From Selaginella moellendorffii (taxonomy: Eukaryota; Plantae; Lycopodiophyta), in contig NW_003314375.1 in the NCBI RefSeq assembly GCF_000143415.4, positions 186,001 to 250,000 on the forward strand: a stretch of DNA of 64,000 nt, given 5' to 3'. Shown here piece after piece: positions 1 through 64,000 of this stretch (position 1 is the first letter of the stretch; each line of letters opens with the position of its first letter). The notes under the pieces were generated by a model that was not told where the DNA came from, did no database searches, and saw nothing but the letters and a program-made list of their open reading frames with translations. Both the position numbers and the translations under genes were made by a program.

Positions 1-50
1 AAAATGTAAGCGCTTGTGTTTTCTCGTCGCGCGTAGAAATTTCCTTGCAG

Positions 51-951
51 GTCTCTCCTTTACTATGCAGTAAGACGTGTGATGCATGTAAGTGGCCGGA
101 GAAACTCTCTAGAGATTTGAAGGAGCTTGCGGATGCTTCGTGTTTCAACTCCGTATGGCAGTCCGGTGTACGCATAAAATCGTAGGTGTTATTACTTCTC
201 TTTTTGAAAGCTTATTGTTTACTTGTTGCAGGGATTGTTCTTCGCCGAATGATAAGAGCGAGTTTTGGAATTACGACAATGAAGATGTGGACGAACACGA
301 TGCGGAAGACGATATATCGGACTCTGAAGGTACACTGTACTTACGTCGGAAAGGACTGCCAATCTTTTTCTTATGCAGACGAGAAAGCCAGGGAAGCTGC
401 GAGTAAAGGTGGAAAGAAAGTCGAGAAAAGAGTTGCAGCTTTGCTGCGTGCCGAGGAAGAACAAAAAGCCAAACAACCAAAGGTAAGCTGAATTTGCTTT
501 TGGCTTCGCACTCAATAATTTGGTTTTTGTACAAACAGAAAAAATCAGCTCAAAACAATTTGGTAACCGAGGAGCTCCGCTCTACATCACGAGCACGCCT
601 AGAAAACACAGTGCGAGCAGCCATCGAGCGCCTTGGTCAGCGAACAGTTAAACTAGCAGCTTCACAATGTCTAAAACTTTGCTTATACTAGGTTGTGCGG
701 ACGCTGTCAACACAACAGCAGCAGCATCAGCGTTGGAGATCGAGTGCCACGAAAAGTTCGGCAAATTTGGGAGGAGTTTTTACCACTCCCAAGTTGCTAG
801 CAAAGTTAGATGGCTCTCCGCTTGCTCGGCCTCAGAGCTAATCGCTTTCAAGGTACTCAAGATCTTTTCTTTTCTAGTCTCTAAAACCCTGCATTACAGA
901 TCTCATAGCGTTCTTCTCTAACAAGTTTTGCTAGCGATATGCCTTTACGTG
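51..951 (+). CDS. RECQL3: 3' part of a RecQ-like 3 helicase (Zn-binding CDxC, acidic tract, C-terminal SRI-like segment); multi-exon, 5' end outside window, last exon uncertain
   Basis: Spliced exons read SKTCDACKWPE..., EFWNYDNEDVDEHDAEDDISDSE, KRVAALLRAEE, LEIECHEKFGKFGRSFYHSQVASKVRWL, which resemble the C-terminus of plant RecQ3. Confidence 0.75.
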
Positions 952-2747
952 AAGATATGGAGCAAACGATGGACGTCCTTGGGATTGTTATCTCTGAGAA
1001 CTTGATTCGCTGCTCTTTTTCCAATCGTGGGGGAGTTCTGTGGATGGATTCTACAAGCACCAAGCAGAGCTCCAAGAGCCTCGGCGTTTGGTTTGTATGG
1101 CATGCCATAAATCACCTCTTCCGCCCTCTTCAAGTTTCCAATCCGCCCAAAGCCATCTGCAACGCAGACATAGTGTTCTTGGCTGGGTTCTAGACAATGA
1201 TCGGAGCTCATAGATAAGAGATAATTTAGCGCTTTCTCTAGCAAACCAATGTGGGTGCAAGCTGATATCACCTTCAAAAAACAAAGGTCGTCTGGATCAA
1301 TACCCTCCACCTCCATTTCATGGAAGATTTGGATGGCATCACGTCCATGACCAAAGTGAGCATATCCAGCAATCAAAGCCGTCCATGTCACAAGCGTCCG
1401 TTTGGACATCTTCTCGAAGAGATTTCTTGCCCCGTCAAGATGCCCGTTCTGGGCATATCCCACAACCATGGAATTCCAGGAGAGAATATTTCTTTCGGGA
1501 ATCTTGTTAAAAACGCTGCGGGCCTCTGCCACGTCCCCAGCCTGAGAATATCCGCCAACGAGGATGTTCCAAGGCACCGCATCGTCCAGCGGCATACTTT
1601 CGAATACTCCCTGTGCGCACACCATTTGCCCTTCCCGGGCATATGCATGGAGGAGCAAAGTCCATGATATAACGTCTTTCATCGGCATCTGGTCAAATAA
1701 TACTTTGACATCTTCAAGATGCCCATGCTGCGCAAAAACTTGCATGATCGACGTCCATGAAAGAACGTCTCGCTCGGGCATCTTATCAAATAAAGATTTG
1801 GCTTGCTCGCAATGGCAATCACTTTGGGCGTAAGCAGATATCATAGAATTACAAGCCACTAGATTGTGCTCGGGCATTCTATCAAACACTCTATTGCATT
1901 TTTCCAAGTCTTGATTTTCCACAAAAGCTTGTAGCAATGCACTCCAAGAGATGATATCTCTCTCCAGCATTCCATCAAACGTTTTCTTGGCCTCCTCCAC
2001 AAACCCTCTTTGAGAAAATGCCGCCACCATTGCGTTCTGTGAAACCAGGTCCAAAATCGGCATGCCGCTCGTAATACCTTCAGCTTTAGGAATATTCCCA
2101 TCCTGGGCATATGCTGCGGCCATAGCAGTGCAGGACACTGTGTTTCGGTAAGGCATTGAGACAAAGATACTCTGAGCGTGATCCAGCCTTCCACCTGCAA
2201 TGTATGCTTGCATCATCACCGTCCAGCTGTAGATATTCTTTTTTGGCATGGTATCAAACGTGTGCTTGGTAGCCTCGAGATTCCCTTCCTGGGCATATGC
2301 CTGAAGAATAGTTGTCCAAGATATCACGGTTTTTTCGGGCATTTCCTGAAACAAATTCCAGGATTGAGTTAAATACCCAGCTTTCGTATAAGCCACTAAC
2401 AAGGCGTTCCACGACACGGAGTTACGGACGGGCATCCTATCGAACATTAGTTTTGCATCTTCCAGATGCCCGTTTTGGGCATATGCGACGAGCATGAGTG
2501 TCCAGGTGTATAGATCGGGCTCGCGGATGCCGTCAAAAACGGCCCTAGCTTCCTCCACGCTATGGCACCGGCCATACATCTGTACCACCAGATTGGCCAG
2601 GAACTTATCGCTGTGGAGGCGGGGAGCGATGAGAGAATGGAGGCGCTTGGCCTGCGTAAGATCTCGGCAGGATCGCAGCTCCGGCAGTAAATCTTTGTGC
2701 GATTCGCGCTGCTCGTAGTGCGCGGATCGGCTAGAATTCACAGGCAT
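945..2747 (-). CDS. PLS-class pentatricopeptide repeat protein with partial E domain, no DYW
   Basis: Intronless 600 aa ORF of ~31-35 aa repeats (FDxMPxRxxVSWN) ending in HYVCVADGFGRIG...MPYKPN...LLGACRIH. Confidence 0.95.
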   Translation of the reverse strand: MPVNSSRSAHYEQRESHKDLLPELRSCRDLTQAKRLHSLIAPRLHSDKFLANLVVQMYGRCHSVEEARAVFDGIREPDLYTWTLMLVAYAQNGHLEDAKLMFDRMPVRNSVSWNALLVAYTKAGYLTQSWNLFQEMPEKTVISWTTILQAYAQEGNLEATKHTFDTMPKKNIYSWTVMMQAYIAGGRLDHAQSIFVSMPYRNTVSCTAMAAAYAQDGNIPKAEGITSGMPILDLVSQNAMVAAFSQRGFVEEAKKTFDGMLERDIISWSALLQAFVENQDLEKCNRVFDRMPEHNLVACNSMISAYAQSDCHCEQAKSLFDKMPERDVLSWTSIMQVFAQHGHLEDVKVLFDQMPMKDVISWTLLLHAYAREGQMVCAQGVFESMPLDDAVPWNILVGGYSQAGDVAEARSVFNKIPERNILSWNSMVVGYAQNGHLDGARNLFEKMSKRTLVTWTALIAGYAHFGHGRDAIQIFHEMEVEGIDPDDLCFLKVISACTHIGLLEKALNYLLSMSSDHCLEPSQEHYVCVADGFGRIGNLKRAEEVIYGMPYKPNAEALGALLGACRIHPQNSPTIGKRAANQVLRDNNPKDVHRLLHIFT

Positions 2748-5399
2748 TCTTCACGAATTTAGCGCGCGAAAAACATTTTTGAAACTCTAATATTAGACTA
2801 ATATAGTTTGATCGTTTGATTTGTAAACACACCGAGTTTCCAGGGTGAGCCTGAATGAACAATTGAGAAACAAAAGGAGGAAGTCCAATGGCCCTGTTTT
2901 GTTTCCTGCCCGAGAGCGATTGTTATATGATTCTTCGCGAAATGGATGAGTTCCGTGCGGTTTTTCTTTTGTTGATCATCAGTTCCTCATTGCTGTTGTT
3001 TGCTGGATTCATCGGTGCAATATCGGCTAGGGGAAATAGCAGCAGACAGTCCAGTTTCGTGTCGTGCTAAAATCCATCCAAGCCCCCATGAAAGTCTGCA
3101 ACCACCAACAAAAGATTCATCAAATTGCTTCATTCTCAAATCTTATGATAGGAGTATTGAGTTCGACTCTCGAAATTCCCTTTCCCTATAATCATTTTGT
3201 TCAGCAAGGTGAGAGCAATTATAGAGCATGGTGCTTCATTCCAAACTTGGCACCACGGTAGAATAGTTAGATCCTGGGTCTTTACAGTAGTATCAGAGCG
3301 CCAATCCTCTGGGCGTTCATGTTAATCTGTGAGGATGAGGAAGCGGGAAGAGAGCTGTCCGATTGAGAGGCTGTCTCCGTCTCCACTCAGGAGCAGCCAG
3401 GGTTCCATGATTGGGGTCACGGCAGAAATGGCTAGGGCTTCTCGCCATGCACAAGGTGGCCAATGTGACGTTGGAACCAGATATTGACGTGGCATCCTCA
3501 TTGGAGGGGCTGAAGAATGTGCTGCAAGCATTCATGCAGCAGTATCTGACGGATCAGAAGCATGGAAATGAGTAGTATTTGGCCATGCAACAATATTTGC
3601 TAGCACTTGATCAGTCTCTCTGGCAGCTCGGTTCGCAGCAGGAGCAGATCTTGGATCGCCAAGATCAACTGGAGGTGCGCTTGCATGGCAGAAAGACCGA
3701 TCAAGAAAGAAAAGGACAAAAGGACTGGACTTGAAGTTTAGAGTGGCAAGATCAACTCCAGGAATGCCAGGAGAGAAGGATGTGTTCAAGTATCGATGGA
3801 CAGGGCCAGCTCGCCAGCTGACTGGTTCCAGGGCTCATCAACGGTTCCACTTCTTCCAGGAGGCACAGACCAGAAATTGATAGACCAGATGCGTGGATAA
3901 CAATGTTGCAAACTGGAGTAAGCATGGCAATTGGAGGTATACTTGGGTTGCACCTTCAGTGATGTAGATTAGGGCTTCTGAGGTCTGAGAATCTTGCTAA
4001 ACACGCCTAAAAACATAAACCCCATTGTGGATTGGAGTATGTTCAGAGATTTTGTGTCGGTATCAACAGTGTAGTGTGAGGCTGGGTATGTGCTTGTTTG
4101 CATTGTGAGGTTGCCACTAGTAAGCAGAGAGCAACTGGGCTGTGTCGAGATCAAGGAAGATCACTAAGTTGATGTGTTGAATATTCCATGCCACATGATA
4201 AGTTTATGGTATCAAAGGTATTGTATGATGATTTTTGCATCTAGAATGTGAGTTTTTTTTGCTAATCTTTAACCTAATACTATTAACATTTTCTTGAGGA
4301 GTTAAATGCAGAAAGATGGCTGATGGTGGATTTGGTTTAAGACCAAATGAATTTTCTTGCAAAGTTTTAACAATGTATTTGGGCTGACATTACCAAAGAG
4401 GAGGATCATACCAAAGGAAAGATACCAACAGGTTTGGCCTAATTATACCTCTATCCAAAACAGTGGCTATAAGGAATGCAGGTTAACTCCTTCTAAAATG
4501 CCATGACAATATATCCACAGGCCAAAAAGAGTGATGTCAGCCAGTCTGCGTCACCAACATGGCCTGGTGACTGTAGCTAGGCAAATGCCCGTGTCCAAAG
4601 AGGGAAAATGCTCCAAAAGTGATAGTGCATCGTGGTTGCAAAGATAACTTGCAACTGGCTTGTCTTGTTTTGATGATGTTTGTTGCTGCGTATGTCACGG
4701 CCTTGTGTCCAAGGACCCCGATCTCTATCAGGTCCATTGTATTGAATAAACGAGACAACTAGGGAGGAAGAACTCCCTGAATCAGAAGGAATAGGTAGCC
4801 AAGCAAGCAGGGAATGGAACGAGAGGGATGGAGAGAAGTACAGAGAGAATAACAGCCTGCCCTGAGCTCACATCGTCCCCACTTATAACTGGCATGACTT
4901 ATATGTCTAGTTTCAAAATCGATTGAATCGAACAATCTGTTCTGCATCACCAAGAACAATGAACAGCAGTAGAACAACAGAGAATAAAGATTGTACGATA
5001 GAGATTCCTGTAGTTACAGCAAGCCGAAGAACAAAATCGTGTGCGCTCGCAACTTAAAAACATACAAATCTATGCAATCCAATACAAGTACTGGAAAAAG
5101 CCTCTCCCGCTTGAAAGGTGCCGCTTGCTCAAGGGACAATCTTCCATTTTGTAACTTTGTGTTTCTCTACAAAATGCTTCGTGTGTGCTCCAATTCTTTA
5201 ATCTGTAAATCGGAACAGTTGTATCAGCTGTCATGGCTCTTGGAAGTTCTATATAGTTTAAAGGAGTCTACTCGTCATCGACCAAAGGTTCTCTCCTCCA
5301 CTACCACTAGTGGATCTAATTTATTCTTTCCTCTTCCCCTTCCCCCATTGATTCTAATTGTGGTGCTGCTTCCTTTTGCATAATATTTGTGGGCCAACC

Positions 5400-6722
5400 A
5401 TGTCGTTTTCATGAAATGCCTTCATTTTCTCTCGCAAATCTATTCCTTCATTTTGCTTGGCTTAACAGAGCATTAAAACTTTCGCCTTCAAACGTTCTAA
5501 ATTCCATGCGTAAATTTTACTCGAGGTATCATGTGTTGTATATCATCTCCGGCCGCTGGAGCGGGGTTGAAAAGCAGAATGATAGCCTAGAAAAGTCGAA
5601 CAAAAGAGCCCTCTACGATTAAAGGCCAGGGCATTCAGCTGCTTGACTACCCTTGAAGATGCACTTGCAGCACGAACAAGTTCCACAAATAGATTGGAAT
5701 TTAGTTGGCAGTTGTCCACCTTCCTGTCAAGGTTAAACACTTTTGCAATTGGATTGACAGTCATTTGCAGCTCTCTTGAGAACTTAACTCTCTTAACATC
5801 CTACCCCTTGGGTTGAGCTCAATTGAAGCAAATTAAATAAGTAATTCCCTAACTTCAACATCTTTAGTGAGGTATAAACTCCATCCACAGCCATCTGGTG
5901 TAAGTCTGATCTTGACATGTCTAACATAATCGCTAGACTCTGGAGCCATTTCGAACTTGCAGTTGTTCCATATGTAGTCCTCCAAGTCGTAAACACCCTT
6001 GTCTGACTGCTCCAGGAACTTCGAACATCTCGCTATACTCGGCCTTGATGAAGCAGTTGCATGCAGAAGAGCCTGCTCCAGACAGCGGAAAGCTTCACGA
6101 TGTACGCCAAATGCACTGAGAGTGGCCGCTTTTCTGAAGAGAAACTTTTCATGTAGCGGATTTGCCTCCAGCACCACATTGCAATCTGCGAGTGCTTCCT
6201 CATACCTTTCCAGCCTCAAGAATCATTCTTGAACGAAAGGTGACGTCCCTGTTAGATGCAGCCAGGAAAAACTCCTCCACTCGTGATTAAAGCCCTTGCA
6301 TGCACAGGCTGTATTTCTGGCATGCCAGAAGGTAGCTGCCCTCATAAAACAATCTGAACTTTCACCACTCAATTAGAATCCAAAGAAGTAAGAAAAGACC
6401 AACCTGTTTCCTTCAAGTCGGAGAGACCTATCGTCCAGTTCATCCAGCTCACGAGCCTGGTGACCAAGCGTCATTTCGAAGCCATGCACATACGGAACTC
6501 CTATAAGCCGCAGCGAAGGATTTGGAATTGCTACCTCAAGACCCTTGGGAAACGAAAGCCCTGTAGCCGTTGAGAGAGAGAGCTGCTCCTCGCCTCTCGA
6601 CTAAGTGTGCCTCTCAACACGTTAAAATCTCTGGGCAGCTTGCTCCGGTTCTCGCTTCAGAATCCCCCACATTCGGCTCGCCTCTCGGATCGGCAGAAGC
6701 AGGACCCTTCGATGGAGGCCAT
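5400..6722 (-). pseudogene. Disrupted TPR + SET-domain gene (ATXR1/SDG35-like)
   Basis: TPR segment RLERYEEALADCNVVLEANPLHEKFLFRKAA, followed by YDLEDYIW...VKIRLTPDGCGWSLYLTKDVEVRELLI (decayed GRGLFATK motif), then stops and frameshifts; probable ATG at 6722. Confidence 0.7.
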
Positions 6723-6770
6723 TCTTAAAGCCCGGACCCCTTAAGCTTTCCTCTTAATCATATCTAGACC

Positions 6771-6833
6771 AATTTAGTCGGTCAAGATATTTGGCTCAGC
6801 CGGAAGACCCTGGTTCGAGTCCCGGAAATGGAA
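6771..6833 (+). pseudogene. Decayed tRNA-Glu-like sequence
   Basis: TAGTCGGTCAAGATATTTGGCTC...GAAGACCCTGGTTCGAGTCCCGGAAATGGAA keeps the A box, B box, T arm and 3' acceptor strand of plant tRNA-Glu. The 5' acceptor strand is missing and the anticodon loop is shortened. Confidence 0.7.
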
Positions 6834-7331
6834 CTGAGGTGCCGGGTGCGGCACGAGACCTCCATTTGATAACCAAAAAGCCTAGTCCGCTGTTGCTATG
6901 CGCACTTCCAGCGCTCATAAATCTTCCGAACGTGACTCTAAGGTGGATATCGATCGGCCACAACAGCACTTCCAGCGCCTCGTGTCTTCCGAGGTGGATA
7001 TCGATTGGCCAGGCTATGAGCAAGAGGTGTGCAGAAGTAGAGGAAGGAAGATTCAGCCAGCTCTCATTGAAGAAGAGGCACGGCTTTTGGGAATGAAGTG
7101 TCCTCATTATCGAGGATCTTCGCAACATCACATCAATTTCATAGGTTTGTAATTTTAAATTCCTGTGAGTTTTCTGTCTGTTTCTGCATTCATCGCGCTT
7201 TTAATATTAAAACCTCCACCTTTGATAACTTCATAATTACCTTTAAACCGCTTTCTACTTGTGTACAAGACAAAAAAAAGATAAGAAAGATAAGTACAAA
7301 AAGCTTCCACTTCTGTGCCCGACAACTCTGC

Positions 7332-9149
7332 TTAACCTTCCTCGTCATCATCTTCATCTTCGTCTTCATTTTCTTCGTCTTCGTTGTCTTCATCATTCTG
7401 TTCTTGATCGAGGCCGAGTTTCCGCAGAGCATCCTCAACTGCCATCCTCATGCAAGCAGGGAACAGGTGCGGATCCAAACAGCATCGTAAGATCTGCAAG
7501 CGCCCCGTCCTTGAAGACTTTTTGATGCCGAGCTTTGCAGAATAGAACGCCAGAGCAAGGGATAGGATGTCGTCTTCTTCTTTGTAAGGCTGCATCGAGC
7601 TGGATGGCGAGTGATAGCCGCGAGTGCCAACCTTTCTCCTCAATTCCTGACGATCAGTTTTGAAACAGGAGATGTCGTAGTCATTGATCTTCAATACATT
7701 CCCTTTAAACACCAGCATGTTGTCTGGCTTCACGTCTCGATGCAGGATGCTTTTGCGGTGAAGATGCCTCAGACCTTCGAATGCCTGGTTCCACATCATC
7801 TCAGTTGAAGCTAAATCACTTACATGCTTCGCTCTGAAAGGCTCCCCAAATCCGTCCAACTCCAAAAACTGGAAAACACCCTCCCTGTTCCCGACGTCCA
7901 CAGTCCCCCAGTTCAGTAGTTGCCGCAGATTAGGATGATAATCCGATGCTGAATGTATCTCTCTCTCGGTGCCAGCATCTGCAGGCAAACATATCTTCAA
8001 CACCGTTGAGCGCGATCTCCTGAGCATGACAAGCGACTTGCGGCCATAAGCGACGATGTTCAGGTCTGAGATGCTGATATCGTCGTTGTGTGCTCCACGA
8101 AAACGAACAACTGAAACCCGTAGACCATGTATCTCCCGCAGCTGCTCCATGTATGCAACCAACGTCGAGAATCCCGCTGACGGCATGCCAGGAAGGATAT
8201 CGCAGAGCCTAACACTCCCCAGCCTGCTCTCGCTGTCGTCCAAATCCCTCAGCTTCATCAGTATGAAGGCGGGATTCATCAGGGCCAACTGCTGCGGAGT
8301 TTCATTGGCTTCTGCGCTCGTGGGAACTCAGGACTCACCTCCACACTTCCGTCTTGTCGCAAATATTTCACCACCCAGAACCTGTCCATGCGGCAGAAAA
8401 GGCAGCCCATAGCCACGGGCTCATCTCCCTCCGTTGATTCCAAGTATTCAGCTTCTTGCCCAATCAAGAGTGCATTCGACTCAACTCCTGTCGGGTCACT
8501 GTCCTTTGCGTGCTTGACTGAAGTCTTCACTTCGGTTGGAGCCTTCATCTTGGAGCTCACGAAACCCTGAAGATCCGACTTCTTTACCTTTCCCTGTCCC
8601 TCTCCTCCAAAGTGCAAACCCTCCTGCCCAAAAGATGCCGCTTCCAGGAAGCACAGAATCGCAGGGTAGTAATCCGCTTCCGCCACCTTCATCTTCCGAA
8701 GTCTAGCCGTCCGTAAATGAGTGAGCTGCACTTCGACTAGCAAGTACAGCCACCGAAGGGCAACTAAAATCCGGTCGGCCTGGCCTAGCATTGTCGCCGG
8801 CTCCACACAAACCGGTTTATACCTGCTGATTACCCTCTGTCTCTTACTGGTAGGATCCTTAGCACTAGTGACATATGTATTGCTCGGAACCCGTTCCTTA
8901 CCTGAAAAAAAGATCTTTAGCACTAGTGACAAATGTATTGCTCGGAACCCGTTCCTTACCTTCAAGTTTTTTGAGGAAGGAGCGAAGTGTGGCCGCTTTG
9001 TCCTGTGGAGTTGGAGGAATGAAGTTCCTAGCTACCAGATGCACAGGCATTTCCATAAACTCTAAATGGATCCGCGCCTTCTCCTCGGCAGTGAGCGGCA
9101 AATCCCACAGCGCCTTCAAAAATGACTCGACGCCTTCCATCTCCGCCAT
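7332..9149 (-). CDS. Crinkler-like fusion: helical header + PD-(D/E)XK nuclease-like domain + Ser/Thr kinase + acidic tail (3 exons predicted)
   Basis: Three ORF pieces join in frame through an intron at 8902-8959 (GTAAGG...TTTCAG) and one of 47-50 nt near 8289-8338 (GTGAGT...CAG). Motifs: SD...EVK...GQEAEY; VLK, HRDVKPDN, DYD, GTRGY. Confidence 0.75.
8854..8961. repeat. Tandem direct repeat of ~50 bp (58-bp period) spanning an intron and the next exon
   Basis: gatccttagcactagtgacatatgtattgctcggaacccgttccttacct (8854-8903) vs gatctttagcactagtgacaaatgtattgctcggaacccgttccttacct (8912-8961); two mismatches. Confidence 0.95.
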
Positions 9150-10161
9150 GCCCTAAGAAAACCTTTATGGATTTCATTTTACTCAAACCCTTAATATAGA
9201 TTTTTCACCCCAAGGCTCCAGCCCTAACATCAATATTGTTTTGAAGCTGTAGAATTAACTATATTATAAATATAGTATTGAATGAAATCTTTTAATTTTG
9301 ATTATTGTTTTTAAATATTTTTAAAGTCACTGCAGCGCCATTACTATGTTTTACCATCTATCTAAACGCCAGGTTGACGGCATGGCCTTAAGGTATTTTG
9401 CAACTTCCGCAGCCGTTACAGGGTTCCCCAGGAAGTCTTGTGCATGGAAATCCAGTGTTGGAAAGGAGTGCTATAAATTGTGGTGGAGGTGGCGGACATG
9501 AACATTACACCTTTACTTCCAACTCAGCACAAGCTGCTTGCAAAATTAAATATATCTTGCCTTTTCATGCTGTGACCTTTTTTCATAGCGCTCATAGCGC
9601 CTCAGCGAGAAGAATCTATTGCAGAAGATGCTGCCGGCGTCATTCTACCATTGCTGATCGATGTAGCGGCCAATAACAAGCCCGTATAACAAAGTGAGGC
9701 AGAACACGTGGAGGGATGACTCGGAAAGGAGATTTGACGTGGCGGGGAGGGGTTTGTTACAGAGGATCAGGGGGCGGATCAGCAGGGGACTTCTTGGGAT
9801 GCAGCAGGGCAGCGATAAAGGACATGGCGGGAGCTAGGGCTGAAGGGGGGATTGGCTTGGGAACGGCGTGACGAGCAAGGGCGATCAAGATCTGAGCACA
9901 GTAAGGGCTTTGACCTAGTGTGGACTCCAGTAAGCCTCGCCCGGGCTTACGCCCATTTTAGAACCGCTACATCGAACAGCGCGATGACACGTGGCCGTAG
10001 ACTACGTGTCCTGGCTTGCGAAGCATATTCGAAGGTCCTTGACAAAGAGGAAGTGCAGCGATAGATAGGGATTTCTTTTCTTTGTTCTTGGCTTCGCGTC
10101 ATCGCTCAGGGTTTGGGATGGGCTGCCGAGGGATGATGTTGTAGCAGCGACGATCAGGGCA

Positions 10162-13365
<3,204 letters not shown>

Positions 13366-14006
13366 TAACCTCATTATAAAAGACATTTCGTACGGAAGCG
13401 GGAAAATGGGGGAGTTACGTACGGGTATCGTGACATGTCCCCATTTGGGCATATGCGATTAGGGCGCTATAGACGAGCAGGGAATCGGGGAATTCGCAGC
13501 TCCGGTAGCGAAATTCGTGGAATTCGGTGCGCGGATGCAAATGCACGCCTTGAAATCGTCAAATTGGGCGCATTCGATCGCGAATTGGGATCAATCGATC
13601 GCGATCTGGGCGCCCCTTGATTGATGGATTGATCGGACCAAAGAATTGCCGCAAATCTAACGAAGGTGCTGTCACTGGGGCAAGTGTCTTGCTGTTTTGG
13701 CAGTGTTAGAAGGGGACAACGAAGCAAGCTAATTTAGCTTATATTAGTGCAAATGAAAATGCCGCCATCAGGAAAGGCCTCCCTTTTGTCGCTATCCGTG
13801 CTCGTTCCGCCCACACGTGTTGATCCGACGGCGCGCGGGGGCGATGGCCATTCCATCCGACGGCCACGGCTCCACCCGTGTTGGTTCTAAGGGAAAAGAA
13901 GGAACCCTAGAATTGAAAATCTCCTATCGAAGCTTTTCTCATTCTGATGATCGCTTGAGGAGAGAGGAGGCGGCGGCGCTGGTGAGAATCGATAGGCTCT
14001 TCCCCG

Positions 14007-17000
14007 ATGTCTGTGTCATCGTCGCTCAAGTTGCCGCGCCTGGCGCGATTGGCATTGCGGGCGCGCGCGGTGTATTTGGAGAATCCCGGATCCAGGAATT
14101 TCTCCGCTTGCTCGTCGTCGGCTAGGTCCGGTGCCGGGCCTGCTAGATCGAAGTACTTTTCTTCCTCCTCTGTGGCCGCTGCCGATCTGCCGTTTGGAGC
14201 CCCCGCCTGGTACAGGAGGGGCGCTAGGATCGGAGGAGGTCAATGTGCCGTCGCGCAGGCCGGGGTTTTGACGGCGCCTGGACAGCGCAGGAGTTCCAGG
14301 GACTACTCCTCGTCAGGTCTGATTTCGCTGCGATGCATTCGCAAGAGCTGAAATATTTCTCCTTGGATTCGTTTTTTGCAGCTAACCCCTACAAGAATCT
14401 GGTAAAGCCTTTGGAGGGCCATGGAAAGTACTACAGCCTGCCAGCTTTGAACGATCCTCGCGTTGGTAAGTCCCATTGTTTGTGCGTGGTTTGGCCACTG
14501 AAATTCTTTGGCTTTTCAGATAAGCTGCCGTATTCCATCAAGATTCTACTGGAGTCGTGCATCAGGAACTGTGACAACTTTCAAGTCACAAAGGAAGATG
14601 TGGAGAAAATCATAGACTGGGAGAACACAGCTCCCCAGCAAGTGGAGATCGCTTTCAAGCCCGCACGAGTCATCTTGCAGGTAGCCCACCAGTTTAGATA
14701 CTTTCGTAATTTCTTAGCTTAACTGTCTCTTTTCCAGGATTTTACTGGAGTTCCTGCTGTTGTTGACTTGGCTGCAATGCGTGATGCGATGAAGAGGCTC
14801 GGTGGGGATCCCAACGTAATTAATCCCATGGTAAGCTACGTGATCAGCTTAACTTAGTTTATGTTCTTGACTCAAACTTCTTTCCGTTTATTTTCTTCAG
14901 ATTCCTGTTGATCTGGTCATAGATCATTCAGTTCAAGTTGATGTAGCGAGGGCTGCGAATGCTCTTGAAGCCAACATGAAACATGAATTCGACCGTAACA
15001 AGGAGCGATTTGGATTTCTAAAATGGGGTGCTACAGCTTTCAAAAACATGCTGGTTGTGCCGCCTGGGTCGGGTATTGTGCACCAGGTACTGTTTTGAAT
15101 ATTTTAGTTTTGCTTCTGAGACATTATTGGTTGCAGGTTAATCTCGAGTACCTAGCTCGTGTGGTTTTTTCTAATGATGGATTTTTATACCCGGATAGTC
15201 TAGTTGGGACTGACTCACACACGACGATGATAGACGGGCTTGGTGTTGCCGGATGGGGTGTTGGAGGTATTGAAGCTGAGGCAGCGATGCTTGGTCAGGT
15301 CAGTATAATTAGATTTGATTCTACTTTAGTGTTTATCAAAGAGTACATGTTTGCAGCCAATGAGTATGGTTTTGCCTGAGGTTGTTGGCTTCAAGTTAAG
15401 CGGCAAACTTCGAACTGGAGTTACTGCTACCGATTTGGTGCTGACGTGCACTCAGATGCTGAGGAAACATGGTGTTGTTGGAAAATTTGTCGAGTTTTAT
15501 GGTAAGGTTTCTGTTTTGCACTCGCTGGAGTATTCTACTCACGCTTTTTATAGGCAAGGGTATGCAAGAGCTGTCCTTGGCTGATCGGGCGACTATTGCA
15601 AATATGTCTCCTGAGTATGGTGCCACCATGGGCTTTTTCCCTGTGGATCACGTGTCTTTGCAGTATTTGCGGATGACCGGTCGTGAAGAGAAGAAGGTAC
15701 TTGTTTCTTTCGGCCTCTACAAACGTATTCTGAATGCTGTTTGTGCCCAGGTCGAGATGATTGAATCCTACTTGCGAGCAAACAAAATGTTCATCGATTA
15801 CAATGAGGTATGCATGTATATGAGCTTTACACATGTTTCTTATGTATCTTGGTTGTTGCAGCCTGAAACCGAGAAGGTTTATTCTTCGTATTTGGAGTTG
15901 GATCTGGATTCAGTACAGCCCTGCGTGTCTGGTCCGAAACGGTAAGGGAGGTTCTTCATACTTGCTAAGATTCTCATGTTGAACCGTTCAGTCCACACGA
16001 TCGGGTAAACTTAAAAGATATGAAAGAAGATTGGCATAATTGTTTGGATAGCAAGGTCGGGTTCAAGGTAAGAAACCGATAATTCATTTTCTTTTATCTG
16101 ACATGCTACTATTTGTAGGGCTTTGGCGTGCCTAAAGATGAGCAGTCGGCAATTGCAAAGTTCAAGTTTGAAGGAAAACCAGCTGAGCTCAGACATGGCG
16201 ATGTTGTTATTGCCGCCATTACAAGCTGTACGAATACGTCGAATCCCAGTGTGATGCTTGGGGCCGGACTTGTTGCGAAAAAAGCAACAGAACTTGGCCT
16301 TCAAGTAAAGCCTTGGATAAAGACGAGTCTGGCTCCAGGGTCCGGGGTAGTTACAAAGTATCTTAAGCAGAGGTAAACTAAGTGACATGTATATTACTCT
16401 TTGTCTGACATCCTTCGTGTTTTCAGTGGCTTGACAGAGTATCTTGACAAGCAAGGTTTTAGTTTGGTTGGTTATGGCTGCACAACGTGCATTGGTAATT
16501 CTGGAGAAATTCACGAAGATGTAGCGTCTGCGATTGCTGACAATGGTGAGTAATTCTTTGTCTGGAATTATTTTTCTCACTTCTTAATTTCAGATATGAT
16601 CGCGGCTGCCGTGCTTTCTGGAAACCGTAACTTCGAGGGTCGTATCCATCCTTTGACTCGAGCCAATTACTTGGCATCACCTCCTTTGGTAGTCGCATAT
16701 GCCTTAGCTGGAACGGTAAGATCCTTCGCTGTGCATCTCGTGCTGGGGATTCTGACAGAAATTCGCTTATAGGTTGATATCGACTTCGATACGGAACCGA
16801 TTGGAGTTGGAAAATCAGGAAAAGAGGTTTTCTTGAGGGATATTTGGCCTTCGTCCGAAGAAGTGGCAAAGGTATTGACTAGCTCGTGCTTTCTTTGTTT
16901 TAACATGCGCTCTCCAGGTAGTCGAAAAAGCCGTGGTTCCGGACATGTTCCGATCAACATATAAGACCATCACGAAGGAAAACAAAATGTGGAACAATCT

Positions 17001-17971
17001 TTCCGCTCCTTCTGGTGCTTTATATGCGTGGGATCCAGAATCTACTTACGTGCATGACCCCCCGTTTTTTAAATCGATGACGGAGAGCCCTCCTGGTGTC
17101 CACGGCGTAAAAGATGCGTATTGTATTCTAAACTTTGGGGACAGCATCACGACTGATCATATATCTCCTGCGGGAAACATCAACAAAGACAGTCCAGCTG
17201 CCAGGTACTTGATGGAACGTGGAGTTGAGAAAAAGGACTTCAACTCTTATGGAAGCCGTCGGGGTAACGACGAGATCATGGCAAGAGGAACATTTGCCAA
17301 CATCCGGATTGTCAACAAGTTTCTCAAAGGCGAGGTTGGCCCCAAGACAATTCATATACCTTCTGGAGAAAAGCTTTCTGTCTTTGACGCTGCCAAGGTA
17401 TATTTGATTTTGCAATTTTTTGAGTTTTATTTTATATTTTTATTTTTCAGAAATACCAAGACGAGGGGCATGATACCATCATACTTGCTGGTGCAGAATA
17501 TGGAAGTGGAAGCTCCAGGGATTGGGCTGCCAAAGGGCCGTATTTGCAGGTAAAAAAATGTTGCGTTTTTATTGTTGCCTTCAAATGTTCCTTTCCTTTC
17601 AGGGTGTGAAAGCAGTAATTGCGAAGAGTTTTGAGCGTATTCATCGGAGCAACTTGGTGGGAATGGGCATCATCCCGTTGTGTTTCAAGAGTGGCGAGGA
17701 CGCAGAATCGCTGGGATTGACAGGGTATGAGAGGTTCACCATCGATATTCCTTCGGACATCAAGGACATCAAGCCGGGGCAAGACGTTGTTGTGAAGACT
17801 GATAAAGGCAAAAGTTTCACCTGCACTTTGCGGTTTGACACACAGGTTCGTTTTTCAATTTCTTGCTCGAGATTCTCTTGGTAACGCTTCTCATTGCAGG
17901 TGGAATTGACGTATTTTGAGAATGGAGGCATTCTACATTACGTGATTAGACAACTACTTCAGTCCAAGTAA
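14007..17971 (+). CDS. ACO: Aconitate hydratase (AcnA/IRP type) with N-terminal transit peptide, multi-exon
   Basis: [85 protein letters not shown]. Confidence 0.97.
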
Positions 17972-19698
17972 AATGTTCTTTTTTTGTCCTTTGGGAGCGG
18001 GTGACGGGGCACAGGATGTACACTATTTTGGTTTTCTTTTTCGATTGATCGCCAGCCAGGTATTTCTCTGTGCTGAATAAAACCGAGAGGTTTTTCTGGA
18101 AGTCAGCCGAATTTTTTTACTCTTACGAAATAAAGGTGAATGTGTCCAGATATCCAGTTTTTGTCTCAGAGGTTTCAATCCCTGCCATAGTTTTTGTGTT
18201 GTAACAGATGCAATGTTTTGCAGCTTCAATCCAGTGAACTGTTATTGTCAGGTCCCGACGATGCTGATTACTTTTCAGTGCCACGCATCCAACCATGTGC
18301 CATGTTTTAAGTCAAGGTAAGAACCCTTTTCCTTTTCAAAATTTCGAGCTTTAAACAGGCCCATCCTCTTCGCATTACATTTTATATCGTTTGCAAGGCT
18401 GGTACTAAAATCGCTGTGTCAGGTCGCTTGGATTTCAAAGGCAAAGAGACATTGAATACGAGAAACCGGCAGAGGTTTGCACGTTGGGAGGAAGCAAAAA
18501 CAGTCGACGAGTATGGAGCATAAAGAGGGGCGGAGTGGATTGTTTTCGGCAAAGGTGGCCGGCCCAAAGTACACGACCTGGGAATAGCTCGTCAAGATGT
18601 CCTGGAAGTTTAGAGAAGAACAGTCGGTCAGGGACAGGCAGTGCAAATTGGGCTGGTGGTGCTGGCTGGCCGGCTGGTTGGACTGCTACTCCACTTTTCT
18701 CCGCCCATCGACGATCTTTACTCCCCGGGGGGGAAAACGAGAACTTTAGCAGAAAAGCAGGAAGAAAGCTCGGCAAGGACGAACTCAAGAGTCATGGATG
18801 GTCTACGCAAACAGTGTGGAAGTAGTCAGGAACAGCAGTGACAACAGCAGTGGATAGCGGGGAATCGAATTGACCACCACTCCAGTAAATTCGGAGGAGA
18901 ATCGCGAGAGAAGGAGAGAGCTTTTCTATCTCGCTCGGGGGAGGAGGACGAGAGACATGGATGGCAGGGAACTAGATGTTTAGTTAAGAGCAGTGGCCAA
19001 GCGGGAGCCGACACGCGGCAGCGCCTGGACCGTTTGTCGTTTGTGCCGTCCAACGGCTGGGCTTTGCTGCTGGGGTGACGGGCAGGTGACGGGCGGGTGA
19101 CGGGTACTTGGAAAAAATTTGGTGATGGTGGCGGTGGTGGTGGTGGTGGCGGAGTGGTGGAGGTGGTGGTGGTGGTGGTGGGGATCACAGGCCAGCTGTG
19201 GAGTTAGCTCTTTGGGGTCTCTTCTATTCTTTCTCCCCGCGGGGGACGAATAGCTTGGTTCTTCCTATGATTGCCAGAGGATTTCGGTCCGACCCGACTA
19301 AAGAATGAGGATGGCTCCAATCGGGATCTAGCAGCGGCAGTAGCAGCAGCAGCGGCTGCGGCAAGCGGCTAATCATCCAGCAGGAGAAAACTTTGGTGGC
19401 TCTTGCAAAGATGGCAGCGCTCCAGCTGTGGTTGCTTTCTTTAGGCGGATCATGCACATGTACAGCTCGGCAGGAGGATTGATGAGCTTTTCTCCCGCTG
19501 TTCTTGGCTGCCGAGGAGGAGGATCATCGCCTGGTAGCTCGGGTTTCTGGCCGCTAGTAAGTGGATCGATCGCAGGCAGGGAATTCTCAATGCCCTCTAG
19601 CAGGAACCGCGTAGCAGGGATCAGGGAGGAGGAAGATTGGCTGTGGCATTCGCAGCAAGATCTAGGACAGGAATCACAGGGAAAGAGGCTGGAAAGGA

Positions 19699-21996
19699 AT
19701 GACTTTCGGCGGCAAATCCTCACCACCATCTCTGACTTATAGCAGGACAATTCTCTTCGTGTTCTTCCTCGAGTTCTTGAGCTCGGCGAAGATGGTTCTC
19801 GGACTGGGCGGTATGTGTTCTATCGCTGCCTCGTACGGGGAGGACGATCCATTGTTTTGCGCGGTCGAGGCGACGTTCGAGCAGCAAGTGTTTTGCTGGG
19901 GGAGGAATGAGAGCTTGGAGTGGCCGTCGACGGGTCCGGCGATGCTGGGTCTCTCGGGTGGAATGGGATTTATGTGTGGGATCGCGGCCGGGAGCCAGCG
20001 TCCCTTTTGCTGGCGGAAGAACCTCACGTCGATCAACATCGTCCCCGAGCAGTTCCAGAACACGAGCTACGATTCCATCGCCGCTGGCGACGGCCATGTC
20101 TGCGCTGCTCGCTCCCAGGACGCGCTGGTGGACTGCTGGAACGGGGACGACAGCCTTAACGTGCCGCGCGGCGTGACGCTGCGGTCCCTGGTCGCGGGGC
20201 GGAGGTTTGTCTGCGGTATAGAGACCGGCGATGGCGGTACCGCGCGGTGCTGGGGCGATGCCAACCTTGCCGCCACGGCTCCGCCTGGTGACGTGGAGTT
20301 TGAGTCGCTGTCTGCCGGCGGCGAGCACGCGTGTGGGATTGTGAGGAAATCGAGGGAGATTCGGTGCTGGGGGGACAACCGGCTTGGTCAGACGGACGCA
20401 CCGCGCGGTATACCTTTCGTGGTTCTCAGCCTGGGATTGAATCACGGGTGTGCCGTGCGGCAGGACACGCACGGCGTTATGTGCTGGGGGCGGGGGTTTA
20501 ATGCGTCGGCGGCGCCAGACCGGACGGAGTTCTTGGCGCTGGCCTCGTCGCGCGTCGTGACGTGCGGTGTACGGGAGGATAACCTGCTCGTGGTGTGCTG
20601 GGGGAATGGCACGGAGTTCGCGCCGCCGCTGCAGCTGTCGAGCCCCGGAGTGTGTACCGCCGCGCCGTGCAGTGCGGGAGAGTTTAGCTTTAACGCGTCC
20701 AGCCTGGGCGTGGTTACCGCGGGGTTGTGCTCGAGCAGCACACAGCAGGTGTGCGCGCCGTGCGCGAGCGACTGCTCGAATGGATCGTTCGTGTCGGCAC
20801 CCTGTGGCGCGAATGACAACCGGCGGTGCACTGATTGCTCGCTGTGCGAGACGAGCTTGTGCCGCGGGCTGTGCCACTTGTCGCCGGCGCCCGAGAGCAG
20901 CGCTGTTGGGGTGGAAGAGCGGCGGCACCGCGCGGTAAGCCTAGCGGCGGTACTGGGTGCCGCCATCTCTGGCGGCGTCGTGGTGGCGGTGATTGGGCTG
21001 TTGGCTTGGTGCTGCTTGCAGCGGCGGAGGGGGAGATGGTGGCGGAACAGCGGCAGCGGGAGATCGGGGGACGGCGCCTACGGCCACCAAAACGGCGGCA
21101 CCGGCACCGGCACCTCCGGCGGCATGCAGCTGCAGTCGGTTGGCTCCGGCGGCATACCGTGCGTCAAACCGCCCGAGGCCTTGCGGTACCGGCTGTCCGA
21201 GCTCCGGGACGCCACGGGCAACTTCAAGGAGGTGAACGAGCTGGGCCGCGGGAGCTATGGCTTCGTGTACAAGGCGGTCTTGGGCGACGGGCAGCTGGTG
21301 GCGGTGAAGCGCGCGAATGCGGCGCAGAGGATTCACGGCAGCAGCCGGGATTTCGACGCGGAGCTTGAGATCTTGTGCAAGCTCCGCCACGCCAACATTG
21401 TCAACCTGGTGGGCTACTGCGGGGAGATGGGCGAGCGGCTCCTCATCTACGAGTTTATGCCGCACGGTACGCTGCGCGACCACCTCCACGGCGGGCTCTC
21501 ACCGCTGGGGTGGGGACTGAGGCTTCGCGTCGCCGCGCAGGCCGCCAGGGGCCTGGAATTCCTCCACAAGGAGGACGTCATCCACAGGGACGTAAAGTCT
21601 GCGAATATTCTCCTGGACGCGGAGTGGTCGGCCCGCGTCGCCCCGCCGGACGCGGGGTACCGCGATCCGGAATATTCCACCGCGCCGCGGATGACTGCCG
21701 CGGATGACGTGTACGGCTTTGGGGTGGTGCTGCTGGAGCTGCTGTCCGGCAGGAAGGCGTACGACTGCGAGTTTGAGCCGGCAGGGGTGGCGGAGTGGGC
21801 TGGGCCGTTGATTAGGACGGGGCGGTGGGCGGAGGTGGTGGATCGGGCGGTGGAGGGGCCCCGGAGTGTGGAGCCGGTGGCGAGGCTGGCGGAGATAGCG
21901 GAGAAGTGCGTGAGGGTGAGGGCGGAGGAGCGGCCGCCAATGGGCCAAGTTGCGGTGTGGTTGGAGCAAATAGCTCAAGGGAGTGGATCTTTGTAA
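19699..21996 (+). CDS. CRINKLY4-related receptor-like (pseudo)kinase, CCR1/CCR2-like
   Basis: Intronless GC-rich 765 aa ORF: signal peptide, crinkly/RCC1-like repeats (CWG), TNFR-like Cys region, TM helix, and a kinase with GRGSYG, VAVK, HRDVKSAN but no DFG. Confidence 0.92.
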   Translation: MTFGGKSSPPSLTYSRTILFVFFLEFLSSAKMVLGLGGMCSIAASYGEDDPLFCAVEATFEQQVFCWGRNESLEWPSTGPAMLGLSGGMGFMCGIAAGSQRPFCWRKNLTSINIVPEQFQNTSYDSIAAGDGHVCAARSQDALVDCWNGDDSLNVPRGVTLRSLVAGRRFVCGIETGDGGTARCWGDANLAATAPPGDVEFESLSAGGEHACGIVRKSREIRCWGDNRLGQTDAPRGIPFVVLSLGLNHGCAVRQDTHGVMCWGRGFNASAAPDRTEFLALASSRVVTCGVREDNLLVVCWGNGTEFAPPLQLSSPGVCTAAPCSAGEFSFNASSLGVVTAGLCSSSTQQVCAPCASDCSNGSFVSAPCGANDNRRCTDCSLCETSLCRGLCHLSPAPESSAVGVEERRHRAVSLAAVLGAAISGGVVVAVIGLLAWCCLQRRRGRWWRNSGSGRSGDGAYGHQNGGTGTGTSGGMQLQSVGSGGIPCVKPPEALRYRLSELRDATGNFKEVNELGRGSYGFVYKAVLGDGQLVAVKRANAAQRIHGSSRDFDAELEILCKLRHANIVNLVGYCGEMGERLLIYEFMPHGTLRDHLHGGLSPLGWGLRLRVAAQAARGLEFLHKEDVIHRDVKSANILLDAEWSARVAPPDAGYRDPEYSTAPRMTAADDVYGFGVVLLELLSGRKAYDCEFEPAGVAEWAGPLIRTGRWAEVVDRAVEGPRSVEPVARLAEIAEKCVRVRAEERPPMGQVAVWLEQIAQGSGSL

Positions 21997-22858
21997 AGAC
22001 CAGAAAAAAGAAAAGTATTGACAGTAATTTTTTCATTTTTTTATTTCTTGGATTTGTTGGACGGCTGAAAAGGAAAATTTTCTGGCTGTTCTAGAGAAAA
22101 TAATAATACAATGTTCACGTGAAGGTGAGATTGACATGGTGGTGTCAGTCGGTGTGTTCTTGGCTGATATGATAAGGATCACTTGATCGATTTCTTTCCA
22201 TCGTATGCAAGAAAGATTCGACCGCGCGTGAGCATGATGAGTGCGTATGACTCTGAAAATTCTTCTTTTTTCGATCTCTCGCGCGATCAATCAATCAGCA
22301 ACTATGATCGACAGCCAACTTGTTTCTTAAGTGTGTTCCAGCTGTTTGCCACACTTGATCGTCAATCACAACGAACTTGTGACAAAAAAAAGCTTAAACT
22401 AAAGGAGGTTAGAAAAGTTCGATAAAGGTGGCGGACGTTGCCCTAATGTCCGGTTAAAGGTGGCGTTGCCCTAAGGGCACGGGACAATGCGTACGGACGT
22501 GGATATTTTGTGGCCATAGTATTGGAAGCCGCCGCCTTACATTACCTATTCCAGTGTGTCCGTGAGGTTTCTTCGTCGTTGTCGTTGCGCCTTCTTCGAG
22601 TGAGAGAGAGGGAGACCCTAGCGAGCGAGCGAGCGAGCGGTGGCGCTAGATTGATAGCTCTCTTCTCCAGGGTTTGTGTTCTTGCGTGGCTGGACTTTCT
22701 AGGGCTTTTAGGGTTCTAGCTCCCACTTCTTCCAGGCAATGGCTGCTGTCCAAGATAGGCCGCGGACGCGCGCGCTCGCCATCGCCAGCTCCAGGCCGGC
22801 ACAGAAGAGCTGAAGAGGGGTGAAAAGGCTCCGATAATCTGCATCGCGGCGGCCCGCC

Positions 22859-24516
22859 ATGGCGAACCAAAATTCTTTTGCCCTGCTCATCGACAACGAG
22901 AGCGATGCTCCGACGCTCATCGCCCACGCGGCCGCGGCCGCTACCGAGGAGAAATCCAAGGCGCCGCCGCCTCCTCCCCCGCCCGCGAAGATGCCGACCA
23001 AGCCCCCGCCTCCAGCCGAAGCCGGTATGTTCGTTCTAGCATTTTCTTTCTCTTCCAATCCGGCAGCATTGCGCGGCGAAGATCGCTGCTGCTTGGAATA
23101 TTTTTTCTTCTTCGTTAGCTCACGTCATCGTCGTTACAGTGAGGGACGCCCAACGGAGCCAGGGAAGGGGCGGCGGACGTGGCATGGGACGTGGCACCGG
23201 ACGTGGCGGCGGACGTGGCTATGACGCTGAAAGCTCACCACGCGATTCTTATCGTGGTCGAGGCGCTGGCCGAGGTGGCGGTGCCGACGGCGCGGAGAAC
23301 GGCCAGCTGGAGGACGGAGCCGGCGGGTACCGGGGACGTGGACGCGGGCGGGGCAGGGGACGTGGTCGCGGGCGTGAAGGCGAGGAGAACGAGGTGCCCA
23401 ATGGTGGTGCTTTTGAGGAGGATCCCAATGAGTCCCGTCCACGTCGCGTTGAGCGAGCTGACCGTGGGGATTACCGCGGCGGACGTGGTGGTGGCGAGCG
23501 TGGCGAGCGTGGTGAGCGCGGGGCCGAGCGTGGTGCCGAGCGTGGTGGCGAGCGCGGTGCCGAGCGCGGTGCCGAGCGTGGAGACCGCGTGGAGCGCGAG
23601 CGTGACTACCCTCGTCGTCAGTACGACAGGAAAAACACCACTGGCCGCAGGTAAAGTGTTTTGATTCTTTGCTTGGTAGAGGCTGATAGTGGTGGTACAG
23701 CACTGGAATCAAACGCGATGGCGCTGGTCGCGGAAACTGGGGAACTCCAATCGACCCCGTCTCTGTCGAGTAAGAATTTACGGAGCTTCTTCTTTGTAAC
23801 TTAGTTCGTCTTTCTTCCTGTCAGGGAAGGCAACGCGATCGAGGGTGTGAAACTAGATGGTGCGAAGCTCGAAGCCCCAGAACCCGAGGCACCTAAGTCG
23901 GAGGCAGCACAAGAAACTCCAGAGGTCACTGAGGAACAGAAAGAGGAGGAGAAAGAAGAAAAGGTTTGTGCTTTCCCGAGAAATCCAAGGCTTACTGTTT
24001 TTTCCGACAGGAAATGACCCTGGACGAGTATGAGAAAGTGATGGAGGAGAAGCGCAAGGCCCTCACTGCCATGAAGAGCGAGGAGAGGAAAGTGGTGGCT
24101 GACAGTGAGTTCCAGAAGATGCAGCTGGTTGACAAGAAGGCCGACGAGGATATCTTCATCAAACTGGTAAAGTCCTTCGATTGTTATGCTATGCGAGAAA
24201 GAGAGACTGACTGAGTTTCATACTCGACAGGGAGCGGACAAGGCCAAGAAGAAAGAAGGGGAGAAGGATGATAAGACCAAGAAGGTAAATGGATGGGCTT
24301 GTTTGTGGCTTTCTTCTAACGATGAGCGTGTTTTCGTTTCTTCAGTCGGTGCCGATCGAGTTCCGGAAATCCGAGGCGGAGAATCAGTATGGCGGACGTG
24401 GTGGCAATCGCGGCCGCGGCCGCGGGAGAGGCCTCAACAACAACACGCGGCTTAGCTCGAGCTCGGCTCCCGAGATTGCCGATTTCCAGCAGTTCCCGTC
24501 TCTGGGAGGGAAATGA
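22859..24516 (+). CDS. RGG-repeat RNA-binding protein, HABP4/PAI-RBP1 (Stm1/SERBP1) family
   Basis: MANQNSFALL, KMPTKPPPPAEA, RGG tracts, RQYDRKNTTGR, KRDGAGRGNWG, EMTLDEYEK, APEIADFQQFPSLGGK*. Confidence 0.93.
23495..23600 (+). repeat. Coding 9-12 bp tandem repeat encoding (G/A)ERG units
   Basis: Repeated gagcgtggt/gagcgcggtgcc units. Confidence 0.85.
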
Positions 24517-24806
24517 GATCTCAGCACTCGGATTTCTTCTTAACTCTCTCGTTTCCTCTCGTGCTCTTCTTTTTTGCTTGTGTGTGTGATCTGTTGGCTG
24601 GCACTTCTCTCGCTCTCACCCTTTTTTCTTAACACTTGAGAAACTTGGAAAACATCTATGCATCTTTGTGATGCATGTCATGAAATGAAGCTTTTGTTTG
24701 ACATCACACAGTTTCTTCGCTCATTTCTTTCGTTCTTGTTCTGGAGATTTACATTGACCTGATCTGGATTGTGATTATTTCTCTCTTATTTACTTCTGAT
24801 TTTTGC

Positions 24807-25676
24807 TCAAGCTTTGGTGGCCAGCATTGCTGTAGCAACTCCAGCGATTCCAACGGTGAGAGCAATGCTTCCTCCATACTTGGCTCCAAACTCAGCAAAG
24901 TTGACGCAGGAATCCATGGCGGCATAGCCCTCCGCGTAGATTTCCTTCCCGACGATGTTGTAGATGGCGCGAAGTGGAGCGAGCACGGCCTGGTATGCGT
25001 GTGGGAGGTACTCAGTTGCGCCAATGGCATCAAAGAGGGAGTCCAGGAACCACTCGCTGTGAGAGGAAGCCTCCACGTTGTTAACCATGATGTTGCCGGA
25101 GAGAGTGAATGGGTTGTAGAGACCCAGCTTCTCCACCTTGGAAAGCTCTATAATTGTCAGAAGTAAGAGCAAAGTCTCAAAAGAAGTATGATGTTACCAG
25201 TGATTTGAGATGATCCCCAGAGAGTTTCTCCAACCTGGAGATCCTTGGCTCGCTTGTACACAAGCTTTCCCTTGGCGTCGACTGGGATGAAATGGCCCTC
25301 GCTAAGCTCGATCATGTCTGAGGCGGTGTGGACCTGGATGAACTCGGAGATCACATCGGCGTCCTTGTGGCCAAATGCGTAGATATCGGAGAATACGTTT
25401 TTGCTCACTGCAACCTTTAGATCTGGCACGTTTAGATGGGCTTTCGAAAAACTTAAGAGCAATACAATACCTTGTCTCCAACTTCGAGATCTCTCATGAG
25501 TTTGAGGTCGCCGTTATACATTTGGACGGTGGCATCGCCTTTGCAAACATAAAGCCTGTGATTGGCTGTAAAATCGCTTGCAGATTCTTACCTGGGAAAC
25601 ATGAGGTGTTGGTCGCTAGAACAACGCTAGCAAGAACAGCGAAGAGAGAAGTAGCAAAGAAAAAAGTGTGAGCCAT
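24807..25676 (-). CDS. Secreted Hedgehog-type Hint (Hog) domain protein, copy 1 (4 exons)
   Basis: Spliced: MAHTFFFATSLFAVLASVVLATNTS-CFPGDATVQMYNGDLKLMRDLEVGDKVAV...SDIYAFGHKD...IELSEGHFIPV...AKDLQVGETL...GLYNPFTLSGNIMVNNVEASSHS, then an SRR-like helical region and a hydrophobic C-tail. Confidence 0.93.
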
Positions 25677-26156
25677 AGAGAACTCTACACTGTGAAAGCC
25701 TAGAAAGATAGGAAAAGAAGCTCTAGAAGCGATGTTAAATCCTAGAAACGAGTGCCTATGACATAAGGCTAACCGATCAAGTTGGTGATCCTAAAACTTT
25801 GATATCAAGAATTATTTAATTCTAAGTACATATTTGAGATGCCGCATCATTGACAAGAAAGCTCTCCGTAGCAATTTATTTAAATAATGACTACGAAAGA
25901 AATTAAATGTTCATTAAGCAAAATAATGCGAGTTATGGAGTTTCAAGGAATATCCTAAGAACCTTGCCCTAAAAGTGTCTAGGGTGGTGTGAGCGCAGCA
26001 GCTATCGGTGGATCTACTCGCGGATAAAGCTATCAGTGGATCTGCCCAGCACACTCGCGGATAAACTCTTGCTCCTGGTTGGGCGGCATGTTTTGGCGGC
26101 GGCTTTTTGGAGGTGAGTGAGTAGAAGAGCGCAAGAGCCCAGCTAACATTTAGCTT

Positions 26157-28113
26157 GTGGGCGCAGGAGTTGCCCGCGGATGCAGCACGCTCGCGGAAAC
26201 TCTAGCTCGGGCTCGAGCTCGGCCGCGTGCTCCTGCTCCTCCTCTCAAGCTCGTCTACGATAACACCACCACCTCCTTGTTCCTCTTCTGCGATATCTGC
26301 TACAACCGGCAGTTGACTGCATGCGGCTGCCCCGACACGACGTTACGCGATCACCTGAGCTACGCTCACGGAAACATCTGCCCCAAGCAGCGTCGTACAC
26401 ATGCAAATGCCCTTTACTGGGGAGCGCCTTGGAGCATTCCAGCCTACTTGTATGACAACGAAATGGAGCCTTCAATGACGCCGCTGGAGCCATGCCAGAT
26501 CAGGAGCATCGAAGCCGTGGGCTGCATTTCCACGTTCGAGCTCGGCCTGCGGTGTCGGGGTCCTCCGGCGGAATTCGTCATCGATGGAACTTTAGGAGAG
26601 CTTGATGCTAAACAAGTCCTCGTCTATAAGGAATCCATCTGGCAGAATCGGGTCCCCACTGGCTACATCCTTCTGGCGGTTCCCACCAAGGCATTGCAGT
26701 ATGGCTCTCTGGACTGGGTCGTCAACTACGACGACTTCCGGGGCAAGCCCATGACACTGTCGGCCAGGAAGTTCGTCCAGGCGTCTCATGACCGTGGAGA
26801 GGATCCTGTCAAGGAGCTGGACGCTGTGGACGCGATCGGGATCAGAAAGTGCGTCGTGGTGGATCTCCGTGGTATTGGCATCAATAGAAAGATGGGCCTC
26901 TTTTTCACCGAAGATGCTCTATGCGACGTGCTGCCGTGTGTGGCTGGCACCAAGCTTGTCCCTGCCAAGGCAGTCTTTGACGATCGTCTTTGGGACAAGC
27001 TTGGTGTCCAGGGCAGGGTGGCCAAGGACGCGGCCGTATGTGACATAATGCATTCAGAGGGAATCAGAGATGATGTTGCTCAAGTCGCAAGTAAATCATT
27101 CTTCCTTATTACTCGTGAAGTTTAATTCCATTTCATTTTTTTACAGGATTGTGGGGGTACATTGGACAAGGTCACCAATTCTCAGGACACAATGCTGCTC
27201 GAGCCAAAATCTAAGGTAAATCACTTTTCTTGTCATGCCAGAATATCAGGTAAATCAGTATCGTTTCTGTGATGCTTACTCCTGTTCTTTCACAGACTAA
27301 GGCTGGAGAATGTTTATTCTCCACTGCTGTGCTGGCTGGTAATGCAAAACACATTCCGTGCTCAAAAACCAAGTGTGGCGGCCTTACAATGATGCTTTGT
27401 GAAAATCCAAATTGCTTAGCTAACAACGTGATGAGATGGGCAACACAGGCGATGTTTAGGATCTTTCTCGGCAAGCAAATATTTTTAGCTTCTAATCTAA
27501 AATGTTTTTGTACTTTCAGAGCGGCATTTAGGAAAGGACCCTGGGACTAAACTATCTACATTGATCCAAAGTAGGAAATCAGTGTACAACATTCCTATCA
27601 TGGTATTATATTATATCATTTGATTTTTTTTTAAATTTTATTCTTTTAATTTTTTTAGGTAGTGCTGGAAGCTTTACAAACAGCTAGGATTCTTAAAACT
27701 ACTGAATTTGAACTTCAACATATAAGAAGCATAGCACTTGGGATGAGCCTTAAGTATTCTGAGTTAGGTCAGTAGATAACTTTTTATATTTTTTTAGAAA
27801 ACAATTTTATTCTTTCTACAGATTCAAGGTTGGCTGGATTGGATGATTATTTGGCAATTTTTCATCATCATACTTTGTGAGTTTTTTATTTTTATATTTA
27901 AGTATCTAAATATTTATGTTTAAGAATCGACATTTTATAGCAAAAATTGGGTTCAACTTCAGTGATGATCTATGTGTGATATGTCCAGAAGCTGAAAACT
28001 GGTTGGAAGTTAGATATTTCTTTGCTGCTTATGCATTGTCAAAAGTTATTGGAGATATGAGAAACATCTCCACAAAATTGTTAGATTTGAATGGTAATGT
28101 GATATGGTGTTAA
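26157..28113 (+). pseudogene. Orphan multi-exon Cys/His-rich gene, probably decaying
   Basis: GC-rich 322-codon ORF (CDIC...HLSYAH) followed by short GT-AG-flanked exons (CSKTKC...CENPNC; ...NGNVIWC*). There is an apparent in-frame stop near 27550, and no homolog was recognised. Confidence 0.5.
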
Positions 28114-28206
28114 ACAATCAATATGAGTTATATCTTAAATATTCTTGGATATTTAGGGTTTAAGGTAATATATTTATAATATAATGAAAATTACTAAATT
28201 TAGATT

Positions 28207-30757
28207 TGTAAAGTTTGTAAATACATCTCTCTCTCTCTCTCTCTATATATGTATTACCCTAGCTAAGTAATACACTATTATTATACTATAACATATATAC
28301 TGTCTATTTGGGATTGAATTTAATCTATCCATTTTTGTATATAAGCAAGGGTCTAAACCCTAATTAATATATTTATTCTTATATCCCCAGCACTCACATT
28401 GGTGGAGATGAGGGGCAATGCAATTTATTTTTGAGAGGTAAAACTTTTTATTCTTATTTCTTCATTCTCTTTTAGATCTAAATCTGTATTAACTTTTTGC
28501 AAAATCTAAAATTTTAACTATCATTGTGCTTAGATTTACTTTTTTCTTTTAATCTTCATTACATTCTCTTTTTCTATCATGCCACATTGTCATCGATCAA
28601 GGAGTATATCATTTAAGGTAATTAATGTTGCTCTGTTGGATCGAACTTTTGTTGTTATGGGGTGTGATCATATTAATGGTATTTAATGTGTTGCCATTTC
28701 CAACTTTCATAGGACGTAATTACATAGCTTTTCCTATTCTTAGTGTTTTGCCATCTCTCGTTATTATGGAGCATGGTTATGATATTGATTGGAGAGCTAT
28801 GGATGATGCAATTTAGTTCTTGGAAAATGTTTGAGGATCAATTTTATAGAAAGACAATGTGTATAAACTTGAATGGATTCCATATCATTTTGACAAGCTT
28901 GATTATTATGAAGATAACTTTGGAGATAAAGTGGAGATTTCACGGGGTACATGTCAATTCTTCAATCTATCATCTGATCCTTTCTATTTACCTTTTATTT
29001 TTTCCCAACTTTTTCTTATTTCTTAGCCTAAGCCACCTACTCATGTTCCTAGTATTTCTTCCTCAAATGCAATGTTTTCTTCTTGTGGCACGTCAATCAT
29101 TTATAACTTTGATATAAATCTCAGAGTTATATCTAGTGTTGAGTTAAGTGTTTTATATTCTCCTCATACTAATCTGAATGTTAAATGTATGCATAAAGTT
29201 AAGAATCTTGTTTTTATTTCATTGGTAGAGTCTTTGATCAGTTTTGGTGTTGAGTATTCTTCTATTCCAAGGGTTAATTCACTTTGGCTAAAGTTTCGGA
29301 TTGAATATATATCCCCACTTGTGAGTGCTGCTAAAAACCTTTGCTTTACTATTATTGCTAAGGAGTTTATGTATTCCCTTGAAAGTGTGGACATTATTAT
29401 TAATTTTCTTGTCTTAAGTGTTGAGTTGTGTATTGAGGAGTTTGAGCAATATAAATCTTTTGTTTATATTGTGGTGGCTGAAGTATTTTATAATAAGAAG
29501 TCCCTTATTTTCCAAGCTTTGACCATATGTCATTATTTTGATTTCCACTTTGGCTAAAATTTCGGGTTGAATGTATGTCCCCACTTGTGAGTGCCACTAA
29601 GAGCTTTTGTTTTACTATTGTTGCTGAGGAGTTTATATATTTCCTTGAGAGTGTGAATGCTATTATTGATTTTCTCGTCTTAAGTGTTGAGTTATGTGCT
29701 GAGGAGGTTGAGCAGTGTGAATCTTTTACTTATATTATGATAGCTGAAATATTTTATAATAGGAAGTCCTCTATTTTTCAAGCTTTGAACATATGTCATT
29801 CTTTTGATTTCCCCATTCTATATTGCCAATTGCTATAAATTCCTCTTCCAATGCATCTTTATCTATTTTTTTTTCCACAATTGTTTTTCCTCAATTTTTC
29901 TCATGTTCTCCTTTCTGCCCTAACACTTTAAACTTTTTTTTCTTCAAAAGACGAGGTAGAGGGGATGGACAAGAGTCCGGCCTCAATGATGGAGTGAGGA
30001 TGAACAAATATGGTAATGGAGAGAGGATGAATGACATGGATTGTAAAGTGAAGATGAATATAGTAAGTAGGAATGGAACATCTAACCCAAACATAGTGAA
30101 GAACAAATATGATAATGGAATGAGGCTAAACATAAATGGTAGAGTGAGGATAAACACAACAAATCCTGATAGAGTTAGTATTTCAAAACTCTTTTTTCTT
30201 GCAATCTTGGACAAAGATGATAGTTCTACTTATAGTCTTAAGTTCGAGTTAATGGTGGTCTTGGAGGATCGTCAACAAGCAAACTTAAAAACAAGATGTA
30301 TTATTTATTGCAATAATTTTCTATGGACTGTAATGGCTCTTAAAGTCCTTTACTTTAATTGAAAGTTATGGTTGTATAGCTAGTTTGAGCATTTGGGAGT
30401 TGCAATTGATTCACCAGGATTCCATAGTCGACTAATGTTTATACCATGGCTTTTGTTTTATTTTAATCATGGTTATCAACAACTTTGTTGATGGTTTTAT
30501 AAATTCTTATGATAATTTATAATTGCCTAATAGAAACTCTATATGTTCCACCTGATTTATCATCATCACTTTTTCATCTTCCAGAGGGGAAGATGGTGTA
30601 AGGTTTGTAAATACATATATATATATACATGTATTACCTAGGTAATACACTTTATAATACTATAACATATGGAATGTCTATTTAGGACTGAATATAATCC
30701 ATCCATTCTTGTATATAAGCAGGGGTCTAAACCTTAATTAATATACTTATTCCTATA
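28207..30757 (+). mobile_element. Decayed non-autonomous LTR retroelement with tRNA-Ala primer-binding site
   Basis: 5' LTR 28207-28398 (TG...CA), PBS TGGTGGAGATGAGGGG at 28400-28415, polypurine tract agaggggaagatgg at 30583-30596, and a diverged 3' LTR from 30597 (truncated ~30757). No intact gag/pol. Confidence 0.85.
29280..29812. repeat. Two tandem ~265-bp copies inside the LTR element
   Basis: cactttggctaaa...ccccacttgtgagtgc...ttttccaagcttt...atatgtcatt occurs twice, starting ~29280 and ~29546. Confidence 0.85.
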
Positions 30758-30989
30758 AGTATAAGTATAAAAAAAATCAATAAGTACAACATAGAAATAT
30801 CTATTTATTCTTTATATTTTTTTTGTTACAATAATATCGATAAAAATAAAGTGATAATGGCTGAAGGCACATGGGCCATCCAATTGTAAGCCTTGGGTAG
30901 GTTCAATTTGCATGATTTCAATAAATTTTTAATAGATGTTTTGTTTGGCTAATGAAAACTTGGTTTATAACTTGCTTAAGTGAGATAAT

Positions 30990-32900
30990 ACAGATGTCCA
31001 TTTAGTAGATATTTAGAATATATTTGGATATTCTAGGATATTCTACCATTTAATTCTAGAACATTTAATGGTTAATGTGTAATAAATTTAATCTCATGGT
31101 TAGAAATTATAAAATTCCTATCAATCAATTATATTAATAAATAATAAGCACCACTATTAAACAAACAAAGCATTGGTATATATAAAGTGCAGTAAATCAT
31201 TTTTATATTTCTTTTAAAAACATTTCTGATTTTTGTTTACATAAGAATAAAGTAAGAGGCTTTAGATTCAAACACCAAATTGTATAACTAACTTAAACAG
31301 TCCTTGATAATGATGATATAATTGTTAGAAGGCATCATCACAATTATCAACATTTCTAAATGCATGCTTGAAGACATCTGGGAGGAGGTTCCACACTTAA
31401 ACCATTGTACCATTATAACATTGTCTCTTTGAGACATGTGGGAAACTCGTGCAAACATTAAATATCATTTCAAGAATGATAAATGGCAATTGTCATAAAT
31501 TGATTTAACCAATGATCAATATCATCCTTGGGATTTTTACAGAAAAAATTTGGTTGGACATAAGGATGGGCAGAAAGAGCAAGAAGAGTTGCACCATTTG
31601 CCATAAATATCACCATCAACTAAAATTAATTGTTTAGTTGCAACTATATAACATTAAACAATTATATTAATTATTGTTCCAGACTCAAAAAAGGAGGAAG
31701 CTATTGCTTTGCCATTAAGATGAATGAAATAAATAAAAGCAAAGAAAGAAGAAATGGAAAAAATATAAAAATGAAGAAGAATTAGATGATACAAAGTTAG
31801 ATCTAAACCAAAAACATAAATCTAAGCATTCCTCAGGACAATTAAAGTTACCCCTCAACTCTATCAATATAAATGCATGAAGTATAAAAATTTGTATGTC
31901 TGATTAGCCTAAAAACCTTAACTTATTTATAAGATCGAGTGTTCTCGATTGAAACCAATTTGATAATTATCAAAATCCCAACATGATAATATTAGTATAA
32001 AGCATTGTAGCCATACACTTAGACTTCATACCCATAGTTATACATCTTGACCTCAGATTTGTAGTTGTACCTTATAACGCTATATTTAATTTTTTTTATT
32101 AAACTAGTTTTTATTAAATTAATGAAACTAATCTTATAAAATTTGAAACTAATCACTTCATTTAATATATTATTTAAAAAATATATATACTTAGATTCAT
32201 AGTTAAAGTACTATTACTATTAATAAAATATTTTTAAAAGCATTATAATAGTATTTTTAGAACAAATCCTAATAATTTATTATGTTTAAGAATGTTTTTG
32301 ATAAACACCAGATTAATCTAATGGTATAAAGTTAGAGCTAGAAGGTGTTTAGGAAATTTTTGTAAAATATAATCATGTTTAAATTTAATAATAAAATTAT
32401 TATAAATAAATAATAACCCTTAAATTGTTATTATCATTCTGGAATATTCAACTATATTCTAGGTATATCCACTACCAGTTGGGAATAATAAAAATCATGA
32501 AATACAGTTTTCTTTTCTTTTTTCTATTTTTTGAAATATAAATTTTATTTTACTTGTGGTACATCAAGCCTTGGTTGTTTTAGATAAATAATATTAAATT
32601 GTGACACATTGCATTATAGAAAATTTTGATTTGCTTAGTTTGTATTAAAACAAATTATTATGATTTATGTATTACAAGAAAATGTTTTTCCTAGTTGAGC
32701 ATACGGTATAAACCACACAATACACTTTCCATCATGTTTAAGAATGTTTTTAACAAACACAAGTTTAACCTACTGGTATAAAAGCTAGATAAGCTAGAAT
32801 ATGCTATAATCATAAATTATAAACACGAGATTAATCTAAAGGAATAAATAACCATTAGATGGTAAAAAATTCTAAAATATCTAGGTATATCCACTAAACA
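30990..32900. repeat. AT-rich dispersed repeat remnants (several copies, both orientations), same family as 57670-57890
   Basis: The ggatattctaggatattctaccat / gattaatct motifs occur at ~31026, in reverse at ~32310-32470 and ~32810-32900, and again at ~57690-57870. Confidence 0.65.
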
Positions 32901-33000
32901 AACAATAAACCCATTGAGAATATATAAAAAAGAAGGGGAATAATCAAAAGCATAAAATATGTTAATAAAATTTACATTTTATTCTACTTCTGGTTTTTCA

Positions 33001-33875
33001 TCAAGCCTTCGTGGCCAGCATTGCTGTTGCAACTCCAGCGATTCCAACAGCAAGAGCGATGCTTCCTCCGTGCTTCATTCCAAATTCAGCAACGTTGACA
33101 CAAGAATTGACGGCAGCATAACCCTTTCCATAGATTTCCTTCCCGACGATGTTGTAGATGGCACGAAGTGGAGCGAGCACGGCCTGGTATGCATATGGGA
33201 GGTACTCAGTTGCGCCAATGGCATCAAAGAGGGAGTCCAGGAACCACTCGCTGTGAGAGGAAGCCTCCACGTTGTTAACCATGATGTTGCCGGAGAGAGT
33301 GAATGGGTTGTAGAGACCCAGCTTCTCCACCTTGGAAAGTTCTATAATTGTCAAAAGTAAGAGCAAAGTCTCAAAAGAAGTATGATGTTACCAGTGATTT
33401 GAGATGATCCCCAGAGAGTTTCTCCAACCTGGAGATCCTTGGCTCGCTTGTACACAAGCTTTCCCTTGGCGTCGACTGGGATGAAGTGGCCCTCGCTAAG
33501 CTCGATCATGTCTGAGGCGGTGTGGACCTGGATGAACTCCGAGATCACGTCGGCGTCCTTGTGGCCGAATGCATAGACATCGGAGAACACGTTTTTGCTC
33601 ACTGCAACCTGTAGATCTGGAACGTTTAGATGGGCTTTCGAGAAACTTAAGAGCAATACAATACCTTGTCTCCAACTTCGAGATCTCTCATGAGTTTGAG
33701 GTCGCCGTTATACATTTGGACGGTGGCATCGCCTTGCAAACATAAAGCCTGTGATTGGCTGTAAAATCGCTTGCAGATTCTTACCTGGGAAACATGAGGT
33801 GTTGGTGTTGGTAGCTAGAACAACGCTAGCAAGAACAGCAAAGAGAGAAATAGCAAAGAGTAAAGTGTGAGCCAT
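33001..33875 (-). CDS. Secreted Hedgehog-type Hint (Hog) domain protein, copy 2 (4 exons)
   Basis: Near-identical duplicate of 24807-25676 (shared block ~24791-25798 vs ~32985-33992); N-terminus MAHTLLFAISLFAVLASVVLATNTNTS-CFPG. Confidence 0.93.
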
Positions 33876-34004
33876 AGAGAATGGAAGGTTATATTGAGAG
33901 ATAGGAAAAGAAGCTCTAGAAACAATGTTAAATACTAGAAACGAGTGCCTATGACATGAGGCTAGCGGATCAAAGTTGGTGATCCTAAAACTAGGGAGTT
34001 TGAT

Positions 34005-35714
34005 TTAACAGAGATTTTCTCTTATCTTTGAATTTGAGAGGAGCACAAACGCGGCATTATTGACAGGATCTAATCCAAGAACTCTCTCTACGGCTCGAGC
34101 TGTCGACTGATCGTCCTTGTGGCTTTTACAAGCACTTAGAATGCATCTCCAATCGGTGACTTCAGGCTGGAAAGGCATATGCTGGACGAGATCCTCGGCG
34201 TCTCTCAAGCGCCCAGCTCGTCCAAGAAGATCAACCATGCAGCTGAAGATCTGCCTCGTTAGAGCAAAGCAAAAGTCCGTTTGGATCGAGTGGAAGAACA
34301 CTCTTGCTCTTTGGGAACGTCCGGCACGACTGCATGCAATTAGCACGCAAATGAGAGAAATCTCATCCACTTCAAAACCATTTAGAAGCATAACGGAGAA
34401 GAGATCTAAAGCAGTGCAGTGGTGGCCATTGTGTGCAAATGCTACCAACAAAGTGTTCCAAGAAGCCATGCCCAGTTTGGGCATCCGATCTAGAAACCGG
34501 ACAGCCTCAAGTAGATATCCTTTTTGTGCAAATGCTCCTAGCATCTGATTCCATGAGATGCTATCTCTTTGGACCATGTTGTTAAAAACGCTGCTGGCAG
34601 CTTTGAATTCCTTGCGCTGGCCGTAACCAGCAAGAAGAATGTTCCATGAAACTAAAGATTTTTCTGGCATTTCGCTCAGGAAAGCCTCCATTTCATAGAT
34701 ATGCCCAAAATGGGCATACGCGTACAAGAGTGTATTCCAAGAGACCAAGTTTCTTTCGGGCATGGCGTCAAAGATCTTCTTAGATTCTTCCAAGTTCCAG
34801 GTTTGTGACCACGCAGCCAGAAGTGTAGTCCATGAAAAGAGATCTCGACAGTTCATAGTTTCAAACACTTTTAAAGTGGAGCTCAAATCTCCAACGTGGG
34901 CATAAGCAGCGAGCATGGAATTCCACGACACTAAACTCCACTCGGGCATTTGATCAAACAGTTTCTTAGCTCGATCAATATCACCACTTTGTCCAAATCC
35001 TGAAAGCATGGTGTTTCTAGTGACAGTGTCTTGCTCATCCAAACGAAGGAAAAGCTCCAGTGCATCATGAATAAGATTGTTCTTCACGTACGCACTGAGC
35101 ATCAAATTCCAGGAGAAATAGTTCCACTGTGGCATGGCGTAAAACACTCGTTTGGCCTCTTCAAGTTGTCCTTTCAAGGCAAATGCCGAAAGAAGCGCGT
35201 TCCAGCAAACAATGTCTCTCTCCACAGCAGTTTCAAACCAATACCTGGCTTCGCGGGTGTTCCCGTCTCGGGAAAACGCAGCTAGGATTTCAGTCCACGG
35301 GATGACACTCCACTCGGGCATCTGGTGGAATATCTCCGTGGCATCTCTAACATACCCGTTTTGGGCATATGCCGAGAGCATGGAATTCCAAGCCACAAGG
35401 TTCCTGTGAGGGATCCGATCAAAGAGCTCTTTCGCGCTATCGACGCGTCCGCTTCGCGCATAGCCATTGATCAACAGGACCCAAGTGAAAGCAGTCTTTG
35501 GATGCGTGGTGTCAAAGATGTGGTGGGCACGGTGGAGGCTCCCGCAGCTCACAAACATATGGAGTAACAAATTGGAGAGGAACGTCCCATCGGGACTGGA
35601 GAGATGGCCGGAGTTACGCACTGTTAGATAGACTCGCTCAGCTTCTTCGTGTACAGTCTTGCAAGATTTTACCAGTTGCACACATTCTTGTAACCCAAGG
35701 TTCTTATTTTCCAT
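34005..35714 (-). CDS. PLS-class PPR protein with E domain, no DYW
   Basis: Intronless 569 aa ORF of PPR repeats ending SCMVDLLGRAGRL...MPFQP...ILSACKSH...AAFVLLSN. Confidence 0.95.
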   Translation of the reverse strand: MENKNLGLQECVQLVKSCKTVHEEAERVYLTVRNSGHLSSPDGTFLSNLLLHMFVSCGSLHRAHHIFDTTHPKTAFTWVLLINGYARSGRVDSAKELFDRIPHRNLVAWNSMLSAYAQNGYVRDATEIFHQMPEWSVIPWTEILAAFSRDGNTREARYWFETAVERDIVCWNALLSAFALKGQLEEAKRVFYAMPQWNYFSWNLMLSAYVKNNLIHDALELFLRLDEQDTVTRNTMLSGFGQSGDIDRAKKLFDQMPEWSLVSWNSMLAAYAHVGDLSSTLKVFETMNCRDLFSWTTLLAAWSQTWNLEESKKIFDAMPERNLVSWNTLLYAYAHFGHIYEMEAFLSEMPEKSLVSWNILLAGYGQRKEFKAASSVFNNMVQRDSISWNQMLGAFAQKGYLLEAVRFLDRMPKLGMASWNTLLVAFAHNGHHCTALDLFSVMLLNGFEVDEISLICVLIACSRAGRSQRARVFFHSIQTDFCFALTRQIFSCMVDLLGRAGRLRDAEDLVQHMPFQPEVTDWRCILSACKSHKDDQSTARAVERVLGLDPVNNAAFVLLSNSKIRENLC

Positions 35715-35771
35715 TAATGCAATATATTAATTATATCAAATAATGGAGCATAAGATGCAAGGAGGCGCTGG

Positions 35772-36650
35772 ATGCCAAACTTGCGAGGTGCTGCAAGGAT
35801 TTGGCCCGCGAGGTGGTCGCGGAATGTAGAGAGCACAAATGTCTCAGAAACTTTTATGGGTCTGGGAGCTTCACTCTCACTGATATCGGTCGCGCCGAGC
35901 TCATCCTCTACGGAATCTCTTCTCCAGCACACTCGAGAAGCAGCGCTGCATCTTGAGCTCGCTGGGCAGTGTCAAGGAGGTGGACTTGGACCTCCTGGTC
36001 GCGGCTGTGTCCAGGCTCCGCAAGCTTGGCGATCTGGGGACTCTTGAAGCGAGTGTGCTTGACGGACTATATTTCCTGAAAGAGGTAATGCTTTCCATGT
36101 TTCTAGTACATATACTCAAAGTTCTTCTAGGATCTGGTGACTGCCAGCCGAGTTTTTGGTAGGAGGCAATTGTCACTCGCAGCAGTTGATGAACGCCGTT
36201 GTTCAAGCCGTGGAATACGTCCACTATGACTTTAGGAACTGTAAGCGACTGGACTTTGACCCAGCTAAGCCCATGGATCACGTTGCGGCACTCATTGTGG
36301 CGCCATTGGAGCCGGGGGAACTGCTCAGGGGAATCAACAACTCTCCAGTTCTGGAGCAGCTGACGACGAAGGCCGGATCAGTCGGTGCATGCCGAAGCTG
36401 CAATGATTTGCATTGAGCACGCAGTGATGTGGCTCTGCAAATCCAAGCTTCGGGCTTTTGCTGTGACTTGTAAGTTTTTCCAAGCTTGTTTCTCTTGTTC
36501 CGTGTATAGCAAAACTTTCCATCGAGGATGAGATGTTCCAAAGGTTGGTACGCCGCTATTCTCATAAATAACGTGCCAATCAAACAGGAACGTTCGTAAT
36601 CCCATCACCTCTGGAAAGAGGTATCCGGGTTATAGCCATTGGTGACAGGT
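35772..36650 (+). pseudogene. Fragmented coding-like sequence of unknown family
   Basis: Protein-like ORF pieces with short GT-AG introns (~36085-36130, ~36470-36510), interrupted by a frameshift and stops. Confidence 0.35.
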
Positions 36651-37076
36651 TGCCTATCATTTCTTTTTCTTGTTTTTTTTTTTTTTTTTTTCGTGTAAAC
36701 TTCACGTTCTTTCACTCCAGTGATGTTCAAAGAACGCGAGGTTCTCAATAAACTTATCGCTATCTTTTTTATGATCAAAATAAAAGACCATTGTGCATAT
36801 AAAATTTATAATTAAAAGTTAGCACTAATTAAGTGAATATGGAAAAGACCTTTTGAGCCGTTCCTTGGAGTGGGAAATATATGAATGGCGGGCCGTGGGC
36901 GGAGGGTGGCATGCATTGCATGGCACAAGCGGACAATCTCCCGCCACCAGGGGTATCGCCACCACCACCCTCCACTGTGCTGCGAGTAAGTGTGGCCATG
37001 GCTTCTTCCTCTCGAGATTCAAGCCTTTTATTTTAACCCCCTTTCTTGCCTCTCTTCTCCATCTCTAGATCCTACC

Positions 37077-39084
37077 ATGGCGCCTCCCGGATTGGAGGTG
37101 GCATCGTCCTCGCCAGAGATCCAGAAGATCACGCCGCTCGATGCTGCTGCTGCCGTGGTGGAGGATGATGGTACCTCCGCGTCCTCGGAGTCCATCGCTA
37201 CTGCTGCGAGAGATCGGGTTGCAGTGATTGGGAGTGGGAATTGGGGGAGCGTTGCGGCCAAGCTCATTGCTTCCAACACTTGCTGCTCTGATCTCTTCGA
37301 TGGTAAAGTATCGATCGATCGAGTCCTTCTTTAGAACTTTCTTTCTTAGAGTTTTTGTGCTTTAGATGAGGTGAGGATGTGGGTCTACGAAGAAACTCTT
37401 CCAAGCGGGGAGAAGCTTTCGCAGGTTATCAACAGGGAAAAGGTTCGTTCATAGGAAGTAGTGTTCTTTCTTTCTTTCAACGAGAAAGCTATGGAAAACT
37501 ATTGGTCTTTGCAGGAAAATGTGAAATACTTGCCTGGAGTTAAGCTTGGATCCAATGTAGTTGCAGTGCCAGACCTTTTGAATGCTGGTAAGCGATGCTC
37601 CTCTCCCTTTTTCGTTTTCTCGTGTGTTCTAAAGGAAATATGTTCTAACCACGAAACAAAACAGTGGCTGATGCAACGATGTTGGTGTTCGTAACTCCTC
37701 ACCAGTTTATCGAGGGAATTTGCAATACATTGAAAGGAAACATACGCCAGAATGCTATTGCCATCTCGCTGATAAAAGGAATGGAGGTACTATTTTCTCT
37801 TTTCTATAGACTAGCTTTTAGCTGTGTTTCACTTCTAGACTAGCTCTTAGCTCTTTCTTACAAAATCCTTTTTCTTTGTTTTTTCCTTCTTTTTTTTCTC
37901 ATCCAGGTCAAGAAAGACGGGCCATGCATGATCTCCAACTTGATCACGGAGCTTCTTGGAATTGACTGCGCTGTTCTCATGGGTGCAAATATTGCCAACG
38001 AGGTAGAATCTTTCAAAGTTTGGTGAACCCTCTGTCTCAAACACGAGAGAACTCGCCAGGTAGCCGTGGAGAAGTTTAGCGAAGCAACTGTTGGCTTCAG
38101 GCATGATAAGCGAGCTGCAGATAAATGGGTGCGAATTTTTCGCAGGCCTTATTTCCTGGTGACTCCTGTGAGTGTTTTCATAATCCTTTTTTTTTTTTTT
38201 TCCCCTCTCTTTGTCAAGCTTTCTTGTTTTAATCCTACTTACAGGTACAAGATGTGGAAGGTGTGGAGTTGTGTGGAACACTGAAAAACGTCGTTGCTGT
38301 TGCCGCTGGTAAAGCTATTCACTCTTTCGCATATATTAAGTTATACTCTTTGATGTAACCGCAGGTCTGGTGGATGGCTTGGACATGGGCAACAACACAA
38401 AGGTGACTGCGTGTTCTTGCCATGAATATATTCCCCACGTTTTCTCTTGTATTGGAAATGCTTGCAGGCCGCAATCATGCGAATCGGGCTGAAAGAGATG
38501 CGATTCTTCTCAAAGCTGCTGTTTCCCTCGGTTCGAGACACCACCTTCTTCGAGAGCTGCGGCGTTGCCGACCTTATCACAACATGCCGTAAGTTTTCCA
38601 TCGTTTTTTCTCCATCGTAATCTTGTTTTAGCCGGTTTTAATCTTCTCGTGACTTTTGTGCTTGTCCAGTTGGAGGTCGCAACAGAAGAGTGGCCGATGC
38701 ATTCGCCAGGAACAAAGGGAAGCGGTACGTTTTTCCATAAACAGAGAAAAAAGAAAAGATTAGAAGAAACTTACCTTGACATTTCAGCTCCTTCGACGAC
38801 TTGGAAACCGAGCTTCTCCAGGGTCAGAAACTCCAGGTAAAAACAACTCATCGAAAGCTTGCAGCTCGTAGAATTGTCATCCTTTTCTTCTCTACCAGGG
38901 AGTTTCAACCGCGAGAGAAGTTTATGAAGTTTTGCGAGCTCGAAAGTGGGAAGAATCGTTCCCACTGTTCTCCACAGTCCATCTCATAGCAACTGGAGCT
39001 CTGGCCCCGTCAGCCATCGTCGAGTACAGCGAGCACACTCCTCGACAAATCACTAGCTCCCAAATCCAGTATTCGTCGCTATGA
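37077..39084 (+). CDS. GPDH: NAD-dependent glycerol-3-phosphate dehydrogenase (GPD1-type), multi-exon
   Basis: [85 protein letters not shown]. Confidence 0.95.
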
Positions 39085-39521
39085 AACAAAGCCAGACTCC
39101 AGAATTACGATCAGAAAGAGATGCTTTGAGAGAAAACAATAAAGAGCGAGAGAGTGAGAGAAACCAAAACTTTTCCTTCCTCCAACCAGACCAATGTACA
39201 ATACAAATCTTTCGAGAGGAACGAACGACAAACACAAAGAAAACAAAAGCTTGGAGGGAGTGAGGAAGAAAGAGAGAAGTACCAAAGTTATATCATAAAT
39301 GCTTCCCTGATCAAGACAGTTGATCCATTTAAAGTCCCATGTTCATCGCAAAGTCTCCATCGCCATTAAAGTCGCGACCATGACTTTGAATCAACAGCAG
39401 TGAGCGATAACTAGTAGAGCCTTCGATCGATTCTTCAAACTTTGTTTGATTCTTCGTTGTCATCTCTATCTTCATCCCTGTTTGTCCTGCCTGTGGTTGC
39501 GGAGAATCGAATTCTTGTTTG

Positions 39522-40307
39522 TTAGAGAACGAACGGGATCACTGCTCGCCGAGAGGCTGGAAACTCCGGAAACTTTGAAACATACCAGCGGCGGTGAGCC
39601 ACAGCTCGCGGGATGAGATTCGCGGCTGTGAAGATGAAGAAGACGAGGCCGGCGGGGGACCAAGTGAGAAGAGCCCAGCCGAGCCACTCGAGGATCTCTC
39701 CGGAGTAATTCGGGCATGCAACGAGCGAGAAGAGCCACCCCTGTGGCAACTTATATCCCCCTCGCTCCTCGCCGGGCTTGCGCAAGGAAATAAGAACCGA
39801 GTCGGCCCAGACGTTGGTCACCATCCCGGCCGCAAAGAGCAAGCTTCCAGAGATGAACTGCGGACTCCGGAGCCAAGTGTCGGGATAAGTTCCAAACTCG
39901 GACAGCCACCGCGCCTGGAGATATCCGTTGTAGATGTTGAAGACGAAGGAGAGAGCGACGATGGCGATGGAGATCGTCTTGCCCCTTGAGCGCATGCGAA
40001 ACGGATAGATGAGAGCCCTGTGCGTGTAGTGGAGCTGGAAAAGTCGGAGGAGGACGAGCGGGACGGTTTCGCTGGAGTGCTTCCCGGCCGAGAAGACGAG
40101 GAGAGTGAACCAGAGAGCCGGGCTTTCCATGAGAACCCATCCATCTCGGGCTGGCATGCTCGGCCCCCAGACGTCCAAGGAAGAAGACGGTGCTGCTTGA
40201 GTGTGGCGACCGTATGGTGCTGTGATTCTCGTCAGCGACGCAGCGGTGGAGAAAGCTAAGATGATGTTCAGCCAGAGCGCCTTCCAGTACCACTGCTCTT
40301 CTTCCAT
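39522..40307 (-). CDS. DET2: Steroid 5-alpha-reductase
   Basis: APYGRH, WVLMESP, HYTHRALIYP, NGYLQARW, YKLPQGWLFSLVACPNYSGEILEWLGWA, HRRWY...FPASRRAVIPF. Confidence 0.93.
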   Translation of the reverse strand: MEEEQWYWKALWLNIILAFSTAASLTRITAPYGRHTQAAPSSSLDVWGPSMPARDGWVLMESPALWFTLLVFSAGKHSSETVPLVLLRLFQLHYTHRALIYPFRMRSRGKTISIAIVALSFVFNIYNGYLQARWLSEFGTYPDTWLRSPQFISGSLLFAAGMVTNVWADSVLISLRKPGEERGGYKLPQGWLFSLVACPNYSGEILEWLGWALLTWSPAGLVFFIFTAANLIPRAVAHRRWYVSKFPEFPASRRAVIPFVL

Positions 40308-40954
40308 CCCAGTCTTCCAATCCCCTGTTCTTCGACTTTTTCCACGAGACTTTCTCGGTTTCTTGGTCTCTTTCCTTGGACTTCTGAATCTGCCTCAAAA
40401 TCTCTCTTTTCCGCCTTGAGGAGATGGCCACCTGTTTTCTCTGCCCCGTAAAAAACTACCTCGATTTTATGGTTACGATACTGCTACCATCTTTCCGGGA
40501 TTCTTGGCTTGCTGACCACGCAAAAATACCACCACCAACACCTCCAGATCTCCTATGTTTCTAGCTCCTTCCCTGTAGCTTGCTCTCGGGAATTCAAAAC
40601 TCTTGTCTCGTTGTCTCCCCCGGCATGAGTTTTCTATAGCGCTAAAATCCTGCCCAAGTTGCATGATGCAGCAACAATCACCAAATTCTCCGCATTCTTT
40701 AAGCTGTCCCTCCCCTGTTCCCCATGGAGTACTTAAAACTCGAAAGACTTGGTCGATCCCCCACTATCCCGTGAATATCTAGATGATTATTGTAGGCGAG
40801 CACGGGGTACTTACCTGTCCACTACCACCAACTTAATCTCTCTAGAGTGCCGCGAGCACAGATACTTGCCCGATCTAGAGATCTTTTCGTGCAGTCACCT
40901 TCCTGTTCCATATCTTCGCTATCTCCATCTTAATGCTTGTCGCTGACGGCCTGT

Positions 40955-43049
40955 CTACGAGAAGACTTTTCCTGCTGTGGATTCTGAGAGTGCTGCTGTC
41001 ATGCTGGCACGGAGATCACGCGTAGCCTGGCCAACATCCGACTGATCAAACAGCGTTGAGACGACGGCCACGCCATGTAGCATCGCCGGACGTGAGTTCA
41101 TGACTTCTTCCACGTTTGCCGCAGATATACCACCAATGGCCACCACCGGAAGTGGGCTTGCTTCGCAGAGAAGACGCAAGCCGTCCAAGCCTATAGTTTT
41201 GTTTTTCTTCTTCGTGGTCGTTGGATAGACTCCTCCGCAGCCAATGTAGTCAGCACCATCTTCGTAAGCTTTTACTGCTTGTTCGACTGTCTTGCAGGAC
41301 GTGCCGATGATCTTGCCGGGACCAAGAATTGAGCGTGCAAGTCGGACTGGCATGTCTGTCTGTCCGAGATGGACACCGTCTGCATTGCACGCGACAGCCA
41401 CGTCCACACGGTCGTTGATCAGTACAGGCACGCCATACTTTCGACCAATAGCAAGGGAAGCCTCGGCAATCTGATCACAAAACTTTAAAAACAAAGACAC
41501 AAAAGTGCGCGCAAAGAGTATAGTATACATACTTTGATGAATTCCAACGTTTCAGCCTCTTTCTCTCTGGAAAGAATCGTCACGACAAATATGAAAATCA
41601 AAACGAGTACAAGTACCTGATCTGGATTATGGTAGCACCACCTTGTATAGCTTGTTCGACTGCTGCAGGTGTCGATCTGTCCCAGCGTTTGTTCATACCA
41701 GAATCTGTAACTGCATATAGGAAGAGCTTCCTGGGGTCGAAGCGACATTGGCGAGAGGAGAGCTTTCCCCAGTCAGCAAGCTGAAAAAAATGATTCATTG
41801 GGCCCTGAGCTCCCCCACCAATTTTTATGCTGCTGCTATGCTCGAGAGCTTTTGCAACGTACTCCTTCGCAGCCTGACGCGACAACGTTAGATCAGTGAT
41901 AATGAAAAGAATGGATCATTGACGCAAGTGTTTACCATGACAGCCGGAAGGACGTCTAAACCTTTAGCGAGCTCAGCCGCTATTGAGGCAGCCAATGTGC
42001 ATCCAGTTCCATGAGTACTCCGTGTTTTTATGCGACTTCCCCGCAACTCGTGCCATTCAGAACCTGTCGATTAAAAGAAGATAAAAAAGTCACAGAACAA
42101 CCAATGTAAGATTTACCATCGTAAAGAACGTCCACAAGATCGTGCGAGTTCTTCAGATGTCCCCCTTTGACAAGAACATACCTGTCGAAAGAAAACCACC
42201 CTCAAATCCAATAATAAAATATTTTTGCTCTCACCTTGGTCCCATTCGGTGAATCTCTGCCGCAACTTCTCTCATGTCAAGCACAGTATTCACAGGTTTA
42301 CCATCAGCTAGAACCGAGGCTTCCAACATATTTGGTGTCACGATAGTCGCCAAAGGAAGCAGAGCTTTCCTGCGAGGGAAACAAACACAAAAAAGACGTA
42401 TGAAAATCGCGAAAGACGAGCTGGAAAATCCATACCTCAATCGATCCAAAATGCTAGGACCTGAAAGCTCATGCCCACTCGTTGACACCATGACAGGATC
42501 CACCACCAAAGCTGCAAAACTTTCGCAAAGTTCGTGAGCGCTTTGGACGAAACTAAACAAGAACATACATCCAATCGAGTACTGTTTGATCCTAGAGCAC
42601 ACACTCTGGATGATCTCGGGAGAAGCCAGCATTCCCGTTTTCACCTGGAAAGATTCGTGAAGCACGAGACAAAAGGAGGAAAGAACTTACCACATCAACG
42701 TGAATATCATCGAGCACCGAGTTTATTTGCTGTTCCACAAATGCCGCTGGTAGAGTACTTATTCCCTGGACTAATGAAAAATCCTTGAGCTAAAGGAGAG
42801 ATCCAATCCAGCGAAGGAGCAAACCTGGACGCCGATCGTGTTCTGCGCGGTGACAGACGTGATCGCGGAGCAGCAATAGACGCCACGAGCAGCGCAGGCC
42901 TTGATATCGGCTTGAATTCCCGCTCCAGCGCCGGAATCCGAGCCAGCGATCGTGAGAACGCACGGGACATGGACTGGCGAGTCCGTGGAGAACGCCGCCG
43001 CTGCTGTGACGCTCTTGAATCGGAAGGAGCAAGCGAGATTTAGCATCAT
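40955..43049 (-). CDS. TH1: Bifunctional HMP-P kinase / thiamine-phosphate synthase (ThiD-ThiE), multi-exon
   Basis: [61 protein letters not shown]...[22 protein letters not shown]. Confidence 0.95.
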
Positions 43050-43103
43050 CTCTCAGATTTTTAGGGTTCTTGAGAGGGTTTTAGGGTTTATTGGGCAAAT
43101 GCG
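43050..43103. promoter_or_regulatory. Very short bidirectional intergenic region with telo-box
   Basis: 54 bp between divergent ATGs; TAGGGTTT at 43082-43089 plus two near-copies. Confidence 0.6.
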
Positions 43104-44631
43104 ATGATTCGATCGCATGGCGCCATCGCCCTCGCGAGTTTTGCGTCGAAATGTGACGAGCTTGTGCCTTGTCGCGGCGCGAAATGCAGCATTTCCTGTG
43201 GAGCGACGAGTTCTTCTTCCTCTTCCTCCTCCAATAGCAGCGAGAATTATCGGCGAACTCTTGAGGCGCTCAAATCGAAGAATAGGAGGCCAAAGCGATG
43301 GCTTGGACAGGTAGCATTTCTTCTTCTTCTTGAGTTTGAGTCGATGATGCTTGTCGCCCACCCAGAATTACATGGTAAATTCGAATATCAATGACGAAAT
43401 CGTGAGAGCTGCCGAGATCCAACCGGGTGATTTGGTGCTGGAAATTGGGCCGGGCACTGGAGCTCTTACGGATTCCCTCTTGTGTGCCGGAGCTTACGTT
43501 ATAGCTGTAGAAAAGGTTCGCGAAATCTTTCTTCCTTCTATCATTTTATCTATCTCGTGTAGGATCCAGACATGGTCTCTCTGGTTTCCGAACGCTTCAA
43601 AGATAATCCTAGAGTGAAGGTAGTCTCTTTCTTTTCTCTCTCATTTTTCTCTCCTTTCAGTTGTTCCAGGACGATATTTTGAAGTGGCATATAAGATTAC
43701 ATCTAAGCAACTGGATGGAAACCATCAAAAGTCCATCTAAACTTGTTAAGGTGGGGTGTGTCTTTCTTTTATTCCATTTCTTTGACTTCTCTTTCATTTT
43801 GTTCCCTGAATACATCTTTGTTTCAGGTTGTCTCCAATCTGCCTTTTAACATCACAACGGATGTTGTGAAAAAGCTGCTACCTATGGGAGACTTGTTTTC
43901 TAACGTAGTGCTGCTTTTACAAGTATGGTGGGAGCTTATGTATGTCTTTCCAGAGCACTAAAGCGAGCGATCCTGTAGGATGAGGCTGCTGCAAGGTTTA
44001 TTGACGATTCTCCAAAAGGAGATGAATATCGGCCCATCAGCATATTCATTCGATTTTTCTCAGGTGAGCCTTTTGTTTTTTATGCTTCCTTCAAAACCTT
44101 TACTTGTTTGCAGAGATGGAGTACAAATTCAAAGTGGATCGCTTGAACTTTTTCCCTCCTCCCCCTGTAAGTGTTATCAAGCGTACGCGCCGTGCGCATA
44201 TTTTAATGCGTGTGTCTTCTAGCAGGTTAACGGTGCGGTTGTGTCCTTTTCCTTGAAAGATAGTTCTCAATACCCTGAAGTCAAATCTGTCAAGAGGTTC
44301 TTTACTCTGGTTAGTTGATCTCGCAAGTATCCATGGAAATATAACTAGATGGTTGTAAATTTCAGGTGAATTCAGCCTTCACCGGGAAACGAAAAATGCT
44401 GCGAACATCCCTGCGGCATCTCTACAGTAGTTCCGAGGTTGAAAATGCTCTTTGTTCCATCGGCGTCGTTGAGACTGTAAGATGTTTTATCATTTTTCCT
44501 TTGTTCCTAGCTCGTTCGCTGGATTCTTCCAGGCAAGGCCTCATCAACTATCATTCAGTCAGTTTGTTAATCTTCACAACACTCTGGCAGCGCAGAGTGT
44601 GACTGAGATGGACAAGATGGGCAATGCCTAG
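43104..44631 (+). CDS. PFC1: Plastid rRNA adenine dimethyltransferase (KsgA/RsmA), multi-exon
   Basis: Transit peptide, then PKRWLGQNYMVN, VLEIGPGTGALT, VVSNLPFNITT, FFPPPP, SAFTGKRKMLR. Confidence 0.9.
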
Positions 44632-46098
44632 TTGTTTGTGGAGGTACAGATCTTTTCTTTTTAATCATTTTCGGGGGGGATGCATTTGAATTCTTCGTTG
44701 GATCTCCTAGTGCTTGAATCGTCGAGTCCAAATTCTTTAAGGCTGCTCACCGACTTATCCTTTGTTTTCTAATTTTCGCTGTTCCCTGAAGTGGCTGCTT
44801 CTATGGATGGCTGCGTTTGTTTAAGCATGTGTGCTTCTCTTGATTTGTCTTTGGATTTGTTAGCATGAAACCTACCGAGTTAAAGGCCCCTTTCTTGCTT
44901 CAGTTGCATTAACGTGCCTTCACAGTGCGGAGGTACATAGCTTTTGTTGTCAATGACAGCAGATCTGATTTTCTATGCCTTTCTTCTTGCAAGCTGTAAG
45001 TTCAGGGTATTGATTGGCTCATGCTGCTCGCAAGGGCTTTGCTTTCCGTGTACGGAACGGGTGCTGGAAATTATCTTTGGCAAAGCTGATGAATGCGTGT
45101 GTGGTAGTTCGCTCATGCCTGATGTTTGGTATCTCTTTGGTGCTGTGGGATGCTCCGAGAACCGAGCTTCCAGAATTGGATTACTCTTTTATCCGTGCTA
45201 TATGGGAAGTCGATGACTGGTCTGGCTGTGCAGATGTCCAGACCTGGGAGCTGAGGAAAAGAAAAAGCAGGAGAGAAAAAAGTAGCGAGTGCCAGGATTG
45301 CAGCAAGGGGCAGCCAATGCCGTCAACTCCTGTTAGCTAGGCAGTTTCATTCGCTGCCTCAGGAGATATCCGGCCGTGGCTAGTGGAGAGAAAGCTTATC
45401 AGGAGGACTCATCAACAAAACAGATGCGGAAGAAAATCAAAGCGCCTGTGGTTGTCTCTGTCAACGAAGAACACCTCGCGAGTCGTCTCGTCTCGCGTCG
45501 CCTGCTATCTCCAGTAAGCATGGAAGTCTATGGAGATTTGATTTGGCTCACAAGTACTAATGGATGTGGACGTGTTAGAGTTAGCAGGAACATTGGTACT
45601 TAAAACGATGACGCGAAATGTTATTAAGCAAATCCAAGGTGTGCCTAGTGCAATGCATCTTGCATGCCTAGCCATTGTTGTTTTTTGGACGACCAAACGG
45701 CGTCGGTCTTTGTCAGAAGATCATAACCAAGGTACTGCTTTTCATTTTATTTATATTTGTTAGATGATGTTTGGAAAACTGAAGGTGTGGAATGCCAAGG
45801 ATTGTGAACGGGTTTAGAGAGGAAGAAACTTGGAATGTCGCGATCATTGACGACTAGCACACTTAATTTACTTTTGCGCTTGATCTCCAAATCCTTGAAG
45901 GCGGCATATAAAACAAGATCAGCTGGATGATTTATCTTGTTTGCCACTTGCAGCACTGCAGCATGGCCAGTAACAGCAGTACCAAATCGTCTTAACAGAT
46001 GGAAAGCTCGCTGTTTAAGACATACAAGCAAAGCGTTAATACAGGTTTTGCAACAAACAGCTTGAGGATTCCAGGAAGAAAGAAAGAAAGAATCAGAA

Positions 46099-47100
46099 TC
46101 AAGAGTAGCGATCCCAAGTAGATGGATCCCAGATGGTGCCGTCCTCAGCATTTTCTTCGTTGTCGTCGCGATCATCTTGCGGTGGTGGTGGCAGTGGAAC
46201 GGCCAGTGCTTCAGCCATACTGGATAGAATGGTGGGCATGTTGAAGATGAAATCCTCGTCAACGTACTCAAATGTCTGTGGAGAAGCCCCCGCAGCAGCT
46301 GCAGTAGCATCAGAAGCCGCAGTTTGGATTTGAGATGAGTGACGGTGATGATCAGAGGAGAGTTTACTGCGAGAACCTGGAGAAGAAGAAACTTCCAACT
46401 TGACGACTTTAGCCGGCTGCTGGGAGTTTTGCTGCTCTTCGTGCCGCTCAGTTTGGTCCGGTTGCTCCTCCTGTTCCTGCTGCTGCTGCTGTGGAGCAGT
46501 GTATGGAAGAAGTCTATCCTGGAAAGACATTGCTGCTGATGTAGCTGCTTCCTGGATACATTTCGGCGACAAACGCTCAGGACGAGGCAAAGTGTGGACT
46601 GAATCCGGAAAATTCAAGTGAGCGTCCTCTCCTCGAAGGCAGAGAGCAGCAACATCGTGAGCCCGAGCAGCCATCTCCGGTGTCGGAAAGGAACCGAGCC
46701 ATATCCGGTTCTTCTTCTTCGGCTCCCGGATCTCGGACACCCACTTCCCCCAGCTGCGTCGGCGTACACCGATGTAAACTGGATGCCTGTCCGAGGGCTT
46801 GGACCTGGACGAAGAGCCTCCGCGTCCTCGAGCTCGTCCACCTTTGTGAAACGACGAAGAAATATCCTGATCGCCCGCTCCGGTGGAGGAGTCATCGCCA
46901 TCGCCACTTCCAGCGCTGGGTGTGCCGGCGGAGCATTCCTTGTCCGCCAGCTGAAGCCTGGATCAACGACCCCTCTTCTCCGTTATCCAATCCAGCAAGC
47001 CATCAGCAACAGGTACCTTGATGCGTTTGTGAGCGGCACTAGTAACACTCTTGGCAGCCGCAGGACCAGCACAGCTTCTTCCGTGGAGCTCTCTCTGCAT
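46099..47100 (-). CDS. AP2/ERF transcription factor, DREB A-4/TINY-like; predicted 5' exon 47017-47100
   Basis: [49 protein letters not shown]...LNFP...LPRP; an intron at 46951-47016 removes an in-frame TGA and links to the ATG at 47100. Confidence 0.9.
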
Positions 47101-47972
47101 TACAGAACGCTCTTTTCGACTGGGACTATGGTGTTAGCAGTGGAGACTCGCTCAAAGGTAACCAGCAATCAAACACTCTAGATTTCATCAAGTAGAAAAG
47201 AGGAGAAGGTTTGGAGCGCACACATCTCTCTCGACAGTAGATTTGGAAGCAACGAGAGCTCTTCAAGGAGAAAAAGCGCTATCCCACCAGAAAGAAGGCA
47301 ACAATGAGACGAACGAACGAAGCTACGAACCAACAAACCACCTTTAATGTGTGTTGCATGGGATGGGCCATTCTTTCTCGGCCGCAGGGACTCGTACGAA
47401 TTACCAAAGCGCTGCAAGGGCGACCAGTTCAGCCGCGCGAAGAGAGAGACGAAGAAAAACAAAACTCGGGGCTCGCGAATCCCAGCCGTCGCTCCCCCGC
47501 ATCCGACGGCCCCTAGACAAAGATACTGGCCACGTCGCGGATCCGCTGAGATCCCGCCACGCGTCGGGCGCACGCGGCCAATGGGTCGTGGGAAATTGTT
47601 GTAGCCCATGACCACATCACATTGGTGACGTCGACGTCCCAACAAAGTACTTGGCAAAAAAACTAACCAGTCCCTTTTTTTGGTGGCTAATTATCTTTTT
47701 GGGATACATTAAAAAATGGAGAAAAGAAATATTTTGGAAGGGGATTAAAATCGAGCCCACGACACGGCAGCAGGGCAGCGCAGCGGGCAGAATCTTTTTG
47801 GCTGCCCAGCAGGGCAGCAGGATTTTCACCTTTACGTATTTTATTCATTTACCACGTAACACCGACATTACCACGGTAACTTTTGGCGGTAAGAATTAGG
47901 AAGCCCTAAGACTCTTAATAAAGGTAAATACTTTTGTTAGGTAAAGTACTCTGCGATTTAGGGTTCTTGGTG

Positions 47973-48303
47973 CTACTCGAACAGGGGCGCTAGATCCGGG
48001 TCTGCTAAATCCACGTCCAGGAAGCCCTTGATTGCCAGGAACTCGGCGATTCGCGGCGGCGGCGGCTTGGCTTCCACCGAGTCGAGCATCCTCTGGAGCT
48101 CCGCGGCGCCGTATTTCGCTCGAATCCTGTTGAGCTCGATCTTCTTGGTGGGAATGTACTCGAATTGCGTGCCGAGAGGGAGATCGTACTTGCTCGCCGG
48201 TGGCGCCGGCTGCTCGTCAGGCTTCTTTGCCGCTGCATTGGATCGATTGTGAGAGCAGGAATTGGGTCGAGAAGGATTGACACTCACCGGGGGAAGAAAG
48301 CAT
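47973..48303 (-). CDS. Small hypothetical protein (~92 aa, 2 exons)
   Basis: ATG 48303 MLSSP, intron GTGAGT...TGCAG, then AAKKPDEQ...DLAPLFE*; GC-rich, coding-like composition. Confidence 0.55.
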
Positions 48304-48365
48304 GGCGATTGATTTTTAGGGTTTTTCGTTCCTGGGTATGCCCTACTTGGGTATTGTAGAAGAGA

Positions 48366-50254
48366 ATGGAGGGCGCCACTGCCGTCGCCTTTCCTTTTCT
48401 TCGATGCGGAGGCATTGGGCTAAGCCCGCGAGCGACATTTCGTCCGCGCGCTTGTAGCTTGGAGAGTGTCGATGGCTCTGGCAGCAAGAAGAAAGAGCAG
48501 CTTCTCGCTGCTATCAAGGGAGAATGTGGTAAACTCTTGTGTGCTATGTCCCTCTTGGGCGCTGGTCTCGCTGCTTCTTTGGCTGGCGAACATCGAGGCC
48601 ATGCTTGTTTTGCTCGGATTTCTGGAGAGCAGCAAACTTCTACCAGGATTTCTTTTGCTGCTGCTGAAAGTCGGGAGCTCGAGCACGAAAACAAGAATGT
48701 ACTAGATGTTCGAGCTTCAGGTATCTCATAGTCCTAGATGTTTTCGATTATTACAACTCTCGCTTCTAAAACCAGTGGTCTTCAATGTCTAGGAAGATGG
48801 AGCTGAGAATATGAGTGAAGAGATGCAACGTGCTTACGAGCAGTGGAAGACGGTTCCATATTCTATAAGCTTTCCACTGAGGATAGTCGGCCTTCGAGGA
48901 TCGGTTCCTCCTGTTTGGATCAAGGTATCGCTTTTGTGTCTTTCATTTGTGTATTTGAGAGAATCTTTTGGTGGCAGGATTTTATGGTGTCTCAAGGGAA
49001 ACAAATGAAACTCGGTGCAGAGTTTCTTGGATCTCTCGACACAATTTACACCCAGCTTGTGTCTGCTAAAAACAGTGGACAACTTACGAGTAAGTCGACC
49101 ATGGCGGCTGACGTTGTCACGCTCGGAGATTCGTGGCTTGGTGCCGCCATAAGAAACAAGCTGATCGCTTCTGTTGGGAAACCCCAGGAGCTCGAGTGGT
49201 TTCAGCATCTTGACCCGAAATGGCAGGTACTTTTTCTTTTTTTTTTTCAGAGTCTTTCACTACATTACGAAACTTTGATTTTTACAGGCCATCCTTAGAC
49301 GCGATGCACAAGGGCGTCCAGACGAAACTGGACAAGTTTGGGGTGCGCCATATCGGTGTGGTTGCATGGTGATAGCTTATAGGAAAGACAAACTTGCAAA
49401 AGCTGGTCTACAAGATATCAAGGTACAAACAGTTGCGTAAAAAGTTTTCCTGTAAAACTTTCTGTTTTCCTCAGGACTGGGACGATCTTTGGAAGCCAGA
49501 GCTTGCCGGAAAAATTTCCATGATAGAATCCACACGAGAGGTCGTCGGTCTGGTGCTAAAGTCCCTCGGAGCGTCTTACAATGCAAGAAATCTCGATGCC
49601 GAAGTTCACGGTGGACAAGAAGCTGTCAAGGAGAGATTTTTGAGATTAAGAAAACAGGCAAGTGACCACCCCGCTTGATTGTGCTTTTCACTGTGCACTT
49701 CTCCGCAGGTGAGAGTGTTCGAAAACATCAACTATTTGAGAGCTTTAGGAGCGGGAGATGTCTGGATCGCGGTGGGATGGTCGAATGACGTTCTACCATT
49801 TGCTAAGCGGCAATCCAACGTTGGTGTTATAGCTCCTGCGTCCGGGACTAGTCTTTGGGCCGATGTATGGGTAAGTTTTGATATTCTTCCAGTGATGATT
49901 CATTCGTGACACTGTTCTCTCTACGTGCAGGCAATCCCTGCTGCGACCACAATCAAAAGTGATAAAGCCGGTGGACGCATAAGAGGACCCTCTCCACTGG
50001 TATCTCAATGGCTAGAGTTTTGCCTCCAGCCAGCGCGAAGTTTGGCCTTCCACCAGGAAGCGTTTTGTGGAGCTTCGCCATTGAGATTCGCAGACGTCGC
50101 TGACAACGGATCTTCAGAGCCTGCTGGTCCCCGGCTGGATACAAATCTTGTCTCTGGATTGCCACCGAAAGACATCCTTGGCAAGAGCGAGTTCCTGGAG
50201 CCGCTGGAAGAAGAAACTCTTGCAAAGTATCGGTGGTTACTCGAAGCCGAGTGA
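48366..50254 (+). CDS. ENF2: Plastid PotD/PotF-like polyamine-binding protein (ENF2-like), multi-exon
   Basis: PLRIVGLRGSVPPVWIKDF, ADVVTLGDSWL, WGAPYR, DWDDLWKPELAGKISM, VWIAVGWSNDV, SGTSLWADVW, SPLVSQWLEFCLQPAR. Confidence 0.85.
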
Positions 50255-51829
50255 TTCGCCTTTGCTGTAAGTGAGACAACGTTGCAGGATGGTTTTGTAT
50301 CCCAGCCTCCACTGGATGGCGAGCTTGTGCCTCTCGACTCCGCATGAACCAGAGCTTGTACTCTTTTCCAGCTGTTCCAGAGCTCTCTCGTCTTGCTCTA
50401 TCGTCGTTGGAAGTTTCTCCAGAAGCTTTTGGCACTTCTTTTGCAGCCAGAGGAAAACAAGCTGGTCGCTCTCTCTGGAAATTGGCAAGCCTTGAGACGC
50501 CATGTAGCCGTGTGACTTTCGTAGAGAAGCTGGAACGGCACGAAGTCTTAGTTGCTGTAGCAACGAAAACGAAGGCTTCCCGCTTGCCTCTATACAATAA
50601 GCTGCGAGGTTGTGTTGTCTTTCGCTTTTGTCTCCGGTACTTTTGAGCCCGAATTCCTCCGAGCTTGGCAGTGGAATGTAAATCACGTCACAAGGATTAT
50701 CCGGTAGCAAAAATCCGTAGTGTTCGAGAAGCTCCAAGTTCGTGTACTGCCCGTAGCAAATGAGAGCCTGGAAACGCCAAATGAGACTCTTGACAAGAGT
50801 GCAAAGAGAAACAGACCTGCTGGCCATTTTTGTAGCTCCTCCGCGCATAGAAACAGTAGGAACTGATGGAAGTTTCATAGCCACCATCAGTGAGCCTGCT
50901 CGTAAACTTGTGCTCGTCGTCCTCATTTCTCGAAGACAGAGTTCTTTCTATCGGTGCGTCGTAGTTGAAGAGATCGCCGATGGGACATAGCACGCCTGCG
51001 TCATCCCATGGGACGTGTAGCGTTCTGGATGATATCTGAATCGCAAGAACAAACTAGATAAGAGATCATTTGTGAAAATCTGAAGGCAACTCACGGTAGC
51101 AGCGGCCCAAAGCCAGGCCTTGAAAGTAGTAAACTTACGTGGGAGGCGAAGACGTGAAAGCAATGAGGACGTCTCCCTCCACTGTCTCTGAGTGTCTTCG
51201 AAAGACGATTTTGCCATCGAGATCGCATCCTCCACCTATGACAATGTTAGTTAGAAACAAGATGACAAGTGAAAGAAAAAGACCTGCAGTTCTTCAGCTT
51301 CCATTGCGGAAAAATGAGGTAGATTGTGATGAACTTGAGGATTATGGCGAAGATATGAAAACCACCGAGAGGAGCGAGACTTGGCAACTTCGCTCAAGAG
51401 ATACGCCGTCAAGATCTTTAAACAAGAAAACGAGATAATGCTGGAGAAAATACTGGAAAGAATCTTCTTCTACGCACAAATCTATCAAGTTCTAATAGAA
51501 AACAAAGAACTTTACCTGTACAGAAGACAAATGCGCGAAATCCACCAGCACTTTTCCAAACTCGGGATCTTCCCTCGCGCAATGGACACCAATCAAAGCA
51601 GCAAATGGAACTCTGAGAATCATCTCACCCTGCTCCACATTCCGAGCCACACCCAGACCTCTCCTACATACAATACAATTCGATCACGATAAATTTCCCA
51701 TCTAAAAACTCACCCGCCTTGATCCGGGAACACGGCAATCTCCAGCGTATCCCCAAACTGCGAAGATCCTTGGGAGGAGTCGCTGATTCCAAACGAAGCC
51801 GCGCATTCCAGGAGCTCCCTGGCCTCCAT
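50237..51829 (-). CDS. SDG40: SET-domain protein-lysine methyltransferase, SDG40-like (LSMT/SETD3 class), multi-exon
   Basis: FPDQGGRGLGVAR, AWLWAAATISSRTLHVPWDDAGVLCPIGDLFNY, RLTDGGYE, YGQYTNLELLEHYGF, LPTTIEQDE. Confidence 0.88.
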
Positions 51830-51896
51830 AGCTTAGGGCAAACTAAGTAGCGATGAAAAGCAAATAAAAAAATGGAGGGAAAGAGAAAAAGAGAAA

Positions 51897-51968
51897 AGGT
51901 CCTACCGAGACTTGAACTCGGGCTACTGGATTCAGAGTCCAGTGTCCTAACCACTAGACCATAGGACC
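51897..51968 (-). tRNA. tRNA-Gln (CTG)
   Basis: GGTCCTATGGTCTAGTGGTTAGGACACTGGACTCTGAATCCAGTAGCCCGAGTTCAAGTCTCGGTAGGACCT folds as a full cloverleaf and is followed by T runs. Confidence 0.97.
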
Positions 51969-52172
51969 AGATACCGGTAGCAAAACCACTTTACCTTCCA
52001 CATTGTTACCGCTACAGTGGTGATGCTAATCTTCGCTTTAAAACCATGGCGAGATCCAATCTTTGCTTGCAAACCAACAATGATTAAATCCCATGCTCGA
52101 ACCACGACATCCATAAAAGAGCTCCATCTTTTGGCAAAGTTTGCGATATTAGAAGCATTGACAAGCATTGAA

Positions 52173-52926
52173 ATGGCGGAGTTGAAGGTAAAGTTATACC
52201 GAGCGAGAACACACCAGACATGGTCTCTCTCTTGCTTTGCTCGTTTAGACGATGACGCTCAAGATCCTCACCAAGTCCAATCGCGGGCGATACAAGATAA
52301 CAAACGAGCTGTGCAAAGTTCCAGGTGGGGATCGTCATCGAGAGATTGTAAGAGCTTGAATTTGATGATGTTTCTTTCCTTCCAGGAGTGAAGAACATCG
52401 TGGTGGATCTCGAGGAGCAAAAGATGACCGTCACGGGGCACTATGAGCAAGAAAACCTGCTCAAGAAAGTTGCAAAGTTTAAGAAGCTCGTCCAGGTCTG
52501 GCCCTCTGATCCTCCGCCACCGCCACCACAGCCGGACAATCCAATGCCTTCGGTACGCTAAAGATCACATCTCTGATCCTGCGATCGAGCTCAAATTCAG
52601 AGAAAGATATTCTCATTTTGCTTTTCAGATCATCGAGCTCAAGGTGGCTTTGCATTGTCCCGGATGCCAACGAAGAGTTCTAGCAGCGTTATGCGAATTG
52701 CGAGGTAAAAGAATGCTCCAATATGGATTTGTAAGCAAGAGGCTTGATCGTTTCTTCCACTCCAGGAGTTGAAAAGGTAGACACAGACATGGAGAAGCAG
52801 CGTGTTGTAGTAACAGGCCATGTCGATCCGGACTCGTTGCTTAGAAAGATCGCGAAAACGAAGAAACGAGCACAAATTGCCTCGGTGACGCATCCCCCGC
52901 CTCCGGAAGCCCAGAAGGAAGAGTGA
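52173..52926 (+). CDS. Heavy-metal-associated (HMA) protein with two HMA-like domains, no CaaX (HPP type)
   Basis: Domain 2 reads IELKVALHCPGC...GVEKVDTDMEKQRVVVTGHVD; domain 1 reads GVKNIVVDLEEQKMTVTG and lacks CxxC; Pro-rich linkers. Confidence 0.85.
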
Positions 52927-53209
52927 TCTTCGCTTAGAATCCATAAACCCTAAAACTAGCAGCTCAAATCCAAAAGAAATACCTTCGCGCGCGAAAATGC
53001 TTTCCATTTTCTTCTTAGCTAGGTTTTATAGAGATTAAGAAATTAGGGTTCTTATTCTTCCTCCTCGACGACGGATCCACCGACACGAGAATGTAAGAAT
53101 CGAGAGATAGATTTCCTCCTCCTTGCCGCAGCTTACAATCGATCCATCGCGCTTGCGCAGGTCGCCGTGATCCCGGGCGCCTGCCGGCGGCCGATGATGT
53201 AGTGCGCCG

Positions 53210-54360
53210 ATGGGCCTCTCGAGATGCTTGACGCTCCCGATCCTGGCATTCCTCGTCCTGCTGCTCTCGAATTATTACATCGTCGTGGTCTTGGCGCTCC
53301 AGCCTTGGATCGGCGTGCCAGCTTTGCTACATGCGCTGCTCTTCACGCTGCTCAACGTGATGATCCTCATCTCTCACGGGCTGGCTGTTCTTCGTGATCC
53401 CGGACAGGTGCCAGCGAATTACTCTCCCGATCTAGAGACCGATCAGAGCACTGTCTTGAAGGTTAGAGATTTTTTCACTCGGATTGAGAAGCTTTTCTTG
53501 AACTTTCTCTTTGTTCTTCTTCTTCCAGGGAAAGGAGAGAAGGTTTTGCGAGAAATGTGGCCTCTACAAACCGGCTCGAGCTCATCACTGCCGGATTTGC
53601 AAGCGTTGCATTCTGCGAATGGTACTTTTGAGCTCTTTTCTTCTCGACCTTTTCGACTTTGGCGTTAAGAATGCGCTGTTTCTCGACAGGATCATCACTG
53701 TTCTTGGCTGAATAACTGCGTTGGCCACCGAAACTACAAAGCGTTTCTCCTCCTCGTCTTCTACCTCTTCTTGGGGTGCTCATACTCTCTGGCCATCTTT
53801 GGAGGATCAACTCTAAACAATTCGTCAACGTATCAGTTCTGGAAGGTACACACACATTCGTGACGCGATGGAAGCAAAGTTCACTTGTCTCGTGCGTTTC
53901 TTCTCGCAGGTCATGTACGGCGTTTGCCTGGTGGTGGGAGTTTTGATCTTTGGATCAATGCAAGCTTGGTATGCATATCTCCTCGTCCAAAACAAGACTA
54001 CGATCGAGGTTCGCTTCATTCTTACTCATGCATTCCAGCTTTTTGCAAGTTTTTCTCTCGTCATTTAGTTTCATCAAGGGAAGAGGGAAGGCTGGATCGC
54101 AGTGAAGGCTGGTCAAATCTACAGGCATCCGTATGATCTGGGGCTTCTTGCGAATCTAATCAATGTAAGCTTCATGTTTCGTGCCTGCGTTCTTTTCTCT
54201 TTTTTTTTTCGTCGTTCTATCTTTTATTCGTTCCCAGGTTTTGGGACCAAAGACAAAGTATTGGCTGTGTCCAATGTCTGTTGGGCACATCGGCTCTGGC
54301 TTGTGGTCGAGAACTCTCTCCGAGACCCATATCAACAACATTCTAGCTGATTCTAGCTGA
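53210..54360 (+). CDS. DHHC protein S-acyltransferase, multi-exon
   Basis: [65 protein letters not shown]. Confidence 0.93.
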
Positions 54361-54477
54361 GGAGAAAAAGAAGAAAAAAAAAAAACAGAGAAAACGCGAA
54401 AGTTTTGTTTAGGAGTGATCGAAACAATGTTTCTCGTGAAAAACTATGAAGAAAGTTTTGAGGAAGTCTACTATGTC

Positions 54478-54986
54478 TTACCCAGAAAAGAATCGTTTCC
54501 AGGATTGCCAAGGTAAAAAACCTCCTAAAAGGGGAAAAAAAGAAAGAAAAAGAAAAGAAGAAAGAATCAATCCAGCATCCTTGGAACTCAAGCACTGACC
54601 GCAAGAGTTGCATCTAAAGTAATACTGCTCTCGCCGGACAAGCCCAGAGCCTTTACAAACTTTACATCTCCTTTGAGCTGCCTGAAATTCCAGAAATCCA
54701 CAATGAAATATTTGTCTAGAAATCACTCACAATCCTCTTGCTGAATTCGATCCCAGCCACAACAAATGGAGTCACCCCAGCTGCAGGACAATCCAAACTG
54801 AGCAGAAACAACGGGGCAAAGCAAAATGGTACCAATCGCCCCCACGCCAATTTGCCATGTAAGTTGGGGATCCTCTGCTACTGTAGCGGCAATTCTTTCC
54901 ACTTCCACTGCCCGTGTTCGAGAGCGTATAGCAGGTTTTCCAGGATGTGTGAAGCCAGTAGGGGACGCAACAAACAAGGAAACCAT
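54478..54986 (-). CDS. Small, probably plastid membrane protein with DnaJ-like CxxCxGxG zinc ribbon (4 exons)
   Basis: WQIGVGAIAGVTPFVVAGIEFSKRI, AQRRCKVCKGSGLV...RCNSCGGFLPWQSWKRFFSG*. Confidence 0.8.
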
Positions 54987-55284
54987 AGTGATTAGGTTGA
55001 ATGTTTGAGCATCAATATTTCTTATATTTGCTGATTTTTCAAGAAAAACTTTAAAGGTTCAAACCTTTGTTTGTACAGCCCTAAATCAAGGTGATGGGAG
55101 ATAAAGTGGTTTCTCCATAGCCTCGATAAGGAGGAAAGGGCTTGGGCAGTTTGCTAGAAATAAGGAATCTCCTATTGGGTATCGCTCCCCAATGACTTGA
55201 ATCATTGGGTTCCTCGGGTGCTGGAGAACACGATCCATATCTTCCGTCGAATTAGTTTCTCAATAGCATTGACTTTGACTTTCA

Positions 55285-56440
55285 GGCTCCATTGACTAAG
55301 TTGTGCCCTAGGACCTTCTTTTCGGGGAATGCCTTATCCCACTTGGCTAGACTTTGGAGGATTTGGTAAAGGAGAGGGTAGCGGGAAAATGTCATCTTCC
55401 CAGTCTGGCAAGAGCACTCTCCTCGCAGCAATAAGTTGTAGACTGAAGGAGTTAGGATATCTGGTGGTGCTCACAGCTCTCAACGAGGCAATGGTGGATG
55501 CTGCCAACAACAAACTCAAAGATGAGAGAGCTGCTGCAAACGACTTTTACGACGACGAGATGTGTGAGCAGATTACGAAGAACAGGGCACAGGTAGACTG
55601 GTGCAGCTTTGGTAACAGATCTTTTCCGAGCTCATGGAACACGGGTGGTGAGCAGCAGATTGTGTGGTCACATATTCTGAACAGCGTACAGTGGGATGTC
55701 AGTCTACAATCTTCTGGCCAGATTGAGAGAAGCCAAGCAAGAGTGTATTGCACGGAGTCCATTGGGAACTTACAAGCTGGCTAGCTTCTCCCTGTGCGGC
55801 TTGCCAAGGCTAAGCTCTTTGATAGGTAGTCATAAATTGAGGGAACCAGCCACACGAACCGTGACAGACCTTCACCGCTTTCCAGGCAGATTGAGAAGGA
55901 AGACTGGCAGGTGAACAAGGAGCAGGTTGGAAGAATGTTGGCAGAGTTTGCTCGGGATCGGAACTTCCTCTTCGAACTGGACGAAGATTCGGCAGGGAGT
56001 CAAAAGGAACGCCATGGGGAAGATATCGAGCAATATAGTAAAGCTCACGTCTGGCGAGCTGGTTCAGCGAATATCCATTAGGACTGTCAAGCAGTGGCTA
56101 AAGGCTGTGCACAGCAAACGTCTTCAGTCTCACATTGTCTTCAACAACACGGGTCCATGGTGGGCTCATTCCAAAGATTGGTAGTTATTCTGACGAGGTC
56201 AAGCACGTCAATATGGCTTGCATAGAAACCATGAATGGTTTAGCTCCTGTGGATACTTTGGATACTATTCTGGAAGCCATTGATGATGGAATCAGGGCTG
56301 AAATCAGTTCGTTTCATCTCGAGCAGCTGGTTGAAAGCTAGTTCACTTCTATTGAAAACCTTCCGCCTCCAACAGATTCGCTGCTCACCGTCTTTGTGTA
56401 TGCCATCACTTTTATGGATCCCCATCCGTTCTTAAGCCCC
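55285..56440 (+). pseudogene. Decayed P-loop NTPase / SF1 helicase-like fragment
   Basis: QSGKSTLLAAI...VVLTALNEAMVD (Walker A + motif Ia-like) and a frameshifted VVI-DEV (Walker B-like) near 56180-56200; multiple stops. Confidence 0.45.
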
Positions 56441-57537
56441 AAGTCGCTCAATTCAAACGGGCAGCCTTCAGATTACAGTATCCAGTTACAGTTCTTCAGG
56501 GGGCTTTTGATTAAGACTGAATATAGTCCATCTACATAAGTATTGGTCTTTACCCTAATTAATCTTCTTGTCCTTACCACAATGATTGATTAAAAAATGT
56601 ATTATTTACTTATCATTTTGAAATATATAGGTGAAGCAACAGTTTTTCCTTGTTGGATACATGGCAACAAATATGTGATTGCACATGAAAGCATTATATA
56701 TTTACACATGTGCTATTATCATGGGGTATGCCATGTATGCATGGGGTATAATATTTCAAATTGCTACATAAGCATTATACCACATCATCTTAGACAACAT
56801 AAGATTAGTGCAATGTTAATGAACCTTTTTTTCTCATTCTCATATATTGTGATCATCTTTCTCTTTTTATTTTTCACTATTGTAACTCATTTATCTCAGT
56901 TATGGCTCATTTATCACAGTGTAGTGCCCCCTAATATAAGCACCATTCTTCAATTAATTAATTGCACTTCCCATTTCTCACAGTTTATTTGCAGTGTGGC
57001 ACCTCAATCTAACACAGTGGTGAGTATAATAGATTGGAGCACAGCAGCAAATGCAATTGGAGTGTGGTAGTGAGGGTGATTGAATAGAGCATGGTGGTGA
57101 GTTTGATCAATTAGAGTGTGAAGACAAAACATTTTTTTAGGTGTTTGAACCATTAAGTGTGGTGGTTTTTGGCATTGCATACAGAAATTTCTTCATTCAT
57201 TGCAAACCTAATTGGTCTCAAAGTGCTTTTTATTACCTTCACTAAGGAGTGCCCCAATAATGAACTCAGTCCATAAGGTGTTTAAAATCTAGCTTATGCA
57301 CTAAAAAACAAGCCTTAACCCAAACTTTAAACCTTGCTAAAAAAAATTTGATGTGGAGATATAACATAAAAAATTGTATACCCAATATGGTGTTAATATG
57401 GACTTTGCTATGTATATGTGGTTGGCATTAAATGTATAAGAAAAAATTTGTGGTTAAAACATTATTTTGTGAGTCACACATATATGTTTTAATAATTTAA
57501 GTACATTGTGTTTTTTTTTCATGTGCAAAATTTTTTA

Positions 57538-57900
57538 CTAGGCCACCCACCCCAAGTACACCTCTCTCTCTTGGGAGGTGTACCTCCCCCCAAAATTCAG
57601 ATTATAAATTGCTTGTAATAGATACAAGTTGATAATTTTTAGTTTTTAGATGGTTTTTTAGCAAGGTGGTAATGGATATACCTAAAATATACTTGAATAT
57701 TCTAGGATATTCTACCATCTAACAGTTGTTATTCATTTAGATTAATCTTGTATCTATAATTTATAAACATGTTTATAATTTACAAACTTTCTTAAACCCT
57801 TTTTAGTATTTTTTTTTATTCTATAATCTAACAGTTGATATGTAATAAGATTAATCTTGTGTTTATAAATTACAAACATGCTTCTTTATTTTATCAACTG
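57538..57900 (-). mobile_element. Possible non-autonomous Helitron 3' end
   Basis: On the minus strand, a 9-bp-stem hairpin (gtacacctc 57556-57564 / gaggtgtac 57575-57583) lies 14 nt before CTAG followed by T; it adjoins the dispersed AT-rich repeat. Confidence 0.45.
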
Positions 57901-58714
57901 GATTAATTAGTAATAATAAAAAGTAGACAAATTATTGATTACATTAGAATTAGAGAAAATTTATGGAAGTTTAGATTGGATATCAATAATAAACCAAAAC
58001 AAGTAAATTAAACAAGAATTAGAGAAAGTTTACAGAGAAAGTCTTCCTTTAGATTGGAATATATTTAATTATTTTGATTCACAAACTATTGCTAAAACTG
58101 ATTAAGCTCAAGCTAACATGGCATGTCCAAGCTTTTTCCCAAAATACTTTATCTACGGGCCTCACCGCCAATCTGGGACGCGTGTTGCCATTTTGGCCGC
58201 TGGTCGTCGGCACGCCAAATGACCTCACCCCGCCATCACCTCAGTGACGCCAGCAAAAAAAGATCCGGCCCGCATAATTCCCCGCACATTTTCCACACCG
58301 TGCGAGCGGTGATTGTGCGTACGGCGGGCCATGCGCATGCATTTGACTGACACATGTTTTTACTGTTACCTTGTAGAAAAAGGCCAGGCGAGTGTGGCAT
58401 ATTCACGTACATTCGCCCTTTACTTTTAGCCGAACAGCTGTATGTGCTGACTCATCGGATGGAGCCAATGCGAATGACCCAGCGGGGGGAAAACGATGGC
58501 CACCAAAAAAAATAAGCGAGGTAACTCTGGATAAAAATTTTAATCCAGGGAGCTGGAGTGTTTAAATTGCGAGCTAGGCTCACTAGGAAGCATTTTGGAA
58601 GCCCGCGAAATTTCCATCCAAAGAAAGAGGAGTGGTAAGTGTAGCGAGCGAGGAAGAAAGAGTGAGAAAAGAGAGAGGATTCTCCCTTCTTTGCGAAGGG
58701 ATCGAGCGAATTGG

Positions 58715-60012
58715 ATGGAGCACAATTCGAAGAAGGCTGTGAATTCACTGCAGCTCCCGCCGGGCTTTCGATTCCACCCCACGGACGAGGAGCTGGTCGT
58801 GCATTACCTCGCTCGCCGGGCGGCGTCGCGGCCATTCGCAGTGCCAATCATCGCGGAGGTGGATCTCTACAAGTTTGATCCGTGGGATCTCCCGGACAAG
58901 GCCTTGTTTGGCGAGCGCGAGTGGTACTTCTTCAGCCCTCGCGATCGAAAGTACCCGAATGGAGCTCGGCCCAACCGCGCAGCCGGGTCGGGCTACTGGA
59001 AGGCCACTGGCACCGACAAGCCCATCTCCAGCGATGGATGCAAAGTGGGCGTGAAGAAGGCGCTGGTGTTCTACAGGGGACGAGCGCCCAAGGGATCGAA
59101 GACGAGCTGGATCATGCACGAGTATCGATTGGCCGACGCCAGCGGCGCCAGCAATCGATTGAGCTTGCGCAAGAAGGGATCTCTCCGGGTAAGTGATAGA
59201 GCCTTGTGTTTTCTTGAGCGTTCTATGTTATATTATATGGATCTGTGTTCTTGGATCAATCTCTCGCGAGGGAGAGGTTTTTTCGGCAATCGCGGGATGG
59301 GTTTTGATGGGTTTTTCTTCCTCTTTCTTTTGGTCAGCTGGACGACTGGGTTCTCTGCCGGATCTACAAGAAGCAATCGAGCGATTGGAAGAGCCCCGCG
59401 GCCTCACAAGAAGCGCCAAGCCGCGAGAACGTGAAAATGGACGCGGACGATGAGTCGTGCCTGGAGGAGGTCCTGGCGTCCCTGCCCGACATTGACGATT
59501 CCAAGATTTGCTTGCCGAGGCTGGGCTCTTTCACCGCCATGCTCTCGAACGAGCAACAAGGCGATCAGGCTCAAGCCAATGGATCCCTTGGAGCGAGAGG
59601 AATTGGATCCGCCACGAGCTTCACTGCAAACAGTGGAGCGCCTTTGATCGATCAGCTCAAATTCCACAACGCTTCCTCAGCTCTAAACTCCAGTGATCCT
59701 GTAGTGGATAATTGTCTCCTGGATACTCGGTACAATGATCTTCCCACTCTCAGCCTCTATAACAACAGCTCTAGAACAAGTGATCACCACCACCACCAAC
59801 AACACATCCTGGATCAAAAGCCCACAATCTCTCCGGAGCAAATGTTCTATCTCAAGAATTTCCCCAACTCGAGGCCGCATTCGCAGGGGATTTTCCAAAC
59901 CCCCAGCTCGATCGAGGATGGAGTCCAAGGTTCCTGCAAGAACCAAGTAATTTACTCGGACAGGATCAACATGGTAAATTTCCCAGGTTATTTCTTCCAA
60001 CACAAGAGCTGA
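58715..60012 (+). CDS. NAC transcription factor (ATAF/stress-NAC-like), 2 exons
   Basis: [15 protein letters not shown]...[21 protein letters not shown]...WIMHEYRL; intron 59189-59337; [12 protein letters not shown]...[13 protein letters not shown]. Confidence 0.96.
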
Positions 60013-60498
60013 AAAATTAAAAAAGGTGGTGGCGTAAATTAAAAAAGGTTTGCTATACATTTTTTATTCGGTTTTTTTTTTGTAAAACTTCCTTTTTTGT
60101 GGAGATCATTATAAGCAAAACGTGTAATTCGAAGATCATAGCCATGTTTCACTCGCGAGAAGATGCCAGACAAGAGATATGCCTGTGCGTTTTCAAATGG
60201 TCGGGAGATCATCCAACGCTCTTTCTAGAATCCTTTTTCTTTTGTTTTTGCTTGTCTCCGGATACGGCAGCTTCCACCTCCACATCGGAAATCTCATCGG
60301 AAATCTGATCCTCCACGGGAAACGCAGATCTGCTTTACACTATCCAGTTGGATCCCGCATCGAGCTAAGAAAATAGTTGAAATCGATCGACCACCAGCGA
60401 GAATGCTGCTGTTTGTCTGTTGCCACTGTACACTTGGTTTGCGAATCCGCAGAAAGAATTTTAGAAGAGAAAAATGAAACCAGCTTACTCGGGCTCTG

Positions 60499-63392
60499 TC
60501 AAACTCTCTCGTAGAAAAGGAGGTAGGCCTCGCTTCTCAAAACTTGATCCAGCGTTGTTCTTCGCACGTCCGAGTCGCTGATATAGTACCAAAAATTCTC
60601 CTTGCCATCCCCGGCGCTTCCTCCACGGACAAACGCGACGTAATGCCCGCCTTTCATGGTGCCCGAGTGCTCCACGACTCCGACCAGGCGATATAAGCCG
60701 CCATCCCTGCAAAACAAGCGGACAAAAGGCATCATTAGTTACACACGACATTCCAGCAAAAGAACCAGAAAGCCATGGAATAGGAAAACGAAAAGGGAGG
60801 AAGAAAAAACAAAGGCGCTTACCTGGAGGTGCTGAGAAACGGGCTCAAGTTGAGAAGCTCGTCGAATGCTACGTGACCCGTGAGCTTGCTCAGTCGTCCA
60901 CGCATGTCTTGGGCGAATCGCTTCAGGTGAACCGTCAACACCGGAGGCGCCTTTCGTATAACTAGCCGCTTTGTCGCCTTTCTCTTTACCAAAACTTTGG
61001 TGCTGCTGCTGCTGCTGCTGCTGCTTCCTCCCTTGTGTGCCTGTTTCGTTTTTGGCTTGCCACAAGACGTATCATTCCCGTCTTCGTCCTCGCCTTTCTC
61101 CTCCATGCTGCATGGACCTGCTTGAGATGACGTCGGTTCCGTCCCTCGAGCTTCAGCGTCACAAGTAGGACCGTCCTCATCCCCATCAACAGTCGTTGAA
61201 TCCGCCGAGTCAGAGGACCTCCGTGTGCAGTTGTCGCAGCCCCACGCATTCTCACCGGAGAGAACTTCCAGCTTGGTAAAAGCCTGGAGGCATCCCTCCA
61301 GAGACTTTGCCGTGATGCTCTTCTCGATGATGTCTTCAATCTCTTCCGTTTCCTCCACACTTGCGGCGTTCGTACTGCTTGTCCCAGGGCGCTCCGCGCA
61401 GCCTAACACAGTGACCGAAGTGCTAGCCTCCTCCTCGAAAAAAAGTTCTGCTATACCATCAACCTCGCTAGGCGCAAGCATCTCCCAGCCGTCCTGTACG
61501 TTCGATGGTGCTTGATTGTCACCTTCCCAGTATGGCAGTAAAATCACTGCAGGAGGGCCCGCAGAAGGCAGCCCCTCCGAATTATCTACGCTATCTTCCA
61601 CACCTGTTATAGTCACATCGGCCACTTTCGAAAGGTCGTCTTCCTCTTTCCCCACTTTCGAAAGGTCTTCTTCCTCTTTCCCGGGTAGAGCTGCTATAGT
61701 TGTAACACCTTCACCTACAATGTTATCGGCATTATCTGCTTCCTTTTCTTCACCTCCCAGAGGACCTGATGTAGTTGCATCGACTTCTGCCACTGCCTTC
61801 CCTTCATCACGGAGTTCCGAGCCACCTTCTTCGGCCACCGTAACCTCTAGCCGATTCTCATCGTGGTCGGAAAACTGCTGTTGAGAAGTGACATCTACAA
61901 AGTCGTCCCCTACGTAGTCCAGCCACGAAAGGTCATCCATCACACTTCCTGTTTCTGCTTGTTTCTCTACGGCCGTCTCGCTGATCTTTTCACCGATGTT
62001 TTTCTCGCTCTTGATCTGGAAAGAAGCTTTCGGCTGCAATACTTTCCTTTTCCTTTCAAGTGCCTTCTTCGCTTTGGCCTCCCTCTTCGAGCATGCGTTG
62101 TTTGTTTGCACCTTGCTTGCTACCTTGAAAGTGCTTGTTGTTCCCTTGGAGCTGTGTGACAAAGGGATTGGCAAAGAAACGTCAAGAAAAGGTTCCAAAA
62201 CTGACGAAGAATGGCCGCACTCACAGCAGGTAACCGTGCTCGCAAACTGTCCGCCGAAGAGATGGTCGACGAACGTATGATCTTCTTTTCCGTTGGCTGA
62301 GTTCTTCTCCTCCGACTCTTTATGTTTCCCCTCGACCTGAAGACCGTCGAGAAGGCATCGCAGCAACTCGTGGCTATCCTGTTGGTGATAGCCAGAAAAC
62401 CGAGAAGACTTCGAACACAGCGCTCCAAACAAACCCTTCGGATTATACGTAGTATAGTCGCGATGCCGCTTCTTGGCATTCCCCGAGAACGCTTCCAGAT
62501 TGTCACCATTGATCTCGAGGAAGAACCTCCTCAGCGCAGACGTGAGAGGTCCCTCGGAAGCACCAGCAGCGACAGGATTGAGAAAGTAGTCCTTCAAGTA
62601 CCTGACCGCGAGCAAGTTTTGCATGACCGAGTTGAAGAAGCACGTATTCCCCAAGTTGACGAGACCCCGGACGATCCCATTCTTCGGTGACGAGCACTCC
62701 ACTGAAGTAGAAGTAGCGGAACGAGCAGCACTCACGCTCTCGTTCTCCTCCTTTCCTTTCCCAGCACCATCACTTTCACTCATCCAGCTCTCCTGGATCA
62801 GCCTCACTGCCTGCTGCAGAAGCTTTCCCCTGGCTCCGAGACCAGGAAAACCACCTATGATCGAAGCCTGCGTCGCGATACTTCCCTGACAATCCAAGCA
62901 CCATATAGAACTCACATCCCCGCATTGAAGAACGAAAGGATGCCTGTTCCTCCTAAAGTGCTCGATAGCATGACCATGTCCGAGAGGGAGCTGGACTGCC
63001 GACGAAGTCTCCTCCACAGACTTAGCACACCCGACGTGAGCACAGGCCAGGCAAAACCACAGCGAGGAGGAGTCCTCGTTCTCTTGCTGGTTCTTCTTTC
63101 GATTCACCGGCTTCTTCTTCCCATCCTTTGGCTGCTTCTTAGAGCAATCCAGGCAGTTCTGCGAGGCGGCCTCTCGCAGCTTCTCCCCGAGCTTCTCGAC
63201 ATCCACCCCGCGGGTGAAATGCCGGCACTTGACCGCCTGTTCTAGCTCCAATCCATCGCCATTCCTATGCTCGACAGGAGCTGATTCCACTGCTGGAGAT
63301 GGAGATTCATCGCTACACTCACCAGAGGGCTGCTGATCCGGCCGCGGTGGACGAAATCGCTGCTGCGGCCTCCTCTTCGCTTTTTTGGGCAT
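60499..63392 (-). CDS. UBP2: Ubiquitin-specific protease with ZnF-UBP (UBP1/UBP2, USP16/45 clade), 2 exons
   Basis: Zn[15 protein letters not shown]; Cys box [16 protein letters not shown]; QQDSHE; His box [17 protein letters not shown]; EAYLLFYER. Confidence 0.93.
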
Positions 63393-63433
63393 AATCCCTA
63401 GGGCCAAGACCCTAAAAAAAAAGAGAGTAAAAT

Positions 63434-64000
63434 ATGAGCTCCTCTATTATGCTGCTAGCGGTGTTCTTCGTCTTCGCATTCGTGGCGCCGCGAGCGATCG
63501 ATGCCGCCGATCTCGTCATGCGAGTGGATGCTGGAAGCGCTGGCCGGAGGGATTCCATCCACGCTGTTTGGAGTGTTCTTCGAGGTCTGAGCTGCATTTT
63601 TTCATCGATTTTGTCTGAAATTTCGATCGATCGCCCAGGAAATCAACCATGCAGGGGGAGGAGGTCTCTGGGCCGAGCTCGTCAGTAACAGAGGTGATTC
63701 TTTCTTTCAAATTCGTCTCCCGAGATGGATTTCTTTACCTTTTCTCGAAGAGCGATGCTTGGCTTTGTGATTCTTTTCTATCTTCTTGTCCATGGAATTT
63801 GATACGATTTTTCTCTATAGGATTTGAGTCTGGGGGCCAAAACACTCCATCCAACATAGCGCCATGGTACGCGATTGGTGACGAGTCCCAGGTGTGGCTG
63901 GAGTCGGAACGATCCTCTTGCTTTGAGCGAAACCCAGTTGCTTTGAGGATGGAAGTAGTTCGAGAGGTGGAAGGTGGGGTGGGAATCGCCAATCCAGGCT
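63434..64000 (+). CDS. ASD1: 5' part of a GH51 alpha-L-arabinofuranosidase with a +1 frameshift in exon 1
   Basis: Signal peptide; after removing one G at 63549-63551 it reads GRRIPSTLFGVFFE|EINHAGGGGLWAELVSNR|GFESGGQNTPSNIAPW...ERSSCFERNPVALRMEV...GVGIANPG. Confidence 0.88.

What the first reader, a model, noticed from the sequence alone, without database searches (positions are those of the whole stretch)
24807..33875. Duplicated secreted Hint/Hog proteins whose only cargo is a 4-6 aa glyco-sequon peptide
Seen: both spliced genes encode signal peptide (…V-L-A) / TNTS or TNTNTS / CFPG Hint domain / SRR-like helices / hydrophobic C-tail, and both keep an N-T-S sequon directly before the catalytic Cys. 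Known: Hedgehog Hint domains cleave before Cys1 through a thioester and transfer the N-terminal piece to a sterol; Hog proteins have been reported in seed-free plants, to my knowledge without a known function. Inference: with no N-terminal signalling domain, autoprocessing would release or ligate a tiny (glyco)peptide onto a lipid, sterol or wall acceptor, or expose an N-terminal Cys on a membrane-anchored protein. That would be an undescribed peptide-ligation or signalling system. The two copies differ in cargo length by one TN unit.
Basis: partly seen in the sequence, partly recalled or inferred. Interest (0 to 1): 0.85.

Follow-up and report, generated by a model that had tools for sequence, protein, structure and literature searches.

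The report
Spikemoss Hog genes with stub cargo
These are two real, neighbouring spikemoss (Selaginella moellendorffii) genes for a Hedgehog-type self-cleaving domain that has only four or six residues to cleave off; one has been in a 2008 paper's supplement since then, so the gene and family are known and only what such a nearly cargo-less protein does is open.

Summary
Two four-exon genes on the minus strand (24807-25676 and 33001-33875) encode 236 and 238 aa proteins. Each has a signal peptide ending V-L-A, a TNTS or TNTNTS stub, a CFPGD Hint domain, a conserved helical region and a hydrophobic C-terminal tail.

- Copy 1 matches, residue for residue, 'pSm Hog', built from two ESTs in the supplement of Burglin 2008. 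RefSeq annotates close copies as 'warthog protein 6'.
- The genes belong to a tandem array and to a Hog family of mosses, liverworts, lycophytes and ferns.
- Sister paralogues carry 30-70 aa cargoes (four-Cys knots or proline-rich modules).
- The stub varies (TNTS, TNTNTS, TNTNNS, TNTTG). The N-x-S-Cys arrangement is not kept outside the array.
- The catalytic set is intact: Cys1, S/T-x-x-H, and a family-invariant His where Hedgehog has Asp46.
- dN/dS is about 0.15, even against the TNTTG paralogue at dS about 0.7.

My reading is that these are functional autoprocessing Hog modules with a vestigial, slippage-prone stub. A signalling glycopeptide is less likely. The chemistry is untested.

This scan had already flagged the TNTTG sister gene, 39 kb before this window (s1-433172).

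The parts
24807..25676 (-). Hog gene copy 1 (= published 'pSm Hog'), 236 aa, four exons: 25676-25592, 25538-25471, 25414-25198, 25147-24807
   Evidence: Identical to the EST-derived sequence in the supplement of PMC2362128.
25614..25676 (-). Copy 1 signal peptide, 21 residues ending V-L-A
   Evidence: The -3/-1 rule is from established knowledge. Paralogues keep the same A-ending c-region.
25602..25613 (-). Copy 1 stub cargo T-N-T-S (ACC AAC ACC TCA). The Cys1 codon follows at 25599-25601.
25062..25601 (-). Copy 1 Hint module, from Cys1 to A-S-S (includes introns 1-3). Key residues: His at the Hedgehog Asp46 position in F-G-H-K-D, and S-E-G-H in place of T-x-x-H.
   Evidence: Pfam hits; alignment to 6TYY and 1AT0; fold match
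24906..25061 (-). Copy 1 adduct/sterol-recognition-like helical region (starts H-S-E-W-F-L-D), strongly conserved across the plant family
   Evidence: Invariant columns; helices 161-207 at pLDDT about 90; weak alignment to the SHH SRR; dN/dS 0.20-0.25
24819..24869 (-). Copy 1 C-terminal hydrophobic segment of 17 residues, followed by T-K-A and the stop. Membrane anchor: transmembrane favoured, GPI signal not excluded.
25677..25798 (-). Copy 1 5'UTR and proximal promoter block, shared with copy 2
   Evidence: Alignment; EST 5' end colinear with the genome
33001..33875 (-). Hog gene copy 2, 238 aa, four exons: 33875-33785, 33732-33665, 33608-33392, 33341-33001
   Evidence: Exon 4 is 98% identical to RefSeq-annotated P0151.
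33813..33875 (-). Copy 2 signal peptide, 21 residues ending V-L-A
33795..33812 (-). Copy 2 stub cargo T-N-T-N-T-S, one ACCAAC unit longer than copy 1. The Cys1 codon follows at 33792-33794.
33100..33255 (-). Copy 2 adduct-recognition-like helical region
33013..33063 (-). Copy 2 C-terminal hydrophobic anchor segment
33876..33992 (-). Copy 2 5'UTR and proximal promoter block shared with copy 1. It abuts the stop of the PPR gene at 34005.

Best explanation
What it is
- These are two tandem paralogues of the Hog (Hint plus adduct-recognition region) family of seed-free land plants, in Selaginella moellendorffii.
- Copy 1 is the published 'pSm Hog'.

How it most likely works (every step here is inferred)
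- The protein enters the ER.
- Signal peptidase cuts after V-L-A.
- The C-terminal hydrophobic segment holds the Hint and helical module on the lumenal or extracellular face of a membrane.

The stub
- The four or six residue T/N stub is what remains of an N-terminal cargo. In sister paralogues that cargo is a 30-35 aa four-Cys knot or a 47-69 aa proline-rich module.
- Its length changes by slippage of an ACCAAC repeat.

Mechanism (inferred)
- The catalytic set is intact and the coding sequence is under purifying selection.
- So the module most likely still performs the N-to-S acyl shift at Ser-Cys.
- The thioester is then resolved by a membrane sterol or other hydroxyl positioned by the helical region, or by water.
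- This sheds the stub and leaves a membrane-held Hog fragment with an N-terminal Cys.
- The selected function therefore lies in the Hog module or in the reaction itself, not in the stub acting as a sequence-specific signal.
For: Identity
- The closest proteins are all S. moellendorffii and are named 'warthog protein 6' or 'Hint domain-containing'.
- Copy 1 equals pSm Hog from ESTs DN839649 and DN837769.
- The window is 93-96% identical to GL377687.1, which carries at least three units of about 5 kb.

Fold and catalysis
- Pfam Hint scores 83 bits for P0151.
- Foldseek's top hits are 6TYY and 1AT0.
- HMMER aligns Cys1, puts F-G-H-K on the L-F-M-D/H-R of Hedgehog, and puts S-E-G-H on T-P-A-H.
- That His, the motif-B His and Cys1 are invariant in 22 of 22 family members.
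- The Asp-to-His swap is active in Hedgehog (PMC9163320 section 11; PMC12054796).
- HhC does not need HhN and releases a short tag peptide (PMC4695875).

Selection
- dN/dS is 0.14-0.16 between the two copies.
- It is 0.15-0.18 against the TNTTG paralogue, at dS 0.66-0.75.
- By region: Hint 0.13, helical region 0.20-0.25.

Cargo history
- The Selaginella clade has 100/100 support.
- The four-Cys pair is sister to an unresolved group of TNTTG, TNTNNS and proline-rich forms.
- Stub DNA is (ACC AAC)n.

Anchor
- The hydrophobic segment is conserved. In moss, liverwort and fern relatives it is followed by basic tails.
Against: - No experiment shows cleavage, a sterol adduct or glycosylation for any plant Hog.
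- Cys143, which human and fly Hedgehog need for processing in cells (PMC12054796), is Ser here and variable across the family. The chemistry may therefore differ or be weaker.
- The T of T-x-x-H is Ser in the array copies.
- Every non-empty stub keeps exactly one sequon. That would also fit a selected glycopeptide.
- Low dN/dS shows that the protein matters, not that the reaction happens.
- Gene conversion in the array blurs the pairwise estimates: synonymous difference is 0.45 in the last 46 codons against about 0.07 elsewhere.
- I could not lay RNA reads, so expression of copy 2 is unshown.
Confidence: 0.6

Rival explanations
1. The stub is the product. It is N-glycosylated on its single sequon and esterified by the Hint reaction to a sterol or other lipid or wall hydroxyl. 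This would give a small glycopeptide-lipid conjugate that acts as a signal or as a membrane or wall component.
For: - All four stub variants keep one N-x-S/T sequon.
- The catalytic residues and the adduct-recognition region are conserved and constrained.
- HhC can transfer a short peptide to sterol (PMC4695875).
- Paralogues with proline-rich cargo suggest that glycosylated cargoes are used in this clade.
Against: - Stub length and sequence differ among recent copies through repeat slippage.
- The sequon's position relative to the Cys is not fixed (N-T-T-G-C in P0153).
- T/N/S-rich peptides contain sequons by chance, and four related variants are too few for a test.
- An Asn two residues after the signal-peptide cut is a poor oligosaccharyltransferase substrate while the signal is still attached. 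This is from general knowledge and was not tested here.
Confidence: 0.13
2. The Hint centre is silent in vivo. The stub stays on, or signal peptidase or an exopeptidase trims it. The protein would work as a membrane-anchored, non-cleaving sterol- or ligand-binding module.
For: - Cys143 is absent and T69 is Ser.
- The -1 residue is Ser rather than the Gly of Hedgehog.
- There is no cargo whose release would need catalysis.
- The helical region and the anchor are conserved.
Against: - Cys1, the motif-B His and the His at the Asp46 position are kept in every short-cargo copy and in all 22 aligned relatives.
- Ser at -1 and non-Cys residues at position 143 also occur in cargo-bearing relatives. 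These features are family traits and not signs of decay.
Confidence: 0.15
3. These are redundant array copies on their way to becoming pseudogenes after losing their cargo. The intact reading frames would then reflect recent duplication and gene conversion rather than function.
For: - The reference array holds broken gene models. The TNTS models P0158 and P0159 run out of frame in the last exon, and P0161 has no stub and a truncated end.
- The divergence pattern is mosaic, which fits gene conversion.
Against: - dN/dS is about 0.15 over dS about 0.7 against the unlinked-lineage TNTTG paralogue.
- Both window copies are intact.
- Copy 1 has two ESTs.
- The proximal promoter is conserved.
Confidence: 0.07

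Closest known systems
pSm Hog and the moss/lycophyte Hog proteins of Burglin 2008 (PMC2362128)
   Same: - Copy 1 is that very sequence.
- It has the same Hint module plus motifs after the Hint.
- It belongs to the same family as pPp Hog, whose relatives occur in Ceratodon, Marchantia, Diphasiastrum and Adiantum.
   Different: [quoted passage not shown]
- The window's genes have none, a point the paper's text does not remark on.
- The tandem array, the paralogue series of cargoes and the selection data are not in the paper.
Hedgehog C-terminal autoprocessing domain (HhC: Hint plus sterol-recognition region)
   Same: - Hint fold, with TM 0.82 to 1AT0 and 6TYY.
- Cys1 and the motif-B His.
- A helical region after the Hint.
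- ER targeting.
- The general-base position is occupied by a residue (His) that works in the Hedgehog D46H variant.
   Different: - No Hedge signalling domain.
- His instead of Asp46 in nature.
- No Cys143.
- Ser instead of Gly at -1.
- A C-terminal membrane anchor, whereas HhC is soluble.
- The nucleophile is unknown.
Nematode 'Short-hog' (XC Shog1 15 aa, Shog2 25 aa, Ts Xhog3 34 aa) and C. elegans Hog-1 ('Hog only'), from Burglin 2008
   Same: Secreted Hog proteins in which the part released after signal-peptide removal is very short or lacks any domain.
   Different: - They belong to a different Hog clade (the nematode-specific one).
- Their stubs are 15-34 aa rather than 4-6 aa.
- No C-terminal anchor is reported for them.
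Choanoflagellate Hoglet and Xiphinema Thog (Thr/Ser-rich cargo)
   Same: Low-complexity, probably glycosylated cargo that changes by slippage. This resembles the proline-rich sister paralogues and the T/N repeat stub here.
   Different: Their cargo is tens to hundreds of residues long, and they are unrelated lineages.
Inteins and bacterial intein-like (BIL) domains
   Same: Hint fold and an N-terminal Cys nucleophile.
   Different: - No C-terminal His-Asn plus downstream nucleophile.
- No host protein to splice.
- Secreted rather than cytosolic.

Membership tests
Hog domain proteins (Hint module PF01079 plus SRR/ARR) | Hint fold | tested here: met
   Colinear Pfam hits on exons 2-4. P0151 scores 83 bits. 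The AF2 model matches 6TYY and 1AT0 with TM 0.82.
Hog domain proteins (Hint module PF01079 plus SRR/ARR) | Nucleophilic Cys at the first Hint position (motif A, C-F-P-G) | tested here: met
   Invariant in 22 of 22 relatives.
Hog domain proteins (Hint module PF01079 plus SRR/ARR) | Motif B, T-x-x-H | tested here: met
   S-E-G-H aligns to T-P-A-H of 1AT0. The His is invariant. Thr is replaced by Ser in the array copies but kept in the paralogues.
Hog domain proteins (Hint module PF01079 plus SRR/ARR) | Helical adduct/sterol-recognition region after the Hint | tested here: met
   Helices 161-207 at pLDDT about 90. Invariant D, P, P, R columns. An 8-bit alignment to the SHH SRR.
Hog domain proteins (Hint module PF01079 plus SRR/ARR) | Autocatalytic cleavage with transfer to a nucleophile | not testable with these tools
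   Needs protein chemistry.
Hedgehog proper (Hh) | N-terminal Hedge signalling domain | tested here: not met
   Only 4 or 6 residues lie between the signal peptide and Cys1. There is no upstream exon.
Hedgehog proper (Hh) | Asp46 general base and Cys143 | tested here: not met
   His aligns at position 46 and Ser at position 143. His is functional in the D46H variant (PMC9163320).
Seed-free plant Hog family (Burglin 2008) | Sequence membership | tested here: met
   Copy 1 equals pSm Hog. The exhaustive search gave 457 relatives, 121 of them at E <= 1e-10. The named ones come from Ceratodon, Marchantia, Diphasiastrum and Adiantum.
Seed-free plant Hog family (Burglin 2008) | Conserved upstream region of about 230 aa, as in pPp and pSl Hog | tested here: not met
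   Absent.
Inteins | C-terminal His-Asn followed by a Cys/Ser/Thr of a C-extein, inserted in a host protein | tested here: not met
   The Hint ends A-S-S-H-S-E-W with no Asn, and there is no host protein.
GPI-anchored proteins | C-terminal signal: small omega-site residues, a spacer, and a hydrophobic end | tested here: inconclusive
   The tail is G-G-S plus 17 hydrophobic residues plus T-K-A. Relatives have basic tails of 7-30 residues after the segment, which fits a transmembrane anchor. No GPI predictor was at hand.

The most novel reading that the evidence does not exclude
A Hedgehog-type Hog module has a selected function of its own, independent of any protein cargo. One version: it builds small N-glycosylated peptide-sterol conjugates, a protein-templated glycolipid. 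Another version: it uses self-cleavage to unmask an N-terminal Cys on a membrane-anchored sterol-handling protein. Either would overturn the view that HhC-like domains are only disposable processing devices.
Probability: 0.15. Interest if true: 0.8.

Novelty: new member of a known kind. Interest (0 to 1): 0.4.

Why it matters
No Hog protein outside animals has a known function or a known nucleophile (PMC2362128, PMC13353863).

These genes are the smallest natural test case: a secreted Hint plus recognition region with a four-residue leaving group. That gives two practical advantages.
- Any adduct would be a small molecule of predictable mass that mass spectrometry could find directly.
- The protein carries in nature the His general base that was engineered into Hedgehog, and it lacks Cys143, so it can test which parts of the Hedgehog mechanism are ancestral.

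Purifying selection on copies that have almost nothing to release also hints that the Hog module may do something by itself.

Against this, the gene and the family are already published and annotated. Nothing here shows a new signalling system.

Tried and rejected
Steps that failed or led nowhere
- The look-up of sequencing runs gave 20 holders with word shares of 0.45-0.71, and none is on record as RNA. A spliced mRNA would hold at most about 0.73 of the words, but so would DNA about 1% diverged. I count this as only suggestive.
- The search for homologous proteins with P0001 found only S. moellendorffii proteins plus one metagenomic fragment.
- Among the best 150 representatives of the exhaustive search, no complete protein outside Selaginella has a stub of 6 residues or fewer.
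- Paper searches found no functional study of a plant Hog.
- The co-duplicated 322-aa ORF has no Pfam or Atlas relative.
- The sigma-70 and terminator scan is meaningless for a plant.

Readings I rejected
- Intein: no His-Asn and no host protein.
- An upstream exon adding an N-terminal domain.
- Signal peptidase cutting directly before the Cys, on the -3/-1 rule and the paralogue comparison.

Not done
- SignalP or GPI predictors (not available).
- Any search or fold of the joined window protein. The near-identical P0151 and P0153 stood in for it.
Full report
**1. What is in the sequence**

On the minus strand there are two genes with the same four-exon build.
- Copy 1 exons: 25676-25592, 25538-25471, 25414-25198, 25147-24807. 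It encodes 236 aa.
- Copy 2 exons: 33875-33785, 33732-33665, 33608-33392, 33341-33001. It encodes 238 aa.
- All three introns are 50-56 nt long with GT..AG ends.

The translations run as follows.
- Exon 1 gives a 21-residue signal peptide ending V-L-A, then T-N-T-S (copy 1) or T-N-T-N-T-S (copy 2), then C-F-P.
- A split Gly codon and exon 2 complete C-F-P-G-D-A-T-V.
- Exons 3 and 4 give the rest of a Hint module, a conserved region that starts H-S-E-W-F-L-D, and a hydrophobic end.
- The two stubs differ by one ACCAAC unit.

**2. Is it a Hint/Hog protein?**

- Pfam's Hint model (PF01079) hits exons 2, 3 and 4 in colinear order.
I used database proteins that are nearly the same instead.
  - P0151's exon 4 part is 98% identical to copy 2.
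  - P0153 is the TNTTG paralogue.
- P0151 scores 83 bits on Pfam Hint, E 2.7e-23.
- An AlphaFold model built on a 22-sequence family alignment has mean pLDDT 83.6. It shows a beta core at residues 28-156, helices at 161-207 with pLDDT about 90, and a terminal helix at 209-237.
- Foldseek's best PDB matches are the Drosophila Hedgehog Hint structures 6TYY and 1AT0 (TM 0.82 by target, rmsd 2.5 A). BIL domains and inteins follow.

**3. Catalytic residues**

HMMER's alignment to 1AT0 and 6TYY gives these correspondences.
- Cys1 falls on Cys1.
- S-E-G-H falls on T-P-A-H (T69, H72).
- The His of F-G-H-K-D falls on Asp46, the general base that activates cholesterol.
- 6TYY is the D46H variant, so the plant protein aligns His to His.
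- According to PMC9163320 (section 11) and PMC12054796, D46H keeps structure and activity and accepts more sterols.

In the family alignment Cys1, this His and the motif-B His are invariant in 22 of 22 sequences.

Cys143, which PMC12054796 reports as required for Hedgehog processing in cells, is Ser here. Across the family it is variable: S, A, T, V, P or C.

The region after the Hint is among the best conserved parts. W, D, P, Y-Q, P and R columns are invariant or nearly so. It aligns weakly (8 bits) with the sterol-recognition region of human SHH.

**4. Whose genes are these?**

- All close relatives are from Selaginella moellendorffii. NCBI names them 'warthog protein 6' or 'hypothetical protein SELMODRAFT', and UniProt calls them 'Hint domain-containing'.
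- Its entry 'pSm Hog' was built from ESTs DN839649 and DN837769. It matches copy 1 in all four exons, compared by eye.
- It starts with eleven codons of 5'UTR that read the same as the genome directly upstream of the ATG.
- So copy 1 is transcribed and spliced as modelled. Its sequence has been public since 2008.

The paper's text says the moss sequences share a conserved upstream region. That holds for pPp and pSl Hog. It does not hold for pSm Hog, which has only the four-residue stub, and the paper does not comment on this.

**5. No hidden N-terminal domain**

- An in-frame stop lies 39 codons upstream of the copy 1 ATG, with no Met between.
- The block of DNA shared by the two copies starts about 120 nt before the ATG and ends about 40 nt after the stop. 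Its introns are as conserved as its exons.
- The ATG of copy 2 lies 130 nt after the stop codon of a PPR gene on the same strand.

**6. Where does signal peptidase cut?**

No predictor was at hand.
- V-L-A fits the classical -3/-1 rule, with a small residue at -1 and a small or aliphatic one at -3. N-T-S before the Cys does not, because Asn at -3 is disfavoured. This comes from established knowledge and was not computed.
- The paralogue series supports the same answer. Signal peptides ending V-L-A, A-V-A, V-F-A and V-T-A are followed by cargoes of 5 to 69 residues (and by none in the broken gene model P0161) before the same C-F-P-G-D.
- The mature chain should therefore start T-N-T.

**7. The family and its cargoes**

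An exhaustive HMMER search with exon 4 found 457 relatives, 121 of them at E <= 1e-10. The named ones come from the moss Ceratodon, the liverwort Marchantia paleacea, the lycophyte Diphasiastrum and the fern Adiantum. Most carry 180-270 aa before the Cys. Others carry a hevein chitin-binding domain (P0021) or Cys-rich repeats (P0008).

Within S. moellendorffii the cargoes form a series.

| Cargo before the Cys | Proteins |
|---|---|
| None | P0161, a truncated model |
| TNTS, TNTNTS | the two window copies |
| TNTNNS | P0151, P0152 |
| TNTTG | P0153 |
| Four-Cys knots, 30-35 aa | P0157, P0004 |
| Proline-rich modules, 47-69 aa | P0003, P0154, P0155 |

A maximum-likelihood tree of the Hog parts gives the Selaginella clade 100/100 support. 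The four-Cys pair is sister to an unresolved trio of TNTTG, TNTNNS and proline-rich forms.

The stub state is therefore either ancestral to that trio or arose twice. Either way it is not a one-off accident. No complete protein outside Selaginella among the best 150 representatives has such a short stub.

**8. Array structure**

- The reference scaffold GL377687.1 carries at least three units of about 5 kb. Each unit holds a Hog gene and a divergently oriented ORF without known relatives.
- The window is 93-96% identical to these units.
- The window itself holds two Hog copies only.
- Some reference array members are broken gene models (P0158, P0159, P0161).

**9. Selection**

| Comparison | dN/dS | dS |
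|---|---|---|
| Copy 1 vs copy 2 | 0.14-0.16 | 0.16-0.18 |
| Window copies vs TNTTG gene (L002) | 0.15-0.18 | 0.66-0.75 |
| Same, Hint part only | 0.13 | 1.05-1.08 |
| Same, helical region only | 0.20-0.25 | 0.31-0.39 |

Counts were made exon by exon with the Nei-Gojobori method.

Divergence between the two window copies is mosaic. The synonymous difference is about 0.07 over most of the gene and 0.45 in the last 46 codons, where copy 2 resembles P0151. That points to gene conversion or unequal exchange.

The estimates are rough. They still show long-term constraint on proteins that have almost nothing to release.

**10. The anchor**

- The last 17-22 residues are hydrophobic.
- In Ceratodon, Marchantia, Adiantum and Diphasiastrum relatives the segment is followed by basic tails of 7-30 residues. 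This is the pattern of a single-pass anchor with a short cytosolic tail.
- In Selaginella only two or three residues follow (T-K-A, S-K-A, S-K-V) and the segment is Gly/Ala-rich. A GPI signal after G-G-S therefore cannot be excluded.
- Either way the Hog part would stay on the membrane, unlike soluble HhC.

**11. How it most likely works**

Shown:
- the gene models;
- expression of copy 1;
- the Hint fold;
- an intact catalytic set;
- a conserved recognition-like region and anchor;
- purifying selection;
- stub variability.

Inferred:
- ER entry;
- signal-peptide cleavage after V-L-A;
- an N-to-S acyl shift at Ser-Cys;
- attack on the thioester by a membrane sterol or another hydroxyl placed by the helical region, or by water;
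- loss of the stub, leaving a membrane-held fragment with an N-terminal Cys.

That a short peptide can serve as leaving group is known for HhC (PMC4695875). I take the stub to be a vestige of a lost or contracted cargo. I take the selected function to lie in the module or the reaction (confidence 0.6).

The rivals, with my confidence in each:
- the stub adduct is itself the product (0.13);
- the Hint centre is silent in vivo (0.15);
- the copies are decaying (0.07).

**12. Comparison with what is known, and verdict**

- The genes are members of the Hog family by every feature I could test.
- They are not Hedgehog proper: no Hedge domain, His in place of Asp46, and no Cys143.
- They are not inteins.
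- Their nearest analogues in build are the nematode 'Short-hog' proteins (15-34 residues released) and C. elegans Hog-1 ('Hog only'), both from Burglin 2008.

What remains of interest is a natural, minimal, expressed and constrained Hog module that could make the open question of non-animal Hog function testable. This scan has already reported the same build for the TNTTG sister gene (s1-433172) and the cargo-bearing paralogues (s1-388112, s1-402770, s1-424050).

**13. Limits**

I worked beside them and sent none of their letters to any search.
- The joined window proteins were not searched or folded. Stand-ins were used.
- No signal-peptide or GPI predictor was available.

Noticed in passing
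window 26157-27125 (+); L001 7604-9632, 12801-14716, 17682-19265: A 322-aa ORF lies head-to-head with Hog copy 1. In the reference scaffold it is repeated together with the Hog gene in each unit of about 5 kb. It has no Pfam family and no usable Atlas hit. It could be a real partner gene or just part of the repeat unit.
   Followed up: partly
window 28207-30769: An AT-rich stretch of about 2.5 kb (28-31% GC) sits between the two units and has no counterpart in the reference units. It is bracketed by 106-nt direct repeats (28278-28383 and 30652-30757) and contains a 266-nt tandem duplication (29280-29811). It looks like an insertion of a small repeat-flanked element.
   Followed up: partly
window 24810-24947 against 33004-33141: Divergence between the two copies is mosaic. 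The last 46 codons differ at about 45% of synonymous sites, against about 7% elsewhere and 3% in the introns. Copy 2's end matches the TNTNNS genes of the reference array. This is a sign of gene conversion or unequal exchange within the array.
   Followed up: partly
family alignment A2; window 25361-25363 and 33555-33557 (the His codon): All 22 aligned plant and other unnamed Hog relatives have His where Hedgehog has the general base Asp46. That is the same swap that was engineered as D46H (PDB 6TYY). None conserves Cys143.
   Followed up: yes
L001 (GL377687.1) and proteins P0158, P0159, P0161: The reference array includes broken gene models. A TNTS copy runs out of frame in the last exon. One copy has its signal peptide abutting the Cys directly (no stub) and a truncated end.
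   Followed up: partly
window 34005-35714 (-): An intronless 569-aa PPR-repeat ORF ends 130 nt upstream of the ATG of Hog copy 2. That leaves only a very short promoter region for copy 2.
   Followed up: no
window 19699-21996 (+): A 765-aa ORF in a 67% GC stretch has a Cys-rich ectodomain, one hydrophobic segment and kinase-like motifs. It is probably a receptor-like kinase. I did not check it against any library.
   Followed up: no
The tool itself says this is no evidence of anything. They were left out of all later searches.
   Followed up: no
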